The translations under genes were made by a program, and so were the position numbers. From positions 44,517 to 108,516 of the forward strand of contig JBFXAH010000022.1 of NCBI GenBank assembly GCA_050184475.1: DNA of 64,000 nt, given 5' to 3'. This document shows, piece by piece, positions 1-64,000 of this stretch; position 1 is the first letter of the stretch; each line of letters starts with the position of its first letter. This DNA is from Pirellulales bacterium (GTDB taxonomy: Bacteria > Planctomycetota > Planctomycetia > Pirellulales > JAEUIK01). The notes under the pieces were generated by a model. It had not been told where the DNA came from. It saw only the letters and a list, made by a program, of their open reading frames with translations, and ran no database searches.

Positions 1-636
1 CTTGAAGGTGGTTTTGGTGCCGCGTTTACTGGTGGCACCAATGCGGCGGACTTCCCCCTGCGGCAAGCCGCGCTGGTACTCCTGTTGATAGACGTGCCCT
101 TCGCGCGAGACTTCGACCTCGCACCATTCGGACAAGAAGTTGACGACCGTCACGCCGACGCCGTGCAACCCACCCGAGGTCTGGTAGGCTCCCTTCTTGA
201 ATTTGCCGCCGAACTTCAGATAGGTCATCACTCCTTCGAGCGTGGAGACCCCTAGTTCGGGATGGATTTCGACGGGGATACCACGGCCGTTGTCTTCGAC
301 CGTGGCCGAGCCGTCGACGTTGATCGTAATGTCGACCTGCGAGGCGTAGCCGGCCATCGCCTCGTCGATCGAGTTGTCGACCACCTCGTAGACCATATGG
401 TGCAGGCCACGCACCGTGGTGTCGCCGATGTACATACTGGGGCGTTCACGAACGTGCTCGAGATCGCTGAGGTGCTCGAGATCGCCAGCGCCATACTCGG
501 CATTGCCGCGCTGTTCTTCGAGCCGCGCGAAGTCCGCAGGCGCGTTCTGCGATTCGTCGGCCGCGGCCGACGCGGGGTCGACCGGGCCTTGGTGGGATTG
601 CTTGTTCTGATCGGAATTGTCGGCTGCTTCCGCCAT
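1..636 (-). CDS. gyrB: DNA gyrase subunit B, 5' part (gene runs off the left edge, so it is absent from the ORF track)
   Basis: My own minus-strand translation from ATG 636-634 gives MAEAADNSDQNK...LEHVRERPSMYIGD...VEDNGRGIPVEIHPE...TSGGLHGVGVTVVN. These are GHKL ATPase signatures of GyrB. The frame stays open to position 1. Confidence 0.95.
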   Translation of the reverse strand, partial: MAEAADNSDQNKQSHQGPVDPASAAADESQNAPADFARLEEQRGNAEYGAGDLEHLSDLEHVRERPSMYIGDTTVRGLHHMVYEVVDNSIDEAMAGYASQVDITINVDGSATVEDNGRGIPVEIHPELGVSTLEGVMTYLKFGGKFKKGAYQTSGGLHGVGVTVVNFLSEWCEVEVSREGHVYQQEYQRGLPQGEVRRIGATSKRGTKTTFK

Positions 637-715
637 CATTGCTGCGTTCCTTAAACGAACATCCGTGCTAGTGCGTTACTCGGCGCCCGACCTCGTGCCG
701 GCGCGGTGGGTTCGG

Positions 716-1021
716 TCAGTCGACTCGTCCGACGCGGACACGCAAATCGACCAGGTGCTCGTCGGGCAGGGCTGCCTGAAGCCTGGCCAACAGAGCGGAG
801 CGCTCGAAAGCGATCGCCTGCACCAGGCTCGAACTGCTGACCACGACGTCGAGCACTCCCTGTTTGATGGCGCCAACTCGGCTGCGCTGGGCCAGCAACG
901 CGCCGGCCGATTGCCGCCAGGCCTCGTCCAGCGCCAGGCCAGCCTGTTGCCGGGCGAAGCCGCGACGCGCCATCAGCTCAGTCATCAAGTCAGCCAATTT
1001 AACTGGTCGACCCTGGGCCAT
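716..1021 (-). CDS. DUF721/DciA-like small protein
   Basis: 101-aa ORF lying between dnaN and gyrB, the classic position for this family. The pattern W..sAG..la..s.v..ik.GVL.V.V.sS.l.q.iaFe...ll.rL matches my recollection of DUF721. Needs an HMM check. Confidence 0.7.
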   Translation of the reverse strand: MAQGRPVKLADLMTELMARRGFARQQAGLALDEAWRQSAGALLAQRSRVGAIKQGVLDVVVSSSSLVQAIAFERSALLARLQAALPDEHLVDLRVRVGRVD

Positions 1022-1152
1022 CCGTGTCCTCGCTGGAGCGTGCGGCGACGATCCGCCGGGGCTCTAACTGGTGGGCATCTGTGTTGGTCTGGCAACCGTA
1101 AGCCCGCCTGGCAAAACCCGGCTGCTCGCGGTCGTGAGCAAAGCCATCTCCG

Positions 1153-2268
1153 TTAATGCTCGCGGGCCAGCGGCATGATCACGTAACCATAGCCATCGCT
1201 GGTTGAGCAAACCGCGGCGCTGGCCGAGTCCTTCAACTCGATTTTGAAGTTCGACTCGGGATCAAGCACCTTGAGAAAGTCGGTCACAAACCGCGGATCG
1301 AGCGTGATGCCGATCGTTGGGCCGGCATAACCGATCGGCAATTCGACGCGCGACTGCCCCAGTTCGGCCGCGCGGCCCGTGAGCACCACGCGACCATCGC
1401 CGAAGTTGAAGTCGACGCCGCGCGTTTCGTCACTCGTGAGAATCGCCGCCTGCCGCACCGCCGTGTAGAACGGCCCGACCATCAACTCGACCTGCGTAGC
1501 ATCTTGCCGCTGGGGGAAGACATCGCGCCAACGGGGAAAGCGCCCTTCGACCAGCCGGCTCGAAACGGTGCTCTGCCCCGCCTGAACCAGCACGCTCCCC
1601 GACTTCACGGTCAAGCGAATGTCGGCATCTGCCTCGGTGAGCGCTCGTTCGATGAGGTGCATGGCCTTGGTCGGCACGATCGTCGTGCCGTCGGCGACCT
1701 GGTGCCCCCCCACCGCTTTCGCGGGACCGTGCATCGTCGCCAGGCGGCGGCCGTCGGTCCCCACGGCGGTGAGTTGGTCGGCAGCGAACTCCAGAAGGAC
1801 GCCCCCCAGGGCATACCGCGTGCTCTCGTTGTCGGTAGCAAACACCGTGCGGCGGATCATCTCGCGCAGTAGCCGGGCCGGCACTTCGTGATAGGCCGAT
1901 TCTTGAAAGCCGCTGACGGCCGGGTACTCGTCGGGGTTTTCGCCCAGCAGGTGGAACTCGCTCCGCTCACCACGCACCAACGTGCCTTGCGATTCGGCTT
2001 CGAGCCGTAGCGCTTGGTCGCTGCTTTCGCGCAGAATTGAACCAAACCGACCGGTGGGCAGGATCACACTACCGGGAGCATCGACGTCAACGCCTGGCAC
2101 GTCGACACGAACGCCGATCTCCAGGTCCGTGGCGACGAGCGTTGCCTGTCCGTCGCGTGCTTCGAGCTTGACGTTTTGCAGGATTGGCTTGGTGCTGCGC
2201 GCCGGCGCCACGGCGCTGGCGGTTTGGAAGGCCGCCAAAAGCTTGTCGCGTTGACACACGACTTTCAT
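1153..2268 (-). CDS. dnaN: DNA polymerase III beta sliding clamp
   Basis: 371 aa starting MKVVCQRDKLLAAFQTASAVAPARSTKPILQNVKLEA, with typical three-domain clamp length. It sits immediately downstream of dnaA. Confidence 0.95.
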   Translation of the reverse strand: MKVVCQRDKLLAAFQTASAVAPARSTKPILQNVKLEARDGQATLVATDLEIGVRVDVPGVDVDAPGSVILPTGRFGSILRESSDQALRLEAESQGTLVRGERSEFHLLGENPDEYPAVSGFQESAYHEVPARLLREMIRRTVFATDNESTRYALGGVLLEFAADQLTAVGTDGRRLATMHGPAKAVGGHQVADGTTIVPTKAMHLIERALTEADADIRLTVKSGSVLVQAGQSTVSSRLVEGRFPRWRDVFPQRQDATQVELMVGPFYTAVRQAAILTSDETRGVDFNFGDGRVVLTGRAAELGQSRVELPIGYAGPTIGITLDPRFVTDFLKVLDPESNFKIELKDSASAAVCSTSDGYGYVIMPLAREH

Positions 2269-2796
2269 CGGGGTTGATCCCTTTCTGCATTTACCGCCAG
2301 GCGAATAGGTCCGTTCGCAAACGAACGGCCGCAGCCGACGTTGGATTGCGGCCGCTCATCGCACTGGTTCTTGCTATTAGTATTTCACTCTTATAAAGAA
2401 ACAGCAGTCGTAGTAAGGGCGCCTGGTCGGCATGTCGATAATTCTCTCGCCAAGATGCCCAAACACCTATTCACCAACGATTTGCCTGCCTCTCATCAAA
2501 TCAATCCACTAGTGGACAAGCTGTCGCGCAAAGCACGCTACAACGGTTTCCTCTCTGTCTGGTAATGCCTCAAAGCAAGCCGCGCTTCGGGTCGCGTCAA
2601 ACTGCCCTGCCGAAAATCGACAGCCTGCCGACAGCGCCGCCTGGCCGGTCGCCGAGCCTCGCGCTCCGTGGCCGCATCGATGTTCGCGCTTGTCCCCCGC
2701 TCGTGTTGTGTCGAACTCCGTTGCTGACACCGTTTGGCCGGCGCCCTCATTCGCCACGACCGCCGAGTACGTAAGTGGCTCGGCGGCAAGCATATC
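2269..2796. promoter_or_regulatory. Candidate oriC / dnaN promoter region (dnaA-dnaN intergenic)
   Basis: 528-bp non-coding gap. It holds the only strongly AT-rich stretch nearby (about 2371-2400, ttgctattagtatttcactcttataaagaaa). A palindrome TCCACTAGTGGA (2505-2516) forms two inverted DnaA-box-like 9-mers, aATCCACt and TTgTCCACt, versus the consensus TTATCCACA. Confidence 0.4.
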
Positions 2797-4047
2797 CTAG
2801 TGCTCGGCCTTACGGCGCCGAGCCCGAATTGTAAGCGTTGACCGAGCAGTCGCATCCGATGCAAATCTGCCGGTGGGCTTACAGACATTGTCTATCGATT
2901 CAACCGCCGCGCGCAAACGAGGATCGGTCGCAACTTGCTGGCCGATCTTTCGCCAGGCGTGGAGCACCGTCGTGTGGTCTCTGCCGCTAAAGAACCGACC
3001 AATACACTGCAGGCTTTGCGATGTCAGTTCGCGGGCGAGGTACATCGACACAGCCCGCGCCAGCGCGACGTGCCGCTGCCGCGACAGGCCTCGCACCTGG
3101 CTGGTAGGCAACCCAAAGTGTCGGGCCGCTGCGCGGGCGATTGCTTCCAGCGAGGGCTCGCTTTGTTGGTTGAACTCTGCGATTACTTGATCGATATCCG
3201 CCGCTTCGAGTCGATTGCGGCGTGGGCTTCGACTGGGCTCTCGCGGACCGTGCAGCAAGGCGAGCCGGGTTGTAGCGGCGTAGATGTCTCGCGAGTTGCC
3301 GATGACCCCGGCGGCCAGGCGGGCAATCGACTCCTCCGATAAAGCCAGGCCCTGACGCCGCGCAAAGTGCGCGACCAATTGCTCGCGCGCCGCGTGGGCG
3401 GGGGGAGCGATCTGGATGACTAGCCCCGCCAGCAAACGCCCTGTTAGTGCGGGGAGTAACTCTAGGTCGCCAGGCAGCGCCCGTGCCGAGACAATGGCCT
3501 GCCCGCCGGACTGTTCCAAAGCGTCGAACGTGCGAGCGAGTTCGAGCTGCGCCTCGGGGCGATGGACCAATTCGTGAATGTCGTCGATCGCCAGCAATCG
3601 AGCCGCTCGCCAGCGGCCGGTCAGCTCGGCCGTACTTTGCGTTTCGATGGCGTCGGCGTATTGCCGAGCGAAATCGGTGGCCGTGACCACAATCACTTCC
3701 TGGCCTGCGTCGTCCACCGCTGCCCGCCGCCGAACCTCGGCGGCCAAGGCGGCAATAAGATGCGATTTGCCGACGCCGCTGGGGCCATACAGCACCAGCG
3801 GGCTGCACCACGCGACTTGATCTGCAGGTGTTGTTCGCTCGCCATTGAGCAGCATCAGGACAGCCGCCGCGAGGCAGCGGTTCTCGGGGCCGGCGACGAA
3901 CGCCGCCGCGGGCGATCGCGGTCTTTCAGATGCGCTGGCCTCGCCCGCAAAAGGGATCGCCAGCACGCCGGAAGAAGCTAGTGAAATCTGCGAGACCATG
4001 CCGCGCGACGCGTCACAATTGGGTTGGCAAATCGGCCGCCGAAGCAA
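2797..4047 (-). CDS. dnaA: Chromosomal replication initiator DnaA (short N-terminus)
   Basis: FVAGPENRCLAAA precedes Walker A GPSGVGKSHL at about residue 88. The C-terminal domain IV helix-turn-helix reads RHVALARAVSMYLARELTSQSLQCIGRFFSGRDHTTVLHAWRKI. The start could instead be M17 (3999). Confidence 0.85.
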   Translation of the reverse strand: MLRRPICQPNCDASRGMVSQISLASSGVLAIPFAGEASASERPRSPAAAFVAGPENRCLAAAVLMLLNGERTTPADQVAWCSPLVLYGPSGVGKSHLIAALAAEVRRRAAVDDAGQEVIVVTATDFARQYADAIETQSTAELTGRWRAARLLAIDDIHELVHRPEAQLELARTFDALEQSGGQAIVSARALPGDLELLPALTGRLLAGLVIQIAPPAHAAREQLVAHFARRQGLALSEESIARLAAGVIGNSRDIYAATTRLALLHGPREPSRSPRRNRLEAADIDQVIAEFNQQSEPSLEAIARAAARHFGLPTSQVRGLSRQRHVALARAVSMYLARELTSQSLQCIGRFFSGRDHTTVLHAWRKIGQQVATDPRLRAAVESIDNVCKPTGRFASDATARSTLTIRARRRKAEH

Positions 4048-4054
4048 ACCAGAA

Positions 4055-5248
4055 TTATAGAGAATTTGACGTTCCGGCGGGAGATGTCGCGGCGATTTTT
4101 CGGCCTAGTTTCGAACCCTCCAAGTCGTTGCAAACTTGCAAGATGCGGGCCGCGGCGTCGTCCACCTCGACCTCGGTTGTGGTAGCACCAAGACTGAACC
4201 GCAAAGCGCTATTCAGCAGGGTGTCGGGCAACCCCATCGCCTGCAGCACGGCCGAGGGTTCGCTCGATCCGCTGGCACAGGCCGATCCAGGCGAACAGTG
4301 CACGCCGGCCAGATCGAGAGCGACGAACAGCTCCTGCCGGTCAAGACCCACAAACGACACGTTCGAGGTATGGGGCAATCGCGCGGCGTTGGCCCCGTTG
4401 ACGACCAACCCCGCGCGTCCGGCGCGGAGGAGGCCCTCAAACCGGTCGCGCAGTCGCGCCATGCGCTGGTATCGCTCGTCGGCTTCGCTGGCCCAAAGCT
4501 CCAAGGCCCGGCATAGCCCGATGGCCAGTTCGACCGACTCCGTGCCCGGACGCAACCCTTGTTGGTGGAAGCCGCCGCAGAGCACGCTTTCCAGCGGAGC
4601 GTCGCCGTCGACCACCAAAGCACCGATCCCGCGTGGGCCGTGGAACTTGTGGGCCGCCAGGCTCAAGGCAGTCGCGCCGAGTCGATCGAAGTCGACCGCC
4701 AGCTTGCCGACCGCTTGCACGGCGTCGGTGTGCAGCGGCACTCCTGCCGCGCGGCAGATTTCAGCCACCTCGGCGATGGGCTGCAGCACGCCGGTGTCGT
4801 TGTTCCCCCACATCAGGCTGACAAGGCGAGTCGGTTTGCTGATCGCGGCAAGAAGCTGATCGAGGTCGATCACGCCGTCGCCTGTCGCACCGATCCGCAC
4901 GACCTCCCAACCGCGACGTTCGAGCCGGGCTGCGGACGCCAGCACGCTGGCATGCTCGATGGCCGAAACGACTACTCGACCAGGCGATTCACCGGCCAAT
5001 CCAAAGAGCGCCAGATTATTCGCCTCGGTACCGCCGCTGGTCATCACGAGCCGAGTACCCGGCCGACGCGCGCCCAACACCGCGGAAATCCGCTCGCGAG
5101 CATCTTCGAGCGCGCTGCGGGCCCGGCGGCCCAATGCGTGCTGGCTGGCGGCGTTGGCATACTCGGCACGCCAGGCATCGTCGATTGCCTCGCGGACGCG
5201 GGGGTCGAGCGGCGTCGTGGCGTTCTGGTCGAGATTGATCTTGCGCAT
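4055..5248 (-). CDS. Cysteine desulfurase (class V aminotransferase, NifS/IscS-like)
   Basis: MRKINLDQNATTPLDP..., PLP-lysine context SLAAHKFHGPRGIGALVV, and active-site Cys region HCSPGSACASGS. The ORF extends to 5338, but M31 at 5248 matches family N-termini. Confidence 0.9.
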   Translation of the reverse strand: MRKINLDQNATTPLDPRVREAIDDAWRAEYANAASQHALGRRARSALEDARERISAVLGARRPGTRLVMTSGGTEANNLALFGLAGESPGRVVVSAIEHASVLASAARLERRGWEVVRIGATGDGVIDLDQLLAAISKPTRLVSLMWGNNDTGVLQPIAEVAEICRAAGVPLHTDAVQAVGKLAVDFDRLGATALSLAAHKFHGPRGIGALVVDGDAPLESVLCGGFHQQGLRPGTESVELAIGLCRALELWASEADERYQRMARLRDRFEGLLRAGRAGLVVNGANAARLPHTSNVSFVGLDRQELFVALDLAGVHCSPGSACASGSSEPSAVLQAMGLPDTLLNSALRFSLGATTTEVEVDDAAARILQVCNDLEGSKLGRKIAATSPAGTSNSL

Positions 5249-5465
5249 GCGAAGCGGCCCGCCCCAAAAGGAACTGCCTGGCTCTAAACACTCTGCCAGA
5301 AAGTAATTGGAGCACAATGCAATCGCGGTTGAAAGCACCGGGGCAAGGCCTTTCGAGCGCGATCGGGAGGAACCGCGACATGCTCCGATTGGCGTTGCGG
5401 CATTACCGATTCGCCGACTATGATCCGCCCCGCGCTAAGGGGCAGCTCGCCGCGCGAAGGTCTGG

Positions 5466-6242
5466 ATGGCGCGGGCAATCGAGTCCGCAGGGAATTGGAC
5501 GGACAAAATCATGCAATCGCCGATCGTCGTCATGTTTCGAGCACTGGTGATGCTCTTTTCGCTGATCGCCGTGCCGGCCATCGCCCTGTTCTGGAACCAG
5601 ATCCCCGATGCCGTTGATCGACTCTGGCTGACCATCGAAAAGCACCGCTCCGGAGCGGTTGCGCAAGCCGATCCGATGGATCCGTCGTGGGCCGAACCCG
5701 CGGCGCCCGGAGACGCCCGACCTCAGCTTCAAGAGGCACCGCGTTACGAGCCCATGGGTGCTGCGCCACCGATGGTCGAACCTCCGACGGTTAGCGCACC
5801 GCACGGCGGCGCGGAGCAAATGACCGCGAGTTCGGCGATCCCTGGCGCAAGCCATCCCGCCGCGAATCGTGGTGTTCCGTCCGAAGTGCGCACGGCCGAT
5901 GCGGTTAGTCATGCCGCCGCGCCCAACCCGGTACGTCCGGCCGGCTACAACGAACCGGTCGTGCGCGGCCAGGCGCCGGGGTCGATCGAAGAACCAATGC
6001 CTGCGCCTGCCACCGATCAGTTCACGGCGATGCAGTACCGGCTACGTCAGCTCGGGGCGACCTACTATTTGCTGGAGAACTGGGGGAGCGACGGCTCGCT
6101 CTACCGCTTCCACTGCAAGATGGCCATTGCCGGAAACTCTCGCTATACGCGCCACTTCGAGGCCACTGACCGTACGCCATTACAGGCAATCGGTCGTGTG
6201 TTGCGCGATGTCGAGGCGTGGCGTGCCGGTCGAGCCCCCTGA
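5466..6242 (+). CDS. Hypothetical protein with N-terminal TM anchor
   Basis: 258-aa ORF with the hydrophobic segment IVVMFRALVMLFSLIAVPAIALFW, a Pro/Ala-rich linker and a folded-looking C-terminus (YYLLENWGSDGSLYRFHCKMAI). No family recognised. Confidence 0.5.
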   Translation: MARAIESAGNWTDKIMQSPIVVMFRALVMLFSLIAVPAIALFWNQIPDAVDRLWLTIEKHRSGAVAQADPMDPSWAEPAAPGDARPQLQEAPRYEPMGAAPPMVEPPTVSAPHGGAEQMTASSAIPGASHPAANRGVPSEVRTADAVSHAAAPNPVRPAGYNEPVVRGQAPGSIEEPMPAPATDQFTAMQYRLRQLGATYYLLENWGSDGSLYRFHCKMAIAGNSRYTRHFEATDRTPLQAIGRVLRDVEAWRAGRAP

Positions 6243-6771
6243 CGCGCCCCTTGGGGCCATCCACACCATTTGGCCACACCCGGCGATCCTGTGCGTTCTT
6301 GCCCCGTTGGCCCAACATCGGCCCTGTCTAAACCCGCTTGTTCTGCGCAAAGCACGGCCTGACGCGGTCGTGTGCGCCGCGGGTGCGCAACCCTCTCCGC
6401 GGGCTCTTCGACGCAGCTAATTTTCGTGCTGCAAAGCGGCTTGCGTAAACGAGTAAGACTTCCTAGTTTGAGGCGCCGGACGGCCGGGCCCTGCCGCGTG
6501 TAACGCGGTCTCGGAAAGGGTTCGGTGGAGCGCTCGAGCCAAGCCTTCGATGTGTCCTGGTTCCGGTGGAAGCAGATTCGTTTGGTAAGAGTTCATGCGA
6601 GGATTGCACGCTACGAACTGGAGCTCGCGAACGACCGCCTTGGGCGCGTCGCGGCCGCTGGTTGCGCGTGGCGGTCAAGCCCATCCGCGATCGTGGCTGC
6701 TGTGGCCGCCGGGCCGTAGCTGGCACTCGTCGGCGAGCGCGCCGGCCGGCCGCGCGGTGCGCAACCCGCGC

Positions 6772-7338
6772 ATGGCGCGACTCGAGGCGGTGCTGCTCGT
6801 GGCGCGCGAGGCCTTGCCGGCACGCCGACTGGCCCATTTGGCCAGCTTGGCGGATGGCACCGAAGCACGTACATTGATTCGCCTGCTGAACGAACGCTTT
6901 GACGCGACGCCAACTGCGTTTCGAGTCGAGGAAGTCGCCGGCGGCTATCGGCTGCTGACCCGCCCGCAGTTTGGCGTGTGGCTACGGCGGTTGAATCAGC
7001 TACCGGCGACGGCGCGGCTGTCGACTCCGGCCTTGGAAACCTTGGCTGTCGTGGCCTATCGTCAGCCATGTGTGCGGGCACAGGTCGAGGCAATTCGCGG
7101 CGTGCAGTGCGGCGAGATGCTGCGGCAACTGATGGATCGCGACTTGGTCCGCATCGCGGGGCGAGCGGCCGAGTTGGGCCGCCCGTTTTTGTATGCGACG
7201 ACCCGACACTTTCTCGAGACCTTCGGTTTGAAATCGCTTGAAGAGTTACCGCGGGGTGCCCAGTTGCGGACTTCGTCGACGGCAGCGTCCGGCGCGCGGC
7301 GCCTCGTGACCGCCACCAGCGACAGCTCCGACAGTTAG
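6772..7338 (+). CDS. scpB: Segregation and condensation protein B
   Basis: MARLEAVLLVAREALPARRLA...FRVEEVAGGYRLLTRPQF...LSTPALETLAVVAYRQPCVRAQVEAIRGVQCGEMLRQLMDRDLVRIAGR. ATG at 6772 was chosen over the ORF start at 6595. Confidence 0.9.
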   Translation: MARLEAVLLVAREALPARRLAHLASLADGTEARTLIRLLNERFDATPTAFRVEEVAGGYRLLTRPQFGVWLRRLNQLPATARLSTPALETLAVVAYRQPCVRAQVEAIRGVQCGEMLRQLMDRDLVRIAGRAAELGRPFLYATTRHFLETFGLKSLEELPRGAQLRTSSTAASGARRLVTATSDSSDS

Positions 7339-7419
7339 ACGAAACTCGACAAGGGCCAGTGGCCGAACAAGGCAGATTTGGTGTTAATTGGATGTCTCGC
7401 TAGGTAAGAGGAGTCTGAC

Positions 7420-7800
7420 GTGAAGATCACATCGTGCGCGGAACTGGATAGCCAGGAGGTGGCCGAGCGCCTGGGGGTGGCCGCGATCGGTATCGCTGCA
7501 ACCCTGAGCGCTCGCCCGTCGACCCTCCAACCGATGGCCGGCCCCGACGACGATGACGACGACTACGACGAAGAAGATGAGGACGACGACGACCTGGACG
7601 ACGACGACGATGAGGATCTAGACGACGACGAGGAAGAAGAAGAGGAAGACGACTTCGAAGACGCCGAATGGGAAGAAGTCGAGGACGAGGAAGAAGAAGA
7701 GGAGGAGGACGAGGAAGACGACGAGTGGGAAGACGACGAGGAAGACGACGACGATTGGGATGACGACGAGGAAGATGAGGACGAAGACGACGACGACTAG
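7420..7800 (+). CDS. Poly-acidic protein (42-aa N-terminal segment plus 84-aa D/E tail)
   Basis: GTG start 6 nt after AAGAGGAG (7406-7413). By my count, 75 of the last 84 residues are D or E, interrupted only by Y, L, L, F, A, W, V, W, W. It lies 81 nt downstream of scpB on the same strand. Confidence 0.6.
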   Translation: MKITSCAELDSQEVAERLGVAAIGIAATLSARPSTLQPMAGPDDDDDDYDEEDEDDDDLDDDDDEDLDDDEEEEEEDDFEDAEWEEVEDEEEEEEEDEEDDEWEDDEEDDDDWDDDEEDEDEDDDD

Positions 7801-7892
7801 TGCCCAGCGCTCGGCGCGTTGCGTGTGAACGGCGTTCGACGCCGGGTCGAAAGTCCCAACAGGTTATGCCCGGACTCTATCGTGCGATTGCC

Positions 7893-8996
7893 TTAGTCGC
7901 GTTCGCGCAGCCGTTCGCGCTTCATTGCCCGGCGTTCGGCCTTGGACAGCCGCCGCTGGCCCGTTGAGCCGGGGCTTTGCGCCCCATCGAACCGCAATTG
8001 CGAGCCGGTCGAAGTAGTGGCGTGCGACGACCTTGGACGGGAATGCGAGGTTTCGTCGCTCGAACTTTCGTCGGAGTCGTGCGAGCGGCGTGCTTCGCCC
8101 TTGTGCTTCGAGCGCTTCGCCTTGGCCGCCCGCTGCTGCAGGCCTCCTTCGGCCTCGAGGATCGTGAAGCGCGCGAACAACGCCAGCGATACCAGCAGGA
8201 ACCAATCGCCGGTCAATTCGAGCCCCTCTTCGAGCATCACGAGATACTCGGCCGGCAGCGGATAGGGAATTGCCTCGAGATGGACCGCCACGGCGGCCCC
8301 CAGCATCAGGCCGGCCAGCACGTAGAAAGCCGTCGCCCCCCGACAGGCCAGAATCTCGAAGGTCAGCCGGCCGCCGACGGCCAGCAGGATCAATCCATAA
8401 GGCAACATCCACCACAAGGCGCCATCGCCGGCGATGTGCGTGCCGGTGAGCCCGGTCATCAGCCCTTGAAAGCCATGATGCAGGCCGGCGGTCTCGTCGA
8501 TGCTCATCACCAGCCAGACGGCGGCCGCCCACAGCCAGATGCGGTACCGGCCGTTGTAGTCGTCCGCCTTATGGCGACGAATCGAATAGACCAGCAACGA
8601 CACCAGCGACGACACTAGCAGCACCGAAGACCCGAGCCAGTTGCCCAAATGCCCGTGCCCGGCCAGGTCGAACGCTGGCACATGTCCGTCGGCGGTCATG
8701 CGGGGCATGAAATAGTAAAGCGCCTCGATGCCCGCGATCGCCAGCGCACCGGCGACGAACCAGAGCGACAGGGCCATGTAGTGGCGCGGCACCAGATCGG
8801 TGACGCGCAAGTGGCCGTCGGCGAACGAGGGATCGCCGTAGCGGCGCGTGCGGCGCGCTTTGCGCACAGCGACCGGCGGGGTGGTTGCCGGCTCCGAGCC
8901 CGCGTCGCCCTTCTTGGTGTCGCGAACGCCGCTGGCCTCGTCGGCCAGCAGGCGGCGGCGGCGTTCGTCGTGGGGAGCAGGGCGATTGAACGACAT
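7893..8996 (-). CDS. Multi-pass membrane protein, unknown function
   Basis: 367 aa with a basic N-terminus, about 7 hydrophobic helices and a basic Ser-rich C-terminal tail. Confidence 0.65.
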   Translation of the reverse strand: MSFNRPAPHDERRRRLLADEASGVRDTKKGDAGSEPATTPPVAVRKARRTRRYGDPSFADGHLRVTDLVPRHYMALSLWFVAGALAIAGIEALYYFMPRMTADGHVPAFDLAGHGHLGNWLGSSVLLVSSLVSLLVYSIRRHKADDYNGRYRIWLWAAAVWLVMSIDETAGLHHGFQGLMTGLTGTHIAGDGALWWMLPYGLILLAVGGRLTFEILACRGATAFYVLAGLMLGAAVAVHLEAIPYPLPAEYLVMLEEGLELTGDWFLLVSLALFARFTILEAEGGLQQRAAKAKRSKHKGEARRSHDSDESSSDETSHSRPRSSHATTSTGSQLRFDGAQSPGSTGQRRLSKAERRAMKRERLRERD

Positions 8997-9250
8997 GGCA
9001 ATTCCCAGCGCGCAGTGGGGGCGGCAAGCACTCAGGTGACGGGCTCTGTTCTGTCAGATTCGGCATTTGCCGCGGGCAAAATCCACTCGCCAGGCAGGAG
9101 GCAGTTCGCGGCAGGAACTGGGCGAGTAAATAACCAGTCGGCGGGCGCATGCAAGCCGGCGCCGAGCGCCGAGAAGTCACGCCTTGCCTCGCTTACGAAC
9201 CAGCGCTGCACAGCGCCGATCGCTAGCAAGCTAGCACCGCGATGGATCGG

Positions 9251-9628
9251 CTAGACAGGCCTGGAGCCTTCGACGACGCGATAGTCGATTGTGATCTCTT
9301 CGTTGACGCCGATGTTCGCTGTTGCGATGTCGATGCCGTAGTTATCGCGCTGATAATCCGGGGCAATGTTCGGCCGCTCGCTATGATTGATGAACCGCGC
9401 GTCGTCGCAACAAAGGATGTAGCGCCCTAGTCGGGCGTCGACGTAGCCATAGTGCAGGAGCCACTCTCGCTGCTTGGGTAAGAGGCCTTCGAGTTGGCGC
9501 GGATCGAGGTCGAGATCAAACCCGGGTGTGAACTGCCATATCGCTTGCCCGCAGGCGATTGGTTCGTCGGCAAAGAGACCGAGCCCGTGAATCGCGCTGG
9601 CGCGCACCCCGGCGGAAACGAGCAACAT
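9251..9628 (-). CDS. Minimal SET-domain protein-lysine methyltransferase (125 aa)
   Basis: GLGLFADEPIACGQAI...RFINHSERPNI...ANIGVNEEITIDY. This gives the NHSxxPN and ELxxDY-type SET signatures. Confidence 0.85.
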   Translation of the reverse strand: MLLVSAGVRASAIHGLGLFADEPIACGQAIWQFTPGFDLDLDPRQLEGLLPKQREWLLHYGYVDARLGRYILCCDDARFINHSERPNIAPDYQRDNYGIDIATANIGVNEEITIDYRVVEGSRPV

Positions 9629-9700
9629 AAGCAGTCTCCTCGTGGCGAGGTTGCTCGCGCCGAATTGCCTGGGTGTGCGGCGGGCGAGCGGCGGCGCGAT

Positions 9701-10504
9701 TCACCCCTCGCCAGGTGGCGTCGCCTGGGGGGCATCGAGCCGGCGGATTTCGTCGCGCAAGCGGGCAGCCTCTTCGAAGCGCTCGTCGGCCACGGCTTCG
9801 TCCAAGCGGCGGCGCAAGCTTTCGAGCTGCGTCGGCGGGCGCCGCCGTTCCGACGAATTGCGCTGCCCCTCGACTTGTTCGCGCCATTGTTCGAGCTGCA
9901 GAAGCTCGGCACATTGCTCGGCGCGATGCTGTTGCCGGTAGTCGGCCAGAAACTGGCGGATGCCTTTGAGCCCCGCGTCGATGACCCGCAGCGCGGTTTC
10001 AAAGTCGCGCAGCTCCACCAGCGGCGTGGCGACCGCCCGCGTGTGCATCATCGTGACGTAAGGGCGGTACTGATCGAATTGCAGCTTGCCGCGGTCGTCG
10101 GCCGCATGCTGCCGCACGAAGGCGAATAGCCGCAGGTTGCGGGCGGTGTCGCGAGCGCAGAGCTCGTAACGCCCCAAGTGCCAGAAGCTGAGATACCGAT
10201 GGTAGTACTGCACCCCTTCGCGCAGCAGGCGGCCCAGGGCTTGCTCGTCGAGCTCGAACGGGCGGTCGAGATGCGGCGCGGCCCGTAGATGGGCTTGTTG
10301 CTTGCGCTCGTAGTAGTCGAGCCACGACTCGCTGCCGCCGGGGCGCAGGCCGTCGGGGCGGCCGTCGAGCTCCATCTGCAGCAAGCCGAGATCGAGGCGC
10401 AACTGCAGCTTCTCGCGGCCATCGCTACCGGCCACGATGCGGACGGAGAAGGAGTCCGGATCGTACTCCCACCCCTCGAGAATGCCTGAAATATCTTTCG
10501 ACAC
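9701..10504 (-). CDS. UVR-motif protein, unknown function
   Basis: 267 aa. The C-terminus ERFEEAARLRDEIRRL matches the UvrB/UvrC (UVR) motif. Co-oriented with the SET gene, with a 72-nt gap. Confidence 0.65.
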   Translation of the reverse strand: MSKDISGILEGWEYDPDSFSVRIVAGSDGREKLQLRLDLGLLQMELDGRPDGLRPGGSESWLDYYERKQQAHLRAAPHLDRPFELDEQALGRLLREGVQYYHRYLSFWHLGRYELCARDTARNLRLFAFVRQHAADDRGKLQFDQYRPYVTMMHTRAVATPLVELRDFETALRVIDAGLKGIRQFLADYRQQHRAEQCAELLQLEQWREQVEGQRNSSERRRPPTQLESLRRRLDEAVADERFEEAARLRDEIRRLDAPQATPPGEG

Positions 10505-10626
10505 CGCCGCGCTTCAAGCGACCGCCAATTCAGGGGTACTGCCGGTGGCCCAATCGGCCTCGTCGCCGCACCGCCAGGCGACCAGCCGCGCGGAGCGAAC
10601 CACCTCGCGAGACCTGGCCGGGCGAA

Positions 10627-11913
10627 TCATTCGGCCGAGTCGCGGGTGACCGGTTCCATCACCTTGGTATTGCGTTCCACCGCCAGCACGATCGTGCGTT
10701 GTTCGACGCCATCGGCACTGGAGGCCACGGCCGGGATTACCTGCCGGCAATTCGGCATGCTGTACCGCACAGTGAACGTGCCATCGGGACGCAAGGTGAC
10801 CGGCTCTCCCTGCAGCATCACGTGGGCCGAAGCTTCGCTGCGGCCGTACACGATCAACTCGGCGTCGAGTTCGAACACGAACTCCCGCTTGCGTTGCGAG
10901 CCAGCCACGATCCCGGCCCCCATGCGGGCCAACATCGGTTTGCCCATCGGGCGACGCAGCCGCTCTTCGAACAGCTCTTGCAGCTCGTGGGCCGAACCGT
11001 CGCTCGCGTAGCCGCCACTCATGGCGTAGATGCGGTCGAAGTTTTCGGCGACGTCGCTCCAGTTCTCGTCAATCGCGTCGGTGGAGGCCGCCTGCGGCGT
11101 AGTCACCACGTTGCTGCGCGCCAGCATGAAGAACCGGTCGTTGGCCGTCAGATAACCGATGTCGAGCCGATACGAGCAAGGCGGTTCCTGCACGTCGACA
11201 TACCAGTTATTGACGCCGCCATGGACGTCGATGTGACGGATCACCCGCTCGGCAGTGCTGGTCGTGGCGCCGCTGGAAACATCCAATAGCCGCAGCACCG
11301 GGCGGGCCGTGTGCCAGTCTTGCCCCAGCGCTGCTTCGGCCCGCAACACCCCGTGACGGCTCAACTCCCAGTAGGCGTGCAGCCAATACGGATCGCGGAC
11401 CATGACGATCAGGCGATCTTTCTTGTAGCCGTCGGGCTGGCCGGGAGGCGTGCGGAACGCCAAGTTCTTGAAGCGGTTTTGCGCGGCCTTGGCTTCGTTC
11501 AGCCGACGCGCGACCACCGGCGACTTCGGACGAGGCTTGGCGGCCGGCGTGGGAGCCTTCGGCGTAAGCGACTTTGAGCTCGCCGGCTTGGTCTGCGACT
11601 TCGATTTCGGCAACGCGGCGCTTTTCGATCGCGCGGCCGCCGGCGACTTGCCATGTGCCGCGACGCCATTGCGCGAGGCGCTGCGCGAAACCACGCCGCG
11701 CGTCGCCGATTTCTTGGTGCGGGCAGGCGAGCCCGACTTGCCGCTGGCCACCGACTTGGCGGCCGGAGCCTTCTTGGCGCGGGCCGGTTGCGTCTTGGCC
11801 AACGCGCGAACCAACTGGTCTTTGCGCATGTCGTGCCAGCCACGGACGCCGCGGCGCTTGGCCAGTTCGACGAGTTCGCGCAGGGGAAGTGTTTTCAGAT
11901 TCTCGACAGCCAT
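10627..11913 (-). CDS. Rho_N/SAP-like domain, K/A/P-rich basic linker and DUF4912-like C-terminal domain
   Basis: MAVENLKTLPLRELVELAKRRGVRGWHDMRKDQLVRALAK is a Rho N-terminal-type helix pair. About 100 aa of AKKAPAAKS...KPRPKSP low complexity follows. The C-terminal WLHAYWEL core matches my recollection of DUF4912. ATG at 11913 was chosen over the ORF start at 12159. Confidence 0.75.
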   Translation of the reverse strand: MAVENLKTLPLRELVELAKRRGVRGWHDMRKDQLVRALAKTQPARAKKAPAAKSVASGKSGSPARTKKSATRGVVSRSASRNGVAAHGKSPAAARSKSAALPKSKSQTKPASSKSLTPKAPTPAAKPRPKSPVVARRLNEAKAAQNRFKNLAFRTPPGQPDGYKKDRLIVMVRDPYWLHAYWELSRHGVLRAEAALGQDWHTARPVLRLLDVSSGATTSTAERVIRHIDVHGGVNNWYVDVQEPPCSYRLDIGYLTANDRFFMLARSNVVTTPQAASTDAIDENWSDVAENFDRIYAMSGGYASDGSAHELQELFEERLRRPMGKPMLARMGAGIVAGSQRKREFVFELDAELIVYGRSEASAHVMLQGEPVTLRPDGTFTVRYSMPNCRQVIPAVASSADGVEQRTIVLAVERNTKVMEPVTRDSAE

Positions 11914-12511
11914 CGCAGGACCTGTCTCTCGAGGCGGAGCGTCTCCGTTTCGAGCGGAGCACGAACGTGCAACGTCGAGACAGCGACGGGTAATGCATCG
12001 TCCCTGATGACTGAGCGGTACCCTCGCGGGCACTGGCGCTCCTGTGCCCCCCCGGGCACCCGGTGTATTTGTGCCCCGCTGGGGCACCGGATAGTCGTGT
12101 GCCCCGGTCAGACGCGAATCCAAGTCGCATCTGCTGAGCACATAAGTGCTTGCAGCCAAAGGGTCCGGCGATTGTTGGCACCCTTGGCCGCGATGTCGAG
12201 TCGTCCCGAACGCGGAGCTCGTTCCGGCCTGGGTCAGGCCAGATAAGGACCGACTCTCGGGGAGCAGTTCCCCCCCATTAAGGGGAAGGAGCAGCTCTAC
12301 TTTCCCGAGATTTGAGTCTAATCGACCCCCTGGTGAAACGCAATCCGAATTGGCAGCCGGCCGGCCAGCCGCCGCGTTTTCCTACGGATGGCGAGCCCAT
12401 TTGGACCGATTGCACCCGGGATCGCACCCCCCGTAGGTCTTAAACACCGAAACCAGCCACGAGGACCCGCGCGGTGGACAAATGTTCGCCAAGTCTAGTG
12501 ACCGCCGTCAC

Positions 12512-13276
12512 TTACTTCGCGTCGTGGAAGATAATTCCCAGGGTCAGACGCTCGCCGCTGTGCAGCCGGCTCACGCCATGCCGCATGCTGACACGGTAGA
12601 AGCCGCGCGTTCCCCGCACCGGTCGCTGGCGCACCGGGAAAATCACCCCCTGGCCCGCCTCGAGCGGCACCACTTCGACGCGCGACTGCATTCGCGGACG
12701 CTGCTGCGTCAGGACGAACTCGCCACCGGTAAAGTCGCGCCCTGGCTGGCTCAGCAGCAGGGCCACCTGCAGCGGAAAGACGTGCTCGCCATACAGATCC
12801 TGGTGCAGGCAATTAAAGTCGTCGGGTTGGTAGCGCAGCAGCAGCGGAGTCGGTTTCTCCTGGCCGGCGTCGTGACAACGGCGCAGGAACTCGGCGTGCT
12901 CGGTCGGAAAGCGGACGTCGATCGCCAGCGCCTCGTGCCAGCGATTGGCGATCTCGGCCAGCGGCGGATAGAAGGCCCCGCGCAACGCCGCGACGATCGC
13001 CGGCAACGGATAGGCAAAGTACTTGTACTCGCCGCGCCCATATCCGTGTCGGGCCATGACGATCTGCTTGCGGAACAATTCGTCGTGCGCATAGCTGGCC
13101 CGCAGTTCGGCGCAAACCTCAGGCGAAAGAAGCCGCGGGGTGACCGCGGCACCGTGCTCGTCGAGGTCGGCGGCCAGGGCAGTCCAATCGAGGGCGTTGA
13201 CCGCCAGGGTCGAATCCTCGGTAGCGTCCACAGGCATCGTTGTCTGGTTTTCGACCTTGTTCGACACGGAATACAC
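12512..13276 (-). CDS. 2OG-Fe(II) oxygenase (COG3826/PF09859-like by recollection)
   Basis: HxD...H facial triad: LLLRYQPDDFNCLHQDLYGEHVFPLQV ... MRHGVSRL. A start at M14 (MPVDATED) is also possible. Confidence 0.75.
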   Translation of the reverse strand: MYSVSNKVENQTTMPVDATEDSTLAVNALDWTALAADLDEHGAAVTPRLLSPEVCAELRASYAHDELFRKQIVMARHGYGRGEYKYFAYPLPAIVAALRGAFYPPLAEIANRWHEALAIDVRFPTEHAEFLRRCHDAGQEKPTPLLLRYQPDDFNCLHQDLYGEHVFPLQVALLLSQPGRDFTGGEFVLTQQRPRMQSRVEVVPLEAGQGVIFPVRQRPVRGTRGFYRVSMRHGVSRLHSGERLTLGIIFHDAK

Positions 13277-13395
13277 CGTCGCGCGGCCAGCGTCGAGTTG
13301 ATCGTAGGTTCACACGGAGTAGAGCCGACCCGGCCCTATTATTCGGCACGCGTCGCTCAAAGGACAAACCCTCTGGCGTGCGGTACAATTCTCGC

Positions 13396-14256
13396 ATGCC
13401 TGAAACTTCATCACATGGCGCTGCGGCCGACAGTTGGGCCGGCGCGCCCGGCGCGGCTGCTGGGCCATTCTCGCCCGACGAAGTTGATCAGTACCAGCGC
13501 GACGGCTACTTGATCGTGCGCGGCTTGTTCGCGGCTGACGAAATGGCGGCCCTGCTCGACTACGCGCGCCGCGACCCGGCCCTGCAATCGAGCGCGTACG
13601 ACCGGCTCGACAGCAGTGGCGCCCGCACCCGGTTGGCCTTGTGGAACCAGGCCGGCGACGACTTGTACAGCTTGTTCTCGCGCAGTCCGCGACTGGTCGA
13701 GCGGGCGTCGCAACTCTTGGCCGACGAGGTCTATCACTGGCACACCAAGATGATGCTCAAGGAGCCGCGGGTTGGCGGCGCCTGGGAATGGCATCAAGAC
13801 TACGGCTACTGGTACGCGAACGCCTGCTTGTACCCCGACCTGGTCAGCGCGATGATCGCCGTCGACGTGGCCACGCGCGAGAACGGCTGCCTGCAGGTGC
13901 TGCGCGGCTCGCACCGGCTGGGGCGGATCGATCACATGAAAGTGGGCGATCAGACGGGGGCCGACCCCGAGCGCGTCGCCGAAGCCGAACGGCGACACGA
14001 ATTGGTGTACGTCGAAGCCGAGCCGGGAGACACCCTCTTCTTTCACGCAAACTTGCTGCACCGCTCGGATCAGAATCGCTCCGACGCACCGCGCTGGTCA
14101 TTGATCGCCTGCTATAACGCCCGGCACAACGATCCGTATCGCGAGACTCGGCATCCGCGCTACTCGCCGCTGGAAAAGACGACCGATGCGGCGATCCGCG
14201 ATTGGGCTCGCCGACGGTCGAGTGCCAACGAGGTGGCCGGGCAGGCATCTCCATGA
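13396..14256 (+). CDS. Phytanoyl-CoA dioxygenase (PhyH) family oxygenase
   Basis: FSPDEVDQYQRDGYLIVRGLF...WEWHQDYGYW...FFHANLLHRSDQN. ATG at 13396 was chosen. Confidence 0.85.
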   Translation: MPETSSHGAAADSWAGAPGAAAGPFSPDEVDQYQRDGYLIVRGLFAADEMAALLDYARRDPALQSSAYDRLDSSGARTRLALWNQAGDDLYSLFSRSPRLVERASQLLADEVYHWHTKMMLKEPRVGGAWEWHQDYGYWYANACLYPDLVSAMIAVDVATRENGCLQVLRGSHRLGRIDHMKVGDQTGADPERVAEAERRHELVYVEAEPGDTLFFHANLLHRSDQNRSDAPRWSLIACYNARHNDPYRETRHPRYSPLEKTTDAAIRDWARRRSSANEVAGQASP

Positions 14257-15761
14257 GCGACGCCGACCTGTCGACCCCCCCAGGCGAATCGCTACCGACG
14301 TTGGCCGAGTACGACGAGCCGCCGCCGCGACGGATCGGCTGGCCGGTCGTGGCCTGGCTGGTGATTCTCGCGTTGACAGCGCTCATTGCCTGGGGGCAGG
14401 CGTCGCGCGGCAAGCCCCGCGACGGTGACGCCGAACCGAAACCGACGAGCGACGCGCAGTCGTTTGTGTTCGACTTGCAGACGCGCTACATCATCGGGGC
14501 CGTCAACAGCGGTCTGCCAATCAAGGACTCCGAGCGAAGGCAGTTCTTCGATCAATTGCAGGGCATGACCGGCGGCGGCAATCGGCTGCGGTTGGTCGTG
14601 GCCGCCGGCGAGATTGTCGGCCCACAACAAGCGCTTGCAGAGATCGACGAACTGCCCGACGAGCTGCGCGACACGCCCGACGTGCAGACGCTCGAGCGGT
14701 TGTACAAGAGTTATGCGGCAGCGCCAGAGGCGCAGAGCAAGCCCGAGGCCGAGCGCAACGACGCCGAACAAGTGGCAGTCGAATCGCTGAGCGCGCCGCC
14801 GATTTCCCAGCAGGAACGTGAAAAGCTCGTCGACCGTCTGGGGTGGTTCGCCTCCTTGGCGTTGGCCCCCCCTGGTACACAGGACAAGTTGGCTCGAACC
14901 GAGGCGCTGGCCCCGGCCCAGCGAACGTTCGGCCTGGTGATCGGCGGCCTGGGGCTCGGTTGCGTGGCGGCGCTGCTGGGTTTTGTGATGCTCATCGCGC
15001 TGCTGGTCTTTGCCGCGCAAGGCAATCTGCGCGGCTTGCAGACCGGCTCGCCGTATGGTGGTGTCTATGCCGAGACGTTTGCCGCTTGGATGGCGCTCTT
15101 CCTGGGGTTGAGCTTTCTGGGTCGATATCTAAAAGACTATCTCCCTCTGCCGGCGACGCTCTTGGTGACCTTTGCCGGCAGTCTCTTGGCGATCGGTTGG
15201 CCGTTGCTGCGGGGCGTGCCCTGGGGCACGTTGCGTCGCGACATTGGCTGGATCGGCGGCCGGGCCGGTATCGGCGAGCCGTTCGTCGGTATCGGTTGCT
15301 ACCTGATGGGCATTCCGATTCTGATGGTCGGGCTCGTGGCGACGATCATCATCGTCAAGCTGAGCGGAGCGGGGGCCGAGGCGGGCCCGCCGCTGCCGTC
15401 GCACCCGCTGGTCGAAATGGTCGCCCACGGCAATTGGCTGTGGCGCGTGCTGCTGTTGATCGACGCGGCCGTGCTGGCGCCGATCATCGAAGAGACCATG
15501 TTTCGCGGGGTGCTGTACCGCCATCTGCGCGAGGCATCGGGCCGTTGGGCCCGCTGGCTGAGCGTGCTGGCGAGCGCGACCGTTACCAGCTTTCTGTTTG
15601 CGATCATCCATCCGCAGGGATGGATGGCGGTTCCGGCGCTGATGGCTTTGGCCTACACTTTCAGCATTGCCCGCGAATGGCGCGAATCGCTGATTCCGTG
15701 CATGGTGGCTCACGGCGTGCAGAACGGTTTGGTGTTCGCCGTGTTGATGTCGGTGATGTAA
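14253..15761 (+). CDS. CPBP (CAAX/Abi) family intramembrane metalloprotease with a long N-terminal extension
   Basis: Motifs APIIEETMFRGVLY, FAIIHPQ and MVAHGVQN. The start ATG at 14253 overlaps the PhyH stop codon (ATGA). Confidence 0.85.
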   Translation: MSDADLSTPPGESLPTLAEYDEPPPRRIGWPVVAWLVILALTALIAWGQASRGKPRDGDAEPKPTSDAQSFVFDLQTRYIIGAVNSGLPIKDSERRQFFDQLQGMTGGGNRLRLVVAAGEIVGPQQALAEIDELPDELRDTPDVQTLERLYKSYAAAPEAQSKPEAERNDAEQVAVESLSAPPISQQEREKLVDRLGWFASLALAPPGTQDKLARTEALAPAQRTFGLVIGGLGLGCVAALLGFVMLIALLVFAAQGNLRGLQTGSPYGGVYAETFAAWMALFLGLSFLGRYLKDYLPLPATLLVTFAGSLLAIGWPLLRGVPWGTLRRDIGWIGGRAGIGEPFVGIGCYLMGIPILMVGLVATIIIVKLSGAGAEAGPPLPSHPLVEMVAHGNWLWRVLLLIDAAVLAPIIEETMFRGVLYRHLREASGRWARWLSVLASATVTSFLFAIIHPQGWMAVPALMALAYTFSIAREWRESLIPCMVAHGVQNGLVFAVLMSVM

Positions 15762-15829
15762 AGCGGCTACCGCCCGCCGACGGACCAGCCTCGTCGATCA
15801 ACAACACTTGCCAAGACAAGGAATCGACC

Positions 15830-17533
15830 GTGACTGACTACTTGCACCGCGCGTGGGCGGCCTGCCTGTTGGGAAGCGTGATGACGATGAGCATCCTTTC
15901 GACCGCCGCCCGCGCCGCCGACGACACCCAGGCTGCCGCCGAGGCGTTCATCGCCGGGCACCTGGAGAAAATCCGCCCGCTGGAAATCGAAGTCAACCGC
16001 AGTTGGTGGTTGGCCAACACCACCGGCGAGGACGAAGCCTTTGCCCGCAAGCAAGAGCTCGAGACGCAGTTGGACGTCGCGCTGTCGGACCCCGCGCGGT
16101 TCGCCGAGTTGAAGAAGCTGCACGAGAACCCGCCGGCCGACAAGCTGCTGGCGCGGCAGATCGAAGTGCTTTACCTGTGGTACCTGGGCAAGCAGGTGCC
16201 GCGCGAGCTGCTGGAAAAGATGATCGCCAAGTCCAACGCGGTCGAGCAGGCGTTCAACGTCTATCGCCCCAAGGTCGACGGCCGCGAGGTGACCGACAGC
16301 GAGATTCGCAAGATTCTCGCGCAGTCGAACGAATCGGAGCGGCGCCGGCTGATGTGGGAGGCCAGCAAGGAGGTGGGGGCCGTCGTCGAGGCCGATCTCA
16401 AGGCGCTGGTCGCGCTGCGCAACGAGGCCGCCAAGCAGCTCGGTTTCAAGAACTATCACGCCATGCAGTTGTTTCTCAACGAGCAGAGCCAGGATCAGGT
16501 GCTGGCGCTGTTCGATGAGCTCGACACGCTGACCCGCGAGCCGTATCTGGCCGCCAAGCGCGACATCGACGCGCGGTTGAGCCAGATGATGGGGACCACG
16601 ATCGACGAACTGCAACCCTGGCACTACCACGATCCGTTTTTCCAGGAGTCGCCGGCGGTTTTCGACGCCGATCTCGACAAGGTCTATGAGAAGGTCGACA
16701 TCCTCAAGCTCTGCCGCGAGTTCTACGCCGGCATCGGTTTGCCGATCGACGACGTCTTGGGCCGTAGCGACCTGTACGAGAAGCCGGGCAAGAGCCCGCA
16801 CGCCTTCTGCACCGACATCGACCGCGAGGGGGATGTCCGCGTGCTGGCCAACATCGTGCCGAACGAAAAGTGGATGGCCACGATGCTGCATGAGCTGGGG
16901 CACTCGGTCTATTCGAGCAAGTACATTCCGCGCAGCCTGCCGTATGTGGTCCGCTCGCACTCGCATATCCTCACCACCGAAGGGGTGGCGATGATGTTCG
17001 AGCGCTTCAGCAAGAATGCCGACTGGCTGGCCGCCATGCAGGTCGAGGTGGCCGATCCCTCGGCCTTCAACGAGGCGGGGGCCCTGATGCGCCGCAATCA
17101 GTTGCTGATCTTCTCGCGCTGGTGCCAGGTGATGTTGCGATTCGAGAAGTCGCTGTACGAGAATCCCGATCAGGACCTCAACGCCCTGTGGTGGAACCTG
17201 GTCGAAAAGTACCAGGGGGTGCGCAAGCCCAAGGACCGCAACCTGCCCGACTACGCGGCGAAGATTCACATCGTCAGCGCGCCGGCGTATTACCACAATT
17301 ACATGTTGGGGCAGTTGTTTGCTTCGCAGGTGCACGCGGCGATCTGCCGCGACGTGCTCGGCGGAGCGCCGCCGGCCGACGCGATCTACGTCGGCAACAA
17401 GCGCGCGGGGCAGTTCATGCTCGAGCGCGTGTTTGCCCCCGGCGCGACCCTCAGTTGGAATGAGCTCACCAAGCATGCGACCGGCGAAGAGCTCAACGCC
17501 AAGGCCTTTGCCGACGAGTTCCGCGCAAAGTAG
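15830..17533 (+). CDS. Secreted M2-family (ACE-like) zinc metallopeptidase
   Basis: Signal peptide ...MSILSTAARAADD. HELGHSVYSSKYIPRSLPYVVRSHSHILTTEGVA aligns with ACE [33 protein letters not shown]. A GTG start at 15830 follows AAGGA. The upstream part of ORF 14843..17533 overlaps the CPBP gene and was rejected. Confidence 0.75.
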   Translation: MTDYLHRAWAACLLGSVMTMSILSTAARAADDTQAAAEAFIAGHLEKIRPLEIEVNRSWWLANTTGEDEAFARKQELETQLDVALSDPARFAELKKLHENPPADKLLARQIEVLYLWYLGKQVPRELLEKMIAKSNAVEQAFNVYRPKVDGREVTDSEIRKILAQSNESERRRLMWEASKEVGAVVEADLKALVALRNEAAKQLGFKNYHAMQLFLNEQSQDQVLALFDELDTLTREPYLAAKRDIDARLSQMMGTTIDELQPWHYHDPFFQESPAVFDADLDKVYEKVDILKLCREFYAGIGLPIDDVLGRSDLYEKPGKSPHAFCTDIDREGDVRVLANIVPNEKWMATMLHELGHSVYSSKYIPRSLPYVVRSHSHILTTEGVAMMFERFSKNADWLAAMQVEVADPSAFNEAGALMRRNQLLIFSRWCQVMLRFEKSLYENPDQDLNALWWNLVEKYQGVRKPKDRNLPDYAAKIHIVSAPAYYHNYMLGQLFASQVHAAICRDVLGGAPPADAIYVGNKRAGQFMLERVFAPGATLSWNELTKHATGEELNAKAFADEFRAK

Positions 17534-17664
17534 CCGCGGCCACGTGAAGCGAAGCTACCGGCGCGACCCTGATGGGGCACTGCGGTACAATGCAGTAGTC
17601 AGCGTCGCGGCCTGGGCACGGCGGTTGGCGGCCGTACGAATCGCGAAATGGGGAGCTCGTCGAA

Positions 17665-19791
17665 ATGCCATCCGCCCCGCCACCAGAAAAGGACAAGAAG
17701 CCCGAGAACCAGCCCCCGTACTGGGCCCAGTGGCGGCTGTTGCTTCCCTACATCCTGCTGGGATTCATGATCCTCTGGCTGTGGCAGGATGTCTTCCTGG
17801 CCAGCACGATTCAGACGATCCCCTACAGCGAGTTCAAGCGCTATCTGGCGGCCGGCCAGGTTGTCGAGTGCAACATTCGCGAGGATTGGATCGAGGGGAA
17901 GATCGATCCGACCCGCCCCGCTAAGCCGTTGCCCGCCGGCGCCGGCGCGAAAACCGACGGGGCCGCTCCGCCCGCGGCCCAGCCTGACCAAAGTGTCGCG
18001 CCGGCCGAAGAGCAACCAGCCGAGCCGGCCCAGGCGACAACCCCGCCGCCGCCGGCAGCCAAGCCCGAGGCCAAGCCGGCCACCTCGAAGTCCGACAAGG
18101 CCGACGAAGCCAAGCAAGAGCCCTTCTCGTTCTACACGGTGCGCGTCGAAGACGACAAACTCATCGAACAACTCCAGGCCCACGGCGTCGACTACAAAGG
18201 GGTCCGGCAAGGGCCGTTGTCGTCGCTGATCCTGGCCTGGGTGTTGCCGATCATCATCCTCGTCGGATTGTGGTTGTTTGTGTCGCGGCGGATCGGCGCC
18301 GCCGGTCAAGCGATGATGTCGTTCGGCAAGAGCCGGGCACGTCTGGTGGCCGACAAAGATACCGGCGTCAACTTCGCCGACGTGGCCGGCTGCGACGAAG
18401 CCAAGTACGAATTGCAGGAAGTCGTCGACTTTCTCAAGAACCCTAAACGCTACGAGGCACTTGGCGCCAAGATCCCCAAGGGCGTGCTGCTCGTCGGTCC
18501 GCCAGGGACCGGCAAAACCTTGCTGGCCCGCGCGGTCGCCGGCGAAGCCAAGGTGGCCTTCTACTCGCTCAGCGGCAGCGACTTCGTCGAAATGTTCGTC
18601 GGCGTCGGGGCTTCGCGGGTGCGCGACCTGTTCGCCCAGGCCAAAGCGACCGCGCCCTGCATCATCTTCATCGACGAGCTCGACGCCATCGGCCGGCAAC
18701 GCGGCGTGCATGTCGGCGCGGTGAACGACGAACGCGAACAGACGCTCAACCAGTTGCTGGTCGAAATGGATGGCTTCGCGGCCAATGTCGGCATCATCAT
18801 TCTGGCGGCCACGAACCGGCCCGACGTGCTCGACCGTGCGTTGTTGCGCCCCGGGCGGTTCGATCGCCAGGTCGTGGTCGACGCTCCCGACATCGACGGC
18901 CGCGAGGCCATTCTCAAGGTGCACTCGCGCGACAAGCCGCTGGCGGCCGACGTCAATCTGAAGCAAATCGCGCAAGGCACGCCCGGCTTCTCCGGCGCCG
19001 ACCTGGCCAACGCCCTGAACGAAGCCGCCTTGTTGGCTGCCCGTCGCAACGCCCGCGAAATCCACCAACAAGACCTCGAAGAGGCGATCGAAAAGGTCGT
19101 GGCCGGGCCGGAGCGCAAAAGCCGCCGGCTCGACGCCGAAGAGCGCCGCCGTGTCGCTTATCACGAGGTGGGGCATGCGCTGGTCGCCGCCCACAGCGAG
19201 CACGCCGACCCCGTGCACAAGATCAGCATCGTGCCGCGCGGTCGGGCGGCGCTCGGCTATACGCTGCAACTGCCCGAAGGGCAGCAGTTTCTCATGACCC
19301 GCTCGGAGCTGGTCGATCGCATCCGGGGCATGCTTGGTGGCCGGGCAGCCGAGGAGATCGTCTTCTCCGAAGTCAGCACCGGCGCCGAGAACGATCTGGA
19401 ACGCGCCACGGCCTTGGCCCGGCAAATGGTTTGCGCCTTCGGCATGAGCGACCGCGTGGGGCTGGTGCACTGCGGTCATCGCACCAATCCGTTCGTCGGC
19501 CCCTTGGACGACGGAGCGCTGGAGCGCGACTTCAGCGAGCGAACCGCCGAACAGGTCGACGACGAGGTGAAGCAGATTCTCGACGATGCTTATATCCGGG
19601 CGAAGCAGATTCTCTCGGAGCATCGCGATCAGTTGGAGCGTGTCAGCGAAGAATTGATGCGCCGCGAGACGCTCGACGCCCAGGCGTTCAAGCAGTTGCT
19701 ATCGCACACCGGCGGTGGCGACGCCCATCTCGACGACAAAGAGACGGGACTACGGGCCGCGGCCGACTCGGCGGCTGGGACCGCCGAGTAA
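17665..19791 (+). CDS. ftsH: ATP-dependent zinc metalloprotease FtsH
   Basis: Walker [19 protein letters not shown], Walker [33 protein letters not shown] and zinc site HEVGHAL. Confidence 0.97.
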
Positions 19792-19814
19792 ATTGCTTCT
19801 TGTCGCGGTGCCGC

Positions 19815-20309
19815 TCAATCCAGCATGCCCAACAGCTCGATCTGCGTATCGAACCGCAGGGCGATCACGCGCCAGCCGGTTCCCGCCGGCAGCGCGTCGG
19901 CGGCGCTGGTCGCCGGCCGGTAAAAGGTGAAGTACCAAACGACCGGGAAGTTCTCGCACTTGTACAGGTACTTCAGCAGCACGACGTCTTGCCCGATGCG
20001 GCGCGTGCCGACCCGCTCGAAGCTCTGGTAGCGGCCGTAGCGTTTTTCCAATTCGCGGGTTTTGCTCTTCAGGTCGGCAAGGCCTTCGCTGCGCTTGAGC
20101 GTGGGGCTGGCGGCCAACAATTGATCGTAGGCGGTGTCGATCTGGCCGAGCGACACTTCTTCGAGAAACCGCGCGGCTTCTCCTTCGAGCGCGGCCAGCG
20201 ACGAGTCGGCTTCGACGGGCGTAGGCTGAGCTTGCGAGACCAGGCCGAGCATGGCGCCGGCAATCAGCGCCAGCGCGCAGGCCGACAACAGCGGAAGTCG
20301 ACGATTCAT
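19815..20309 (-). CDS. Secreted hypothetical protein
   Basis: ATG at 20309 follows GAGGA. Signal peptide MNRRLPLLSACALALIAGAMLGLVSQA. 164 aa. Confidence 0.6.
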   Translation of the reverse strand: MNRRLPLLSACALALIAGAMLGLVSQAQPTPVEADSSLAALEGEAARFLEEVSLGQIDTAYDQLLAASPTLKRSEGLADLKSKTRELEKRYGRYQSFERVGTRRIGQDVVLLKYLYKCENFPVVWYFTFYRPATSAADALPAGTGWRVIALRFDTQIELLGMLD

Positions 20310-20586
20310 GAGGTCCTCGCAGGGTAGGTGGTTGACGATCGGGGAGTGGTAGCACGATAGGGGCGTGGAAGCAGGATAGCGGAGCGTCTCGCCTACGGAT
20401 TGGCCGTAGTCGATCGCCGAGTTGTGCCCGGCCGGCAATCCGCTGGCTCCAACATTCTTTCGCGCGGGCACGCGATCTGCCAGCCCCGGCTAAGTGGCTA
20501 CGGGGCGAGGGAGAATGGAACGGCGATTCGAGAAGCGCCGTACCAGGCGTACCGTAGGTTGGCCGCGGCCGCACGCGAAATAGCGA

Positions 20587-20856
20587 CTAAGTCGGAGCCA
20601 CTACTCGATAGGGGACTGGCGCCTCGTCGGTCCACGCACCTTCGGGCAATTCAATCGTCTTGGTGTACTCTTGGCCGTCCACAATAATCAACAGACGGCC
20701 GCAAGTACCCGGCGCGAGCTGACCCGACCCAACTTGCAGAGGCTCGGCGAGATCGAAAGTACAGCCGTTCGTTCGCGCCAGCCGAATCCTGTGTCCCTCG
20801 AAGCAAAAGAAGGCCTCGACGGTCGCGGAGTAGCCATTTTCGCGATGGATTCCCAT
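20587..20856 (-). CDS. Small hypothetical protein (89 aa)
   Basis: MGIHRENGYSATVEAFFCFEGHRIRLAR... Its ATG shares the tetranucleotide CATG (20854-20857) with the divergent gene. No family recognised. Confidence 0.4.
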   Translation of the reverse strand: MGIHRENGYSATVEAFFCFEGHRIRLARTNGCTFDLAEPLQVGSGQLAPGTCGRLLIIVDGQEYTKTIELPEGAWTDEAPVPYRVVAPT

Positions 20857-21367
20857 GACAGCCGAGCAAGAGCGTATCGAGCGCAAAGAACGTGTCGAGC
20901 GCTATCATAGCCTACGGTACGGAGACGAGAAGATCAAAACCTGGCTCGGCGGCGGCACCGATGGCGAGGTCTGGAAAAGCAGCCAAGAGACTGCCATCAA
21001 AGTCTTTCAGCGCCTCGCGGGATACGCAAACGAGCGAGACACTTATCTGAGGCTCGCGGAATATGGAGTGGTCCGCAAGCTCGCCGGTTTCTGGATTCCG
21101 ATCATACTCGACTACGACGACGAGCTCATGATCGTCGAAATGAGCCTAATGAACAAACCCCCGTATGTCATTGATTTCGCGAAAGTGAGAATCGACCGGC
21201 CGCCCGATTTCGACGAGGAAACGCTGCAAGAGGCGGAGCGCCAGGGACGCGAGCGTTTTGAGCATAATTGGCCCAAAGTCAAGGGGTTGCTCGGCGCTCT
21301 GGAGAGTTTCAACATCTTTTATCTGGACCCCAACCGCGGCAACATTACTTTCCCCGACATGCCGTGA
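20855..21367 (+). CDS. Minimal or truncated protein-kinase-like protein (170 aa)
   Basis: Gly-rich loop LGGGTDGEVW, VAIK-like ETAIKVF, hinge-like LMIVEMSL, and a catalytic-loop-like FYLDPNRGNI. The ORF ends 7 residues later with no DFG-type Asp segment. G+C is visibly lower than in the flanks. Confidence 0.55.
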   Translation: MTAEQERIERKERVERYHSLRYGDEKIKTWLGGGTDGEVWKSSQETAIKVFQRLAGYANERDTYLRLAEYGVVRKLAGFWIPIILDYDDELMIVEMSLMNKPPYVIDFAKVRIDRPPDFDEETLQEAERQGRERFEHNWPKVKGLLGALESFNIFYLDPNRGNITFPDMP

Positions 21368-21426
21368 CGCTAGGCCAGCGAATCTTTTCAACCGGCACCA
21401 ACCGTGCGCAGTCGTTGCTGGTTCGG

Positions 21427-23175
21427 TTACTGCTGGTTTGGCTGCTCGCGGGCTTGGCGCACTAGTTCGGCCAGCGCTGCGGCGGCTCCCTCGAGCGGCA
21501 GCAGCGTCGGCTCGCTCTCCCAGCGCCATTTGATCTCGAGCTTGCCCTCCTTGAGGCTGCGCCCGCCGATCACCACGCGCAACGGAAAGCCGATCAGGTC
21601 GGCGTCTTTGAACTTGACCCCCGCCCGCTGATCGCGATCGTCGAGCAGCACGTCGACGCCGGCGGTGGTCAACTCATCATGCAGCTTCTCGGCCACTTGC
21701 ATCACATCTTCTTGAGCGACGTTGAGTGGCGCGAGCAGCACTTCGTAAGGCGCCAGCGCCATCGGCCAGACGATGCCCTGCTCGTCGTGCCGGGTCTCAA
21801 TCAATGAGGCCAGGATGCGATTGATGCCAATGCCGTAGCAGCCCATGATGATCGTCCGCTGCTGCTCGGTGTCGTCGAGGAACTTGGCCCCCAGGGCGTC
21901 GGAGTATTTGGTGCCGAGCTTAAAGACGTGCCCCACCTCGATGGCGTGCCGCAAAGCGAGCTCTTTGCCACAGCGAGGGCAGGCGTCTCCCGCGGCGGCG
22001 TTGCGCAGATCGGCGAAGTGCTCGGCCGGCACCTTGAAATCGCGGCCCAAGTTCGCACCGGTGTAATGCTTGTCGGCCTCGTTGGCGCCGATCACGGCAT
22101 CGGCCACGGCTGCCACGTCGCGATCGGCCCAGAGTGGAATTGTCAGCCCCACCGGTCCAGCAAATCCGACCGGCGCCCGCGTTACTTGTTCGATCACTTC
22201 GGGCGAGGCCAGTTCGAGCTTCGCGGCCCCGACGGCGCGGCGCAGCTTGCCTTCGTTGGCGTCGTGATCGCCGCGCAGCAAAACCGCCAGCGGTTTGCCG
22301 TCGGCCACGTAGATCAGCGTTTTGATCATTTGCGCCGGCCGGCAACCGAGCAGCTTGCTGACTTGCTCGATGCTGCCGACTTGCGGCGTATCGACTTTAT
22401 GGAGCGGCGCCGATCCAGCCGCGGGCTTGGCGGAGCCGGCCTTGGGCGCGCCGATTTCGGCGCGTTCGAGATTGGCCGCGTAACCGCAGCCCGCGCAATG
22501 CACGACGACATCTTCGCCGTTTTCGGCCAGCACCATGAACTCGTGGCTGGCGTCGCCGCCGATCGGCCCGCTCTCGGCTTCGACCGCCAGGTATTCGAGT
22601 CCGCAACGCTCGAAGATGCGGCAATACGCGGCGTACATCTTGTCGTAGCTGGCGGCCAGCGATTCGACCGAGGTGTCGAAGCTGTAGGCGTCCTTCATCA
22701 AGAACTCGCTGGTCCGCAGCACGCCGAACCGCGGCCGCTCCTCGTTGCGGAACTTGGTCTGAATCTGGTAAAGCGTGATCGGCAACTGCCGGTAGCTCGA
22801 CACGAACCGCGCCACCAGATCGGTCACGACTTCTTCGTGCGTAGGGCCCAGTGCCAGGTGGACTTGCCGATTGGCGCGGCGAACTTTGAAATTGATCAAC
22901 ACGTCGCCGAAAGCATCGACCCGGCCGGTCCGCTCCCAGAGGGTGATCGGCGTCAGGGCCGGCATGTGCAGCTCGACGGCGCCGGCGCGGTCCATTTCGT
23001 CGCGGACGATCGCCTCGGCCTTGCGCAGCGCGCGCCAGCCGAGCGGCAGATAGGTGTACGCGCCGGCCATGACTTGCTGGATCAATCCAGCGCGCAACAT
23101 CAGCACGTGGCTGGGGATTTCGGCCCCCTCGGGCGTTTCCTTCATGGTGGGGATGAGCGTTTGCGACCAGCGCAC
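21427..23175 (-). CDS. proS: Prolyl-tRNA synthetase
   Basis: (V)[33 protein letters not shown]... with class II motifs and a bacterial-type editing insertion. The GTG start at 23175 was chosen by N-terminal homology pattern. The ORF runs on to 23298. Confidence 0.95.
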
Positions 23176-23408
23176 GAGTAGGTTCCCTTGGATGGCGTAT
23201 CTTGCGGAGCTAAGCCAGTTGCCTGTCGCGACGCAGCGCGACCGTCGGCGGCCCGCTCCGGCGAAAAAAGCAGGCGGAATTGTACGGTACAGCGGCAAAC
23301 CGGGGCAACGCGAGCGCGCACTGCCGCTTGTTGGTAGTTGACGCAGGTCATAGAATTGCCGGATTCTCCACGTCCCCTTGGCGACCGTTTTGGTTCTAGA
23401 TCGCGCTC

Positions 23409-24398
23409 ATGCCTCGACGTTTCATCAATCAACTCGGCCACCAGGAAGCAATTCACGACGTGTTTCTGGCGACCGATAAGCAACTGCGCCCCAATCGCAA
23501 CGGCAATTTGTATCTGCAGGTCGAGCTTCGCGATCGCACCGGCGCGCTGTCGACGCGGGTTTGGAATGCCACCGAATCGCTCTACAACAGCTTCGAAAAC
23601 GGCGATTTCGTGCTCGTCGAAGGGACGACGCAGCTCTACCAGGGGGCGCTGCAGCTTATCGCCTCGCAGATCACCGTTGTGCCGGGGGACGAGGTCGACA
23701 CGGCCGACTTCATGCCGTTGTCGCAAGCGGCGATCGATCGGCTGGCCGCGCGACTGGCCGAACTGCTCCGCGGCATGGCCCATCCGCAGTTGCGCACGCT
23801 GGCCGAATGCTATCTGTTGGACACGCAGTTCATGACGCGGTTCGCGCAGGCGCCCGCAGGCGTGAAGAATCATCACGCCTATCACGGCGGACTGCTGGAG
23901 CACGTCGTCAGCGTCATGGAACTGGCGCGGCTGTTGGCCGGCCGCTACGAGATGCTCGACGCCGACTTGCTGCTGATGGGCGCGTTCTTGCACGACGCCG
24001 GCAAGATCGAAGAGCTGGCCTACGAGCGCGGCTTCAGCTACACCGACGAAGGCCAGTTGATCGGTCACGTCGTGATCGGCGTGGCGCTGCTGGACGAAAA
24101 GCTCGCCGAGGCCGAGCGGCTCTCCGGCGAACCGGTCCCCGCCGAGTTGGCGTTACGGCTCAAGCACATGATCGTCAGCCATCATGGCGCGTACGAATTC
24201 GGCAGCCCCAAGCTGCCGATGACGCTCGAGGCGATCGCCTTGAACCTGATCGACAACGTCGACGCCAAGCTGCACGGCTGGCAGCAACTGATGCGCGACG
24301 ACCCGAACGCCGAAAGCCGCTGGACGAACTTCAATCAACAACTAGGGCGCAAATTGTTCAAGCCGAGTTCGGCGCCTGCCCCGGCGCAACTCGACTGA
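23409..24398 (+). CDS. OB-fold plus HD-domain 3'-5' exoribonuclease (YhaM/CBF-like)
   Basis: N-terminal OB fold NGNLYLQVELRDRTGALSTRVWN...FVLVEGTTQLYQGALQL. HD domain HHAYHGGLLEHVVSV...FLHDAGK. Confidence 0.85.
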   Translation: MPRRFINQLGHQEAIHDVFLATDKQLRPNRNGNLYLQVELRDRTGALSTRVWNATESLYNSFENGDFVLVEGTTQLYQGALQLIASQITVVPGDEVDTADFMPLSQAAIDRLAARLAELLRGMAHPQLRTLAECYLLDTQFMTRFAQAPAGVKNHHAYHGGLLEHVVSVMELARLLAGRYEMLDADLLLMGAFLHDAGKIEELAYERGFSYTDEGQLIGHVVIGVALLDEKLAEAERLSGEPVPAELALRLKHMIVSHHGAYEFGSPKLPMTLEAIALNLIDNVDAKLHGWQQLMRDDPNAESRWTNFNQQLGRKLFKPSSAPAPAQLD

Positions 24399-24417
24399 GC
24401 GGCGCAGCGCAGGACGC

Positions 24418-26715
24418 ATGGATCTCGCAGAACTCGAATCGAAGCTGCTGGCGCTCGTGGCCGGGGCCGACTATCAGCCAGCTAAGCCGCGCGTGCTGGC
24501 CGAGCGGCTGGGACTGGCCGACGAACATCGCGGCGACCTCAAGCGGCTGATCAAACAGCTCGTCAAAACCGGCAAGCTGCGCTACGCGGCCAATCATCTC
24601 GTCGAGTCGGGTGGCGCGCCGACCGCCGGCCAGATCGTCGGCGTGTTTCGCCGCGCGCAAGGGGGCTTTGGCTTTGTGCGCCCCAAGGACACGCCCGCCG
24701 CGCATGGCCGCCGCGACGACATCTTCATTCCGGCCGAGTCCGCCGGCGACGCTTCGAGTGGCGACGTTGTCATGGTCGAGCTGCGGGGGCGCAAGTTCTC
24801 GTCGCGCGGCAACCCCGAGGGGCGGATCGTCGAAGTCGTCGAGCGCGACACGCGGCAGTTCGTCGGCACCTATTTCGAGACCGGCGGCAACGGCTACGTG
24901 CAGGTCGACGGCACGCTCTTTCAGCGGCCGGTGTCGGTGGGCGATCCCGGCGCCAAAAACGCGCGACCCGACGACAAAGTCGTCTTCGAGATGGTCCGCT
25001 TTCCGTCGCACCTGCACGACGGCGAAGGAGTGCTCACCGAAGTGCTCGGCCCGCGCGGGCAGCCGGGCATCGACACCCTGTCGATCATCCGCGAGTTCGA
25101 GTTGCCCGAGGAATTCGCCGAAGACGCCCTGGCCGAAGCCCGCGCCCAGGCGGCTGCCTTCGACGAAGCGATCGACGAGGGCCGCGTCGATCTGACCGGC
25201 GAGACGATCATCACGATCGACCCGGTCGACGCCCGCGATTTCGACGACGCCATCTCGCTCGAGCGCACCGCGGAAGGCCATTGGCGGCTGGGCGTACACA
25301 TCGCCGACGTGTCGCACTTCGTGCGGCCGAAAACGGCGCTCGATCGCGAGGCGTTGGCCCGCGCCACCAGCGTCTATCTGCCCGACCGCGTGCTGCCGAT
25401 GCTGCCGGAGCTGATCTCCAACGGTCTGGCCAGCCTGCAGCCCGACAAAGTGCGGTACACCAAGACGGCCATCATGGAGTTCACCGCCGACGGCACGCGC
25501 GTGGCCGCGGAGTTTCATTCGGCGGCGATCCGCAGTTGCCGGCGGTTCACTTACGAAGAGATCGACGACTACCTGGCCCAACCGCAGGCGTGGCGCGGCA
25601 AACTCACGCCGCAAGTGCACAAGCTGATCGGCGACATGCACTCCCTGGCGATGGTGCTCCGCGAGCGGCGGCGCAAGCGCGGCGCGATCGAGCTGTCGAT
25701 GCGCGAAGTGAAGATCGACCTCGACAAAGAGGGGCGCGTGGCCGGCGCGCACCTGGTCGAGAACACGGTCAGCCATCAGATGATCGAAGAGTGCATGCTG
25801 GCCGCCAACGAAGCCGTGGCCGAGCACCTCCGCGAGCAAGGGCTGCTGTTTCTGCGGCGCATTCACCAGGCTCCCGATCCGCGCAAGCTTGAAGAGCTTA
25901 CCAAGTTCGTGGTCGAACTCGGCTTTCCGGTCGAGAGCCTCGAAAGCCGCTTCGAGCTGCAACGGCTGCTCAAGCTGGTCGACGGCCGGCCCGAAGAGCA
26001 AGCGGTCAACTACGCCGTGCTCCGCAGTTTGCAGCAGGCGGTCTACGGCCCCGAAGACGAGGGGCACTACGCGCTGGCCAGCGATTGCTATTGCCATTTC
26101 ACTTCGCCGATCCGCCGCTATCCCGACCTCACCGTGCATCGCCTGCTCGATCTCTTGGCCGCCCGCAAGAAGCCGACATCGCACCTGGCCGAGCTGCTGA
26201 GCCTGGGCGATCATTGTTCGCAGCGCGAGCGCCGGGCCGAGCAAGCCGAACGCGAGCTAACCAAGGTCAAACTGCTGAACTACCTGGCCGACCGTATCGG
26301 CGAACAGATGGATGCCGTGATCACCGGCGTGCAGGAGTTCGGCTTGTTCGCGCAAGGCGTTGAGCTCCCGGCCGAAGGGTTGATCCACATTTCGTCTCTG
26401 TCCGACGACTATTACCGGTACGATCGCACGCATCACACGCTGACCGGTTACCGGCAGGGGAACACGTTCCGGCTCGGCGACTTGGTGCGGGTAGCCGTGG
26501 CCCGCGTCGATGCGGACCGGCGCGAGCTCGATTTTCGCCTGGTGGCGCGGCGCAAACGTCCGCCCGGTTCGCTGCCGCCGGCCGTTGCGCCGCGCGGCAA
26601 GGGTTCGTCGTCGCGGGGTGCCCACGCGCGCGACGGTCGCGCGGGGGCCGACAAGCAAAAGTCCGGCGGCAAGCGGACTAAGTCGGCAGGCAAAACCAAA
26701 AAGCGGCGGCGCTAG
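24418..26715 (+). CDS. rnr: Ribonuclease R
   Basis: 765 aa with cold-shock/OB N-terminus, RNB core (TIDPVDARDFDDAISL...YLPDRVLPMLPE...HYALASDCYCHFTSPIRRYPDL), S1 domain and a basic K/R tail. Confidence 0.95.
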   Translation: MDLAELESKLLALVAGADYQPAKPRVLAERLGLADEHRGDLKRLIKQLVKTGKLRYAANHLVESGGAPTAGQIVGVFRRAQGGFGFVRPKDTPAAHGRRDDIFIPAESAGDASSGDVVMVELRGRKFSSRGNPEGRIVEVVERDTRQFVGTYFETGGNGYVQVDGTLFQRPVSVGDPGAKNARPDDKVVFEMVRFPSHLHDGEGVLTEVLGPRGQPGIDTLSIIREFELPEEFAEDALAEARAQAAAFDEAIDEGRVDLTGETIITIDPVDARDFDDAISLERTAEGHWRLGVHIADVSHFVRPKTALDREALARATSVYLPDRVLPMLPELISNGLASLQPDKVRYTKTAIMEFTADGTRVAAEFHSAAIRSCRRFTYEEIDDYLAQPQAWRGKLTPQVHKLIGDMHSLAMVLRERRRKRGAIELSMREVKIDLDKEGRVAGAHLVENTVSHQMIEECMLAANEAVAEHLREQGLLFLRRIHQAPDPRKLEELTKFVVELGFPVESLESRFELQRLLKLVDGRPEEQAVNYAVLRSLQQAVYGPEDEGHYALASDCYCHFTSPIRRYPDLTVHRLLDLLAARKKPTSHLAELLSLGDHCSQRERRAEQAERELTKVKLLNYLADRIGEQMDAVITGVQEFGLFAQGVELPAEGLIHISSLSDDYYRYDRTHHTLTGYRQGNTFRLGDLVRVAVARVDADRRELDFRLVARRKRPPGSLPPAVAPRGKGSSSRGAHARDGRAGADKQKSGGKRTKSAGKTKKRRR

Positions 26716-26795
26716 TCAAGTTGCGTGGTTGATAAGACCGGGCCACATGACGCCGGAACCATACAGGCGCGCTGCACGGTCGATCGGCTAACTGC

Positions 26796-27221
26796 CTATT
26801 CTTCGGCCGGCGAGCGCCGACGGCGCTTCTTGAGCGACGTGGCCTCCTTGCTTTTGATCCGTCGCTCGACGGCCGCCCGCGATGGCTTGGTGGGGCGGCG
26901 GGGTTTGGGACGGGCGAGCGCCGTTCGCAGCATTTCGCGCAGCTTCTCGAGGCAATCTTCGGCGTTGCGACCTTGATCGCGGTACCGCTGGCTGTGGATC
27001 ACCAGGTCGCCCGCGGCCGTGACGCGCCGGCCGAGTTTTGCCAGCAATCGCGGTTGGAGTTCTGCCGAAACGCTCGGGCTGGTCGCCACGCTCCAGCGCA
27101 GGATGGCCTTGGAGCTCACCTTGTTGACGTTCTGTCCCCCTGGTCCGGAACTGCGCGCGTAGGTGAACTCAATTTCGTCGAGCGGAATGCGCAGGGCGGC
27201 GTTGACATCGAGCGTAGCCAT
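26796..27221 (-). CDS. arfB: Alternative ribosome-rescue factor ArfB (peptidyl-tRNA hydrolase, GGQ)
   Basis: 141 aa with SSGPGGQNVNKVSSKA and a basic C-terminal tail. Confidence 0.9.
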   Translation of the reverse strand: MATLDVNAALRIPLDEIEFTYARSSGPGGQNVNKVSSKAILRWSVATSPSVSAELQPRLLAKLGRRVTAAGDLVIHSQRYRDQGRNAEDCLEKLREMLRTALARPKPRRPTKPSRAAVERRIKSKEATSLKKRRRRSPAEE

Positions 27222-27275
27222 GGGTATCGCCGGGAGATTGTAACCGGCGACGCGGTTGCGCGGTGAGCCGCGCGC

Positions 27276-27323
27276 AAAAAGAAAAAGGCCGGTTCCTCGT
27301 CGGGGAAGCGAGGAACCGGCCTT
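27276..27323 (-). terminator. Intrinsic terminator of the upstream PEP-CTERM gene
   Basis: Perfect 13-bp stem GGCCGGTTCCTCG / CGAGGAACCGGCC (27287-27299 / 27309-27321). On the minus strand it is followed by TTTTTCTTTTT. Confidence 0.7.
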
Positions 27324-27389
27324 GCGATCGCTCTCAACCTGCCGGCGGCGCCAACGTCAGGCAGCGTTGGTGCCCGTCCGCGGGTGAGC

Positions 27390-28505
27390 CTAACGACAGT
27401 TGACGTAGCGTCTCAAGCGCCGCACAAGTAGCGGGCTCACCGACATCAAACCTATCGCCAGCAGCACGATACTCCCCGGTTCGGGGATCGGCGTCATCAT
27501 TGTCAAGGCAAAGTTGTATGCCAGGTTGATGCTGGCCGCCAGGTCGACGGTCGTGGTGATGCCATACACGGCTCCCCCGTCGAGTTCCAGCGCGGTACTA
27601 AAGTTCAAGGGAAACGGGAGTTGGTCGCTGCCCAGGAGTGTTATTTTCAGGTTACTCGCAGGGCCACTGAGCTCATAACGTCCGGTGACGACAAACTCGC
27701 TATCCAACTCTTCGTTCTCGAGTTCTTCAACATCAAACCCGCCGACGACGATCTTGGCATCCAAGAGAGCATGCAGGACCATCGGTATCGAGAACGTCCC
27801 CGTGGCGGTGCCGTTGATGCCACCCACGGCCGGTCCGTCGGGCGTAAACGTCGGCAGCAGTTTCATATTCTGCTCGAGATACAGCTCCTTGACCGTGCCC
27901 GATATCTTCACCGCAAGATCGGCGGACGGGTTGGGATAGTACGACGGTCCATTGATGGGATTGCCATCGTAGAATTCGTTTTCGACCATTCGGGTGCGCG
28001 GAATGATGATGTCGTTCAAGGCGAAATTGGCCTTCACGCCGTTGAGCATGTCGAGGTCGAGGTTCGTCGCGCTCACCAAGGTGCGGGTCAGCACGCCGTT
28101 GATATTTTGTGCGCCGACTCCCAGGTCGCCGATGCCGGGAACGGGGAACGTGCCGTCCCCTTTTTTCGGCAGCCCGATGCTGCGCGGATCACTCGTCACC
28201 GAGACCGTGCTCTTCAGCCCGATGGCGGTCGAAAACGGGTTGCCCGACTGCAACAAGGTGATGCCATCGCCGTCGATGGTCACTTTCCCGACCGCGTATT
28301 TGGTCCCGATCAACTCCACGCCGTACGGTTGGGTTTGCGTGAACCTGCCTTCGAACGACCCGTTGCCCGACGCCGTCAGCGTCAGGCCGAAATCCTGTTG
28401 GGTGCCGGTGAAGTTCACGGGCACGGCCCAGGCAGGCGAGGCCAGGGCGGTACCTGCCAGTACCAGCGCGGCCGCGCAAATAAGGGTTCGACGAGAACTC
28501 GTCAT
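27390..28505 (-). CDS. PEP-CTERM sorting-domain secreted protein
   Basis: Signal peptide MTSSRRTLICAAALVLAGTALASPAWA. C-terminus PIPEPGSIVLLAIGLMSVSPLLVRRLRR gives PEP motif, TM helix and basic tail. Confidence 0.8.
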   Translation of the reverse strand: MTSSRRTLICAAALVLAGTALASPAWAVPVNFTGTQQDFGLTLTASGNGSFEGRFTQTQPYGVELIGTKYAVGKVTIDGDGITLLQSGNPFSTAIGLKSTVSVTSDPRSIGLPKKGDGTFPVPGIGDLGVGAQNINGVLTRTLVSATNLDLDMLNGVKANFALNDIIIPRTRMVENEFYDGNPINGPSYYPNPSADLAVKISGTVKELYLEQNMKLLPTFTPDGPAVGGINGTATGTFSIPMVLHALLDAKIVVGGFDVEELENEELDSEFVVTGRYELSGPASNLKITLLGSDQLPFPLNFSTALELDGGAVYGITTTVDLAASINLAYNFALTMMTPIPEPGSIVLLAIGLMSVSPLLVRRLRRYVNCR

Positions 28506-28699
28506 GTAACTATGCTCCCCGAGATGAGTTTTGCCGCCTGATTATGGGTTTGGCTCGCCCTCACATAAGGGCGTCGGTTAATCTGTGTTCCGGCCGTGCA
28601 GCGGAATGCCGCTGCCAGACTGGGTGATACGCGCGGCGCGCCGTGGCGCGGCTGCGAACTAGGGACAATTGCCTGCCCGCGCGAAACCGCGCACGCGGC

Positions 28700-28873
28700 C
28701 TACCAGGCCCAGCGCTTGGCGCGACGGCGATGCATGCCGTTGAAGCCAGACGGGCGGCTTTTGGCGCGGTACTGCGGGCGCGAGCTGCGGTTGCTCTTGA
28801 TCGGCTGCACGCGACCGTAGTGGGCCTGACCTTCGCGTTCGTAATCTTGATTCAAGTTGGCATAGTCCGACAT
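28700..28873 (-). CDS. Small basic protein, 57 aa (below the ORF-track length cutoff)
   Basis: My own translation: MSDYANLNQDYEREGQAHYGRVQPIKSNRSSRPQYRAKSRPSGFNGMHRRRAKRWAW*. AAAGGA lies 7 nt upstream of the ATG. Third codon positions are strongly G/C-biased, as in neighbouring genes. Confidence 0.45.
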   Translation of the reverse strand: MSDYANLNQDYEREGQAHYGRVQPIKSNRSSRPQYRAKSRPSGFNGMHRRRAKRWAW

Positions 28874-28968
28874 TTCTGGGTCCTTTCGCTCGCTCGATAG
28901 CTGCTTGATGTGAATGAGAACGACGTGTATCGCGGTGCCGATTGCTCGGCGCCACTGTGGCTACGGCG

Positions 28969-29469
28969 TCAACCGACCCGGCTAGCCGGAGCCGATCCCG
29001 CCGCAACCCGGTTTGCGAGGCGCTCCGCAAGCGGAATGGCCTCGCTACACAACACGGCCAATTCGGTTCCGTCCGTCACGCCCGGCAGGTAGAGCCAAAC
29101 GCCCAACTGCCGAGCCCAGATTTCCTCCTGCGGCGCCCCCTCCTGTCCGCAAAGCACGATCAGCAATCCGCTCTGGGCTGCCAGTGCTTCGACGGCGCTA
29201 CGCAGTTCCTGGCGGTCGCCGCCGGGCACCTGATCGAGGTCGACCAGGGCCAGCCCGACCAACATTCGCTGCAGACACATCAGTGCCGAAGGGGCGTCGT
29301 CACATTCCAGAGCCAGCCAGCCGGCTTCGCGCGCCGCCGCTGCCAACTCCTGACGCCGGCGTCCATCGACGGCCAGCACCAGGCATTGCAGCCGGTCGTT
29401 GGCGCGCCGCGCCGTCCGGACCGTCTGGTCTGCTTCACTCAACACGAGTTGCCCTTGATTCCGCGACAT
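28969..29469 (-). CDS. Degenerate CheY-like receiver (pseudo-receiver) protein
   Basis: The beta1 LVLAVDG / beta3 LALVDLD / beta4 LIVLCG / beta5 LYLPG pattern resembles a receiver fold. The conserved T/S and K positions are replaced by C and L. Confidence 0.5.
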   Translation of the reverse strand: MSRNQGQLVLSEADQTVRTARRANDRLQCLVLAVDGRRRQELAAAAREAGWLALECDDAPSALMCLQRMLVGLALVDLDQVPGGDRQELRSAVEALAAQSGLLIVLCGQEGAPQEEIWARQLGVWLYLPGVTDGTELAVLCSEAIPLAERLANRVAAGSAPASRVG

Positions 29470-29569
29470 ACAAAGTGCTCTTGCTTCTGAGATCCAATCC
29501 GGCGGGGCCGGGTACACGACTGACCCTCGTCACCCCCCGCGCGTCGCCGCTCTGCCGAGCGGCCTGGGC

Positions 29570-30379
29570 TCAGCCCGGACGCGTGGTCCGCCTTCGCACA
29601 ACGCGGCTTCGTGCCACGAACACTCCCGTCAGCCCGATGAGGCACAGTGCCAGCGTCGAGGGTTCCGGGATCAACACGCCCACGCCGAACTGTCCGCTCA
29701 AGGCGGCCAGCGCCACGCTGGCGATGTTGTCGGTCGGCGAATAGCCGGCCTGAATGAAAGGATTCAACAAGCCGGGCGGAATCGACGTGATGTCGAAATT
29801 GCCGCGAATTACCCCGGTCTTGCCGACCAGCGCCTTGCCCGTGGCCATGGTGCCACCGGTGATGGTGCCGATGCCTTCGACCAGGAATGAGTTCTGACCG
29901 GCATTGCCGTAGAACGACACCTGAGTCAGGTCCATGGTCCAGAGCGTCTCGTTCGACGCCGCGCCGGGCGAGGTCGCCCCGGTGATCACTACGTCGTCAC
30001 CCGGTCGGCCACCGGTGCCGGTCAGGCTAATGTTGGGGAACCCCCCCCCGACCGCATCCGAAGCGTTGAGGACGACGTCCAGCAACATGTCGGCGCCGAA
30101 AACGAGCGGCCCGCCCCCTTGCACGAAGTACAAGGGCAATGCAGGGTTCACGGCCGGCCAGTTGGGCCGGTAAATGGTGACGTCGCCACCACCAGTTCCC
30201 GGCGGGTCGGTTGCGCTGATGAGCCGATCGGGCGCGACCCCGTTGGTCGAATAGATCATGCTCACATCGAACTGGAACAAGTCACTGACGATCTGTGGCG
30301 TCAGCGGCGCGCCGTGTGCCGTGGCGCTGGCCAAAACGGCCACCGCCACCACCCAGGGCGCAATCGTGATCTGCTTCAT
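29570..30379 (-). CDS. PEP-CTERM sorting-domain secreted protein
   Basis: ATG at 30379 follows GGGAGAAG. Signal peptide MKQITIAPWVVAVAVLASATAHG. C-terminus LIPEPSTLALCLIGLTGVFVARSRVVRRR. Confidence 0.8.
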   Translation of the reverse strand: MKQITIAPWVVAVAVLASATAHGAPLTPQIVSDLFQFDVSMIYSTNGVAPDRLISATDPPGTGGGDVTIYRPNWPAVNPALPLYFVQGGGPLVFGADMLLDVVLNASDAVGGGFPNISLTGTGGRPGDDVVITGATSPGAASNETLWTMDLTQVSFYGNAGQNSFLVEGIGTITGGTMATGKALVGKTGVIRGNFDITSIPPGLLNPFIQAGYSPTDNIASVALAALSGQFGVGVLIPEPSTLALCLIGLTGVFVARSRVVRRRTTRPG

Positions 30380-30840
30380 ATGGGCTTCTCCCTTCGCCCC
30401 CGAAAATTCCTCGGTGCATTCGCCATAGGGCACTCCCGATCTGCGCACTTGCGCCAACAGGGACTGGCCCTGACGCTTGAGCGCGTTATGCCCGAGGTGC
30501 CAAAAGCACGGCCTATGCCGCTCGCAGCAATTGCAGGATGGCGCGTCGCAAGGCCTACTCGCAAAATGACTTAAGGAGGCCTTCCGGGCAGCGGGCGGCG
30601 GCCATCAGGGAGTCGTGGCCTTCCCTGAGTTGGTGAACCCCAAATGCAGGAATCGCTCGAACGGCGAAGCCTCACCGAGAGTTAAGCTGGCTTTCCTCAG
30701 CGCGGTGAATCCTCACGCCGACGGTGAAACCCGCCAAAAACTGAGGGCGCCGCCGCAAAAAAAATTTTGCGCCGCCGCAGGGGTGGGGCACCCCAGCGAT
30801 GCGCTCACGGTGCCAGCTTCGCCCGGCGCGCCGCGCGGTC

Positions 30841-32706
30841 TTACAACTCGAAGCTGGCCAGAAACCCGTAGATGCGCACTTCCTCGTCGGGCGCCCAAAC
30901 GAGTCGCCAAGGCAATGGCACGTCGCGATGCCCGAAGTAGAAGCCCGCCCCCTGCTGAGGCGAGATGGTGACGGCCGGACTGGCCAGCGGCGCGAGCGCT
31001 CGATCTCGAACCTCGACGAGGTTTTCGGGTAGTAGATTGATGTTGGAGTTGTTCATCGGCACGATCATCACGTCGCGCGTGAAAACGATTTCACTATCGA
31101 GTTTCAAGGCGATCGCACCGCCTCGCTGGATGTAGTATTGAAACCCCCAGTGGCCCTGAAAGTAGACGTGCCCCGGCGTGTTGGCAGTCTTTTCAAGGGC
31201 GGCCCGCGCGAGTTGGCGTTGGGCGACGGCGAAGCGAAAGTCGCCCCAACTCACGAGCAGCGCTACACCCAGGGCCAGCGACAAGGGGATTGCGTCGCGC
31301 CACGCGGGCCGGTCGGATGACGAGCAGGGTTCGGCTTCATCGATCCGTCGCGCTACGAGAATCGCCAGCGGCGGCACCAGCGGCAACAACGTGCGCACGT
31401 TGACGGCCCAGTTCAGATAGGACGAGAAGACCCAGGTGCCGGCGATCCAGGCGACCAACAGCAGGCTCCCTTCATCGCGGCGCCGCCCCAACTCCAGCAC
31501 GACGAGAGCCACGACTTCCACGGCGGCCAGCAGGAAGAGCATCACGTGCAACAGCGCGCCCCAGTCGCGGCCCTGATCGGTGTTGATCGGCATGCCGACA
31601 AAATCGCCGTTGTGGATGAGCGCGGCCGTCAGCATCGTGGCAACGCCGGCCAGCGTCAGGCGCCCCTGCCAGCCGAGTATTCGCGGCAGAAAGAACAACA
31701 GCGTGGCGACCGAGCCCCCGAGAAAACTAAGTCCGAGCCGAAGCTGCGTCCAGCGGTCGATCGATACCCTGCCTTGGTAAAAGTCGACATACGACAAGGT
31801 GTCGCGGACGATGCCGCGGTGATACTTGAACGTGGTGTAGATGTCCAAAAGCACCAAGGCAAAGATGGGAATCAATAGCGCGATAAAGCACTCGTACCGC
31901 TGGCGGCGACGCGCCAAGGCCACCAATCCCAATAACGGGACCAGCGAAATGGCGAAGTACTTTGTCAAAGCGGCCGCGGCCATGCACGCGCCGGCTGCCA
32001 GCAACAGCCCAAAATGCCGGCGATCGAGCCCTGCCAGCCAGAAGTAGACCGCCCACACCCACAGACACAGCATGGTGATATCGCACATGGCCGTGGTGGC
32101 CGACACGAGCCAGGCCGGCGTGGCAATCGAGAGCAGCGACGCCAACAACGGACGATGCGTGTAGCGTGCCGCCACGAGATACGTGCCGCAGGTCAGTCCC
32201 ACGGCGGGCAGCAACAACACGGCATGCACGGCCCATTCGCTCAACCCCACGAACAATGACGTCACGGCCAGTACATACGACAGGCCGGGGGGGTTCTTGG
32301 TCACCTCGGCCATGTCCTGCTCGAAGCCGTACCAGTTGAGCGCGAAGCCGTAGAAGTCGACAGGGCTCTTGCGGATCTGCTCCGCCGTCCAGATGAAGAG
32401 CGGGTCGTCGACGTGGAACGGCTTGCCCAGGAAGGGGATCAGCACCAAGAGCGTTATCGCGGCCGAGACGAGCAGGCCTCGCCGCCGCGATTCGGGGGAC
32501 GAGACGAGGGTCGGCCGATCATCTAGCGCGGTCGGCGATCCCCCGGCCACGGAATCCGCAGCGCGGATAGAGTCATCGGCACTTTCGGCCGAGTCGTGCG
32601 CGGTGAAGCGGGCAAGGCTGGACAAGCTAGCGTCGTTTCGAAATGTCTCAGCGCCGCTTGTCGAGCACGAACGGACCCATGACCAGCGAATCGAGCCCCG
32701 TGACAA
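30841..32706 (-). CDS. GT-C fold glycosyltransferase (GT39/GT83, ArnT/PMT-like)
   Basis: More than 10 TM helices, an N-terminal loop with HVDDPLFIW, and a large C-terminal periplasmic domain. The annotated start overlaps the upstream gene by 59 nt. An internal TTG or GTG (for example in DSVAGG) may be the true start. Confidence 0.8.
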   Translation of the reverse strand: MSRGSIRWSWVRSCSTSGAETFRNDASLSSLARFTAHDSAESADDSIRAADSVAGGSPTALDDRPTLVSSPESRRRGLLVSAAITLLVLIPFLGKPFHVDDPLFIWTAEQIRKSPVDFYGFALNWYGFEQDMAEVTKNPPGLSYVLAVTSLFVGLSEWAVHAVLLLPAVGLTCGTYLVAARYTHRPLLASLLSIATPAWLVSATTAMCDITMLCLWVWAVYFWLAGLDRRHFGLLLAAGACMAAAALTKYFAISLVPLLGLVALARRRQRYECFIALLIPIFALVLLDIYTTFKYHRGIVRDTLSYVDFYQGRVSIDRWTQLRLGLSFLGGSVATLLFFLPRILGWQGRLTLAGVATMLTAALIHNGDFVGMPINTDQGRDWGALLHVMLFLLAAVEVVALVVLELGRRRDEGSLLLVAWIAGTWVFSSYLNWAVNVRTLLPLVPPLAILVARRIDEAEPCSSSDRPAWRDAIPLSLALGVALLVSWGDFRFAVAQRQLARAALEKTANTPGHVYFQGHWGFQYYIQRGGAIALKLDSEIVFTRDVMIVPMNNSNINLLPENLVEVRDRALAPLASPAVTISPQQGAGFYFGHRDVPLPWRLVWAPDEEVRIYGFLASFEL

Positions 32707-34261
32707 AATATGTTCGCAAGGCTTGGAAGGGCTCGCAGGCCATCGGGTCGTTGTACGCGTTCAAGCTGGTGTTGATCACTAGCGGCACACTGGAGACGTG
32801 GTGAAAGCGGGTCAATAACTGATGAAACAACGGGTTGGCGTCAGGGCGCACCGATTGTAGCCGGCAGGTGCCGTCGGCATGCACGATGGCCGGGGCCACC
32901 CGCGGCAGCGTGGCTCGGGTCGGAAACGTCTGTGTCATGTAGGGCGAATATCGATAGCCATCGAACAACACCGCGCCCTGGTCGTCGAGCACGGCCGGCG
33001 CCACCGGCCGAAACTCCTCGCGGAATTTCACCCGCGCGTTGATCTCGTCCTTCATCGACTCGTTGCGGGCGTCGGCCAGAATGCTGCGGTTGCCCAGCGC
33101 CCGCGGGCCATATTCCATCCGTCCTTGAAACCAGGCGATGATCTTGCCCGAGAGCAATCGCTCGGCGGCGGCGTCGACCGGATCGTCGGTCTCCTCGTAG
33201 GGCACAGCGGCCCGGTCGAGCACTTCGCGGATTTCAGCCGGCGTAAACTCCGGTCCCCAATAGGCATGCGGCAATGGCTCGAGGTGGTCGCCGGCCTCGA
33301 TTGCCCCCAGATAGGCAGCCCCCAGCGCCAGGCCGGCATCGCTGGCCACCGGCGGCACGTACAGCTCGCGCACCGCTGGCAAGCGGCGAATTTGCTCGTT
33401 CATCTTGCAGTTGAGCGCGACGCCGCCGGCCAGGCAGACGCGGTCGAGCCCGCGGGCCTGGGCATGGTGCTCAACGAGCCGCGTGGCGACGTGCTCGAGC
33501 TGCTGCTGGGCCGACGCCGCGACGTCGTAGTGCACTTGCTCAATCGGGCTCCCCGGCACCCGTGGCGCGATCGGCAGCGGAAACTCGTCGAACAGCGGTT
33601 CCTGCTTCGAGGGAGCCGGTTCGCCGGCCTTCACCCCCCGCAGAAAGTTGTGCCGGAACTCGTATCCGCCGGGCGTGCTGGTCAGCACGTGATCGAACTC
33701 GAAGCGTGGCGTGCCGTAGGCCGCCATGCCCATCACTTTGTATTCGTCGCTGTCCTTCTGAAAGCCGAGAAACTGCGTGACCGCCGAGTAGAAAACACCC
33801 AGCGAATTGGGCTTGCGCATTTCGGCCAGCGTTTCGAACTGCGTCCCTTTGCCGACGCGGACGCTGGTCGAAACGCCGTCGCCCGAAAAGTCGAAGGTGA
33901 CGACGAGCGCCTCGTCGTAGCCGCTGGCAAAAAACGTGCTGGCCGCATGCGCGGTGTGGTGATCGACCAACTCGATCCGTGGCGCATGGCCGAACTGAAA
34001 CACGAGCCAGCGCCGCAGCACTTCGACGATGCCCACGTACGTCGCGCCGACGAACACAACCCGGTCGATGTCTTGGATCGAGAGCTTGGCCGCCCGCAAG
34101 CAATAGCGGGTGGCGTGCCGGGGGAGCATGCCGTTGGCGAACTTGATGCCGGTGAAGCGTTCTTCTTCGGCGGCCGCCAGCAGTCGGCCATCGACCATCA
34201 AGGCCGCGGCGCCATCCTGGTTGCCAATCCGCACTCCCCCCGAGATTCCCAGCACATTCAT
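32648..34261 (-). CDS. Carbamoyltransferase (NodU/CmcH family)
   Basis: MNVLGISGGVRIGNQDGAAALMVDGRLLAAAEEERFTGIKF...HHTAHAASTFF...LAGGVALNCKMN. Confidence 0.9.
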   Translation of the reverse strand: MNVLGISGGVRIGNQDGAAALMVDGRLLAAAEEERFTGIKFANGMLPRHATRYCLRAAKLSIQDIDRVVFVGATYVGIVEVLRRWLVFQFGHAPRIELVDHHTAHAASTFFASGYDEALVVTFDFSGDGVSTSVRVGKGTQFETLAEMRKPNSLGVFYSAVTQFLGFQKDSDEYKVMGMAAYGTPRFEFDHVLTSTPGGYEFRHNFLRGVKAGEPAPSKQEPLFDEFPLPIAPRVPGSPIEQVHYDVAASAQQQLEHVATRLVEHHAQARGLDRVCLAGGVALNCKMNEQIRRLPAVRELYVPPVASDAGLALGAAYLGAIEAGDHLEPLPHAYWGPEFTPAEIREVLDRAAVPYEETDDPVDAAAERLLSGKIIAWFQGRMEYGPRALGNRSILADARNESMKDEINARVKFREEFRPVAPAVLDDQGAVLFDGYRYSPYMTQTFPTRATLPRVAPAIVHADGTCRLQSVRPDANPLFHQLLTRFHHVSSVPLVINTSLNAYNDPMACEPFQALRTYFVTGLDSLVMGPFVLDKRR

Positions 34262-34407
34262 GCGCGCCAGATTATCAGAGCCCTGGGGCGATGCCTAGCA
34301 GCCGCATCGGCGTGGTTAACGACGAAGGATTTGCCTCTCGCTTGCGAACCAGCGGCCATCTCCCGGCGTAGCTAGAGCGCCGCGCGGCGAGCGACTACCA
34401 TGCATGA

Positions 34408-35175
34408 TTGACCTCGCTATTGAGTGTGCCATCCGTGACGTCGTTGACAGTCAGCATTCCGGCCTACAACGACGCACCGACCCTGCCGGCGATCGTCGCC
34501 GACAGCCTGGCTTTGACCGCCGCGCTAGGCATTCCGGTCGAGGTGCTGTTGATCGACGATGGCAGCCGCGACGACACCCCCGCCGTGTGCCAGACGCTGG
34601 CGGACCAGTCGCCGCGGGTTCGCGTGCTCACGCATCCTGAGAATCTCGGCTTCGGACCGACGATTCGCGAAGCCTACCTGGTGCCGCGCACCGAGTGGGT
34701 CGTGTTCTTGCCCGGCGATGGGCAGATCCCCGCCGCCGAAATCGAGCGGCTCTGGCAGGCGACCGAGTCGGCCGGCGATCGCCCCTACGATCTCGTGCTG
34801 GCGGTCCGGGCCCAGCGAAACGATCCCTGGAGGCGGCGCTTCGTTTCGGGGTGTTACAATGGCATGGTCAGCCTGGTCGCGCGGCGCCGTATTCACGACG
34901 TCAACGGCACGGCTCTCGTGCATCGACGATTGCTGCGGAGGATCGCCCTCGAGGGACGCAGCGCCTTCATCCATGCCGAGCTCGTGCTCGAAGCGATGCG
35001 GGCCGGCGCCAACTATCGCGAAGTCACCATCGCGCACCGCGCCCGCGAGCACGGCAGCGGCTCGGGCAATCGGCCGCGGGTGATCGCCGCGACGTTTCGC
35101 GACCTGCTGCGCTACGCGTTGGGTATGCGCGGTGCGCGGCACGCGACGGAAGCGGCGGTGGAAGAAGCAGGGTGA
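34408..35175 (+). CDS. GT2 glycosyltransferase (polyprenyl-phosphate sugar synthase-like, ArnC/GtrB/DPM1 type)
   Basis: LTVSIPAYNDAPTLPAIV...LLIDDGSRDDT...FLPGDGQ. The start is TTG 34408 or GTG 34435. Confidence 0.85.
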   Translation: MTSLLSVPSVTSLTVSIPAYNDAPTLPAIVADSLALTAALGIPVEVLLIDDGSRDDTPAVCQTLADQSPRVRVLTHPENLGFGPTIREAYLVPRTEWVVFLPGDGQIPAAEIERLWQATESAGDRPYDLVLAVRAQRNDPWRRRFVSGCYNGMVSLVARRRIHDVNGTALVHRRLLRRIALEGRSAFIHAELVLEAMRAGANYREVTIAHRAREHGSGSGNRPRVIAATFRDLLRYALGMRGARHATEAAVEEAG

Positions 35176-35200
35176 TCGACAATATCAAGTGGGTGACAGC

Positions 35201-35644
35201 ATGGACTACGAACTGGTCGAGTGCTCGAAGCACACCGACGAACGGGGCTACCTGGTCGAGTTCTTGAGGTACGAAGAGCTCGACGAGCAACACACGCCGT
35301 TCGGCCAGGTGTACTTCGTCACCTTCGAGCGACCCCGGCAAGTCCGCGGCAACCACTATCACACCCGCGGCCGCGAGTGGTTTGGCGTGGCGAACGGCAC
35401 GTTGGAAGTGGTGCTCGAAGACGTGAGGACCCGCGAGCGCGTGCAGTTCGTGCTGCGCAGCGACGACAAGTCGTTCACGCGGTTGTCGATCGGGCCGTAC
35501 ATCGCGCACGCCTTCCGCAACGTGTCGCCGACGGCGATTTTGATCGACTACGCCACGGAGCAGTTCGACCACGAGGATCACGACCGCAACCCGTACGTGC
35601 TGCTCGAACCGGCGGCGGCCCCGGCGGTCAAGAGCGGGGCATAG
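35201..35644 (+). CDS. Cupin sugar epimerase/isomerase-like protein (WxcM/RmlC-like)
   Basis: MDYELVECSKHTDERGYLVEFLR...VYFVTFERPRQVRGNHYH...GPYIAHAFRN. ATG at 35201. Confidence 0.7.
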   Translation: MDYELVECSKHTDERGYLVEFLRYEELDEQHTPFGQVYFVTFERPRQVRGNHYHTRGREWFGVANGTLEVVLEDVRTRERVQFVLRSDDKSFTRLSIGPYIAHAFRNVSPTAILIDYATEQFDHEDHDRNPYVLLEPAAAPAVKSGA

Positions 35645-35708
35645 CTGCGACGTTGGCGCTGTTCAGTCGCCGGGTCCACGACAAATTCGAAAGTTCAAAG
35701 CCGCCCGC

Positions 35709-36482
35709 TCACGTGGTCCACTTCGGCGTTCGCTTTTCCAGAAAAGCGCCGATCCCTTCGTCGGCGTCGGGCAGTTGAGCGTTTTCGACCATCGCCCGCG
35801 AGGCAATCTGGTACGCGCGCGGCCGATCGGCGGAGATTTGCTCGTAGAAGGTGCGCTTGCCCAGCGCGACCGTGGCCCCGCTGACCGCGGCGATTTGCCG
35901 GGCCAGCGCCAGCGTCGCGGCCGGCAGCTCGTCCCCCGGCACGACGCGGTTGACCAGACCGATCCGCTCGGCTTCGGCGGCCGAAATCGGCTCGCCCGTC
36001 AGCAGCATCTCCATCGCTTTCTTGGCCGGCACGGCTCGTGAGACGGCCACGGCCGGAGTCGAACAGAACAAGCCGATCTTGACGCCAGGCGTGGCGAAGG
36101 TCGCCTCGGGCGAGGCCAATACCAGATCGCACGTCGCCGCCAACTGGCAGCCCGCGGCCGTCGCGATGCCGGCCACTTCGGCGATCACCGGCACGCGCAG
36201 CCGGCGGATCGCTTCCATCACTTCGCTGCACATGGCGAACAGCGATTCGAGCTCGTCGCCGGCGGCGCCGCGAACTTCGTTCAAGTCGTGCCCCGAGCTG
36301 AAGACCGTTCCCGTGGCCCGCACGATCAGGCATTTGATTGAGCGATCGGCGCAGATTTCGGCCAGGCGATCGGCCATTGCGGTGAGCACGCCGCGCGACA
36401 GGGCGTTGCGCTTCTCGGGGTGATTGAGCGTGAGCACCCCGATCGGGCCGTTGCGCTCGAAGAGCACGAGCGGTTGGGTCAT
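35709..36482 (-). CDS. Enoyl-CoA hydratase/isomerase family protein
   Basis: MTQPLVLFERNGPIGVLTLNHPEKRNAL...VFSSGHDLNEV...IAEVAGIATAAGCQLA. The track ORF 35709..37352 is an artefactual upstream extension. Confidence 0.9.
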   Translation of the reverse strand: MTQPLVLFERNGPIGVLTLNHPEKRNALSRGVLTAMADRLAEICADRSIKCLIVRATGTVFSSGHDLNEVRGAAGDELESLFAMCSEVMEAIRRLRVPVIAEVAGIATAAGCQLAATCDLVLASPEATFATPGVKIGLFCSTPAVAVSRAVPAKKAMEMLLTGEPISAAEAERIGLVNRVVPGDELPAATLALARQIAAVSGATVALGKRTFYEQISADRPRAYQIASRAMVENAQLPDADEGIGAFLEKRTPKWTT

Positions 36483-36496
36483 GGCAGACCTCGTCG

Positions 36497-37876
36497 TCAC
36501 TGCTGCTTGATTTCCACCTTTAATTCGCCTGCGTTGTCCCCCATGTCGCCTGGGAACTCGTTGACGCGCAGGTAGAGCGTGCCGGTCGAGGGGGCCACTA
36601 ATTCGCTCTCCAGGCCGATGGCGATCGGCCGCCACGGATCGCCCCCTTTCGCCGGCGCGGCAGCGCCACCCGGCGAAGCGTCGGGCCAGATCGCGGCGAC
36701 TAACTGACCGAGCGGCCACCCCCGATAGTATTTGACCGAAACTCCCCCCGGCTCGCACCACCAGATGCGCTGGCGGCCGTCGACTTCGTCGTGGGCGATC
36801 TGGTAGCGGCCCGCGGCCTGAAGCCGGTAGGTCTTTCCTTCTTCGACTCGCACGCCGGTCGACTGCCAACTGCGCGACGCATCGACGGTTAGTTTGACAC
36901 CGTCGTCGGAGAGCGGTTCGCCCGGGGCAAACTCGATCGCCGCGGCCGCCACGTCGTAGCCGTAGTCGATTTCGCCGACAAAGGCTTGCCACTGCGCGGC
37001 GATTTGCGGCCAGTCGGCCGCGAGCTTCTCGGCCACGCGGCGCATGAACTCGGGATCGTTCACGCTGCCGGCCAACTCGCGAAACCGCTCGCGGTAGCGG
37101 GGGTCGCCCGCCAGCATGGCGACGGCCCCCCACGACCAGCCGTAGGGTCCGGTCTGCAAATACGCCCGCGGCGAAAGCCGGAAAACTTCGGGGAGCCAGC
37201 GCCGTTTGCCGGCCGCCACGTCGTCTTGAATGATCTTGATCCGCCCCCAGTACGGGACCTCGCCGCGCGAGCGGGGAAAATACGCCAGCTCGACGCGTCC
37301 ATCGTGCAACCGGTGGGTGGCCAGCCATTCGGCCATCCCCTCCATGTACCACGGCGGACCGGTGCTCCCCAGCCGGGTCCGCATGAAGACGTGCGTCCCC
37401 TCGTGCAGCATCAGGTGGCGGCGAAAATACTCGCTCGGCTGCTCGTTGAACCAGAATTCGTAGTCGATCGAATAGCCGTGCAGGAACTCGGGCACTTCGT
37501 CGGTCAGCAGCCCGCTGGCGACAAACCGCGCCTTGTCCTTAATCAGGTAGCCGACCGCTTGCCAGTCGTCGGCCTGGTTGTCGGGCGGCAAGGCGTCGCG
37601 GAAATACTCGTTCCACTGCGGCACGGCCTGATCGAACTGCTCGGGCAAGGCGTCGATCGAGGCCTCGGCCGGCAAGTCGGTGTAGAGCACCAGGTGCCGC
37701 GCGGCGAGCCGGCGAATTCCGGCCGCCCGCAGGCGAGCTTCGTCGACGGTGCGCGGCGGCTTCGGGGCGGCATATCGTGGCGGCGGATCGACCGCGCGGG
37801 CCGCCGAAACTCGCAAAATCGCGCAACTAGCCGCCACCGCGTAAAGCAGCATCGATAATCGCGACGGCCGGCGCAT
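36497..37876 (-). CDS. Secreted putative zinc metallopeptidase (HExxH; DUF1570-like by recollection) with a C-terminal beta-rich domain
   Basis: Signal peptide MRRPSRLSMLLYAVAASCAILRVSAARA and motif RHLMLHEGTHVFM. It lies 15 nt upstream of the hydratase gene on the same strand. Confidence 0.7.
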   Translation of the reverse strand: MRRPSRLSMLLYAVAASCAILRVSAARAVDPPPRYAAPKPPRTVDEARLRAAGIRRLAARHLVLYTDLPAEASIDALPEQFDQAVPQWNEYFRDALPPDNQADDWQAVGYLIKDKARFVASGLLTDEVPEFLHGYSIDYEFWFNEQPSEYFRRHLMLHEGTHVFMRTRLGSTGPPWYMEGMAEWLATHRLHDGRVELAYFPRSRGEVPYWGRIKIIQDDVAAGKRRWLPEVFRLSPRAYLQTGPYGWSWGAVAMLAGDPRYRERFRELAGSVNDPEFMRRVAEKLAADWPQIAAQWQAFVGEIDYGYDVAAAAIEFAPGEPLSDDGVKLTVDASRSWQSTGVRVEEGKTYRLQAAGRYQIAHDEVDGRQRIWWCEPGGVSVKYYRGWPLGQLVAAIWPDASPGGAAAPAKGGDPWRPIAIGLESELVAPSTGTLYLRVNEFPGDMGDNAGELKVEIKQQ

Positions 37877-37954
37877 TTTGCCTCGGTTACTTCTCTTCGA
37901 CTGCAACCCGCGCCGCTGGGAAATGCACCCCGCGGCTATTACCATGATTCTACC

Positions 37955-38695
37955 TTGAGCCGGACCGTGCGCGTCGGTCGGCGAACCTCGGCCGTGGGGG
38001 CCGACGACTGTTGCGAGGCGGCGGTGCGACATTTTCTGGCGAGAAACCTGGGGCTCGCCCACGCTCTGGTAGCGGTGCTGGCCCTGGTCGGTGCTGGTTT
38101 AGCGGCCGCCAGCGCGTGGAGAGCCGAAGAGAGTCGCGCGAGTCTTTCCCCGGGCTTGCACGAGCTGGCCGAAGAAGCGATCGCCTGCCACCTGGCGGCG
38201 ATCGGCTATCTGGTCGCCTCGGTCGCGTTTCAGTGGCAGTTGGCCCGTTGTTGGCGCGCGGGGGAGATCAGTCCGACCGCCTTGCAAACGGTCAGCGTTT
38301 TTGTTCAAGGTTCGGTGGCGCTAGGGGGCGTGGCCGTCGTACTGCGCGGGGCGGTGTCGCGCGCCTGGCTGGCTGGCCTGGGACCGGTGCTGCCGATCAC
38401 GGTGACCGTGGCCGTGTTGGCGGTCGCGCTTTCGCTGGCGGGACGCTGGCTGTGTCAAGATAGCGGTCCGGTGCCGCGGGAGCCGGACGCCTCGGCAATG
38501 CGTCTCCGCTGGCTGCGCGTGTTGCTGGTCGTCGCGGCGATCGTCTGGCTCGTGGCCCTGGCCTGGCTCGAGGCGCGGCCGCTGCCTTATCCAGGCTTGC
38601 CGGGCCCGGCCACGCTCGCCGGCATCCAATGCCTGGCAGCGCCGATCTCGGTATTGCTGACAAGTCTTTCAGAGGGGAGCCGATCGTGGCTGTAA
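37955..38695 (+). CDS. Hypothetical multi-pass membrane protein
   Basis: 246-aa ORF with about 6 hydrophobic segments and no recognisable family. Start uncertain. Confidence 0.4.
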   Translation: MSRTVRVGRRTSAVGADDCCEAAVRHFLARNLGLAHALVAVLALVGAGLAAASAWRAEESRASLSPGLHELAEEAIACHLAAIGYLVASVAFQWQLARCWRAGEISPTALQTVSVFVQGSVALGGVAVVLRGAVSRAWLAGLGPVLPITVTVAVLAVALSLAGRWLCQDSGPVPREPDASAMRLRWLRVLLVVAAIVWLVALAWLEARPLPYPGLPGPATLAGIQCLAAPISVLLTSLSEGSRSWL

Positions 38696-38715
38696 CTCGA
38701 CTGAAGTGCTTGACG

Positions 38716-40104
38716 ATGGTCGCGCAACTGCTGGGCGTTCTGTTTGCCTGGGGATTGCTCGCGCCGGAGGCCCGCGCCGCTGAACCCGCCACCGAAAAGC
38801 CCGCCGTCGAAAAGCCCAACTTCGTGATCATCATGGCCGACGACTTGGGCTATGGCGATCTCGCCTGTTATGGGCACCCGACGATCCGCACTCCCGAACT
38901 CGACCGCATGGCCGCCGAAGGGATGCGGCTTACGCAGTTCTACTGTGGCGCGCCGGTTTGCACGCCGAGTCGCGCGGCGCTCGTGACCGGCCGCTACCCC
39001 ATGCGCAGCGGGCTCTGCGGTCAGCGGCGGGTGTTGTTTCCCGATTCGACCGGCGGCCTGCCCGACGACGAAGTGACGTTGGCCGAGGCGCTCGCCCCGG
39101 TCGGCTATCGCTCGGTCTGCATCGGCAAATGGCACCTGGGGCACTTGCCCCAGTATCTTCCGCCGAATCACGGCTTCGCTCATTACTTCGGCATTCCCTA
39201 TTCGAACGACATGGGGGGCGAGAGCACCGGCGGCAAGCTGCGCGGCTGGCCCAAAACGCCGCTGATCCGCGACCTGGCGGTGATCGAAGAAGAACCCGAC
39301 CAGGCGCTGCTCACGCGTCGCTACACCGAAGAGGCGGTCGCGTTTCTGCGCGACGCCGCGGGGGGCCAGCAGCCGTTTCTGCTCTACCTGCCGCACACCA
39401 TGCCGCATGTGCCGATCTTTGCCAGCGACAAGTTCGCCGGCCAAAGCCCGCGCGGCCTGTATGGCGACGTTATCGCCGAGCTCGATTGGAGCACGGGCGA
39501 GATCATCCGCACCCTGCGCGAAACCGGCCTGGCCGATCGCACGCTGGTCGTCTTCACCAGCGATAACGGCCCCTGGCTCGTGCAACGGCTGCGCGGCGGT
39601 TCGGCCGGCCTGCTGCGCGGCGGTAAGGGGAGCACCTGGGAAGGGGGGATGCGCGTGCCGTGCGTTGCCTGGTGGCCTGGCCACGTGCCCTCTGGCCGCG
39701 TCAATCCGGCGATTGCCTCGTCGATGGATTTGTTCAGCACCTGCGTCGCGCTGGCCGGTGCGACGCTGCCCGGCGATCGGACAATCGACGGGCTCGATAT
39801 TTCGCCCGTCTTGCTGCGCGACGAACCTGGGCCGCGGAAAACCCTCTTCTTCTATCGGGACACCGAAGTGACCGCCGTGCGGCACGGACCCTGGAAGGCG
39901 CATTTCAAGACCCAGGCGGGCTACGGTCAGCCGAAGCCAGAAGTGCACGACCCGCCGCTACTGTTCCACCTCGACCGCGATCCGTCGGAGAATCTCGACG
40001 TGGCCGCGCAGAACGCCGACGTGGTGGCCGAGCTGACGCGCCTGGCGTCGGAACATACGGCCAGCTTTGAGCCGGCCCCGTCGCAGTTGGATGAAGCGAA
40101 GTAG
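38716..40104 (+). CDS. Arylsulfatase A-family sulfatase
   Basis: Signal peptide MVAQLLGVLFAWGLLAPEARA, then NFVIIMADDLGYGDLACYGHP and the formylglycine motif CTPSRAALVTGR. Confidence 0.92.
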   Translation: MVAQLLGVLFAWGLLAPEARAAEPATEKPAVEKPNFVIIMADDLGYGDLACYGHPTIRTPELDRMAAEGMRLTQFYCGAPVCTPSRAALVTGRYPMRSGLCGQRRVLFPDSTGGLPDDEVTLAEALAPVGYRSVCIGKWHLGHLPQYLPPNHGFAHYFGIPYSNDMGGESTGGKLRGWPKTPLIRDLAVIEEEPDQALLTRRYTEEAVAFLRDAAGGQQPFLLYLPHTMPHVPIFASDKFAGQSPRGLYGDVIAELDWSTGEIIRTLRETGLADRTLVVFTSDNGPWLVQRLRGGSAGLLRGGKGSTWEGGMRVPCVAWWPGHVPSGRVNPAIASSMDLFSTCVALAGATLPGDRTIDGLDISPVLLRDEPGPRKTLFFYRDTEVTAVRHGPWKAHFKTQAGYGQPKPEVHDPPLLFHLDRDPSENLDVAAQNADVVAELTRLASEHTASFEPAPSQLDEAK

Positions 40105-40202
40105 CCGCGCCGCTGATTGTGCCCAACGGCGCCGCTCACAGCTAAGCCGTTCGATTGTCTTTGCCGCGATCGATTCGCGATACGACCTTAAGCCTGGACG
40201 CG

Positions 40203-41042
40203 ATGCTCAATAATCTCCCGGTCAAAACGCTGGTTCACAAGGGTCTGACGATCGAAGGCTACTCGCGCGCGGCCGTGCAGTCGTATTGGCGATTGCCCGA
40301 GCTGGGGGTCGGCTTCGACCTCGGCGCGCAACCCTGGGGCTTCATGGGAACCGAGCGGTGGTTCGTCTCGCACGCGCACTTGGACCATATCAGCAACCTG
40401 CCGGTCTACGTCGCGCGGCGGCGCATGATGAAGATGGAACCGCCGACCATCTACCTGCCGGAGCACGCCGTCGACGACGTGCAGCGGATCCTCAAGCTGT
40501 TCACGCGGCTCGATCGCGGACGGATGCCGTGCCAATTGGTCGGCATCAAGCCGGGGGACGAAGTCGAAATCTCGCGCGAGCACGTGGTGACCACCATCGC
40601 CACGCGGCACACCGTGCCGTCGATGGGCTTCATCGTTTGGGAGCGGCGCCGCAAGCTCAAGCCCGAATTCCAGGGGCTGGCCGGCGAGCAGATTCGCGAT
40701 CTGCGCCTGTCGGGCACGGAAGTGACGAGCGAATTTCGCAAACCGCTGGTGGCCTACATGGGCGATACCTCGCCCGAGGGGCTCGATCTCAATCCGGCAG
40801 TCTACGAGGCACAAATCCTGATCACCGAGCTGACGTTCGTGGCCCCCAGCCATCGCAAGGAGAAGATCCACAAGTTCGGCCACACGCACCTCGACGACTT
40901 CGTCGAGCGCCGCGACCGCTTTCAGAACGAGCTGGTCGTGGCCATGCACTTCAGCACGCGCTATCACCAGCGCGAAATCCGCCACTACGTCGAGCGGGCG
41001 TTGCCCGACATGCTCGGCGGCCGGCTGCACTTGTGGTTGTAA
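40203..41042 (+). CDS. MBL-fold metallo-hydrolase (RNase Z-like)
   Basis: [17 protein letters not shown] is the HxHxDH motif. ATG at 40203 is preferred over TTG at 40155. Confidence 0.8.
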
Positions 41043-41140
41043 CGCGCGACAATCGGTCCGGTCCGCCATCGCGGCCGAGGCAACTGTCCACTTGGGAAGA
41101 CGCTGACGGATTGCCGCTCTCTCGATCGGGCCATCACAAG

Positions 41141-41494
41141 CTACGACCGCTCGGCCAACAGCCGCAATTCCATCCGCTTGATCTCGCGCATCACCGAGTT
41201 GCGCACCCAGACGAGATAGAACCAGAGCTTGAGGATGGCGACGGCGATCATCGACGTCAGGAACAACGTCGCGTAGCCGATCCACGACTGCACGTCGGCG
41301 GCCGCGAAAAATCGCACCGCCGCGAAAATCGCCAACCCCAGAAAGACGAAGGTAAAAACGAACGGAAACACCCGCAGGTACAGCGACAGCCCGCGGGTCA
41401 TGTCTCCCAGCACGCTGCCGAGGGTGTCGATCTCGGGGTCGTCGGCGTCGAGTTGCTTCAGCGCGGCGATGATTCTGTCTTCGTGCGAGGTCAT
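41141..41494 (-). CDS. Small membrane protein translationally coupled to the ECF sigma factor (putative anti-sigma/partner)
   Basis: ATGA start/stop overlap at 41491-41494. 117 aa with two TM helices. Confidence 0.55.
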   Translation of the reverse strand: MTSHEDRIIAALKQLDADDPEIDTLGSVLGDMTRGLSLYLRVFPFVFTFVFLGLAIFAAVRFFAAADVQSWIGYATLFLTSMIAVAILKLWFYLVWVRNSVMREIKRMELRLLAERS

Positions 41495-42063
41495 TGGTCC
41501 ACCTGGTGTAAGAAGGTTCGCAAGTGTTGTCTGGCGTGGAATAAACGGGATTTGACGGTGCCGGCCGCGATCCCCAGCGCCGCGGCGATTTGCTCGATGC
41601 CAAACCCTTCGACGTAACGCAACTCGAGGATCGCCTGCTGATCGGCGGGCAGGCGGCGCAAGGCCACGCGGACCGCGTCGGCGGTTTCGGCGCGGGCCAG
41701 CTCACCAGGCTCGCGGGCCGGTTCGCCGGGATCGCTTGCCTGCGCCTGTTTGAACTGTTGCTGTTCGACCTGGCGGCGGCGTTGCCGCTGCCGCACCCAG
41801 CGCGCGCTGCGGCGGGTGACGATGCGATAGGCCCAGGGGCCGAATCGCGCGGGATCGTCGAGTTGCCACAGGCCGCGGCAGATGTCGAGCCAGGCTTCTT
41901 GCATGACGTCGAGCGCGGCGTCTTCGGCCCCGGTCGAACGCCGCGCATGGCGCAGCAGGCGTTCGTGCCAGTGCCGCACCAAGAGACCGATCGCATCGCG
42001 TTGGCCGGCTTGAGCCCGCAGCACCAACAACTCCGTCAGAACCTGTTGGGCTGGCTGGCTCAT
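41491..42063 (-). CDS. ECF-type RNA polymerase sigma-70 family factor
   Basis: Region 2 LLRHARRSTGAEDAALDVMQEAWLDICRG and region 4 ILELRYVEGFGIEQIAAALGIAAGTVKSRLFHARQHL. Confidence 0.9.
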   Translation of the reverse strand: MSQPAQQVLTELLVLRAQAGQRDAIGLLVRHWHERLLRHARRSTGAEDAALDVMQEAWLDICRGLWQLDDPARFGPWAYRIVTRRSARWVRQRQRRRQVEQQQFKQAQASDPGEPAREPGELARAETADAVRVALRRLPADQQAILELRYVEGFGIEQIAAALGIAAGTVKSRLFHARQHLRTFLHQVDQ

Positions 42064-42250
42064 GGTCTCTATAGGTTAGGTGCCGCGCCGCGGCGGCGCG
42101 GTTCAACGATTTTGCAAGTGGTGGGTGGGGAAGCGGGTTGTGGAGCGTCGCAGCGCGACATGTGGACGCGAAGTTGCGGCACGGACCACCGCACAATCCC
42201 TCGCTGCGCTTTGGGCTGGTGCTTGCGGGCACGTGCGTGCGGCGCAGCGC

Positions 42251-43009
42251 TCACGGCAGCATCACCCGGCCGCCGCAGGCGACGACCGTTTGCCCGAGCA
42301 TGAAGCGCGACGCCTCGGACAACAGAAAGTGGACCACGTCGGCGATCTCGTCCGCCTGGCCGATCCGCTTCATCGGCGTCTGGTCGACGATGCGATCGAT
42401 CACCCCCTGGTCGACGTCGTCGATGATCTCGGTTTCGATCAAGCCGGGGGCAACCGCATTCATGCGAATGCCCAGGGGAACGAGCGCCTCGGACGCGCTC
42501 TTGGTGAAGGCGATCACGCCCGCCTTGCTCGCCGAGTAGGCGATGCCGTACGGACGCGAGCGCAGCGCGGAGATCGACGACATATTGACGATCCGCCCGA
42601 AGCGGCGCTCGGCCATTTGATCCTTGACGGCCCAGGTGACGATGTACAGCCCGGTGAGGTTGACGTCGATCGTCCGCCGCCAGTGGTCGAGGGTGGTCGT
42701 GTCGGGCGTGACGTACTCGAAGATGCCGGCGTTGTTCACGAGCATGTCGATCGGCCCGAGTTGTTCGTACACCTGGGCGACCAAGCGGGCGACCGCTTGT
42801 TCGTCGGCAACGTTAGCCTGCACGGCGATGGCGCGGCCACCGGCGGCCGTGATCTGCGCGACCGTTTCGCTGGCGTCGTCGGCACGCGAGTGATAGTTGA
42901 CGGCGACGCGGGCGCCGGCCCGGGCCAAGCGCAAACAGCAGGCACGACCGATGCCGCGCGACCCGCCGGTCACCAGCACGGTGCGATTCTCGAAGTCGGG
43001 TTCGGCCAT
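42251..43009 (-). CDS. Short-chain dehydrogenase/reductase (FabG-like 3-oxoacyl-ACP reductase)
   Basis: TGGSRGIG, NNAG and the YSASKAG catalytic motif. Confidence 0.9.
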   Translation of the reverse strand: MAEPDFENRTVLVTGGSRGIGRACCLRLARAGARVAVNYHSRADDASETVAQITAAGGRAIAVQANVADEQAVARLVAQVYEQLGPIDMLVNNAGIFEYVTPDTTTLDHWRRTIDVNLTGLYIVTWAVKDQMAERRFGRIVNMSSISALRSRPYGIAYSASKAGVIAFTKSASEALVPLGIRMNAVAPGLIETEIIDDVDQGVIDRIVDQTPMKRIGQADEIADVVHFLLSEASRFMLGQTVVACGGRVMLP

Positions 43010-43311
43010 GGCGCTCCTCGGCGGGTTGGTTGTTCGCTGGTGACAGGTCGCACGGTTCGTTGCCGGCGAAGCCTATTTCGTAAACTCAAATCGCCTCGCT
43101 CGACCCTCAGCAACGCGATTGTACCGGGCAGGCGAGCAGTGACAGAGGCAGTGATCGTCAAAGTCCCGCGCGTGCCGACACTGGCGCGGACAACGTTGCC
43201 ACGGCTCGGGTAGACTGTCCCGGCGCGATTCCACCGCTCGGCATCCGATTTGCTGAACATGGTGCGACGTGGCCGCCGCCTGCCGAGCGGCCCCATGGGA
43301 TCAATGGCGCG

Positions 43312-44511
43312 ATGCGCGGCGAACAGGAAAGCCGGCTAACCACGATGAACGACAAACTTGCCAGTGACGACGAGCAATCGCCCGCGGCCGGCACGGCGAC
43401 CGCACTCAAGCAATTGGTCAAACAACCGCTCACCTGGCTGCTCGTCGCGCTGCCGGTCACGGTCGTGCTCGAAGCAATGGGTTACGGCGGGCTGACGATC
43501 TTTCTGGCGTCGGCCGTGGCGATCATTCCGCTAGCCGGCCTGATGGGGCGGGCGACGGAGAACCTCGCTCACTCGCTCAACCCGAGCATCGGTGGGCTGC
43601 TGAATGCCACGTTCGGCAACGCGGCCGAATTGATCATCGCGCTATTCGCGCTGGCCCGCGGACCCGAGATGTACCCGATCGTCAAGGCGTCGATCACCGG
43701 CTCGATCATCGGCAACGTGCTGCTGGTGATGGGGGCCTCGATGGTGGCCGGCGGCTATTACTATCGCAAGCAGCAGTTCAATCGCACCGCGGCCAGCATG
43801 GGGGCGACGTTGTTGGCGCTGGCGGCCACGGGGCTGATCATGCCGGCGCTCTTCTATCATCTGCTGGAAGGGCGACCGGGATCGGCGGCCGAAGAAACGC
43901 GGCGGATCGAGTATTTGAGCGAAGAGATTGCCGCCGTGCTGGCGGTGATCTACCTGTTGAGCCTGATCTTCACGCTGGTCACGCATCGCGACTTGTTCAC
44001 CGGCGAATCGCCCGAACAGAGCGCGGCTCGCCGCGAGGCGGAGTGGAGCGTCGGCTTCAGCCTGGCGGCGCTGCTGGCCTCAACGGCCGGGCTGGCCTGG
44101 ATGAGTCACCTGCTGGTCGGCACGCTCGAGCAGGCCCGCGAAAGCCTGGGGATGAACGAGGTGTTCACCGGGGTGATCGTCGTGGCGGTGATTGGCAACG
44201 CGGCCGAGCATTCGAGCGCCATCCTGCTGGCGGCCAAGAATCCAATGGACGCCGCGGTGCAGATCGCAGTCGGCAGCGGCATTCAGGTGGCGCTACTCGT
44301 GGCGCCGGTGCTGGTCTTCGCCAGCATGATCATGGGGCACGAGCACCCGCTCGACTTGCACTTCAGCCTGATGGAGACGATCACCGTGGCGATCGCGGTG
44401 GCGGTGGTGTCGCTGGTTTGCCACGACGGCGAAACGCACTGGATGGAAGGGGTGCTGATGCTCGGCGTGTATGTGATCATCGCGCTGGCGTTTTACAATC
44501 TGCCGATGTGA
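43312..44511 (+). CDS. Ca2+/H+ antiporter (CAX/ChaA family)
   Basis: Duplicated alpha-repeat motifs GNAAELIIA and GNAAEHSSA with about 11 TM helices. The start is 43312 or 43345. Confidence 0.9.
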
Positions 44512-44562
44512 CGTGACAGACCGACTTGAACCCTCCGTACGGCATCGTGGACCTCGGCAACC

Positions 44563-45900
44563 ATGCACGAACTTCTGGCAGACGCGGCCGCCCGCGCAGG
44601 GCGCTACCTTGACCGCCTGGCGGATCGCCCGGTCTTTCCGGCGGCAGAGTCGCTCGCCGGGCTGGCGGCGCTCGACGAACCGCTGCCGGAACTCGCCTGC
44701 GACGCCGCCGCCACGCTCGAGTTGCTCGACCGAGTTGGATCGCCCGCCACGGTCGCTTCGGCCGGCGGGCGTTATTTCGGCTTCGTTATCGGCGGAACCT
44801 TGCCCGCCGCGCTGGCGGCACATGTGCTGGCGAGCGCTTGGGATCAAAACGCTGGACTGGCGGTTGCCTCGCCGGTCGCGACCCGGCTGCGGAGCGTGGT
44901 CTCGCGATGGCTCGTCGAACTGTTCGGCTTGCCGCGAGAAACCGAAGCCATGTTCGTCGGCGGGGCCACCGAGGCCAATCTCGCCGGGCTCGTCGCCGCG
45001 CGCGATCGCGTGCTCGCCAATGCCGACTGGAACGCCACCGACGACGGGCTATGCGGTGCGCCGCCGATCACCGTCGTCGTCAGCGAGGCTGCCCACTCGA
45101 CGGTTGGCAAGTCGCTGGCCATCGCCGGGCTGGGTCGCAACCGCTGCGTAACGGTGCCGGCCGACGCGCAGGGTCGCATGCGGGCCGAGGAGCTCCCCGA
45201 CTGCACGGGGCCGACGATCGTCGTCGCCCAGGCGGGCAACGTCAATTCGGGCGCGTTCGATCCCTTGAAGCAAATCGTCGATTGGGCCCGCCAGCGCGAC
45301 GCCTGGGTGCATGTCGATGGTGCGTTTGGATTGTGGGCGGCCGCCTCGCCCGCGCGTCGACATCTCACCGAGGGGATCGACGGTGCCGATTCGTGGGCGA
45401 CCGACGGCCACAAGTGGCTCAACGTGCCATACGACTCGGGCATGATCCTGATGCGCGATCCAAGCTACCTGCTGCCTTCGATGTCGGCGGCCACGGCGTA
45501 CTTTCCGGCCGGTACGCTCGAATCGGCCCACCATACGCCGCAGTCGTCGCAGCGAGCGCGCGCGGTCGATGCCTGGGCGGCGATCCGTTCGCTGGGGCGC
45601 GCGGGAGTCGCCGAACTTGTCGAGCGCTGTTGCCAGCATGCGACGAGATTCGCCCGCGGCTTGCAAGACGCCGGTCACGAAGTGCTCAACGACGTGGTGC
45701 TCAACCAGGTGCTGGTTCGCTTCGGCGACGACCGGCGCACCGACGAAGTGATGGGCCGACTGCAACGGTCGGGCGAATGCTGGTGCGGGTCGACAACCTG
45801 GCAGGGGCGCCTGGCGATGCGGATCAGTGTGTCGAGTTGGGCGACCACGACCGACGATGTCGAGCGCAGCTTGCGCGCGATGCTGGCGGCGGCCAGGTAG
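44563..45900 (+). CDS. PLP-dependent group II decarboxylase family protein
   Basis: GGTEANLAGL-like GATEANLAGL, with PLP-lysine context SWATDGHKWLNVPYDSG. Confidence 0.85.
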   Translation: MHELLADAAARAGRYLDRLADRPVFPAAESLAGLAALDEPLPELACDAAATLELLDRVGSPATVASAGGRYFGFVIGGTLPAALAAHVLASAWDQNAGLAVASPVATRLRSVVSRWLVELFGLPRETEAMFVGGATEANLAGLVAARDRVLANADWNATDDGLCGAPPITVVVSEAAHSTVGKSLAIAGLGRNRCVTVPADAQGRMRAEELPDCTGPTIVVAQAGNVNSGAFDPLKQIVDWARQRDAWVHVDGAFGLWAAASPARRHLTEGIDGADSWATDGHKWLNVPYDSGMILMRDPSYLLPSMSAATAYFPAGTLESAHHTPQSSQRARAVDAWAAIRSLGRAGVAELVERCCQHATRFARGLQDAGHEVLNDVVLNQVLVRFGDDRRTDEVMGRLQRSGECWCGSTTWQGRLAMRISVSSWATTTDDVERSLRAMLAAAR

Positions 45901-45954
45901 GTTGCCGAATCAACGACGGCAACTATTTCGTTCGCGAAGTTCTTCCGCGCGAGC

Positions 45955-47067
45955 TTACGGCAGCTCGATCGTCCGTAGGTCGAGCCCACCATTGGCCGAG
46001 CGCGCCAGGATGATCGCGTGCTCGTTGTCGCGCTGGGCGAGTTGCTCGACCCCCTGCAGCTCGGCGACCGTCTCGAACGGCTGGCCGGCGGTGCCGCCGC
46101 CGCGGACCGGTTCGGTCAGCCCGGGGTTGTCCTGGACATCGGTCAGGCTGATCTTCATCACGCCGCGGGCCGAGTTGGCCATCAGGATGTACGACTGGCC
46201 CGCCTTTTTATAGACGATCATGTCGAGGGGCCGATTGCGATTGCCCAGCTCAGCAACCGTGGTGCCGCGCACTTTGGCGCCGGGCTCGAGAGCCTTGATC
46301 GGAAAGCGAACCAGCGGCGTGCAGGTGAAACCGGCCAGCAAGACCGGCTCGTCGTCGATCACCAGCGGCACGAAGGTCCGCACCACGGCGTGATCCTCAA
46401 CGCGGCCGTGCGCGGCGTGGAAGATTTCGATGTTGGTCGCCGTGGCACCTTCGCCGAACGGGAAGGCAAATTCGCGGACGGTCGACGGCGAGGCCCCCTT
46501 GGCCAGGCCGGCCACGAGCAGCTTGCCTTCGCGATAAGCCAGATCGGTGATGGCGTCGTCGCGCGGATCGCCGCGGCGCCCCACCTCGCTATCGGGGGCG
46601 TCGGCCAACTTGGCTTGCTGATGCGGAATGTTGTCGAGCGCCAACTTGCCGAGCGTGCCGTCGCTGGCGACGCTCACGATCGCCGGCTTGGCCGGCGCGC
46701 CGGCGGCGACCGAGAGATAAACCTGACCGCTCTCGGGGCTGACCGCCAGGTCGTTGACCTTGACGTCGGCTTCGGCGACGCCGAGCAACTCGGCCAGCTT
46801 CGCCGAGATGCCGGCAATGTTGAGATCGGCCGCCGAGGCTGAGCTGCGGGCCGCATCGGTTTGCACGGCATAGACCGTGGCCCCCGCGCTATCGCCGATG
46901 AACAAGATGCCGTCGGGCCCGAAGACGAGTGCCCCGGCCGATTGCAGTTCGACCTTGCCGGGCTTCAGCCCCCAGTCGGCGGCTCCGGCTGGCAGCGCGA
47001 GCCAACCGCAGGCCGAGACGAACAGCAACGCGATGGCGAGCGAGCGGACGAGTTTCGAGCAACGCAT
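45955..47067 (-). CDS. Secreted hypothetical protein (beta-rich)
   Basis: Signal peptide MRCSKLVRSLAIALLFVSACGWLALPAGA. 370 aa, no family recognised. Confidence 0.6.
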   Translation of the reverse strand: MRCSKLVRSLAIALLFVSACGWLALPAGAADWGLKPGKVELQSAGALVFGPDGILFIGDSAGATVYAVQTDAARSSASAADLNIAGISAKLAELLGVAEADVKVNDLAVSPESGQVYLSVAAGAPAKPAIVSVASDGTLGKLALDNIPHQQAKLADAPDSEVGRRGDPRDDAITDLAYREGKLLVAGLAKGASPSTVREFAFPFGEGATATNIEIFHAAHGRVEDHAVVRTFVPLVIDDEPVLLAGFTCTPLVRFPIKALEPGAKVRGTTVAELGNRNRPLDMIVYKKAGQSYILMANSARGVMKISLTDVQDNPGLTEPVRGGGTAGQPFETVAELQGVEQLAQRDNEHAIILARSANGGLDLRTIELP

Positions 47068-47233
47068 GGCAGGCTCCCTTCTGGTGGGACGAGGCCAGGA
47101 CGATCGATTGACGGTGGGCCGACGACTCGATTATTGGAAAGGATCAGCCGGCCGCGGGCAAGCGGTCGGCAAGGCTTTGGCAGCGACCACCATTAGGTGG
47201 GGTGCACTTCGAGCCGCAATCTTTAAGAAGTTA

Positions 47234-47770
47234 TCACTCGCCACTGTTAGCTTCTGAGTCGGACTGGGCTGTTGTTCTAGGTCGCATCTCCCGGCCCGTT
47301 GGGTCCAGGCTGAGCAGCACCTCGTGCAATCCCTGAATGATGGCAACCGGCTTCCCATCGTCGTCCACCTGATGCAGGGTCCAGTTGGCGACTGGTGTGT
47401 CCACTACCAGGGCGCCGTCCAATAGCGAACACGCGTGAAAGAGCGTGCTGTACTGCATCGCACGCACCAGGTCCGCAATTGACTGTCGCGACACCTCTTT
47501 GGCCAGCATTTCCGCAAGCGCTGGACCAGATTGAGCGCATGGGTCTCCGGGGCGGGACTTCGCCCATTCGATTTCCCGGTCGATCCACTTGGTATCATTC
47601 TCGGACTCCACGCCTTCCCACAGAGCCTTGGCAAATGAGAAGATGGCGAGTTGCGGAATCCCCTCTTCCAATTGTGATCGAGCCCATGCTTCTGGATCGA
47701 GCGCTCCGTGCTGACGAAAAACCTCGGTCAGCAATCGAAGCTGCTCTGGGTCTGCGCGACGAGTGGACAT
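47234..47770 (-). CDS. Hypothetical protein in a lower-GC patch
   Basis: ATG at 47770 (MSTRRADPEQLRLL...), 178 aa. Codon usage is richer in A/T-ending codons than the neighbours. No family recognised. Confidence 0.5.
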   Translation of the reverse strand: MSTRRADPEQLRLLTEVFRQHGALDPEAWARSQLEEGIPQLAIFSFAKALWEGVESENDTKWIDREIEWAKSRPGDPCAQSGPALAEMLAKEVSRQSIADLVRAMQYSTLFHACSLLDGALVVDTPVANWTLHQVDDDGKPVAIIQGLHEVLLSLDPTGREMRPRTTAQSDSEANSGE

Positions 47771-47896
47771 AGTAAGCCCGCTGAGCTCATTCACCCTATC
47801 GCTACGGTGTCCCATCGCAGAGTCTGCATAGGTCGACGCACCAATTGGCGAGTAATCGCGAGACGGCAACCCTGACTGCATGCTCGCGAACAACCG

Positions 47897-49201
47897 TCAC
47901 ACTTCTCCGCTGTAGAGCACCTCGGGCTCCGCGTCGCCCGGCGTCAACAGCACCAATCCACCCGCCGCGTGCCGATTGACGTGCACCACGCAGTCGGGCG
48001 TGCCGGCCGCGTGCCGAGCCAGAATCGCCTCGAGCGCTTGCACGGCCGCCACGGTTTGCCGTTCGGCCGACAGGTCGTTGTATTTCAGGGCCCGGGCGGC
48101 GGCCAGGCGATCGTCGCGCTCGCCAGCCGGACCGCCGAACTCGACCGTGGCCACTTCGCGGACAAAACGCTCGAGCACTTCGACACCGTAGCCGCGCTGC
48201 GAGCGCTCGCCCCACGGCTCGACGAACGAGCCGTTGTAATGGTTGTTCATCGTCGACTTGAGCGTCGTGGGAGTGAGCCCTTCGATCGTGCACTCGACGC
48301 CGCGCTTGCGGCTGTGGCCGTTCCAGATGCCGTTGTCGAAGCGGAACTGCACCTCTTGCTCGACGTAGCCGGGGAAGTTGTCGGGCGTAACCCACGAGGT
48401 GTGGATGTCGAAGGCCGCTTCGCGGGCGTCGTCGTATTCGTAGACGAGCCGCAACTGCGTTGAGTCCCAGGTGGCGCCGTCGGCCGGACCGACCAGGCCA
48501 CGCTGCCCGGTGGCCGAAATCGATTTGAGCCGCCCGCCGAAGGTGAAGTCGATCAGCTTGATGTAATGCACGGCCACGTAAGTGCCGGGGTTGCGGCCGG
48601 CGATCCACTCGGCGAACTGGCTGCCCGAGATCTGCTTGGGTTCGAGCAGCGAGCAGTAGCCGTGGTTGACGTGCCGGAGCTGGTTGTCGGCGACCAGCGT
48701 GCGGAGCTTCTTGTGGTCGGGATCGAGCAGCTTGTGATAGACCACCTTGGCCAGCACGCGCTTGTCGCGGGCGACCGCTTCCAACTGGTCGAGCTCCGCC
48801 AAGGTGAGGACCGAAGGTTTTTCGACCAGCACGTGCTTGCCGGCCATCAAGGCGACGCGGGCGATGTCGAAGTGGCGATCGTCGGGCGTGGCGACGCAGA
48901 CGAAGTCGACCGCCCCCTCGGCCATCAAGCCGCCGGAGTGCGCGCCGACGTGGCTTTCGAATTCTTTGGTGGCGGCCGGTGCCGTGCGGCGATAGCTCTC
49001 GGCGCGGGTGCCGGTGCGCGAGGCCACGGCCGATAGCCGGGCGCGGCAAACGCCGAACGCGGGGTCATAGATCCCCTGCGCGCCGGCCTGCTCGAAGAAG
49101 GGCCGGTACGTTTCGTCGAAGATCATCCCCAGGCCGGCCATGCCGGCGCGCAGTTCGTGGACGGGCATTTTGCCGGCGGGCGAGGCGTGCGTGCTCATCA
49201 C
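47897..49201 (-). CDS. Gfo/Idh/MocA family oxidoreductase
   Basis: Rossmann N-terminus ...GMAGLGMIF...DFVCVATPDDRHFDIARVALMAGKHVLVEKP. Confidence 0.9.
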   Translation of the reverse strand: MMSTHASPAGKMPVHELRAGMAGLGMIFDETYRPFFEQAGAQGIYDPAFGVCRARLSAVASRTGTRAESYRRTAPAATKEFESHVGAHSGGLMAEGAVDFVCVATPDDRHFDIARVALMAGKHVLVEKPSVLTLAELDQLEAVARDKRVLAKVVYHKLLDPDHKKLRTLVADNQLRHVNHGYCSLLEPKQISGSQFAEWIAGRNPGTYVAVHYIKLIDFTFGGRLKSISATGQRGLVGPADGATWDSTQLRLVYEYDDAREAAFDIHTSWVTPDNFPGYVEQEVQFRFDNGIWNGHSRKRGVECTIEGLTPTTLKSTMNNHYNGSFVEPWGERSQRGYGVEVLERFVREVATVEFGGPAGERDDRLAAARALKYNDLSAERQTVAAVQALEAILARHAAGTPDCVVHVNRHAAGGLVLLTPGDAEPEVLYSGEV

Positions 49202-49372
49202 TTTATCGTAACGGGCCTGGCAGCCGGCTGGCTAGTTTTTGCCGCCACCGAGCGGTCGCCCGCGCTGGCGACAGCTCGACTGGCCACGGCAATCGGAACC
49301 ACCCGAGACACGGTATAGTAGGCTCTGCGTCTGCAAACCATCGTTAGATTTTCCTTTCCAGGTACTCCGCCC

Positions 49373-50140
49373 GTGGCCAAGCTGCGCATCCTCGCACTGC
49401 ACGCCCATCCCGATGACATCGAATTCCAATGCGCCGGCACGCTGGCGTTGTTGACCGACGCCGGACACGAGATCACCATCGCCACGATGACCCCCGGCGA
49501 CTGCGGCAGCCGCGAGCATGGCCCCGACGAAATCGCCGCCATCCGCCGCGCCGAGGCGCGCCGCGCCGCCGAGCTGATTGGCGCCCGCTACGAGTGCCTG
49601 GAGTTCCGCGATTTGTCGATCGTGATCGATCTCGACGCCAAGCGGCGGGTGACCGAAGAGATTCGTCGCGCCCGGCCCGACCTCGTCTTCACAGCCCCGC
49701 CGGTCGACTACATGGACGATCACGAAGCCACCAGCCACCTGGTGCGGGCGGCCGCCTTCAACGCCAGTTGCCCGAACTACAAAACCCGCGCCTGGGAACC
49801 GGCCGAGCCGACCGAACGGATACCGCACTTGCTGTACGTCGATGCGGTCGAGGGGATCGACTTATGGGGCAACCCGCTCGTGCCCCATTTCTATGTCGAC
49901 ATCAGCGACGTTTTCGCCCGCAAGCGCGAAATGCTCGCCTGCCACGAAAGCCAGCGCAACTGGCTGCGCGCCCAGCACGGCGTCGACGAATACCTCGACA
50001 ACCAGGAGCGCTGGAGCGCATCGCGCGGCAAGGAGATCGGCGTCCGGTACGCCGAGGCGTTCCGCCAGCACCGCGGGCATCCCTACCCCGGCGACAACGT
50101 GCTGGAAAAGCTGTTGCCCGGGCGGGTGCGGGTGAAATAG
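49373..50140 (+). CDS. PIG-L/LmbE family deacetylase
   Basis: LRILALHAHPDDIEFQCAGTLALL...HLVRAAAF. Confidence 0.85.
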   Translation: MAKLRILALHAHPDDIEFQCAGTLALLTDAGHEITIATMTPGDCGSREHGPDEIAAIRRAEARRAAELIGARYECLEFRDLSIVIDLDAKRRVTEEIRRARPDLVFTAPPVDYMDDHEATSHLVRAAAFNASCPNYKTRAWEPAEPTERIPHLLYVDAVEGIDLWGNPLVPHFYVDISDVFARKREMLACHESQRNWLRAQHGVDEYLDNQERWSASRGKEIGVRYAEAFRQHRGHPYPGDNVLEKLLPGRVRVK

Positions 50141-50242
50141 CGGTGTTCCCGCGTCGCTAGCGCGGTCGGCATGTGGGCTGTCGACTATTTTGAATCTTGC
50201 CGCCGCCCGGCGGCTGGCACCTCACTCTCTCTGCGGTTGTGG

Positions 50243-50374
50243 CAATTTGCGTCCCGACCGTCCCGAGCGCGTGTTACTGGCGGTTAAGGGTTTCATGGGC
50301 AGCAACTTGCGTCGGGACGCAAATTCACATGTTTGCGTCCCGCTTGCGTCCCGAACTGGCATTTTGCGTCCCGA
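50243..50374 (+). repeat. TTGCGTCC-array element, unit A (unit-specific triplet CGA)
   Basis: TTGCGTCC-CGA at 50246, 50343 and 50363, and TTGCGTCC-CGC at 50332. Partial CGTCCCGA at 50258. Inverted TCGGGACGCAA at 50311-50321, forming the palindrome TTGCGTCGGGACGCAA (50306-50321). Confidence 0.9.
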
Positions 50375-50402
50375 GTATGGGGGTAATGGTTAGTGGTTCG
50401 TG

Positions 50403-50433
50403 GTCAGGGGTCAGGGGGGGTCAGGGGTCAGGG
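50403..50433 (+). repeat. GGGGTCA heptamer tract (canonical G-quadruplex motif; TGA in all three frames on the minus strand)
   Basis: G-runs at 50406-09, 50413-19, 50423-26 and 50430-32, separated by TCA. The TCA triplets at 50403, 50410 and 50420 fall in three different phases. Confidence 0.85.
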
Positions 50434-50443
50434 CCAAGGAACC

Positions 50444-50564
50444 CGGATCTCGCGCAAAGCCGCGAAGGCGCAAAGTAATGCGGCCTGTGGTCCGCAGATT
50501 TCGCCGATTGGGAATGCGGGCGAGTCCACGAGCGGCCCATCTGCGCAATCTGTGAAATCTGTGG
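50444..50564 (+). repeat. ~120-bp repeat, copy R1
   Basis: GGATCTCGCGC...GGCGCAAAGTAATGCGGCCTGTGGTCCGCAGATTTCGCC...GCGGGCGAGTCCACGAGC...ATCTGTGAAATCTGTGGA. Aligns with R2 apart from two indels and scattered substitutions. Confidence 0.9.
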
Positions 50565-50600
50565 ATTGTGAATTGGCCTTATCTCTCGCTCCATGTCCGG

Positions 50601-50732
50601 AATTTTGCGTCCAAACCGTCCAAAGCCGTTGTTGCCGGCAGTTAAGTCGTTCCAGCCAATCCACTTATTCTTGGACGCAAAATAAAATCGTTTGCGTCCA
50701 ACTTGCGTCCAAGCCGGAGTTTTGCGTCCAAA
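50601..50732 (+). repeat. TTGCGTCC-array element, unit B (unit-specific triplet AAA/AAG/AAC)
   Basis: TTGCGTCC-AAA at 50604 and 50721, -AAC at 50691, -AAG at 50702. Partial CGTCCAAA at 50616. Inverted CTTGGACGCAA at 50669-50679. Architecture is the same as unit A. Confidence 0.9.
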
Positions 50733-50737
50733 GACGA

Positions 50738-50860
50738 AGGATCTCGCGCCAAGGCGCAAAGCAATGCGGCCTGTTGTCCGCAGATTTCGCTGATTAACGC
50801 AGATTGGGAAAGCGGGCGAGTCCGCGAGCAGCTCCTCTGCGTCATCTGTGAAATCTGTGG
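50738..50860 (+). repeat. ~120-bp repeat, copy R2
   Basis: Second copy of R1, in the same position relative to unit B as R1 has relative to unit A. Confidence 0.9.
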
Positions 50861-51040
50861 ATGATGCATTCATGCCCACGACGAGCTTGGTCAACTGGCG
50901 GATTGCGGCGCGCACCGCGAGCGGCCCTCTCCGCACCGACTCTGACAAACGATCACGCTTGATCGCGAAGCCCCTGGGGGAGATGCGGACTGATTAGCGA
51001 AGTCGGCGGAGTGTCGTTCCTCCTTTCGATGCAGCCCCAA

Positions 51041-51112
51041 GGGGACGGGAGTCGTTTCCGGTCGGCGCGTCGACCGAGGTGAGGTCGATTTCCGGAAACG
51101 ACTCCCGTCCCC
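51041..51112. repeat. Perfect 21-bp inverted repeat (long hairpin)
   Basis: GGGGACGGGAGTCGTTTCCGG (51041-51061) is the exact reverse complement of 51092-51112. The 30-nt spacer contains a nested TCGACC/GGTCGA stem. Confidence 0.9.
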
Positions 51113-51282
51113 CTCGGCGGTTGCCGCGCGCCACGGCGGGCATGGTTTTGGACGTATTTCGGGTGCCACTGGCTCCGCCAGTGCCTGGAATTGCGCGCAG
51201 CGTGGCACCCCGAGGCCAGATTATTTGTACAGTATTATGGACGGTATATCAAGTGCAATCTGGCCACTAGCCCCCTCACCCG

Positions 51283-51445
51283 CCAGCGACGATTGCCTCG
51301 TCGCTGGCACCCTCTCCCACGAGGGGAGAGGGTATCCGAACGCCGGCAAATTTGTAGCCGGGGCCTGTGACGTCTGTGACCCCGGTCCGGCCTCACTGTA
51401 GCCGGGGTCTGCGACCCCGGTCCGGCCTCGCAGAGGCCGGCTACA
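51283..51445. repeat. Cluster of GC-rich hairpin repeats
   Basis: CCAGCGACG/CGTCGCTGG (51283-51307), CCCTCTCCC/GGGAGAGGG (51310-51332), and duplicated TGTAGCCGGGG(C/T)CTG(T/C)GAC (51353, 51397) closed by CCGGCTACA (51437-51445). Confidence 0.8.
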
Positions 51446-51540
51446 GGAAAGAGACCCGGAACAGTCCCTCGCTAGCGCGCCGGACGGGCGTGCTGGCGGC
51501 GCGTCGCGCAGGTCGACTAGCGCGTGCTGCGAGCGCGGCG

Positions 51541-51786
51541 TCACCCGCCGCTGACCGGCGGAATCAGTGCCAGCTCGTTGCCGGGGGCGATCGGAGTGCC
51601 GTCGGTCGCGTATTGAGAATCGACCGCGACGTGCGCGTGCGCGACGACCGCGGCCAGCCGCGGCTCGACTTCGACCAACCGGCGGCGCAGATCGCCGACC
51701 GTGGCGCCGTCGGCCAGCGCCAATTCCAGCTCGTTGCAGCCAGCCAACTCGCGGGCGACGGCGAATAACTTGACGGTCACTTGCAT
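51541..51786 (-). CDS. moaD: MoaD/ThiS-family sulfur-carrier protein
   Basis: 81 aa, MQVTVKLFAVARELAG...ELALIPPVSGG, with the terminal Gly-Gly. Confidence 0.8.
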   Translation of the reverse strand: MQVTVKLFAVARELAGCNELELALADGATVGDLRRRLVEVEPRLAAVVAHAHVAVDSQYATDGTPIAPGNELALIPPVSGG

Positions 51787-51835
51787 GGTGGCAGTCGATG
51801 CGCTCAGAGAATCCGGCAACCAGGTTTTGCGATCG

Positions 51836-54800
51836 CTAAGTTACGGTCAGCTCGCCGCTGCGTTGCGACAACAGGCCCGCCACTTCCGGCATCAATCCAT
51901 ACGACAAGGCCAGCAGCTTGAGCGGATGGATCGTCGGCTTGCTGGTCCCCTGTTCCATTTGCAGCTTGCAGGCGCTGCACTCGGTGGTGCCGACCTGTAC
52001 CGCTCGATCGCGCACGGCGCTGATCAACCCGATGCCGGCCCGCAGACTATTGCGAAAGTTCTCCTGCCGCAATCCAAAGGTGCCGGCCATGCCCGAGCAC
52101 CCTTTGTCGATGCGTTGTAAGCGGAGCGCCGGGATCAGCCGCAGCAGACTTTCGCCAGGGCTGCCGACTCCCAGCGCGCGCAAGTGGCACGGCAAATGGT
52201 ACCCGACGCTGGCGTTGACCGGCGCCAGGTCGAGCGCGAGCTTGCCCTGGCGGTGCAAGGCGGCGAGATAGGCGCAGGCCTCGCTGGTGTTTTCGGCCAC
52301 GAGCCGCGAATCTTCGTCGCGCAGCAGGGCCGGGTATTCCCAGGTGAGCGCCAGCGCCGCGGCCGGCTCGGTGGCCACGATGCTGAATCCCTGGCGGACC
52401 GCTTCGGCCAGCAGCCGGACGTGATGCTCCGCGGTTTCTCGCGCTTGCTCGAGCGCGCCGGCCGCGAGCAGCGACATGCCGCTGGCGCGCTGCTGCGGGT
52501 GGACGTAAACCGCGACCGTGTTGTGCTCGAACACCGCCACCAGGGCATCGCCCAGTTGTGGGTCGTGATAGTTGGCGTAGGTGTCGACGAAGTACAGCAC
52601 TTTGGGGCCGGTGCGCCGGGTGGGGCGCGTCAGCCCGCGGCGGCGCGCGCGATCGAGAAACGTCTGCGTGGCGAAGCGGGGCACCTTGCGCGCCCGCGCG
52701 ATTCCGAACAGGCGTTCGGCCAGCCAGCGCGCCTGTCGATTGCCGACCAGTCGATTGAAAAGCGGCGCGAGCCGCTGCCCGATGGCGCTAACGGCGTCGA
52801 TCCGCGCGAAGACCCAATCGCGAAAGTGCAAACCATGCGTGGCGACGTGCGCGGCCTTGGCTTCGAGCACCAACCGCGGAATGTCGACGTTGGCCGGGCA
52901 TTCGAGCCGGCACTGGTGGCAGTTCACGCAGAGATCGGCCACGGCGCGGGCTTCGTGCGTCGAGAGCGTGTCGGCCGGCATGTCGCCCGTGACCACGCCG
53001 CGCAGCAGATTCGCCTTGGCGCGGGGGGACGCCTCTTCGGCCGGAGCGAAACGAAAAATCGGACACATCCGCACGTCGGCGGCTTGAGATCGGCACGAGC
53101 CGCAGCCGTTGCAAGCGCCGGCGGCCTCGGCCAATTGATCGAGGCTCCAATTCAACTGCAATTCGACGACGCGCGGCGCGGCAGGAGGAGCCGCCGCCAG
53201 ATCGGCCGCCAGTTCGATGGCGGTCGGCGCGGCCATGACCGGTTCGACCGGCGGGCTCATCGCCCGCGACGTCAGGGGTAACGGGCGCAGATTCTTCGTC
53301 AGCAGATCCGGATCGTCGCCGATCACCTTGCCGGGGTTGAACAAGTTTTGCGGATCGAAGACGCGTTTGATCTCGGCGAACACGTCGTACAGCTCGCCGT
53401 ATTGCCGGCGCACGAAACTGGTGCGGCTCAGCCCGTCGCCGTGTTCGCCGCTGATCGTGCCGCCGACGGCCAGCACCGAGTCGTACAGGTCGCTGGCCAG
53501 GCGACGCATCGTGCCGATGCTGGCGGGATCGGCCAGGTCGAGAAAGGGCCGCAAATGCAACTGCCCGTGCCCGGCGTGACCATAGAGCGACGCGGTGACC
53601 AGGTGTCGCTTGAGCACGTTTTGCATGTCGGTGAGAAAACCGGGCAAGGCCTCGGGCGGCACGGCAATGTCTTCGACGAACGGCACCGCCCGCGACGAGC
53701 CGCGCAGCCGATAGAGTGTCGGCACGACGCGATGCGCCAATTGCCAGAAGAGCTCGATGTCGTCGCGGTCGAAGGCCTGGCGGGCATCGAACGACAGCCG
53801 GCGGCGGCGCGTCTGGTCGATCACGCGTCGCAGCCCGTCGCGCACCTCGACGGCCGTGTCGGCCTGGTACTCGACGATCAAAACTGCTTCGGCATTGCTC
53901 GGTATCAGTTTTTCGAAGCGCGGTTCGTGCTCGCGGGCCAACGACAGGTGCCGGCGATCCATCAGGTCGCAGGCGCTCGGCCCCAGCGGCACGATTTCGG
54001 CGACCGCCCGCGCCGCGGCTTCCAACCGCTCGAAGAACAACAGGGCGACGCCCCGTTGCCGGGGGAGCGGCTGCACGTCGAGCGTGGCCTCGGTCACCAG
54101 GGCCAGCGTCCCCTCGGAGCCGCACAGCAGTTTGGCGACGTCGAGATGACCGTCGGCCAACACGCCCCCCAGAGCATAGCCCGACCGATTGACGAGGCTG
54201 CGCGTCGTTTGGCGGTTGACCTGTTCGGCATGGCTTTCGAGCACATTTCCCAAGTCGGCCACGAGGGCGCGTTTGCGGGCGCTGGCTCCGCCGCTGATGT
54301 CGACATCGACTGGTTCGCGTCCGACTTCGACCACCGCGCCGTCGGCCAGGACGATCTGCAAGCTGCGCACATGGCGTCGCGCCGACCCCCACCGCAACCA
54401 ATGACTGCCGGCGGCGTCGATCGCGATCACGCTCCCCATCGTCGTGACGTGGCTCATGGCCGGATCGGGGCCGAAACAGCGCTCTTGCGCGCGGAGCTGC
54501 TGATTGAGCCGTTCGAGCACCAGGCCCGGCTGCACGCGCACGGTTTCGTCGTCGGCGCTTACAAGGCGGCGCATGTATCGCGAAAAATCGATCACCAGCC
54601 CCGGCCCCAACGACTCGCCGGCCAAACCGGTGCCGGCGCCGCGGGCGTGGATCGGTATCTCGTTTTCGCCGGCATAGCCGACCACGGCCACGACGTCGGC
54701 CAACGTCCTAGGACAGACGACCGCCAGCGGGCGGATCTGATAGATGCTGGCGTCGGTCGCGTAAAGCTGCAGCGCGACGTCGTCGGCTTGGACCGACCCT

Positions 54801-54850
54801 TCGAGCAGGCCGCGGAGATCGTCTTGGATGCGTTCTCGAACTTCGTCCAT
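51836..54850 (-). CDS. FAD-binding oxidase fused to a 4Fe-4S / CCG-domain protein (GlcD-GlcF-like, D-lactate/glycolate oxidase type)
   Basis: 1004 aa. N-terminal FAD_binding_4 region (HARGAGTGLAGESLG), ferredoxin-type cysteines (CNGCGSCRS..., CVNCHQCRLECP) and C-terminal CCG repeats (LPCHLRALG, DKGCSGMAGTFG). Confidence 0.9.
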   Translation of the reverse strand: MDEVRERIQDDLRGLLEGSVQADDVALQLYATDASIYQIRPLAVVCPRTLADVVAVVGYAGENEIPIHARGAGTGLAGESLGPGLVIDFSRYMRRLVSADDETVRVQPGLVLERLNQQLRAQERCFGPDPAMSHVTTMGSVIAIDAAGSHWLRWGSARRHVRSLQIVLADGAVVEVGREPVDVDISGGASARKRALVADLGNVLESHAEQVNRQTTRSLVNRSGYALGGVLADGHLDVAKLLCGSEGTLALVTEATLDVQPLPRQRGVALLFFERLEAAARAVAEIVPLGPSACDLMDRRHLSLAREHEPRFEKLIPSNAEAVLIVEYQADTAVEVRDGLRRVIDQTRRRRLSFDARQAFDRDDIELFWQLAHRVVPTLYRLRGSSRAVPFVEDIAVPPEALPGFLTDMQNVLKRHLVTASLYGHAGHGQLHLRPFLDLADPASIGTMRRLASDLYDSVLAVGGTISGEHGDGLSRTSFVRRQYGELYDVFAEIKRVFDPQNLFNPGKVIGDDPDLLTKNLRPLPLTSRAMSPPVEPVMAAPTAIELAADLAAAPPAAPRVVELQLNWSLDQLAEAAGACNGCGSCRSQAADVRMCPIFRFAPAEEASPRAKANLLRGVVTGDMPADTLSTHEARAVADLCVNCHQCRLECPANVDIPRLVLEAKAAHVATHGLHFRDWVFARIDAVSAIGQRLAPLFNRLVGNRQARWLAERLFGIARARKVPRFATQTFLDRARRRGLTRPTRRTGPKVLYFVDTYANYHDPQLGDALVAVFEHNTVAVYVHPQQRASGMSLLAAGALEQARETAEHHVRLLAEAVRQGFSIVATEPAAALALTWEYPALLRDEDSRLVAENTSEACAYLAALHRQGKLALDLAPVNASVGYHLPCHLRALGVGSPGESLLRLIPALRLQRIDKGCSGMAGTFGLRQENFRNSLRAGIGLISAVRDRAVQVGTTECSACKLQMEQGTSKPTIHPLKLLALSYGLMPEVAGLLSQRSGELTVT

Positions 54851-55036
54851 CGTTATCCGTTGCCGAACGCCGGAAGGCTCGCCGGCGGACTGGACTTGCG
54901 GGCCGGCAGCTCATCAGCGCCCGCCACGCTTGCGCCAACTTTGCCGAAATCGGTGCGAGGCTGGCCGCACGCCGGCGGCCGTTGGCGTACCGGCGAAAAC
55001 GATGCCCGGCAGATTTCTGCGACAATCGTACGAATC

Positions 55037-55510
55037 TCACGGCGCGGCCGGGCGACGGTCGGCCAGGCGGGCCGCCTGCTGACGATAGCGCTCGTGAGTT
55101 TCCAGCTCGAAGCCGCCGTACTCATCGAGGCGCGGCAGCCCGCGATACTGGGCGCCGCAGCGATAGCACATCAGGACATTGCCGACGCCCAGGTAGAGCA
55201 GCACGTCGACGAGCGCCGTGGCGAACAGCACGCCGAACGCCGTGGCGATCCAATAGTAGTACCAGGCGATCGAACTGATCACGAAACCGACGACCACGAC
55301 CGTCACGCCAAGCCGCTGCGGAAAGTCCTTCCGCACGAACAGATCGTGACTCGGGCAGATCAGGCAACGCTCGAGCCGCTCGCCCGCCAGGGCGTCGTCG
55401 GGCGGTTCGACGCGGGCTGAGCAGGCAGGGCAGACCACAACGCTGTGCCCATTGACCGCGCTGACGCGCACCGTCTGTTCGCAGTGCGGACACGAATAAG
55501 TGACTTGCAT
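55037..55510 (-). CDS. Zinc-ribbon membrane protein
   Basis: MQVTYSCPHCEQTV...VVCPACSARV provides a CxxC...CxxC ribbon; further Cys-containing segments are CLICPSH and MCYRCGAQY. Two TM helices lie between. ATG at 55510. Confidence 0.65.
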   Translation of the reverse strand: MQVTYSCPHCEQTVRVSAVNGHSVVVCPACSARVEPPDDALAGERLERCLICPSHDLFVRKDFPQRLGVTVVVVGFVISSIAWYYYWIATAFGVLFATALVDVLLYLGVGNVLMCYRCGAQYRGLPRLDEYGGFELETHERYRQQAARLADRRPAAP

Positions 55511-55518
55511 ATCAGGAA

Positions 55519-56361
55519 TTATAGCGGGTAGGGGGCCTGATTGGAGAGCAGGCGGGCGGCCAATTCGCCAAGAAACACCGTGATCACGGCGACATAGAGC
55601 AACCCGGTGGCGGCCTGCGTATTCGGGATGCGGAGCGTTTCTCGCGCCATGACCGCCACGATCAGGGTGCCGGCGATGCCGGCCAGCCAGCGCAGCGCCA
55701 AGAATACGATCGTGCTCCCGCCGAACTCGCTCGCCTGCGTCATCACCAGCACAAGGCCCAACAGGGCCAGGGCGCCGCGCAACAGCACGGCGAAGATGAG
55801 CGTCCAGATTAGCCGCTCCAAGGGGGCGAGCTTCATGGTGGGGGTGTTGAGATACCAGTGACCCAACAACATGGCGGCTAGCGTGGTGCCGACGAGCAAG
55901 CTGCCGGCGAAGAGGTCGAGCTCGTCGAGCAGCCAGGCTCCGGTGGATCGGCCTGCCGGCGCCAGCGTGCCCGACAATGAGGCGCCGCCGACACCTTGGC
56001 CCGTGATGGTCGCGCCGGGCGAAGCGGCCGCGATGGCGATCGCGCGATAGTCGAGCAGCCGCGATCCACCTGCGAACGAGGCGACGGCGACCACCCACAA
56101 GGCGAGGCGGCCGGCGGACGATCGTTCGTAGAGCCAAAGCGCAGCGGAAACAAAGCTGGCGACCGCGGCGATGCCGGCCAGGATCGCGGCGGTGGTGGCG
56201 CCCAACTGCCAGGCGGCCAGCGTCGCCAGGATCGCCAACCCCAGCGTTACGTAGGAATGGACGCGAAAGAACCCCGCGGGAACGTCGCGCGGCGAGATTC
56301 GCGCCATCACCAGGGCCAGGCCGCAGGACATTTGCAGGCTGAAAATCGCCAGCAGCGTCAC
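55519..56361 (-). CDS. Multi-pass membrane protein, unknown function
   Basis: 280 aa with about 7 hydrophobic helices. It lies 34 nt downstream of folE and 8 nt upstream of the zinc-ribbon gene. Confidence 0.6.
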   Translation of the reverse strand: MTLLAIFSLQMSCGLALVMARISPRDVPAGFFRVHSYVTLGLAILATLAAWQLGATTAAILAGIAAVASFVSAALWLYERSSAGRLALWVVAVASFAGGSRLLDYRAIAIAAASPGATITGQGVGGASLSGTLAPAGRSTGAWLLDELDLFAGSLLVGTTLAAMLLGHWYLNTPTMKLAPLERLIWTLIFAVLLRGALALLGLVLVMTQASEFGGSTIVFLALRWLAGIAGTLIVAVMARETLRIPNTQAATGLLYVAVITVFLGELAARLLSNQAPYPL

Positions 56362-56395
56362 GTCGTTCGTCGCTTTCCAGGGCGCGCTGCGCGTG

Positions 56396-57049
56396 TCACC
56401 GCGGCGTGTGTCCGTAGATCAGCGTCATCACCTCCGAACGGCTCGACAGATTCGAGCGGAACAGGCCGCGCATGGCCGAGGTGACGCACAGGCTCCCCGG
56501 TTTGCGGATGCCGCGGATCGTCATGCAAGTGTGTGTTGCCTCGAGCACGACGGCCACGCCCTTGACGCCCAGCTCTTGCTCCAGGAGGTCGGCGATTTGT
56601 TCGGTCATCCGCTCTTGCACCTGCGGCCGGCGCGACACAACCTCGACCACGCGGGCCAGCTTACTCAAACCCACCACGCGGCCGTTGGGGACGTAACCGA
56701 TGTGGGCCGTGCCCAGAAACGGCAGCAAGTGATGCTCGCAGGTGCTGTTAAAGCTGATGTCGCGGACCAGGACGATCTCGTCGTACTTTTCGGTGAAAAA
56801 CTTCTGCAAATGCAACCGCGGATCTTCGTGTAGCCCGGCGAACAGCTCGCCGTACATCCGGGCGACACGAGCCGGCGTTTCGCGCAGCCCTTCGCGATCC
56901 GGGTCTTCGCCGACGGCAGCCAGAATTTCGCGGACCGCCCGCGCGATGCGTGCCTGGTCGACTTGCGGAGCCGCCGTGCCGGTCGCCGGCTCGTGCTCGT
57001 CGGCGACCGATCCATTGATAGTGCTGGGCGAAGCGTGAACTTTCGACAT
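56396..57049 (-). CDS. folE: GTP cyclohydrolase I
   Basis: [54 protein letters not shown] at 57049 (MSKVHASP...). Confidence 0.95.
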
Positions 57050-57291
57050 GCGAGGCCTCGGAGGTCTGGGCGGCGGAAGCGGTTGCTTGTCGCCGGCGCC
57101 GGTTCTTACAAGATAACCCCAAAACGCGGGGCGGACAGGGCAGGGCATCCGCCGGAAAACCGACCCCAAGACCGCAATTCACAAGCCGGCCCGGCAATAG
57201 CGGGCGCCATCGCCAAGTCGGTCCTTTCGACTGTCTTGTTGTTGCGCCTTCCTAGCCTGGCAAGCCGCCTGTGCGGTCCAGGCGGCTCGAA

Positions 57292-57652
57292 TTAAGAAAT
57301 CCCCAGCGCCGCTTTGAGGGCATCATCAACCTTAAGCATGATCGCGGCAGAGGCGACGCCAATGCTACGTGTGATGAGGGCGGATTCGACCGTGTAAAGA
57401 TTCTCGCAGGTAATTGCCGACGGATGGAGCAACCCCGACGCGGCTCCTTGGCTTGTCGTTGGGTCCACCAGAACTTGCGTCGCTGCGCGAGCCACTCGCC
57501 AGGTCGTGGTGGTGATGCCGGCGATCACGGTGTTAGTCAGCCGCGCATTGAGGGCATCCGCCTGCACGACAACCGCGGGGCGCAGTTTTTTTGCCGTGCC
57601 CCGAGGAGAAGGGAAACGACACGAGCACGATATCCCCGCGCGAGATCTTCAT
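57292..57652 (-). pseudogene. mazF: MazF/PemK-family toxin gene interrupted by a +1 frameshift in an A7 run
   Basis: The ATG at 57652-57650 overlaps the antitoxin stop (ATGA) and gives MKISRGDIVLVSFPFSSGHGKK, which then goes out of frame. ORF 57292..57567 in the next frame continues (KKL)RPAVVVQADALNARLTNTVIAGITTTT... The junction is the T7/A7 run at 57586-57592. Removing one A gives one continuous ORF of about 119 codons. Confidence 0.8.
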
Positions 57653-57915
57653 TGCGGGGTGCGATGCGCGTCGTAGTCGTTGTAGGCGTCCAGCGCCGGG
57701 TCGTCCCAGCCGGCGGCCAGGGCCGCCCGCTCTTGGGCAGCGTAGGTCTCTCGAATGTCCAAGACACCCGACGACACCACGGCCTGCAGGCGCGCGTAGA
57801 CATCTTCGGGCACCAGCACGTAGCGGCGCTGCGTGGTGTCGTCAACCACAACGACCGGGCATTCCGGAGCGTCATTGATCGCCAGCCGTTGTTCATCGCT
57901 AAGCTTGGGAGTCAT
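57649..57915 (-). CDS. Putative antitoxin (88 aa)
   Basis: Small acidic ORF immediately upstream of the MazF-like gene and overlapping it by 4 nt. The family itself was not recognised. Confidence 0.6.
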   Translation of the reverse strand: MTPKLSDEQRLAINDAPECPVVVVDDTTQRRYVLVPEDVYARLQAVVSSGVLDIRETYAAQERAALAAGWDDPALDAYNDYDAHRTPQ

Positions 57916-58012
57916 AGGAACAGCCTATCCCCGCGCTAATACTCGGTCAAAACACTGCCCCGCTACGACGCCGTGATCGTCCGCGGTGTGAGGGCGACTG
58001 GTTATCGAAGGC

Positions 58013-58720
58013 CTAATTACAACTGAAATCGGGGGGAAACTTGCCGCGGTCCGCCGCCCGATCGGCCGGGGCCGCGACCATCGCCCGCAGTTCGTCCAGC
58101 AGCAGACGTGCGCGACAATCGACGTTGGCCTCGGCCAAGAGCCGCTGCTTGACGTCGAGCGGCAGTTCAAGCGTGTAGGCCGCCAGGTCGGTCAACATCC
58201 CCAGCGAAACGTCGGCCCGCAGCAGGTGCTCTAGCTGATCGATCCCTTCGGGGAGCCGCGGCAGGGCATGCTTGAAGGCCTGCATCAAGTCGCGCTGCAA
58301 ACGAGGTCGTTGCGAAGTCGCCTCGAGCGGATAGACGTCTTCGCGAACCTGCACCTCGGCCTCGCGAAAGGGCTTGGTCGGCGGCAGCTCTTTGACCAGC
58401 GTCACGCGCTTCAAACCTTGCAGCAACAGGTTGTAACGGCCGTCGGCCAGGCGATGGTACGTGGCCACGCGCCCCAGACAGGCGACCGGATGCAAGGCCG
58501 GGCGCTGGTCGTACTGCGCCTCCCAGCCGGGCGCCAGCAGGGCCATCGCGATCAAGCGATCGGCGGCCAGCGCGTCTTCGAGCATCAAGCGGTACCGCGG
58601 CTCGAAAATGTGCAACGGCTGCAGCACGTGCGGAAAGAGGACCAAGTTGGGCAGCGGAAAGAGCCTCGTCTGCCCGGCGAAGGCGCTGGCGTCGAAACCC
58701 ATGATTTCAAATTCAGACAT
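58013..58720 (-). CDS. LON N-terminal (substrate-binding) domain protein
   Basis: RLFPLPNLVLFPHVLQPLHIFEPRYRLMLEDAL. 235 aa with no ATPase or protease domains. Confidence 0.85.
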   Translation of the reverse strand: MSEFEIMGFDASAFAGQTRLFPLPNLVLFPHVLQPLHIFEPRYRLMLEDALAADRLIAMALLAPGWEAQYDQRPALHPVACLGRVATYHRLADGRYNLLLQGLKRVTLVKELPPTKPFREAEVQVREDVYPLEATSQRPRLQRDLMQAFKHALPRLPEGIDQLEHLLRADVSLGMLTDLAAYTLELPLDVKQRLLAEANVDCRARLLLDELRAMVAAPADRAADRGKFPPDFSCN

Positions 58721-58759
58721 GGCGCACGGTCAGGCGTTCGGGTCTACGTGGTTTGCTGA

Positions 58760-59161
58760 CTACTCGCCCGCGGCGCTAGCCGGCGGATCGAGGTGGATTT
58801 CGGGTATCAGTTCTGGGTCGATTTCGAGGTTGGGAAAGTCCTCGGTCGACTCCATCACCGTGGCGAAGCAGCGATCGAGCTCGGCGAGGAATTTCTCCAG
58901 ATCGAGCCCCTGGTACTTGGGACGGAACTCGTCGAGGTACGTGCGGCAGCCCACGTTCAGCTTGCGTGCCCCGCGAATGTTGCCGTTGCCAAAGTGGTGC
59001 AGAGCGACGGCGGCCTGAATCAGCCCCTGATAGAAGCGCCGCGACGGACCGAACTCGTCGGTCCACAGCTCTTCCCACACCTCGTGGCTTTCGAAAAAGT
59101 CACAAACGTTGAAATGCTCGATGCCTTGCAGGTAGAGCGGGTTGTAGTCGGTCGTGGGCAT
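58760..59161 (-). CDS. DUF309 domain protein
   Basis: YLQGIEHFNVCDFFESHEVWEELW...RFYQGLIQAAVALHHFGNGNIRGARKL. ATG at 59161. Confidence 0.8.
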   Translation of the reverse strand: MPTTDYNPLYLQGIEHFNVCDFFESHEVWEELWTDEFGPSRRFYQGLIQAAVALHHFGNGNIRGARKLNVGCRTYLDEFRPKYQGLDLEKFLAELDRCFATVMESTEDFPNLEIDPELIPEIHLDPPASAAGE

Positions 59162-59345
59162 CGTGGGGGGGGAATCTGGGGCGACATCTGTCCTTGGGGA
59201 GTGGTCCAAACAAGCAGCACTCAATTCTATCGTGTCGCCGGCCGATGACGTCCGGCGCGGGCCGAGTTTTTCCCGTAACAACCGACGGCGGTTTTCGCCA
59301 GGCAAGGTAGCCGGGGCATCGAAACCTCCCGCCGACTGGGCACTC

Positions 59346-60083
59346 ATGTTGACACTTTTGGCCTTTGTGGCCTGTGGAGCCGCTGGCTCCCGCTGCTGGC
59401 GACCGCTGCGCGAGTTTTTCGCCCGACTGGGCAAGGCCGCGGCCTCCGCCGCGTATCAACGACTGACTGCGGGAAATGCACCACGACCATCTGCGTTCGC
59501 GGGGGCTCTGATGCTGGGAGTCGGGATTCCCCATCTAGACGCGACACCGGCCGCCATGCTCGTCGCGGCAGCCGCCGTCGTCGCAGCGACCGTCGCTCGT
59601 CGGGCCATCGGTCGCCGCCGGCAGGTTCCGCTACGACTGTTGGGCGTGTTGCGGCAAACCCGCTCACCAGACTCTCGCGAGCAGGCGTCCACCACCCGGC
59701 ATCGCGAACAACCAGTTTCGCGCATCAATGGCGCGATCTATTTCGAGGCGCTCGTGCCGGTCACCGCCGCCGCAGGCGTTGAGGTGGGCATGCTCGCCAG
59801 CATCAAGCCATTACGGGGCCAGCGATGCGACCGGCATACGCTGCCAGGAAAGATCGTGGCCAGCGACGAGCCGAGCGCCACGCAAGGCTACGCCCCGCAA
59901 GCGGGCGCGCGGATCGTGCGGATCGAGCTCGATGCCACGACCGCGCAAGAGTTGGGCGACCTGCGGCTGGGAACTCCGGCCTTGGCCGAAATCGCCACGG
60001 CGCCCGTCGAGTTCTCGACCGACAGCACGACGCTCGAGTGGCCGGCGACCTCGGCGGAGATTTTGTCGACGAGCGACGCCTAG
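59346..60083 (+). CDS. Hypothetical membrane-anchored protein; the C-terminus resembles a HlyD-type beta-barrel
   Basis: ATG at 59346 (MLTLLAFVACG...). C-terminal region GKIVASDEP...YAPQAGARIVRIELDATTAQELGDLRLGTPALAEIAT. Weak call and start uncertain. Confidence 0.4.
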   Translation: MLTLLAFVACGAAGSRCWRPLREFFARLGKAAASAAYQRLTAGNAPRPSAFAGALMLGVGIPHLDATPAAMLVAAAAVVAATVARRAIGRRRQVPLRLLGVLRQTRSPDSREQASTTRHREQPVSRINGAIYFEALVPVTAAAGVEVGMLASIKPLRGQRCDRHTLPGKIVASDEPSATQGYAPQAGARIVRIELDATTAQELGDLRLGTPALAEIATAPVEFSTDSTTLEWPATSAEILSTSDA

Positions 60084-60209
60084 CGCCTGTCCAGTCCGCG
60101 TCCCCGCGCAAAGCTTATCTCGCAAAACAACACGAGCCGTGCGCTCGTCAGTTGGCCTGATCGAGACGACGGCTCGCGCCATGAATTGCAGGCCAGAAAA
60201 CCGGGCCGA

Positions 60210-60683
60210 CTACCAGCGGCGCCACCAGGCGCGGCGCGGCACGTAGTACAGACCTGGCGAGTAGTAGTACGAGGTCACCGGCGTGTAGTAGCTGACGCTC
60301 GGCGCGTAATACGTCACCGTCGGCGCCGGAGCGTAGTACGTGGTGACCGGGGTCGCGACCGGGGCGTAATACGTCGTCGTCGGCACGCTCGTCGAGTAAT
60401 AGGTGGTCGTTGCCGGAGCGTAATACGTCGTGGTCGTCGGCGCGTAGTAGGTCGTCGTACTCGGCGCGTAGTAAGTCGTGGTCGCCGGCGCGTAATACGT
60501 CGTGGTCACAGGCGCCTCGTAAACGACCGGCGCCGTGCTCCGGTAATAGGTCCAGTACGGAGCATACGACGTCGAGTACACTTCGACCGGCGCAACCACG
60601 GCATCCGGCCACGCCTGCGCGCTCGGCGTCACCGCGAAAGTAGTTGCCACCAGCACGCACGTCATCACAAGCAGTCTGTTCAT
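60210..60683 (-). CDS. Secreted Tyr/Thr-rich repeat protein (xTTTYYAP octad repeats)
   Basis: Signal peptide MNRLLVMTCVLVATTFAVTPSAQA. There are 7 YYAP motifs plus YYST, YYTP, YYYSP and YYVP variants. C-terminus RRAWWRRW. Confidence 0.6.
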   Translation of the reverse strand: MNRLLVMTCVLVATTFAVTPSAQAWPDAVVAPVEVYSTSYAPYWTYYRSTAPVVYEAPVTTTYYAPATTTYYAPSTTTYYAPTTTTYYAPATTTYYSTSVPTTTYYAPVATPVTTYYAPAPTVTYYAPSVSYYTPVTSYYYSPGLYYVPRRAWWRRW

Positions 60684-60819
60684 TGCAGCACCATTGAGAA
60701 TGTCTTGACTGCCGCCGATCGCGGGTAGCGGCGCCTTGTTCGATTGGCGGTGAGGGTCGAACAACCGTTATTCTCTCGCGCCGTCGCTTAGACGAACGTA
60801 GCTTTTTTCTAAAGTCGGC

Positions 60820-61626
60820 TCAAGCAGCGGGGGAGATTTGTCCGACGAGCTTGACCAGAAACCGCGCCAATCGGTCTGCCTGCACCAATCCTTCCGACCG
60901 CAATCGAACCATCTCTCGCAGCCTGCCGGGCCGCCGCCAAAGCGCCCCAAGCACCACCCCTGCTTTACCGGCAAATCCTTTGCGACGCGTCATCTCGTCG
61001 ACAAACCCCGGCAACGCTTCGTCGGCCCCGTCGCTGATCACCCGCACCGCCAGAAACGGCACCTTCGCTTGCCGGCAGGCTTCGGCCACGGCCCACGATT
61101 CCATGTCGACGGCCAACGCGTCGTGCGCGCGCCCCAGCGCCAGCTTGTCGGCGGGCAGGCAGACAAGCCCGTCGACGGTCACGATCCCGCCCACGTGCAC
61201 GCGCGGGCGCGCAGCGGGCGATTGCTCGAACCGCACGTCGACCACCATCCGCTCGCCCGACGCCAGGCCGACCCGGTTGGCCAGCACGATGTCGCCGCGC
61301 CGCACGTCGGGGTGCAGCCCGCCGGAGAAGCCGGCCGAGATCACCAGCCCCGGTCGATGCCCGGCCAGCAGATGCTCGGCGCCGCGCCGCGCGGCCGCTT
61401 GCCCCATGCCGGTGCGCACCAGCGCGATTCGCTGCTCGGCGAGCCGACCGATCCGCACCCGGGCCCCGGCCCCCTGCAAGACCGTGCTCTGCGCGAGTTG
61501 GTCTTCGAAGAAACCCGACTCGATTCCCAAGGCGAAGACCAGGCCGACGTCGCAACCGGTGACGCGGGGCGGGGCAGCCGGCCGGCCGGTTTCGTGGCGC
61601 ACGTCGGAGTTGGGTTGCGAGGTCAT
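60820..61626 (-). CDS. Nucleoside phosphorylase-family protein (MTA/SAH nucleosidase / MqnB / HpnG-like)
   Basis: VGLVFALGIESGF...VRTGMGQAAARRGAEHLL...VISAGFSGGL...AVDMESWAVAEAC...FLAVRVISD. Confidence 0.8.
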   Translation of the reverse strand: MTSQPNSDVRHETGRPAAPPRVTGCDVGLVFALGIESGFFEDQLAQSTVLQGAGARVRIGRLAEQRIALVRTGMGQAAARRGAEHLLAGHRPGLVISAGFSGGLHPDVRRGDIVLANRVGLASGERMVVDVRFEQSPAARPRVHVGGIVTVDGLVCLPADKLALGRAHDALAVDMESWAVAEACRQAKVPFLAVRVISDGADEALPGFVDEMTRRKGFAGKAGVVLGALWRRPGRLREMVRLRSEGLVQADRLARFLVKLVGQISPAA

Positions 61627-61628
61627 CT

Positions 61629-61733
61629 GGGGAACAGGGTTCAGAGTTTAGGGGTCAGGGATCAGGAGACAGAGGTCAGTGGCCAGGGATCAGACTCGGT
61701 GAGGATGAGGGGTCAGGGATCAGAGGTCAGGGG
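61629..61733 (+). repeat. G-rich GGGGTCAGGGATCAG repeats abutting the start codon of the nucleosidase-family gene
   Basis: GGGGTCAGGGATCAG at 61651-61665 and 61709-61723. Further GGG/GGGG runs at 61629, 61637, 61685 and 61730. Confidence 0.85.
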
Positions 61734-61735
61734 CT

Positions 61736-61880
61736 AGTAAACAAGGCGCAGTGCTCGGGGGTCGAAACCGTCGGGGACTGTCCCGATTTTGAGAGGTACC
61801 CCGAGCAAAATGGGACTGTCCCCCTGCTTTGGACGGTTTTAAACTGCTTCGAGTAAACAGCGCGCATTGCTCAGGGGTCG
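61736..61880. repeat. Composite element: ~29-bp direct repeats flanking an imperfect palindrome with a GGGACTGTCCC core
   Basis: AGTAAACAAGGCGCAGTGCTCGGGGGTCG (61736-61764) versus AGTAAACAGCGCGCATTGCTCAGGGGTCG (61852-61880). Arms GGGGACTGTCCCGATTTTG (61773-61791) and CAAAATGGGACTGTCCCC (61806-61823). Outer arms GAAACCGTC / GACGGTTTT. Confidence 0.8.
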
Positions 61881-62392
61881 TGTGAATGGCGATAGGAGAT
61901 ATCAGGGAGCTTAGCCGAAGCGTGGCGGCGCTCGAAGGGATCTACGCCCCCTGTCTCTCTGCAGGGCCGTGATTTTGCGTTCCGCCCCCCCCCGGGGCAC
62001 GCGGTACCCGGCAGGCATTCGGTAGCTGCGCGGTAACTCCCCCGAATCGAAGGCGATCCGACTAGGGCTTCGTCAACCCTAAGAATCAGGGTTGATGAAG
62101 CACGACCGCCGGGTGCCACTGCTGGCTTGCCTGGCTTGCTTAGCAGTACCCCTCTTGCCGCGATGCTTCCAACACCAGCCCGAAGCGCAGCGAGGGAGAG
62201 TTGTCGCGGCCCAACCCAACCGCCGGGTGCCACTGAGCGGCCGCCGCCGCAGGGCAATAAACTGAGAACCGAACGGTGTTCGGGACCGCTCTTGGATATC
62301 GGAGGCTCCGGGCACAAGGTGACGACGACCTGTAGAATTGTCGCCGGCGGAAACCTGGCCACCGTTCTGCCGGATCACCGGAACTTGCCACC

Positions 62393-62884
62393 ATGTCACA
62401 CGAAACAACGCTTATCTACTCTGAGCCGCTGCTCAAGAAAGCTGTGCTTTGCTTCTGGCGTCGCAGTTTCGGAGCGGGATTTGGCGTGGTTTTAGTGTTG
62501 ATTGCAATTCTTCTTGCGTTTCTGGTTGCACGAGGTGACGCGTCGTGGATGGTTGGGGTTCTTGGTTCGGTTCTGGCACTTGCGATTGCGATGGCGGTCG
62601 CCGTCTATGTCATCCACTATCGCAATGCCATCAGCAAGTTTCGCGAAATGGGCGATGCCAAGGCAATATTTCGCGCTGAGGAGTCTTCCTTCACCATGAC
62701 CTCTAGCATTGGCACTTCGAGTTTTCGTTGGTCCGCAACCAAAGAGATTTGGCAATTCCCGGACGTCTGGCTCCTGCTGTTTTCCAAAGCTCAGTTCGTC
62801 ACACTCCCGACCGCGTGCCTTCCTCTTGAAATGCAATCGTTCATCGTGCAACAGGTTCGATCGTCGGGTGGGAAGATTCGCTGA
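62393..62884 (+). CDS. Small membrane protein (YcxB-like by recollection)
   Basis: 163 aa with two adjacent TM helices, then a soluble domain ending QFVTLPTACLPLEMQSFIVQQV. G+C is lower than in the flanks. Confidence 0.45.
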   Translation: MSHETTLIYSEPLLKKAVLCFWRRSFGAGFGVVLVLIAILLAFLVARGDASWMVGVLGSVLALAIAMAVAVYVIHYRNAISKFREMGDAKAIFRAEESSFTMTSSIGTSSFRWSATKEIWQFPDVWLLLFSKAQFVTLPTACLPLEMQSFIVQQVRSSGGKIR

Positions 62885-63221
62885 TGAGTGGCGGTAGGGT
62901 ACGCACTCCGTGCGTACCACGATCGGGAACTTTAATTTCACTGCGCGAGCACCGGTTGCACGCACCAGCGACCTAATCCGGTACGCACCTGGCATACTCC
63001 GCGCGTGACTCGCCGGCATTGTCGAAATCTACGAGACGCGCACCCCTTCGACAGAATCACCCGCTGTGTGACCGCTCACGCGTGCGCGGCGGAGCGCTCG
63101 TTTCCGCCGCCAGCGGCGGGTTGCCTAGTTCGTAGTCGGGCAGCTCGAAATCGTCTTGCGGATCGCCCACGAAGTAGCGGGCCAGCGGCCCCAGGCCCAA
63201 GAGCTTCGTCACCTGGCTATT

Positions 63222-63385
63222 CGAGTTCGGGTGCACCCGGTCGCAAGATACTGAGCGGCGCACAGGCCCCAAGCTGTGCGGTCAATTCGAGTTCAGGTGC
63301 AATATTCAAGACACCGGGTCGCAAAGTGCTGAGCGGCGCACAGGCCCCGAGCTGTGCGGTCAATTCTGAGTTCGGGTGCAATACC
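63222..63385 (-). repeat. Tandem 66-80-bp repeats carrying degenerate TTGCGACC motifs and a conserved hairpin
   Basis: GAGTTC(G/A)GGTGCA...CTGAGCGGCGCACAGGCCCC(A/G)AGCTGTGCGGTCAATTC starts at 63223, 63289 and 63368. Stem CGCACAG/CTGTGCG at 63259-63265 / 63274-63280. Confidence 0.85.
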
Positions 63386-63392
63386 TAAGACA

Positions 63393-63532
63393 CCCGGACG
63401 CAAACTGCCGACCCGGACGCAAACCGGACGATCACCCGGACGCAAAACTGCGCCGGTGTTACACGACCCAAGTTGTGCCGTCTAATCGATTTACGGTCCA
63501 ATATCAGGACACCCGGACGCACCCGGACGCAA
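63393..63532 (-). repeat. TTGCGTCC-array element, unit C (inverted orientation; unit-specific triplet GGG)
   Basis: CCCGGACGCAA, the reverse complement of TTGCGTCC-GGG, at 63393-403, 63412-422, 63435-445 and 63522-532. Partials at 63424-430 and 63512-520. Order and spacing mirror units A and B. Confidence 0.9.
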
Positions 63533-63618
63533 AATTACGGAGCTTCTTATGTCGTGGGGGGGTGTGAGTGAGGGGAGAAGTAGTGAGGGGAGAGTCGAGA
63601 GGAGTAAGGAGAGAAGTC

Positions 63619-63644
63619 GGGGATCAGGGGCTAGGGATCAGGGG
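63619..63644 (+). repeat. G-quadruplex-type tract GGGGATCAGGGGCTAGGGATCAGGGG, followed by C-rich CCCCTGGCCT repeats
   Basis: G-runs at 63619-22, 63627-30, 63634-36 and 63641-44. CTGGCCTGTC(A/G)CCCCTGGCCT repeats lie at about 63661-63725. Confidence 0.85.
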
Positions 63645-63728
63645 CGGATCATCACCCATAGACTACGGCCTCTGGCCTGTCACCCCTGGCCTCTGGCCGC
63701 TGGCCTGTCGCCCCTGGCCTGTCGCCTG

Positions 63729-64000
63729 CTACTCGTATTTCAGTGCCTGCACCAGCGGCTGGCGCGACATGCGGCGGGCTGGCAGCGCCGCGGCCGCCAG
63801 CGATACGACCACCGCCGCCGCCGCGCAGCCGACGACAAACGGCACGTCGATCGCAAAGGGGACTTGTCGTCCGAGGATCGCCTTGGTGCTGGCGTTCATC
63901 AGCCAGGCTAGCGCGCAGCCGACCGCGACTCCCGGCAGCACGCTCGCCATGGCCAGCGTGACTGCCTGGCCGAAGACCATCTTGCGGACCTGCCGGCGGA
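63729..64000 (-). CDS. FtsX-like ABC transporter permease, C-terminal part (gene continues past the right edge)
   Basis: ...VFGQAVTLAMASVLPGVAVG...VVSLAAAALPARRMSRQPLVQALKYE*. The frame is open up to position 64000. Confidence 0.75.
   Translation of the reverse strand, partial: RRQVRKMVFGQAVTLAMASVLPGVAVGCALAWLMNASTKAILGRQVPFAIDVPFVVGCAAAAVVVSLAAAALPARRMSRQPLVQALKYE

What the first reader, a model, noticed from the sequence alone, without database searches (positions are those of the whole stretch)
50243..50732. Two adjacent ~135-bp arrays of phased TTGCGTCC motifs whose flanking triplet changes in concert (CGA versus AAN)
Units A (50243-50374) and B (50601-50732) share one architecture. It runs: full motif, 1 nt, partial motif, about 40 nt, one inverted motif, then three direct motifs at 11-nt and 19-20-nt spacing.

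The core TTGCGTCC is invariant. The next 3 nt are CGA (once CGC) in all six copies of unit A, including the inverted one (TCGGGACGCAA). They are AAA, AAG or AAC in all six copies of unit B, including its inverted one (CTTGGACGCAA). A third unit, 13 kb away on the other strand, has GGG throughout.

Simple duplication plus drift should not change every copy in a unit the same way. So the copies within a unit are either homogenised or co-selected, meaning they are read together. The 11-12-nt phasing is one helical turn, which is what plasmid iterons and ParR-type centromeres (arrays of 11-bp direct repeats) look like. All three units lie within about 65 kb of the dnaA/dnaN origin cluster.

An alternative is a transcript carrying repeated nnnGGACGCAA motifs on the complementary strand, acting as a protein sponge in the manner of Csr/Rsm sRNAs. 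The null hypothesis is a REP/BIME-like dispersed repeat that accumulates in convergent intergenic regions.
Basis: partly seen in the sequence, partly recalled or inferred. Interest (0 to 1): 0.8.

Follow-up and report, generated by a model that had tools for sequence, protein, structure and literature searches.

The report
Orphan mobile-element replication-origin repeat arrays
The two repeat arrays, and a third 13 kb away, are stand-alone copies of the binding-site cluster that sits at the 3' end of the primase-helicase gene in a large family of mobile elements and is probably their replication origin; each array carries its own two-base "address", and the sites are kept intact in this Pirellulales chromosome with no such gene in the 64-kb window.

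Summary
Units A (50243-50374), B (50601-50732) and C (63394-63536, minus strand) share one architecture of TTGCGTCC sites. The bases after the core are CG, AA and GG respectively.

They are neither a local duplication nor an RNA. The same array lies at or over the 3' end of a DUF3854 / D5-like SF3 primase-helicase gene in 47 of 120 metagenomic loci, in two IMG/VR contigs and in three genome-scan loci. One of these elements carries phage head genes. More distant relatives sit in islands with an integrase and an HTH_17 gene.

That layout matches the origins of Staphylococcus pathogenicity islands: short iterons directly 3' of rep, in both orientations around an AT-richer centre, read by the initiator's C-terminal winged helix. 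The concerted "triplet" is in fact a dinucleotide. It is best read as lineage-specific initiator-iteron specificity.

In Pirellulales-type DNA the array occurs as about 58 initiator-less "orphans" of classes GG, CG, AA and TA. They are often in tandem with different classes and often lie between convergent genes. Their site cores are 96-100% conserved while their spacers are 51% identical.

What the orphans do is not shown: trans-activated pseudo-origin, initiator sink, or selfish repeat. Verdict: a new variant of a known kind.

The parts
50243..50374 (+). Unit A, CG class. Terminal pair T1 50247-50257 and T2 50259-50266. AT-richer spacer 50267-50311. Inverted site 50312-50322. Direct sites D1 50333-50343, D2 50344-50354 and D3 50364-50374.
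   Evidence: nhmmer with the 31-orphan profile gives E=9e-32. Aligned with 30 other orphan units.
50601..50732 (+). Unit B, AA class. T1 50605-50615 and T2 50617-50624. Spacer 50625-50669. Inverted site 50670-50680. D1 50692-50702, D2 50703-50713 and D3 50722-50732.
   Evidence: nhmmer E=1e-35. Alignment A3.
63394..63536 (-). Unit C, GG class. T1 63525-63532 followed by GGG, with an adjacent GCGTCC-GGG. Degenerate inverted site near 63450-63460. Direct sites 63438-63445, a partial site near 63425-63431, 63415-63422 and 63396-63403.
   Evidence: nhmmer with the GG-class profile gives E=2e-45 over 63394-63558. The same variant occurs 21 times among the fetched units.
63234..63408 (-). 78-nt tandem repeat (2.2 copies) extending unit C. 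Each copy is a degenerate TTGCGACC-GG site plus the GG-class spacer module.
   Evidence: The GG-profile nhmmer hits 63234-63323 and 63312-63402. The same module follows GG units in L019, L158 and L172.
50455..50575 (+). Associated second repeat after unit A, not part of the TTGCGTCC unit. It has inverted clusters of YRCAGAT 7-mers at a 9-10-nt period, giving a long hairpin.
   Evidence: 6 matches against 0.11 expected. RNA fold z = -1.9 on the plus strand and -0.9 on the minus strand.
50740..50865 (+). Associated second repeat after unit B, the same family as 50455-50575.
   Evidence: RNA fold z = -3.8 on the plus strand and -2.8 on the minus strand.

Best explanation
Units A, B and C are initiator-less ("orphan") copies of an iteron array. 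In a large family of integrative or phage-like mobile elements, that array lies at or over the 3' end of the gene for a DUF3854 / D5-like SF3 primase-helicase. By analogy with the islands of Staphylococcus aureus (SaPIs), it is that element's replication origin.

Each site is a conserved core, (TTG)CGTCC, plus a lineage-specific dinucleotide. The whole site is proposed to be bound by the initiator's C-terminal winged helix. All sites of one array must fit the same protein, so the variable dinucleotide changes in concert in direct and inverted copies alike. Different lineages (CG, AA, GG, TA, GC, CC and others) carry different "addresses", which keeps co-resident replicons from cross-reacting.

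The orphan form keeps the distal half of the origin: two sites pointing in, an AT-richer spacer, one site pointing back, then three direct sites. It has spread through intergenic DNA of Pirellulales genomes, where its sites remain under selection.

In the chromosome the orphans most probably act in trans. They would bind the initiator of a matching resident or incoming element, either as pseudo-origins or as titration/handcuffing sites.

What is shown and what is inferred:
- Shown: homology of the array to the gene-linked arrays, the position of those arrays, uniformity within a unit, conservation of the sites, and the fold class of the protein.
For: 1. Homology and position.
- The same architecture, with the same central (G)TTAAG motif, is found in Pirellulales MAGs and also at the 3' end of a helicase gene in L006, L061 and L001.
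- It is likewise at the helicase 3' end in IMG/VR contigs L116 and L120 and in 47 of 120 metagenome loci.
- In 41 loci the layout is constant: >>>, about 50 nt, <.<, >, <<<, starting about 150 nt after the winged-helix motif. In about 11 loci the stop codon lies before the array, so the conservation is at the DNA level.

2. The protein.
- It has DUF3854 (Toprim-like) at the N terminus.
- An AlphaFold model (pLDDT 86) matches the SaPI5 PriRep5 (7OLA), PriRep1 (7PDS), poxvirus D5/E5, ASFV PrimPol and NrS-1 helicases.
- The C terminus is helix-helix-beta-hairpin, with the motif WPKxxRxLSxxLRR.
- The tail encoded by the array is disordered in the model.

3. Precedents in the literature.
- SaPI Reps bind penta- or hexanucleotide iterons through a C-terminal winged helix. 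There are 6-12 iterons immediately downstream of rep, an AT-rich centre, at least two iterons on each side in opposite orientations, and cognate specificity (PMC9371898).
- DUF3854 proteins are plasmid Reps in cyanobacteria (PMC10079941).
- Homologues of the helicase are encoded on small plasmids of 12-20 kb.

4. Family-wide pattern. More distant relatives in Acidobacteria islands (HTH_17, helicase, DUF6788, then an integrase) have the same layout with other cores, such as CGTCA-GA.

5. One reader for all sites.
- 90% of 357 sites agree with their unit's dinucleotide.
- Complementarity to the inverted site is about equal at T2 (30/31), D1 (27), D2 (28) and D3 (28), and is 21/31 at T1.

6. Constraint in the orphans. 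Cores that the scan did not require are 96-100% conserved, against 51% pairwise identity in the spacer. The spacer is 48% GC and the loop 37% GC, against 65% for the window.

7. The wing motif R-T-R is found in 15 of 21 GC-class proteins but in 1 of 18 others. The classes are not simply clades.
Against: - No initiator gene or relic lies in the 64-kb window. None lies next to 35 orphans that have at least 1.5 kb of sequence on the expected side. The cognate reader in this genome is therefore unidentified.
- Origin function of the gene-linked arrays rests on analogy. No binding or replication was tested.
- The array also lies directly upstream of the next gene, so it could serve as an operator.
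- The winged-helix-to-dinucleotide correlation is weak. L156 (GA) and L159 (AC) have nearly identical winged helices.
- There is no known route by which half an origin would disperse as a discrete 135-160-bp unit.
- The scan pattern required T1, T2 and one direct site to be intact, so decayed copies are under-sampled.
Confidence: 0.65

Rival explanations
1. A purely selfish dispersed repeat, like a MITE or REP. The units are non-autonomous mobile DNA that proliferates in tolerant (convergent) intergenic regions. They have no present function for host or element. The uniform dinucleotide is simply inherited from each subfamily's master copy.
For: - There are many copies with sharp boundaries in Pirellulales-type contigs, in only a few classes (GG 21, CG 16, AA 13, TA 4).
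- 16 of 30 lie between convergent genes.
- Tandem clusters of different classes are common.
- The units are absent downstream of the orthologous PIG-L gene in relatives at 74-92% identity.
- L006 and L061 show about 25-43-bp terminal inverted repeats.
Against: - Orphans have no terminal inverted repeat, and no transposase lies nearby.
- CG and AA units share the same backbone. Spacer identity is 0.55-0.60 both within and between these classes, so the class is not just a marker of descent.
- Site cores are 96-100% conserved against 51% in the spacers. This requires selection for binding competence at some level.
- This reading does not explain the fixed position at the 3' end of helicase genes.
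Confidence: 0.15
2. An operator array. The sites bind a transcription regulator of the mobile element, for example the adjacent HTH_17 protein or the helicase's own C-terminal domain. This would control the gene that starts just beyond the array. Chromosomal orphans would then be stray operator copies.
For: - In L116 the distal site cluster ends about 40 nt before the ATG of the next gene, which has a GGGAGAG ribosome-binding site.
- HTH_17 genes flank the helicase gene: downstream in L006 and upstream in L244 and L246.
Against: - In most loci the array lies inside the helicase reading frame, about 200 bp long and symmetric. That is an origin-like layout, not a promoter-like one.
- The 25 nt beyond T1 encode the conserved C-terminal peptide GGW(R/S)xR(I/L), not a promoter.
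- Orphans in the window face the 3' ends of genes.
Confidence: 0.1
3. A partition (centromere-like) site of the mobile element, in the manner of ParR/parC or ParB/parS. Orphans would be chromosomal copies bound by a segregation protein.
Against: - No ParA/ParM or ParB/ParR genes were seen among the array's neighbours in the elements examined.
- Spacings are 9, 11 and 19-21 nt with mixed orientations.
- The array's position is tied to the replication-initiator gene.
Confidence: 0.05
4. A structured or protein-sponging RNA carrying repeated nnnGGACGCAA (or UUGCGUCCnnn) motifs.
For: - The inverted site can pair with a direct site over 10-11 bp, with compensatory changes at two pairs (UA 14 / CG 13; GC 14 / UA 12 / AU 4) across 31 units.
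- The neighbouring YRCAGAT hairpins fold better on the plus strand.
Against: - There is no Rfam match.
- The MFE partner of the inverted site differs between A (D3) and B (T1). The z-scores are only -0.7 to -2.8.
- The same covariation holds for all five direct sites, and four of them cannot be paired at once.
- Spacers show no structure on either strand (mean z = -0.2).
- GG-class units lack the inverted site altogether.
- In the mobile elements the array is coding or immediately post-coding DNA.
Confidence: 0.03

Closest known systems
SaPI / PICI replication module: Rep or PriRep self-loading SF3 helicase plus an iteron origin immediately 3' of rep (PMC9371898)
   Same: - The initiator has the same fold class. 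The Foldseek hits include 7OLA and 7PDS.
- There is a C-terminal winged helix.
- The sites are short (5-8 bp), 6-12 per origin, placed directly after or over the end of the initiator gene.
- Sites lie in both orientations around an AT-richer segment.
- The site sequence is element-specific.
   Different: - The N-terminal primase-like domain is DUF3854/Toprim-like rather than the SaPI Pri type.
- The array is usually translated as a Ser-rich, then Asp-rich, tail ending in a conserved GGWRxRI peptide.
- The site is a conserved core plus a variable dinucleotide.
- The window's copies have no rep gene at all and are dispersed in the chromosome. This has not been described for SaPIs.
Satellite phage P4: alpha primase-helicase with octamer iterons in ori and in crr, which is two adjacent direct repeats of about 120 bp (from my own knowledge, not checked here)
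   Same: - A multifunctional primase-helicase initiator whose C-terminal winged helix binds about 8-bp iterons.
- A second, initiator-binding cis region made of two adjacent repeats of about 120 bp carrying direct and inverted iterons. This strongly resembles units A and B in form.
   Different: - P4's ori and crr share one iteron sequence and lie within the element. Here adjacent units have different specificities and lie in core chromosome.
- There is no sequence similarity.
Iteron plasmids: origin iterons and extra control arrays such as P1 incA or F incC, which titrate or handcuff the initiator (general knowledge; review PMC4980987 was listed but not read)
   Same: - Arrays of direct repeats are read by one initiator.
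- Iterons and initiator co-evolve and define incompatibility.
- Extra arrays outside the origin bind the initiator and act in trans.
   Different: - The initiator here is an SF3 helicase, not a RepA/TrfA/Pi-type WH1-WH2 protein.
- The sites are 8-11 bp, not 17-22 bp.
- No DnaA boxes were identified.
- The orphans are chromosomal, numerous and of several specificities.
SV40 / polyomavirus origin: GAGGC pentanucleotides bound by the large T antigen, an SF3 helicase (general knowledge)
   Same: Pentanucleotide cores (here CGTCC) clustered at short fixed spacing in opposite orientations, which would allow head-to-head loading of two hexamers.
   Different: The DNA-binding domain differs and is at the other end of the protein: the origin-binding domain lies N-terminal to the helicase in T antigen, whereas here it is a C-terminal winged helix. 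The comparison is an analogy only.
REP/BIME elements, including CGTC-tagged REPs (PMC3733652)
   Same: A dispersed, high-copy intergenic repeat that favours convergent gene ends, clusters in composite arrangements, and contains the tetranucleotide CGTC.
   Different: - REPs are 20-40-bp hairpins with an 8-9-bp stem, a 4-5-nt loop and an unpaired tag.
- Here five of six sites are unpaired direct repeats within a 135-bp unit.
- No RAYT gene is present.

Membership tests
SaPI-type Rep-iteron origin | 6-12 short (penta- to octanucleotide) iterons | tested here: met
   There are six sites per unit in A and B and six or seven in C. Gene-linked arrays have 7-16 sites.
SaPI-type Rep-iteron origin | Iterons on both sides of an AT-rich segment, pointing in opposite directions | tested here: met
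   T1 and T2 point forward, then comes the spacer (48% GC against 65% for the window), then the inverted site pointing back. Unit C and the other GG-class units lack a clear inverted site.
SaPI-type Rep-iteron origin | Located immediately 3' of the initiator (rep) gene | tested here: not met
   For the window units, no helicase gene or relic is found in 64 kb. The feature is met by the homologous arrays in 47 of 120 metagenome loci and in L006, L061, L001, L116 and L120.
SaPI-type Rep-iteron origin | Initiator is an SF3 self-loading helicase with a C-terminal winged helix | tested here: met
   This was tested for the linked protein family. The model has pLDDT 86. Foldseek hits include 7OLA and 7PDS, poxvirus D5/E5 and ASFV PrimPol. 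The C terminus is helix-helix-beta-hairpin.
SaPI-type Rep-iteron origin | Cognate initiator binds the iterons and the array supports replication | not testable with these tools
   This needs EMSA or DAP-seq and replication assays.
Iteron-plasmid origin (RepA/TrfA/Pi type) | 17-22-bp iterons, a WH1-WH2 initiator and DnaA boxes | tested here: not met
   The sites are 8-11 bp. The linked initiator is a D5-like helicase. No DnaA-box cluster was noted in the units.
ParR/parC-type centromere | Two blocks of about five 11-bp direct repeats flanking the promoter of a parMR operon | tested here: not met
   Only one pair is spaced at 11 nt. Orientations are mixed. No par genes lie next to any array examined.
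REP/BIME (GTAG- or CGTC-tagged) | A 20-40-bp imperfect palindrome with a tetranucleotide tag, and an associated RAYT gene | tested here: not met
   The unit is 135 bp and mostly direct repeats. The spacers do not fold. The definition is taken from PMC3733652.
MITE | Terminal inverted repeats | tested here: not met
   Orphan units have one terminal cluster only. Inverted terminal clusters exist only in the gene-linked arrays.
MITE | Target-site duplication and insertion polymorphism | tested here: inconclusive
   The units are absent next to PIG-L orthologues at 74-92% identity, but synteny differs there, so no empty site could be aligned.
Csr/Rsm-like sponge RNA | A discrete transcript with GGA motifs presented in hairpin loops, and a match to a known family | tested here: not met
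   There is no Rfam hit. GGACGCAA sites fall in predicted stems or in single-stranded runs, inconsistently. Transcription itself is not testable here.

The most novel reading that the evidence does not exclude
The orphan arrays are kept by the host as a chromosomal set of initiator decoys. Each array (CG, AA, GG, TA) would titrate or handcuff the replication initiator of one lineage of invading primase-helicase elements, giving iteron-based incompatibility used as immunity. Tandem arrays of different classes would broaden the range covered. An equally novel mirror image is that they are minimal origin-only satellites, fired in trans by a matching initiator.
Probability: 0.2. Interest if true: 0.85.

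Novelty: new variant of a known kind. Interest (0 to 1): 0.62.

Why it matters
1. It assigns a probable origin, and a readable specificity code, to a very large and uncharacterised family of mobile-element initiators. More than 7,800 DUF3854 / D5-like proteins matched at E<=1e-20. The code is a conserved pentamer or octamer core plus two variable bases, and it can be read from sequence alone. That makes initiator-DNA recognition and replicon incompatibility in these elements directly testable.

2. Initiator-less origin halves are dispersed in a bacterial chromosome, their sites are maintained, and arrays of different specificity sit side by side. I found no description of this in the literature searches I ran. 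It raises a concrete question: do chromosomes use iteron arrays against mobile elements, or do origin fragments parasitise them?

3. These arrays break short-read assemblies. The contig of GCA_050174325.1 ends inside unit B.

Tried and rejected
- **Transposon-end idea (Tn7/Mu-like subterminal sites).** It was prompted by the 43-bp inverted termini in L006. I dropped it because the inverted clusters are part of a symmetric array fixed at the helicase 3' end. Orphans have one cluster only and no transposase.
- **attP arm-site idea.** No integrase lies adjacent to the array. In the islands the integrase is more than 2 kb away.
- **Promoter reading of the conserved 25 nt upstream of T1 (YAGAWW).** Rejected because in the gene-linked arrays this stretch encodes the C-terminal peptide ..SGGWRxRI*.
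- **Small-ORF reading of the units.** The frame is open in CG units but stopped in AA units (by eye).
- **Subfamily-by-descent test.** Spacers do not separate the CG class from the AA class.
- **Spacer hairpins that seemed to covary by eye.** They are not supported by folding z-scores.
- **Plasmid and phage collections.** There is no DNA match to unit A in the plasmid collection or to unit B in the phage collection. Plasmid homologues of the helicase at 36-44% identity lack TTGCGTCC arrays.
- **Protein scan of viral contigs with L061p.** Nothing was found.
- **Sequence search of the helicase against PDB and NCBIfam.** Nothing was found. Only the fold search was informative.
- **Empty-site comparison.** It failed because synteny is not conserved. 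The near-identical contig L121 differs only by T-to-A changes near its end, probably errors.
- **Search of held loci for the YRCAGAT second repeat next to helicase genes.** It was uninformative.
Full report
**1. The observation**

The window holds 16 exact TTGCGTCC octamers against 3.66 expected (0 of 100 shuffles reach 16). Fourteen of them fall in three places.

Units A (50243-50374, plus strand) and B (50601-50732, plus strand) are collinear. Each consists of the following parts in order:
- a full site (T1);
- one base, then a partial site CGTCC (T2);
- a 45-48-nt spacer;
- one inverted site;
- a loop of about 10 nt;
- three direct sites (D1-D2 11 nt apart, D2-D3 19-20 nt apart).

The three bases after every core are CGA or CGC in A and AAA, AAC or AAG in B, including the inverted copy. 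Unit C (63394-63536, minus strand) carries GGG or GGT throughout. Only the first two of the three bases are concerted.

Unit C differs in detail. Its inverted site is degenerate. It has an extra partial site. A 78-nt tandem repeat of its own spacer module follows it.

A profile built from related units finds just these three copies in the window and no decayed ones.

The neighbours are ordinary chromosomal genes:
- A and B lie in a 1.4-kb gap between a PIG-L deacetylase gene (49373-50140, plus strand) and a convergent pair: a short GC3-supported ORF (51541-51819, minus strand) and a FAD-oxidase/Fe-S gene (51836-54850, minus strand).
- Unit C lies just downstream of an FtsX-type permease gene.
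- dnaN is at 1153-2355.
- FtsH, ProRS, RNase R and a sulfatase are also present.

Close homologues of the PIG-L protein are labelled Pirellulales.

**2. The same unit elsewhere**

A genome-collection scan for two sites 11 nt apart returned mostly chance hits. It also returned units of identical architecture in Pirellulales and Planctomycetaceae MAGs (L016, L019, L023, L030, L057, L081, L085). Unexpectedly, related arrays also appeared in contigs binned as Heliobacteriaceae, Alphaproteobacteria and Chloroflexia.

In L006, L061 and L001 the array lies at the 3' end of a 620-725-aa ORF with a P-loop motif, and the reading frame runs through the array. Two IMG/VR contigs (L116, L120) show the same thing. 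L120 also encodes a Zn-finger/Toprim protein, an HK97-type portal and a protease-capsid fusion. The portal and capsid assignments are by eye from the translations.

A metagenome scan with an architecture-level pattern gave 120 loci. Forty-seven carry this gene directly beside the array.

I plotted 41 loci in the gene's orientation. The sites form the layout >>>, about 50 nt, <.<, >, <<<. The array begins about 150 nt after a conserved WPKxxRxLSxxLRR motif and spans about 200 bp. In most loci the stop codon comes just after the array. The tail then reads as a Ser-rich, then Asp-rich, segment ending in a conserved ..GGW(R/S)xR(I/L) peptide. In about 11 loci the stop precedes the array.

Three points place the constraint on the DNA rather than on the protein. 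The array is a reverse-complement-symmetric DNA structure. It is conserved whether or not it is translated. The tail it encodes is disordered in the structure model.

**3. What the linked protein is**

- Pfam sees only DUF3854 (Toprim-like) at the N terminus of L006p. PDB sequence search and NCBIfam see nothing.
- The family is very large. More than 7,800 proteins match at E<=1e-20, many named "DUF3854 domain-containing protein" from Acidobacteriota.
- An AlphaFold model built on 42 members (pLDDT 86.1) finds D5-like SF3 primase-helicases by Foldseek. The hits include ASFV PrimPol, SaPI5 PriRep5 (7OLA), PriRep1 (7PDS), poxvirus D5/E5 and NrS-1.
- Its last folded element is helix-helix-beta-hairpin, that is, a winged helix carrying the WPK..LRR motif.
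- Homologues are encoded on 12-20-kb plasmids of Methylobacterium and Methanothrix, on Streptomyces plasmids, and as the "DNA primase/helicase" of a Microbacterium phage.
- In long Acidobacteria contigs the gene sits in islands of the form HTH_17, helicase, DUF6788, unknown gene, then a tyrosine integrase. These islands carry type I restriction-modification cargo.
- DUF3854 proteins have been shown to be plasmid replication proteins in cyanobacteria (PMC10079941).

**4. Why I read the array as an origin with iterons**

For the structurally matching SaPI Reps, the published picture is as follows (PMC9371898):
- The C-terminal winged helix recognises penta- or hexanucleotide iterons.
- Six to twelve iterons lie immediately downstream of rep and constitute the origin.
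- The centre is AT-rich.
- At least two iterons on each side point in opposite directions.
- Each Rep binds only its cognate origin.

The arrays here meet every sequence-level feature of that description. The spacer between oppositely oriented sites is 48% GC and the loop is 37% GC, in a 65% GC genome.

More distant family members keep the layout but use other cores. L245 has CGTCAGAAT repeats facing CTGACGAT repeats. L243 has ATCGTCACC-type repeats. Site sequence therefore tracks the lineage of the linked gene across the whole family.

The steps "the winged helix binds these sites" and "the array is the origin" are inferences by analogy. Nothing here tests binding or replication.

**5. The concerted dinucleotide**

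Across 60 units of the window's architecture, 323 of 357 sites (90%) carry their unit's majority dinucleotide.

Thirty-one CG, AA and TA units were aligned. The dinucleotide is complementary to that of the inverted site at T1 in 21 units, at T2 in 30, at D1 in 27, at D2 in 28 and at D3 in 28.

RNAalifold does pick the inverted/D1 hairpin and reports two covarying pairs. The same covariation holds for sites that cannot pair at the same time, so it reflects a common reader and not base pairing.

Folding evidence is weak:
- As RNA, the units have z-scores of -0.7 to -2.8.
- The inverted site chooses different partners in A and B.
- The spacers have no structure on either strand (mean z = -0.2).
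- Rfam has no match.
- GG-class units lack the inverted site altogether.

CG and AA units share one backbone, with spacer identity of 0.55-0.60 both within and between these classes. The dinucleotide is therefore not merely a marker of two old subfamilies. It is a character that is held uniform within each array. This is what co-evolution of iterons with one DNA-binding domain predicts.

There is a first hint of the determinant. The wing reads R-T-R in 15 of 21 GC-class proteins and in 1 of 18 others. Classes are only weakly clustered by the upstream 185 residues (0.56 against 0.51 identity). Counter-examples exist: L156 and L159 have nearly the same winged helix but different, and weakly called, classes.

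**6. The orphans**

About 58 units have no initiator gene beside them. These include the window's three, and many others come from one set of samples (Ga0163150, Ga0163152, Ga0163153). Thirty-five of the 58 have at least 1.5 kb of sequence on the side where the gene would be. The window has no relic of the gene even by an HMM search with all filters off.

Orphans correspond to the distal half of the gene-linked array. Many of them also carry about 25 nt beyond T1 whose counterpart in the gene-linked arrays encodes the end of the protein. Units A and B in the window lack that conserved stretch.

They come in few classes: GG 21, CG 16, AA 13, TA 4. They are often in tandem with different classes:
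- CG then AA in L140, L167, L169 and the window;
- GG then AA in L155 and L158;
- GG then TA in L172.

By a crude GC3-based gene call, 16 of 30 lie between convergent genes.

Two Pirellulales-type contigs (L190, L225) contain lone or fragmentary helicase genes a few kb from an orphan. This shows that such elements visit these genomes.

The key result concerns cores that the scan did not require. These are 96-100% conserved: the inverted core is 100% in 31 of 31 units, D2 is 96% and D3 is 99%. The spacers are only 51% identical pairwise. The sites are therefore kept competent, either by the host or by selection among copies. The scan could not see badly decayed copies, so the strength of this constraint is an upper estimate.

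At the orthologous PIG-L gene of relatives (74-92% identity) there are no units. Gene order differs there, so no empty site could be aligned.

**7. Mechanism proposed, and its limits**

I commit to the following reading. A, B and C are initiator-binding iteron arrays of three specificities, derived from the origins of PriRep-type mobile elements. In the chromosome they can only act in trans on an initiator supplied by a matching element.

Whether they then fire as pseudo-origins, soak up initiator (the incompatibility mechanism known from iteron plasmids), or are simply tolerated selfish copies cannot be decided from sequence. I have no mechanism for how a discrete 135-160-bp half-origin spreads. 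That is the weakest point of the account.

The rivals are scored in their own sections: selfish repeat only, operator array, centromere, and RNA.

**8. Comparison with known systems, and novelty**

- The closest known system is the SaPI Rep-ori module. P4 alpha with its ori and crr is a close formal parallel (from memory, not checked here).
- The window's units fail one defining feature of membership, adjacency to rep. I therefore file them as orphan derivatives, not as an origin of a resident element.
- They do not meet the definitions of REP/BIME or CGTC-REPs (PMC3733652), of MITEs (no terminal inverted repeats), of ParR centromeres, or of classical 17-22-bp iteron origins.
- Literature searches for the motif, for DUF3854 and for chromosomal iteron arrays found no description of this family or of the orphans.
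- Verdict: a new variant of a known kind. It has a real open question attached, namely what maintains multi-specificity origin fragments in a chromosome.

Noticed in passing
window 50455-50575 and 50740-50865 (+): Each of units A and B is followed by a second repeat of about 120 nt. It has three YRCAGAT 7-mers at a 9-10-nt period, a spacer of about 30 nt, and three inverted ATCTGYG copies (6 pattern matches against 0.11 expected). It folds as a long hairpin that is more stable on the plus strand because of G.U pairs (z = -3.8 against -2.8). Similar elements follow units in L016, L057 and L140. Its layout resembles the helicase-linked arrays, so it could be an orphan array of another initiator lineage, or a structured RNA.
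   Followed up: partly
window 50380-50440, 61653-61732 and 63640-63730; L190 7390-7500: Low-complexity G-rich or C-rich heptamer-like runs (GGTCAGGGGTCAGGG, GTGGTTAGTGG, CCCACTGCCCACTG) flank many orphan units. They are often G-rich on one side and C-rich on the other. Their origin and role are unknown.
   Followed up: no
L061 6029-7960(-), L116 1819-3672(+), L120 813-2648(+), and P0011 and others: The helicase reading frame usually runs through its own iteron array. The protein therefore ends in a Ser-rich (..FASASSA.., ..SSESSE..) and then Asp-rich (..DDADDADD.., ..DADANG..) disordered tail, closed by a conserved GGW(R/S)xR(I/L) peptide. This is a case of DNA-level repeats dictating a protein tail.
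   Followed up: partly
L225 141-779, 1907-2560(-), 2691-2816(-), 2996-3307: A Pirellulales-type contig carries two relic helicase C-terminal fragments, what looks by eye like a PIN-type toxin/antitoxin pair (no family search was run), and a CG-class orphan unit within 3 kb. It looks like a graveyard of these elements.
   Followed up: partly
L243 and L245 (Acidobacteria contigs), about 3-8 kb and 16-21 kb: Islands of this helicase family carry type I restriction-modification systems (HsdR, HsdS, HsdM) as cargo, next to a tyrosine integrase.
   Followed up: no
window 51372-51440 and 60389-60515: There are other tandem repeats in the window: a 35-nt unit in 2 copies inside the long A/B intergenic region, and a 24/48-nt unit in about 5 copies (GTAATAGGTCGTCGTCGCCGGCGC) at 60.4 kb. 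They are unrelated to the TTGCGTCC units.
   Followed up: no
L121 (GCA_050174325.1 contig JBFXKA010000489.1) 3769-4342: A public assembly of what appears to be the same organism breaks inside unit B. Its last 100 bases differ from the window only by T-to-A changes, probably end-of-contig errors. These arrays fragment short-read assemblies.
   Followed up: yes
window 63060-63215 (-): A short ORF of about 51 aa (VTKLLGLGPLARYFVGDPQDDFELPDYELGNPPLAAE..) starts right after unit C's tandem repeats. It was not checked for homologues.
   Followed up: no
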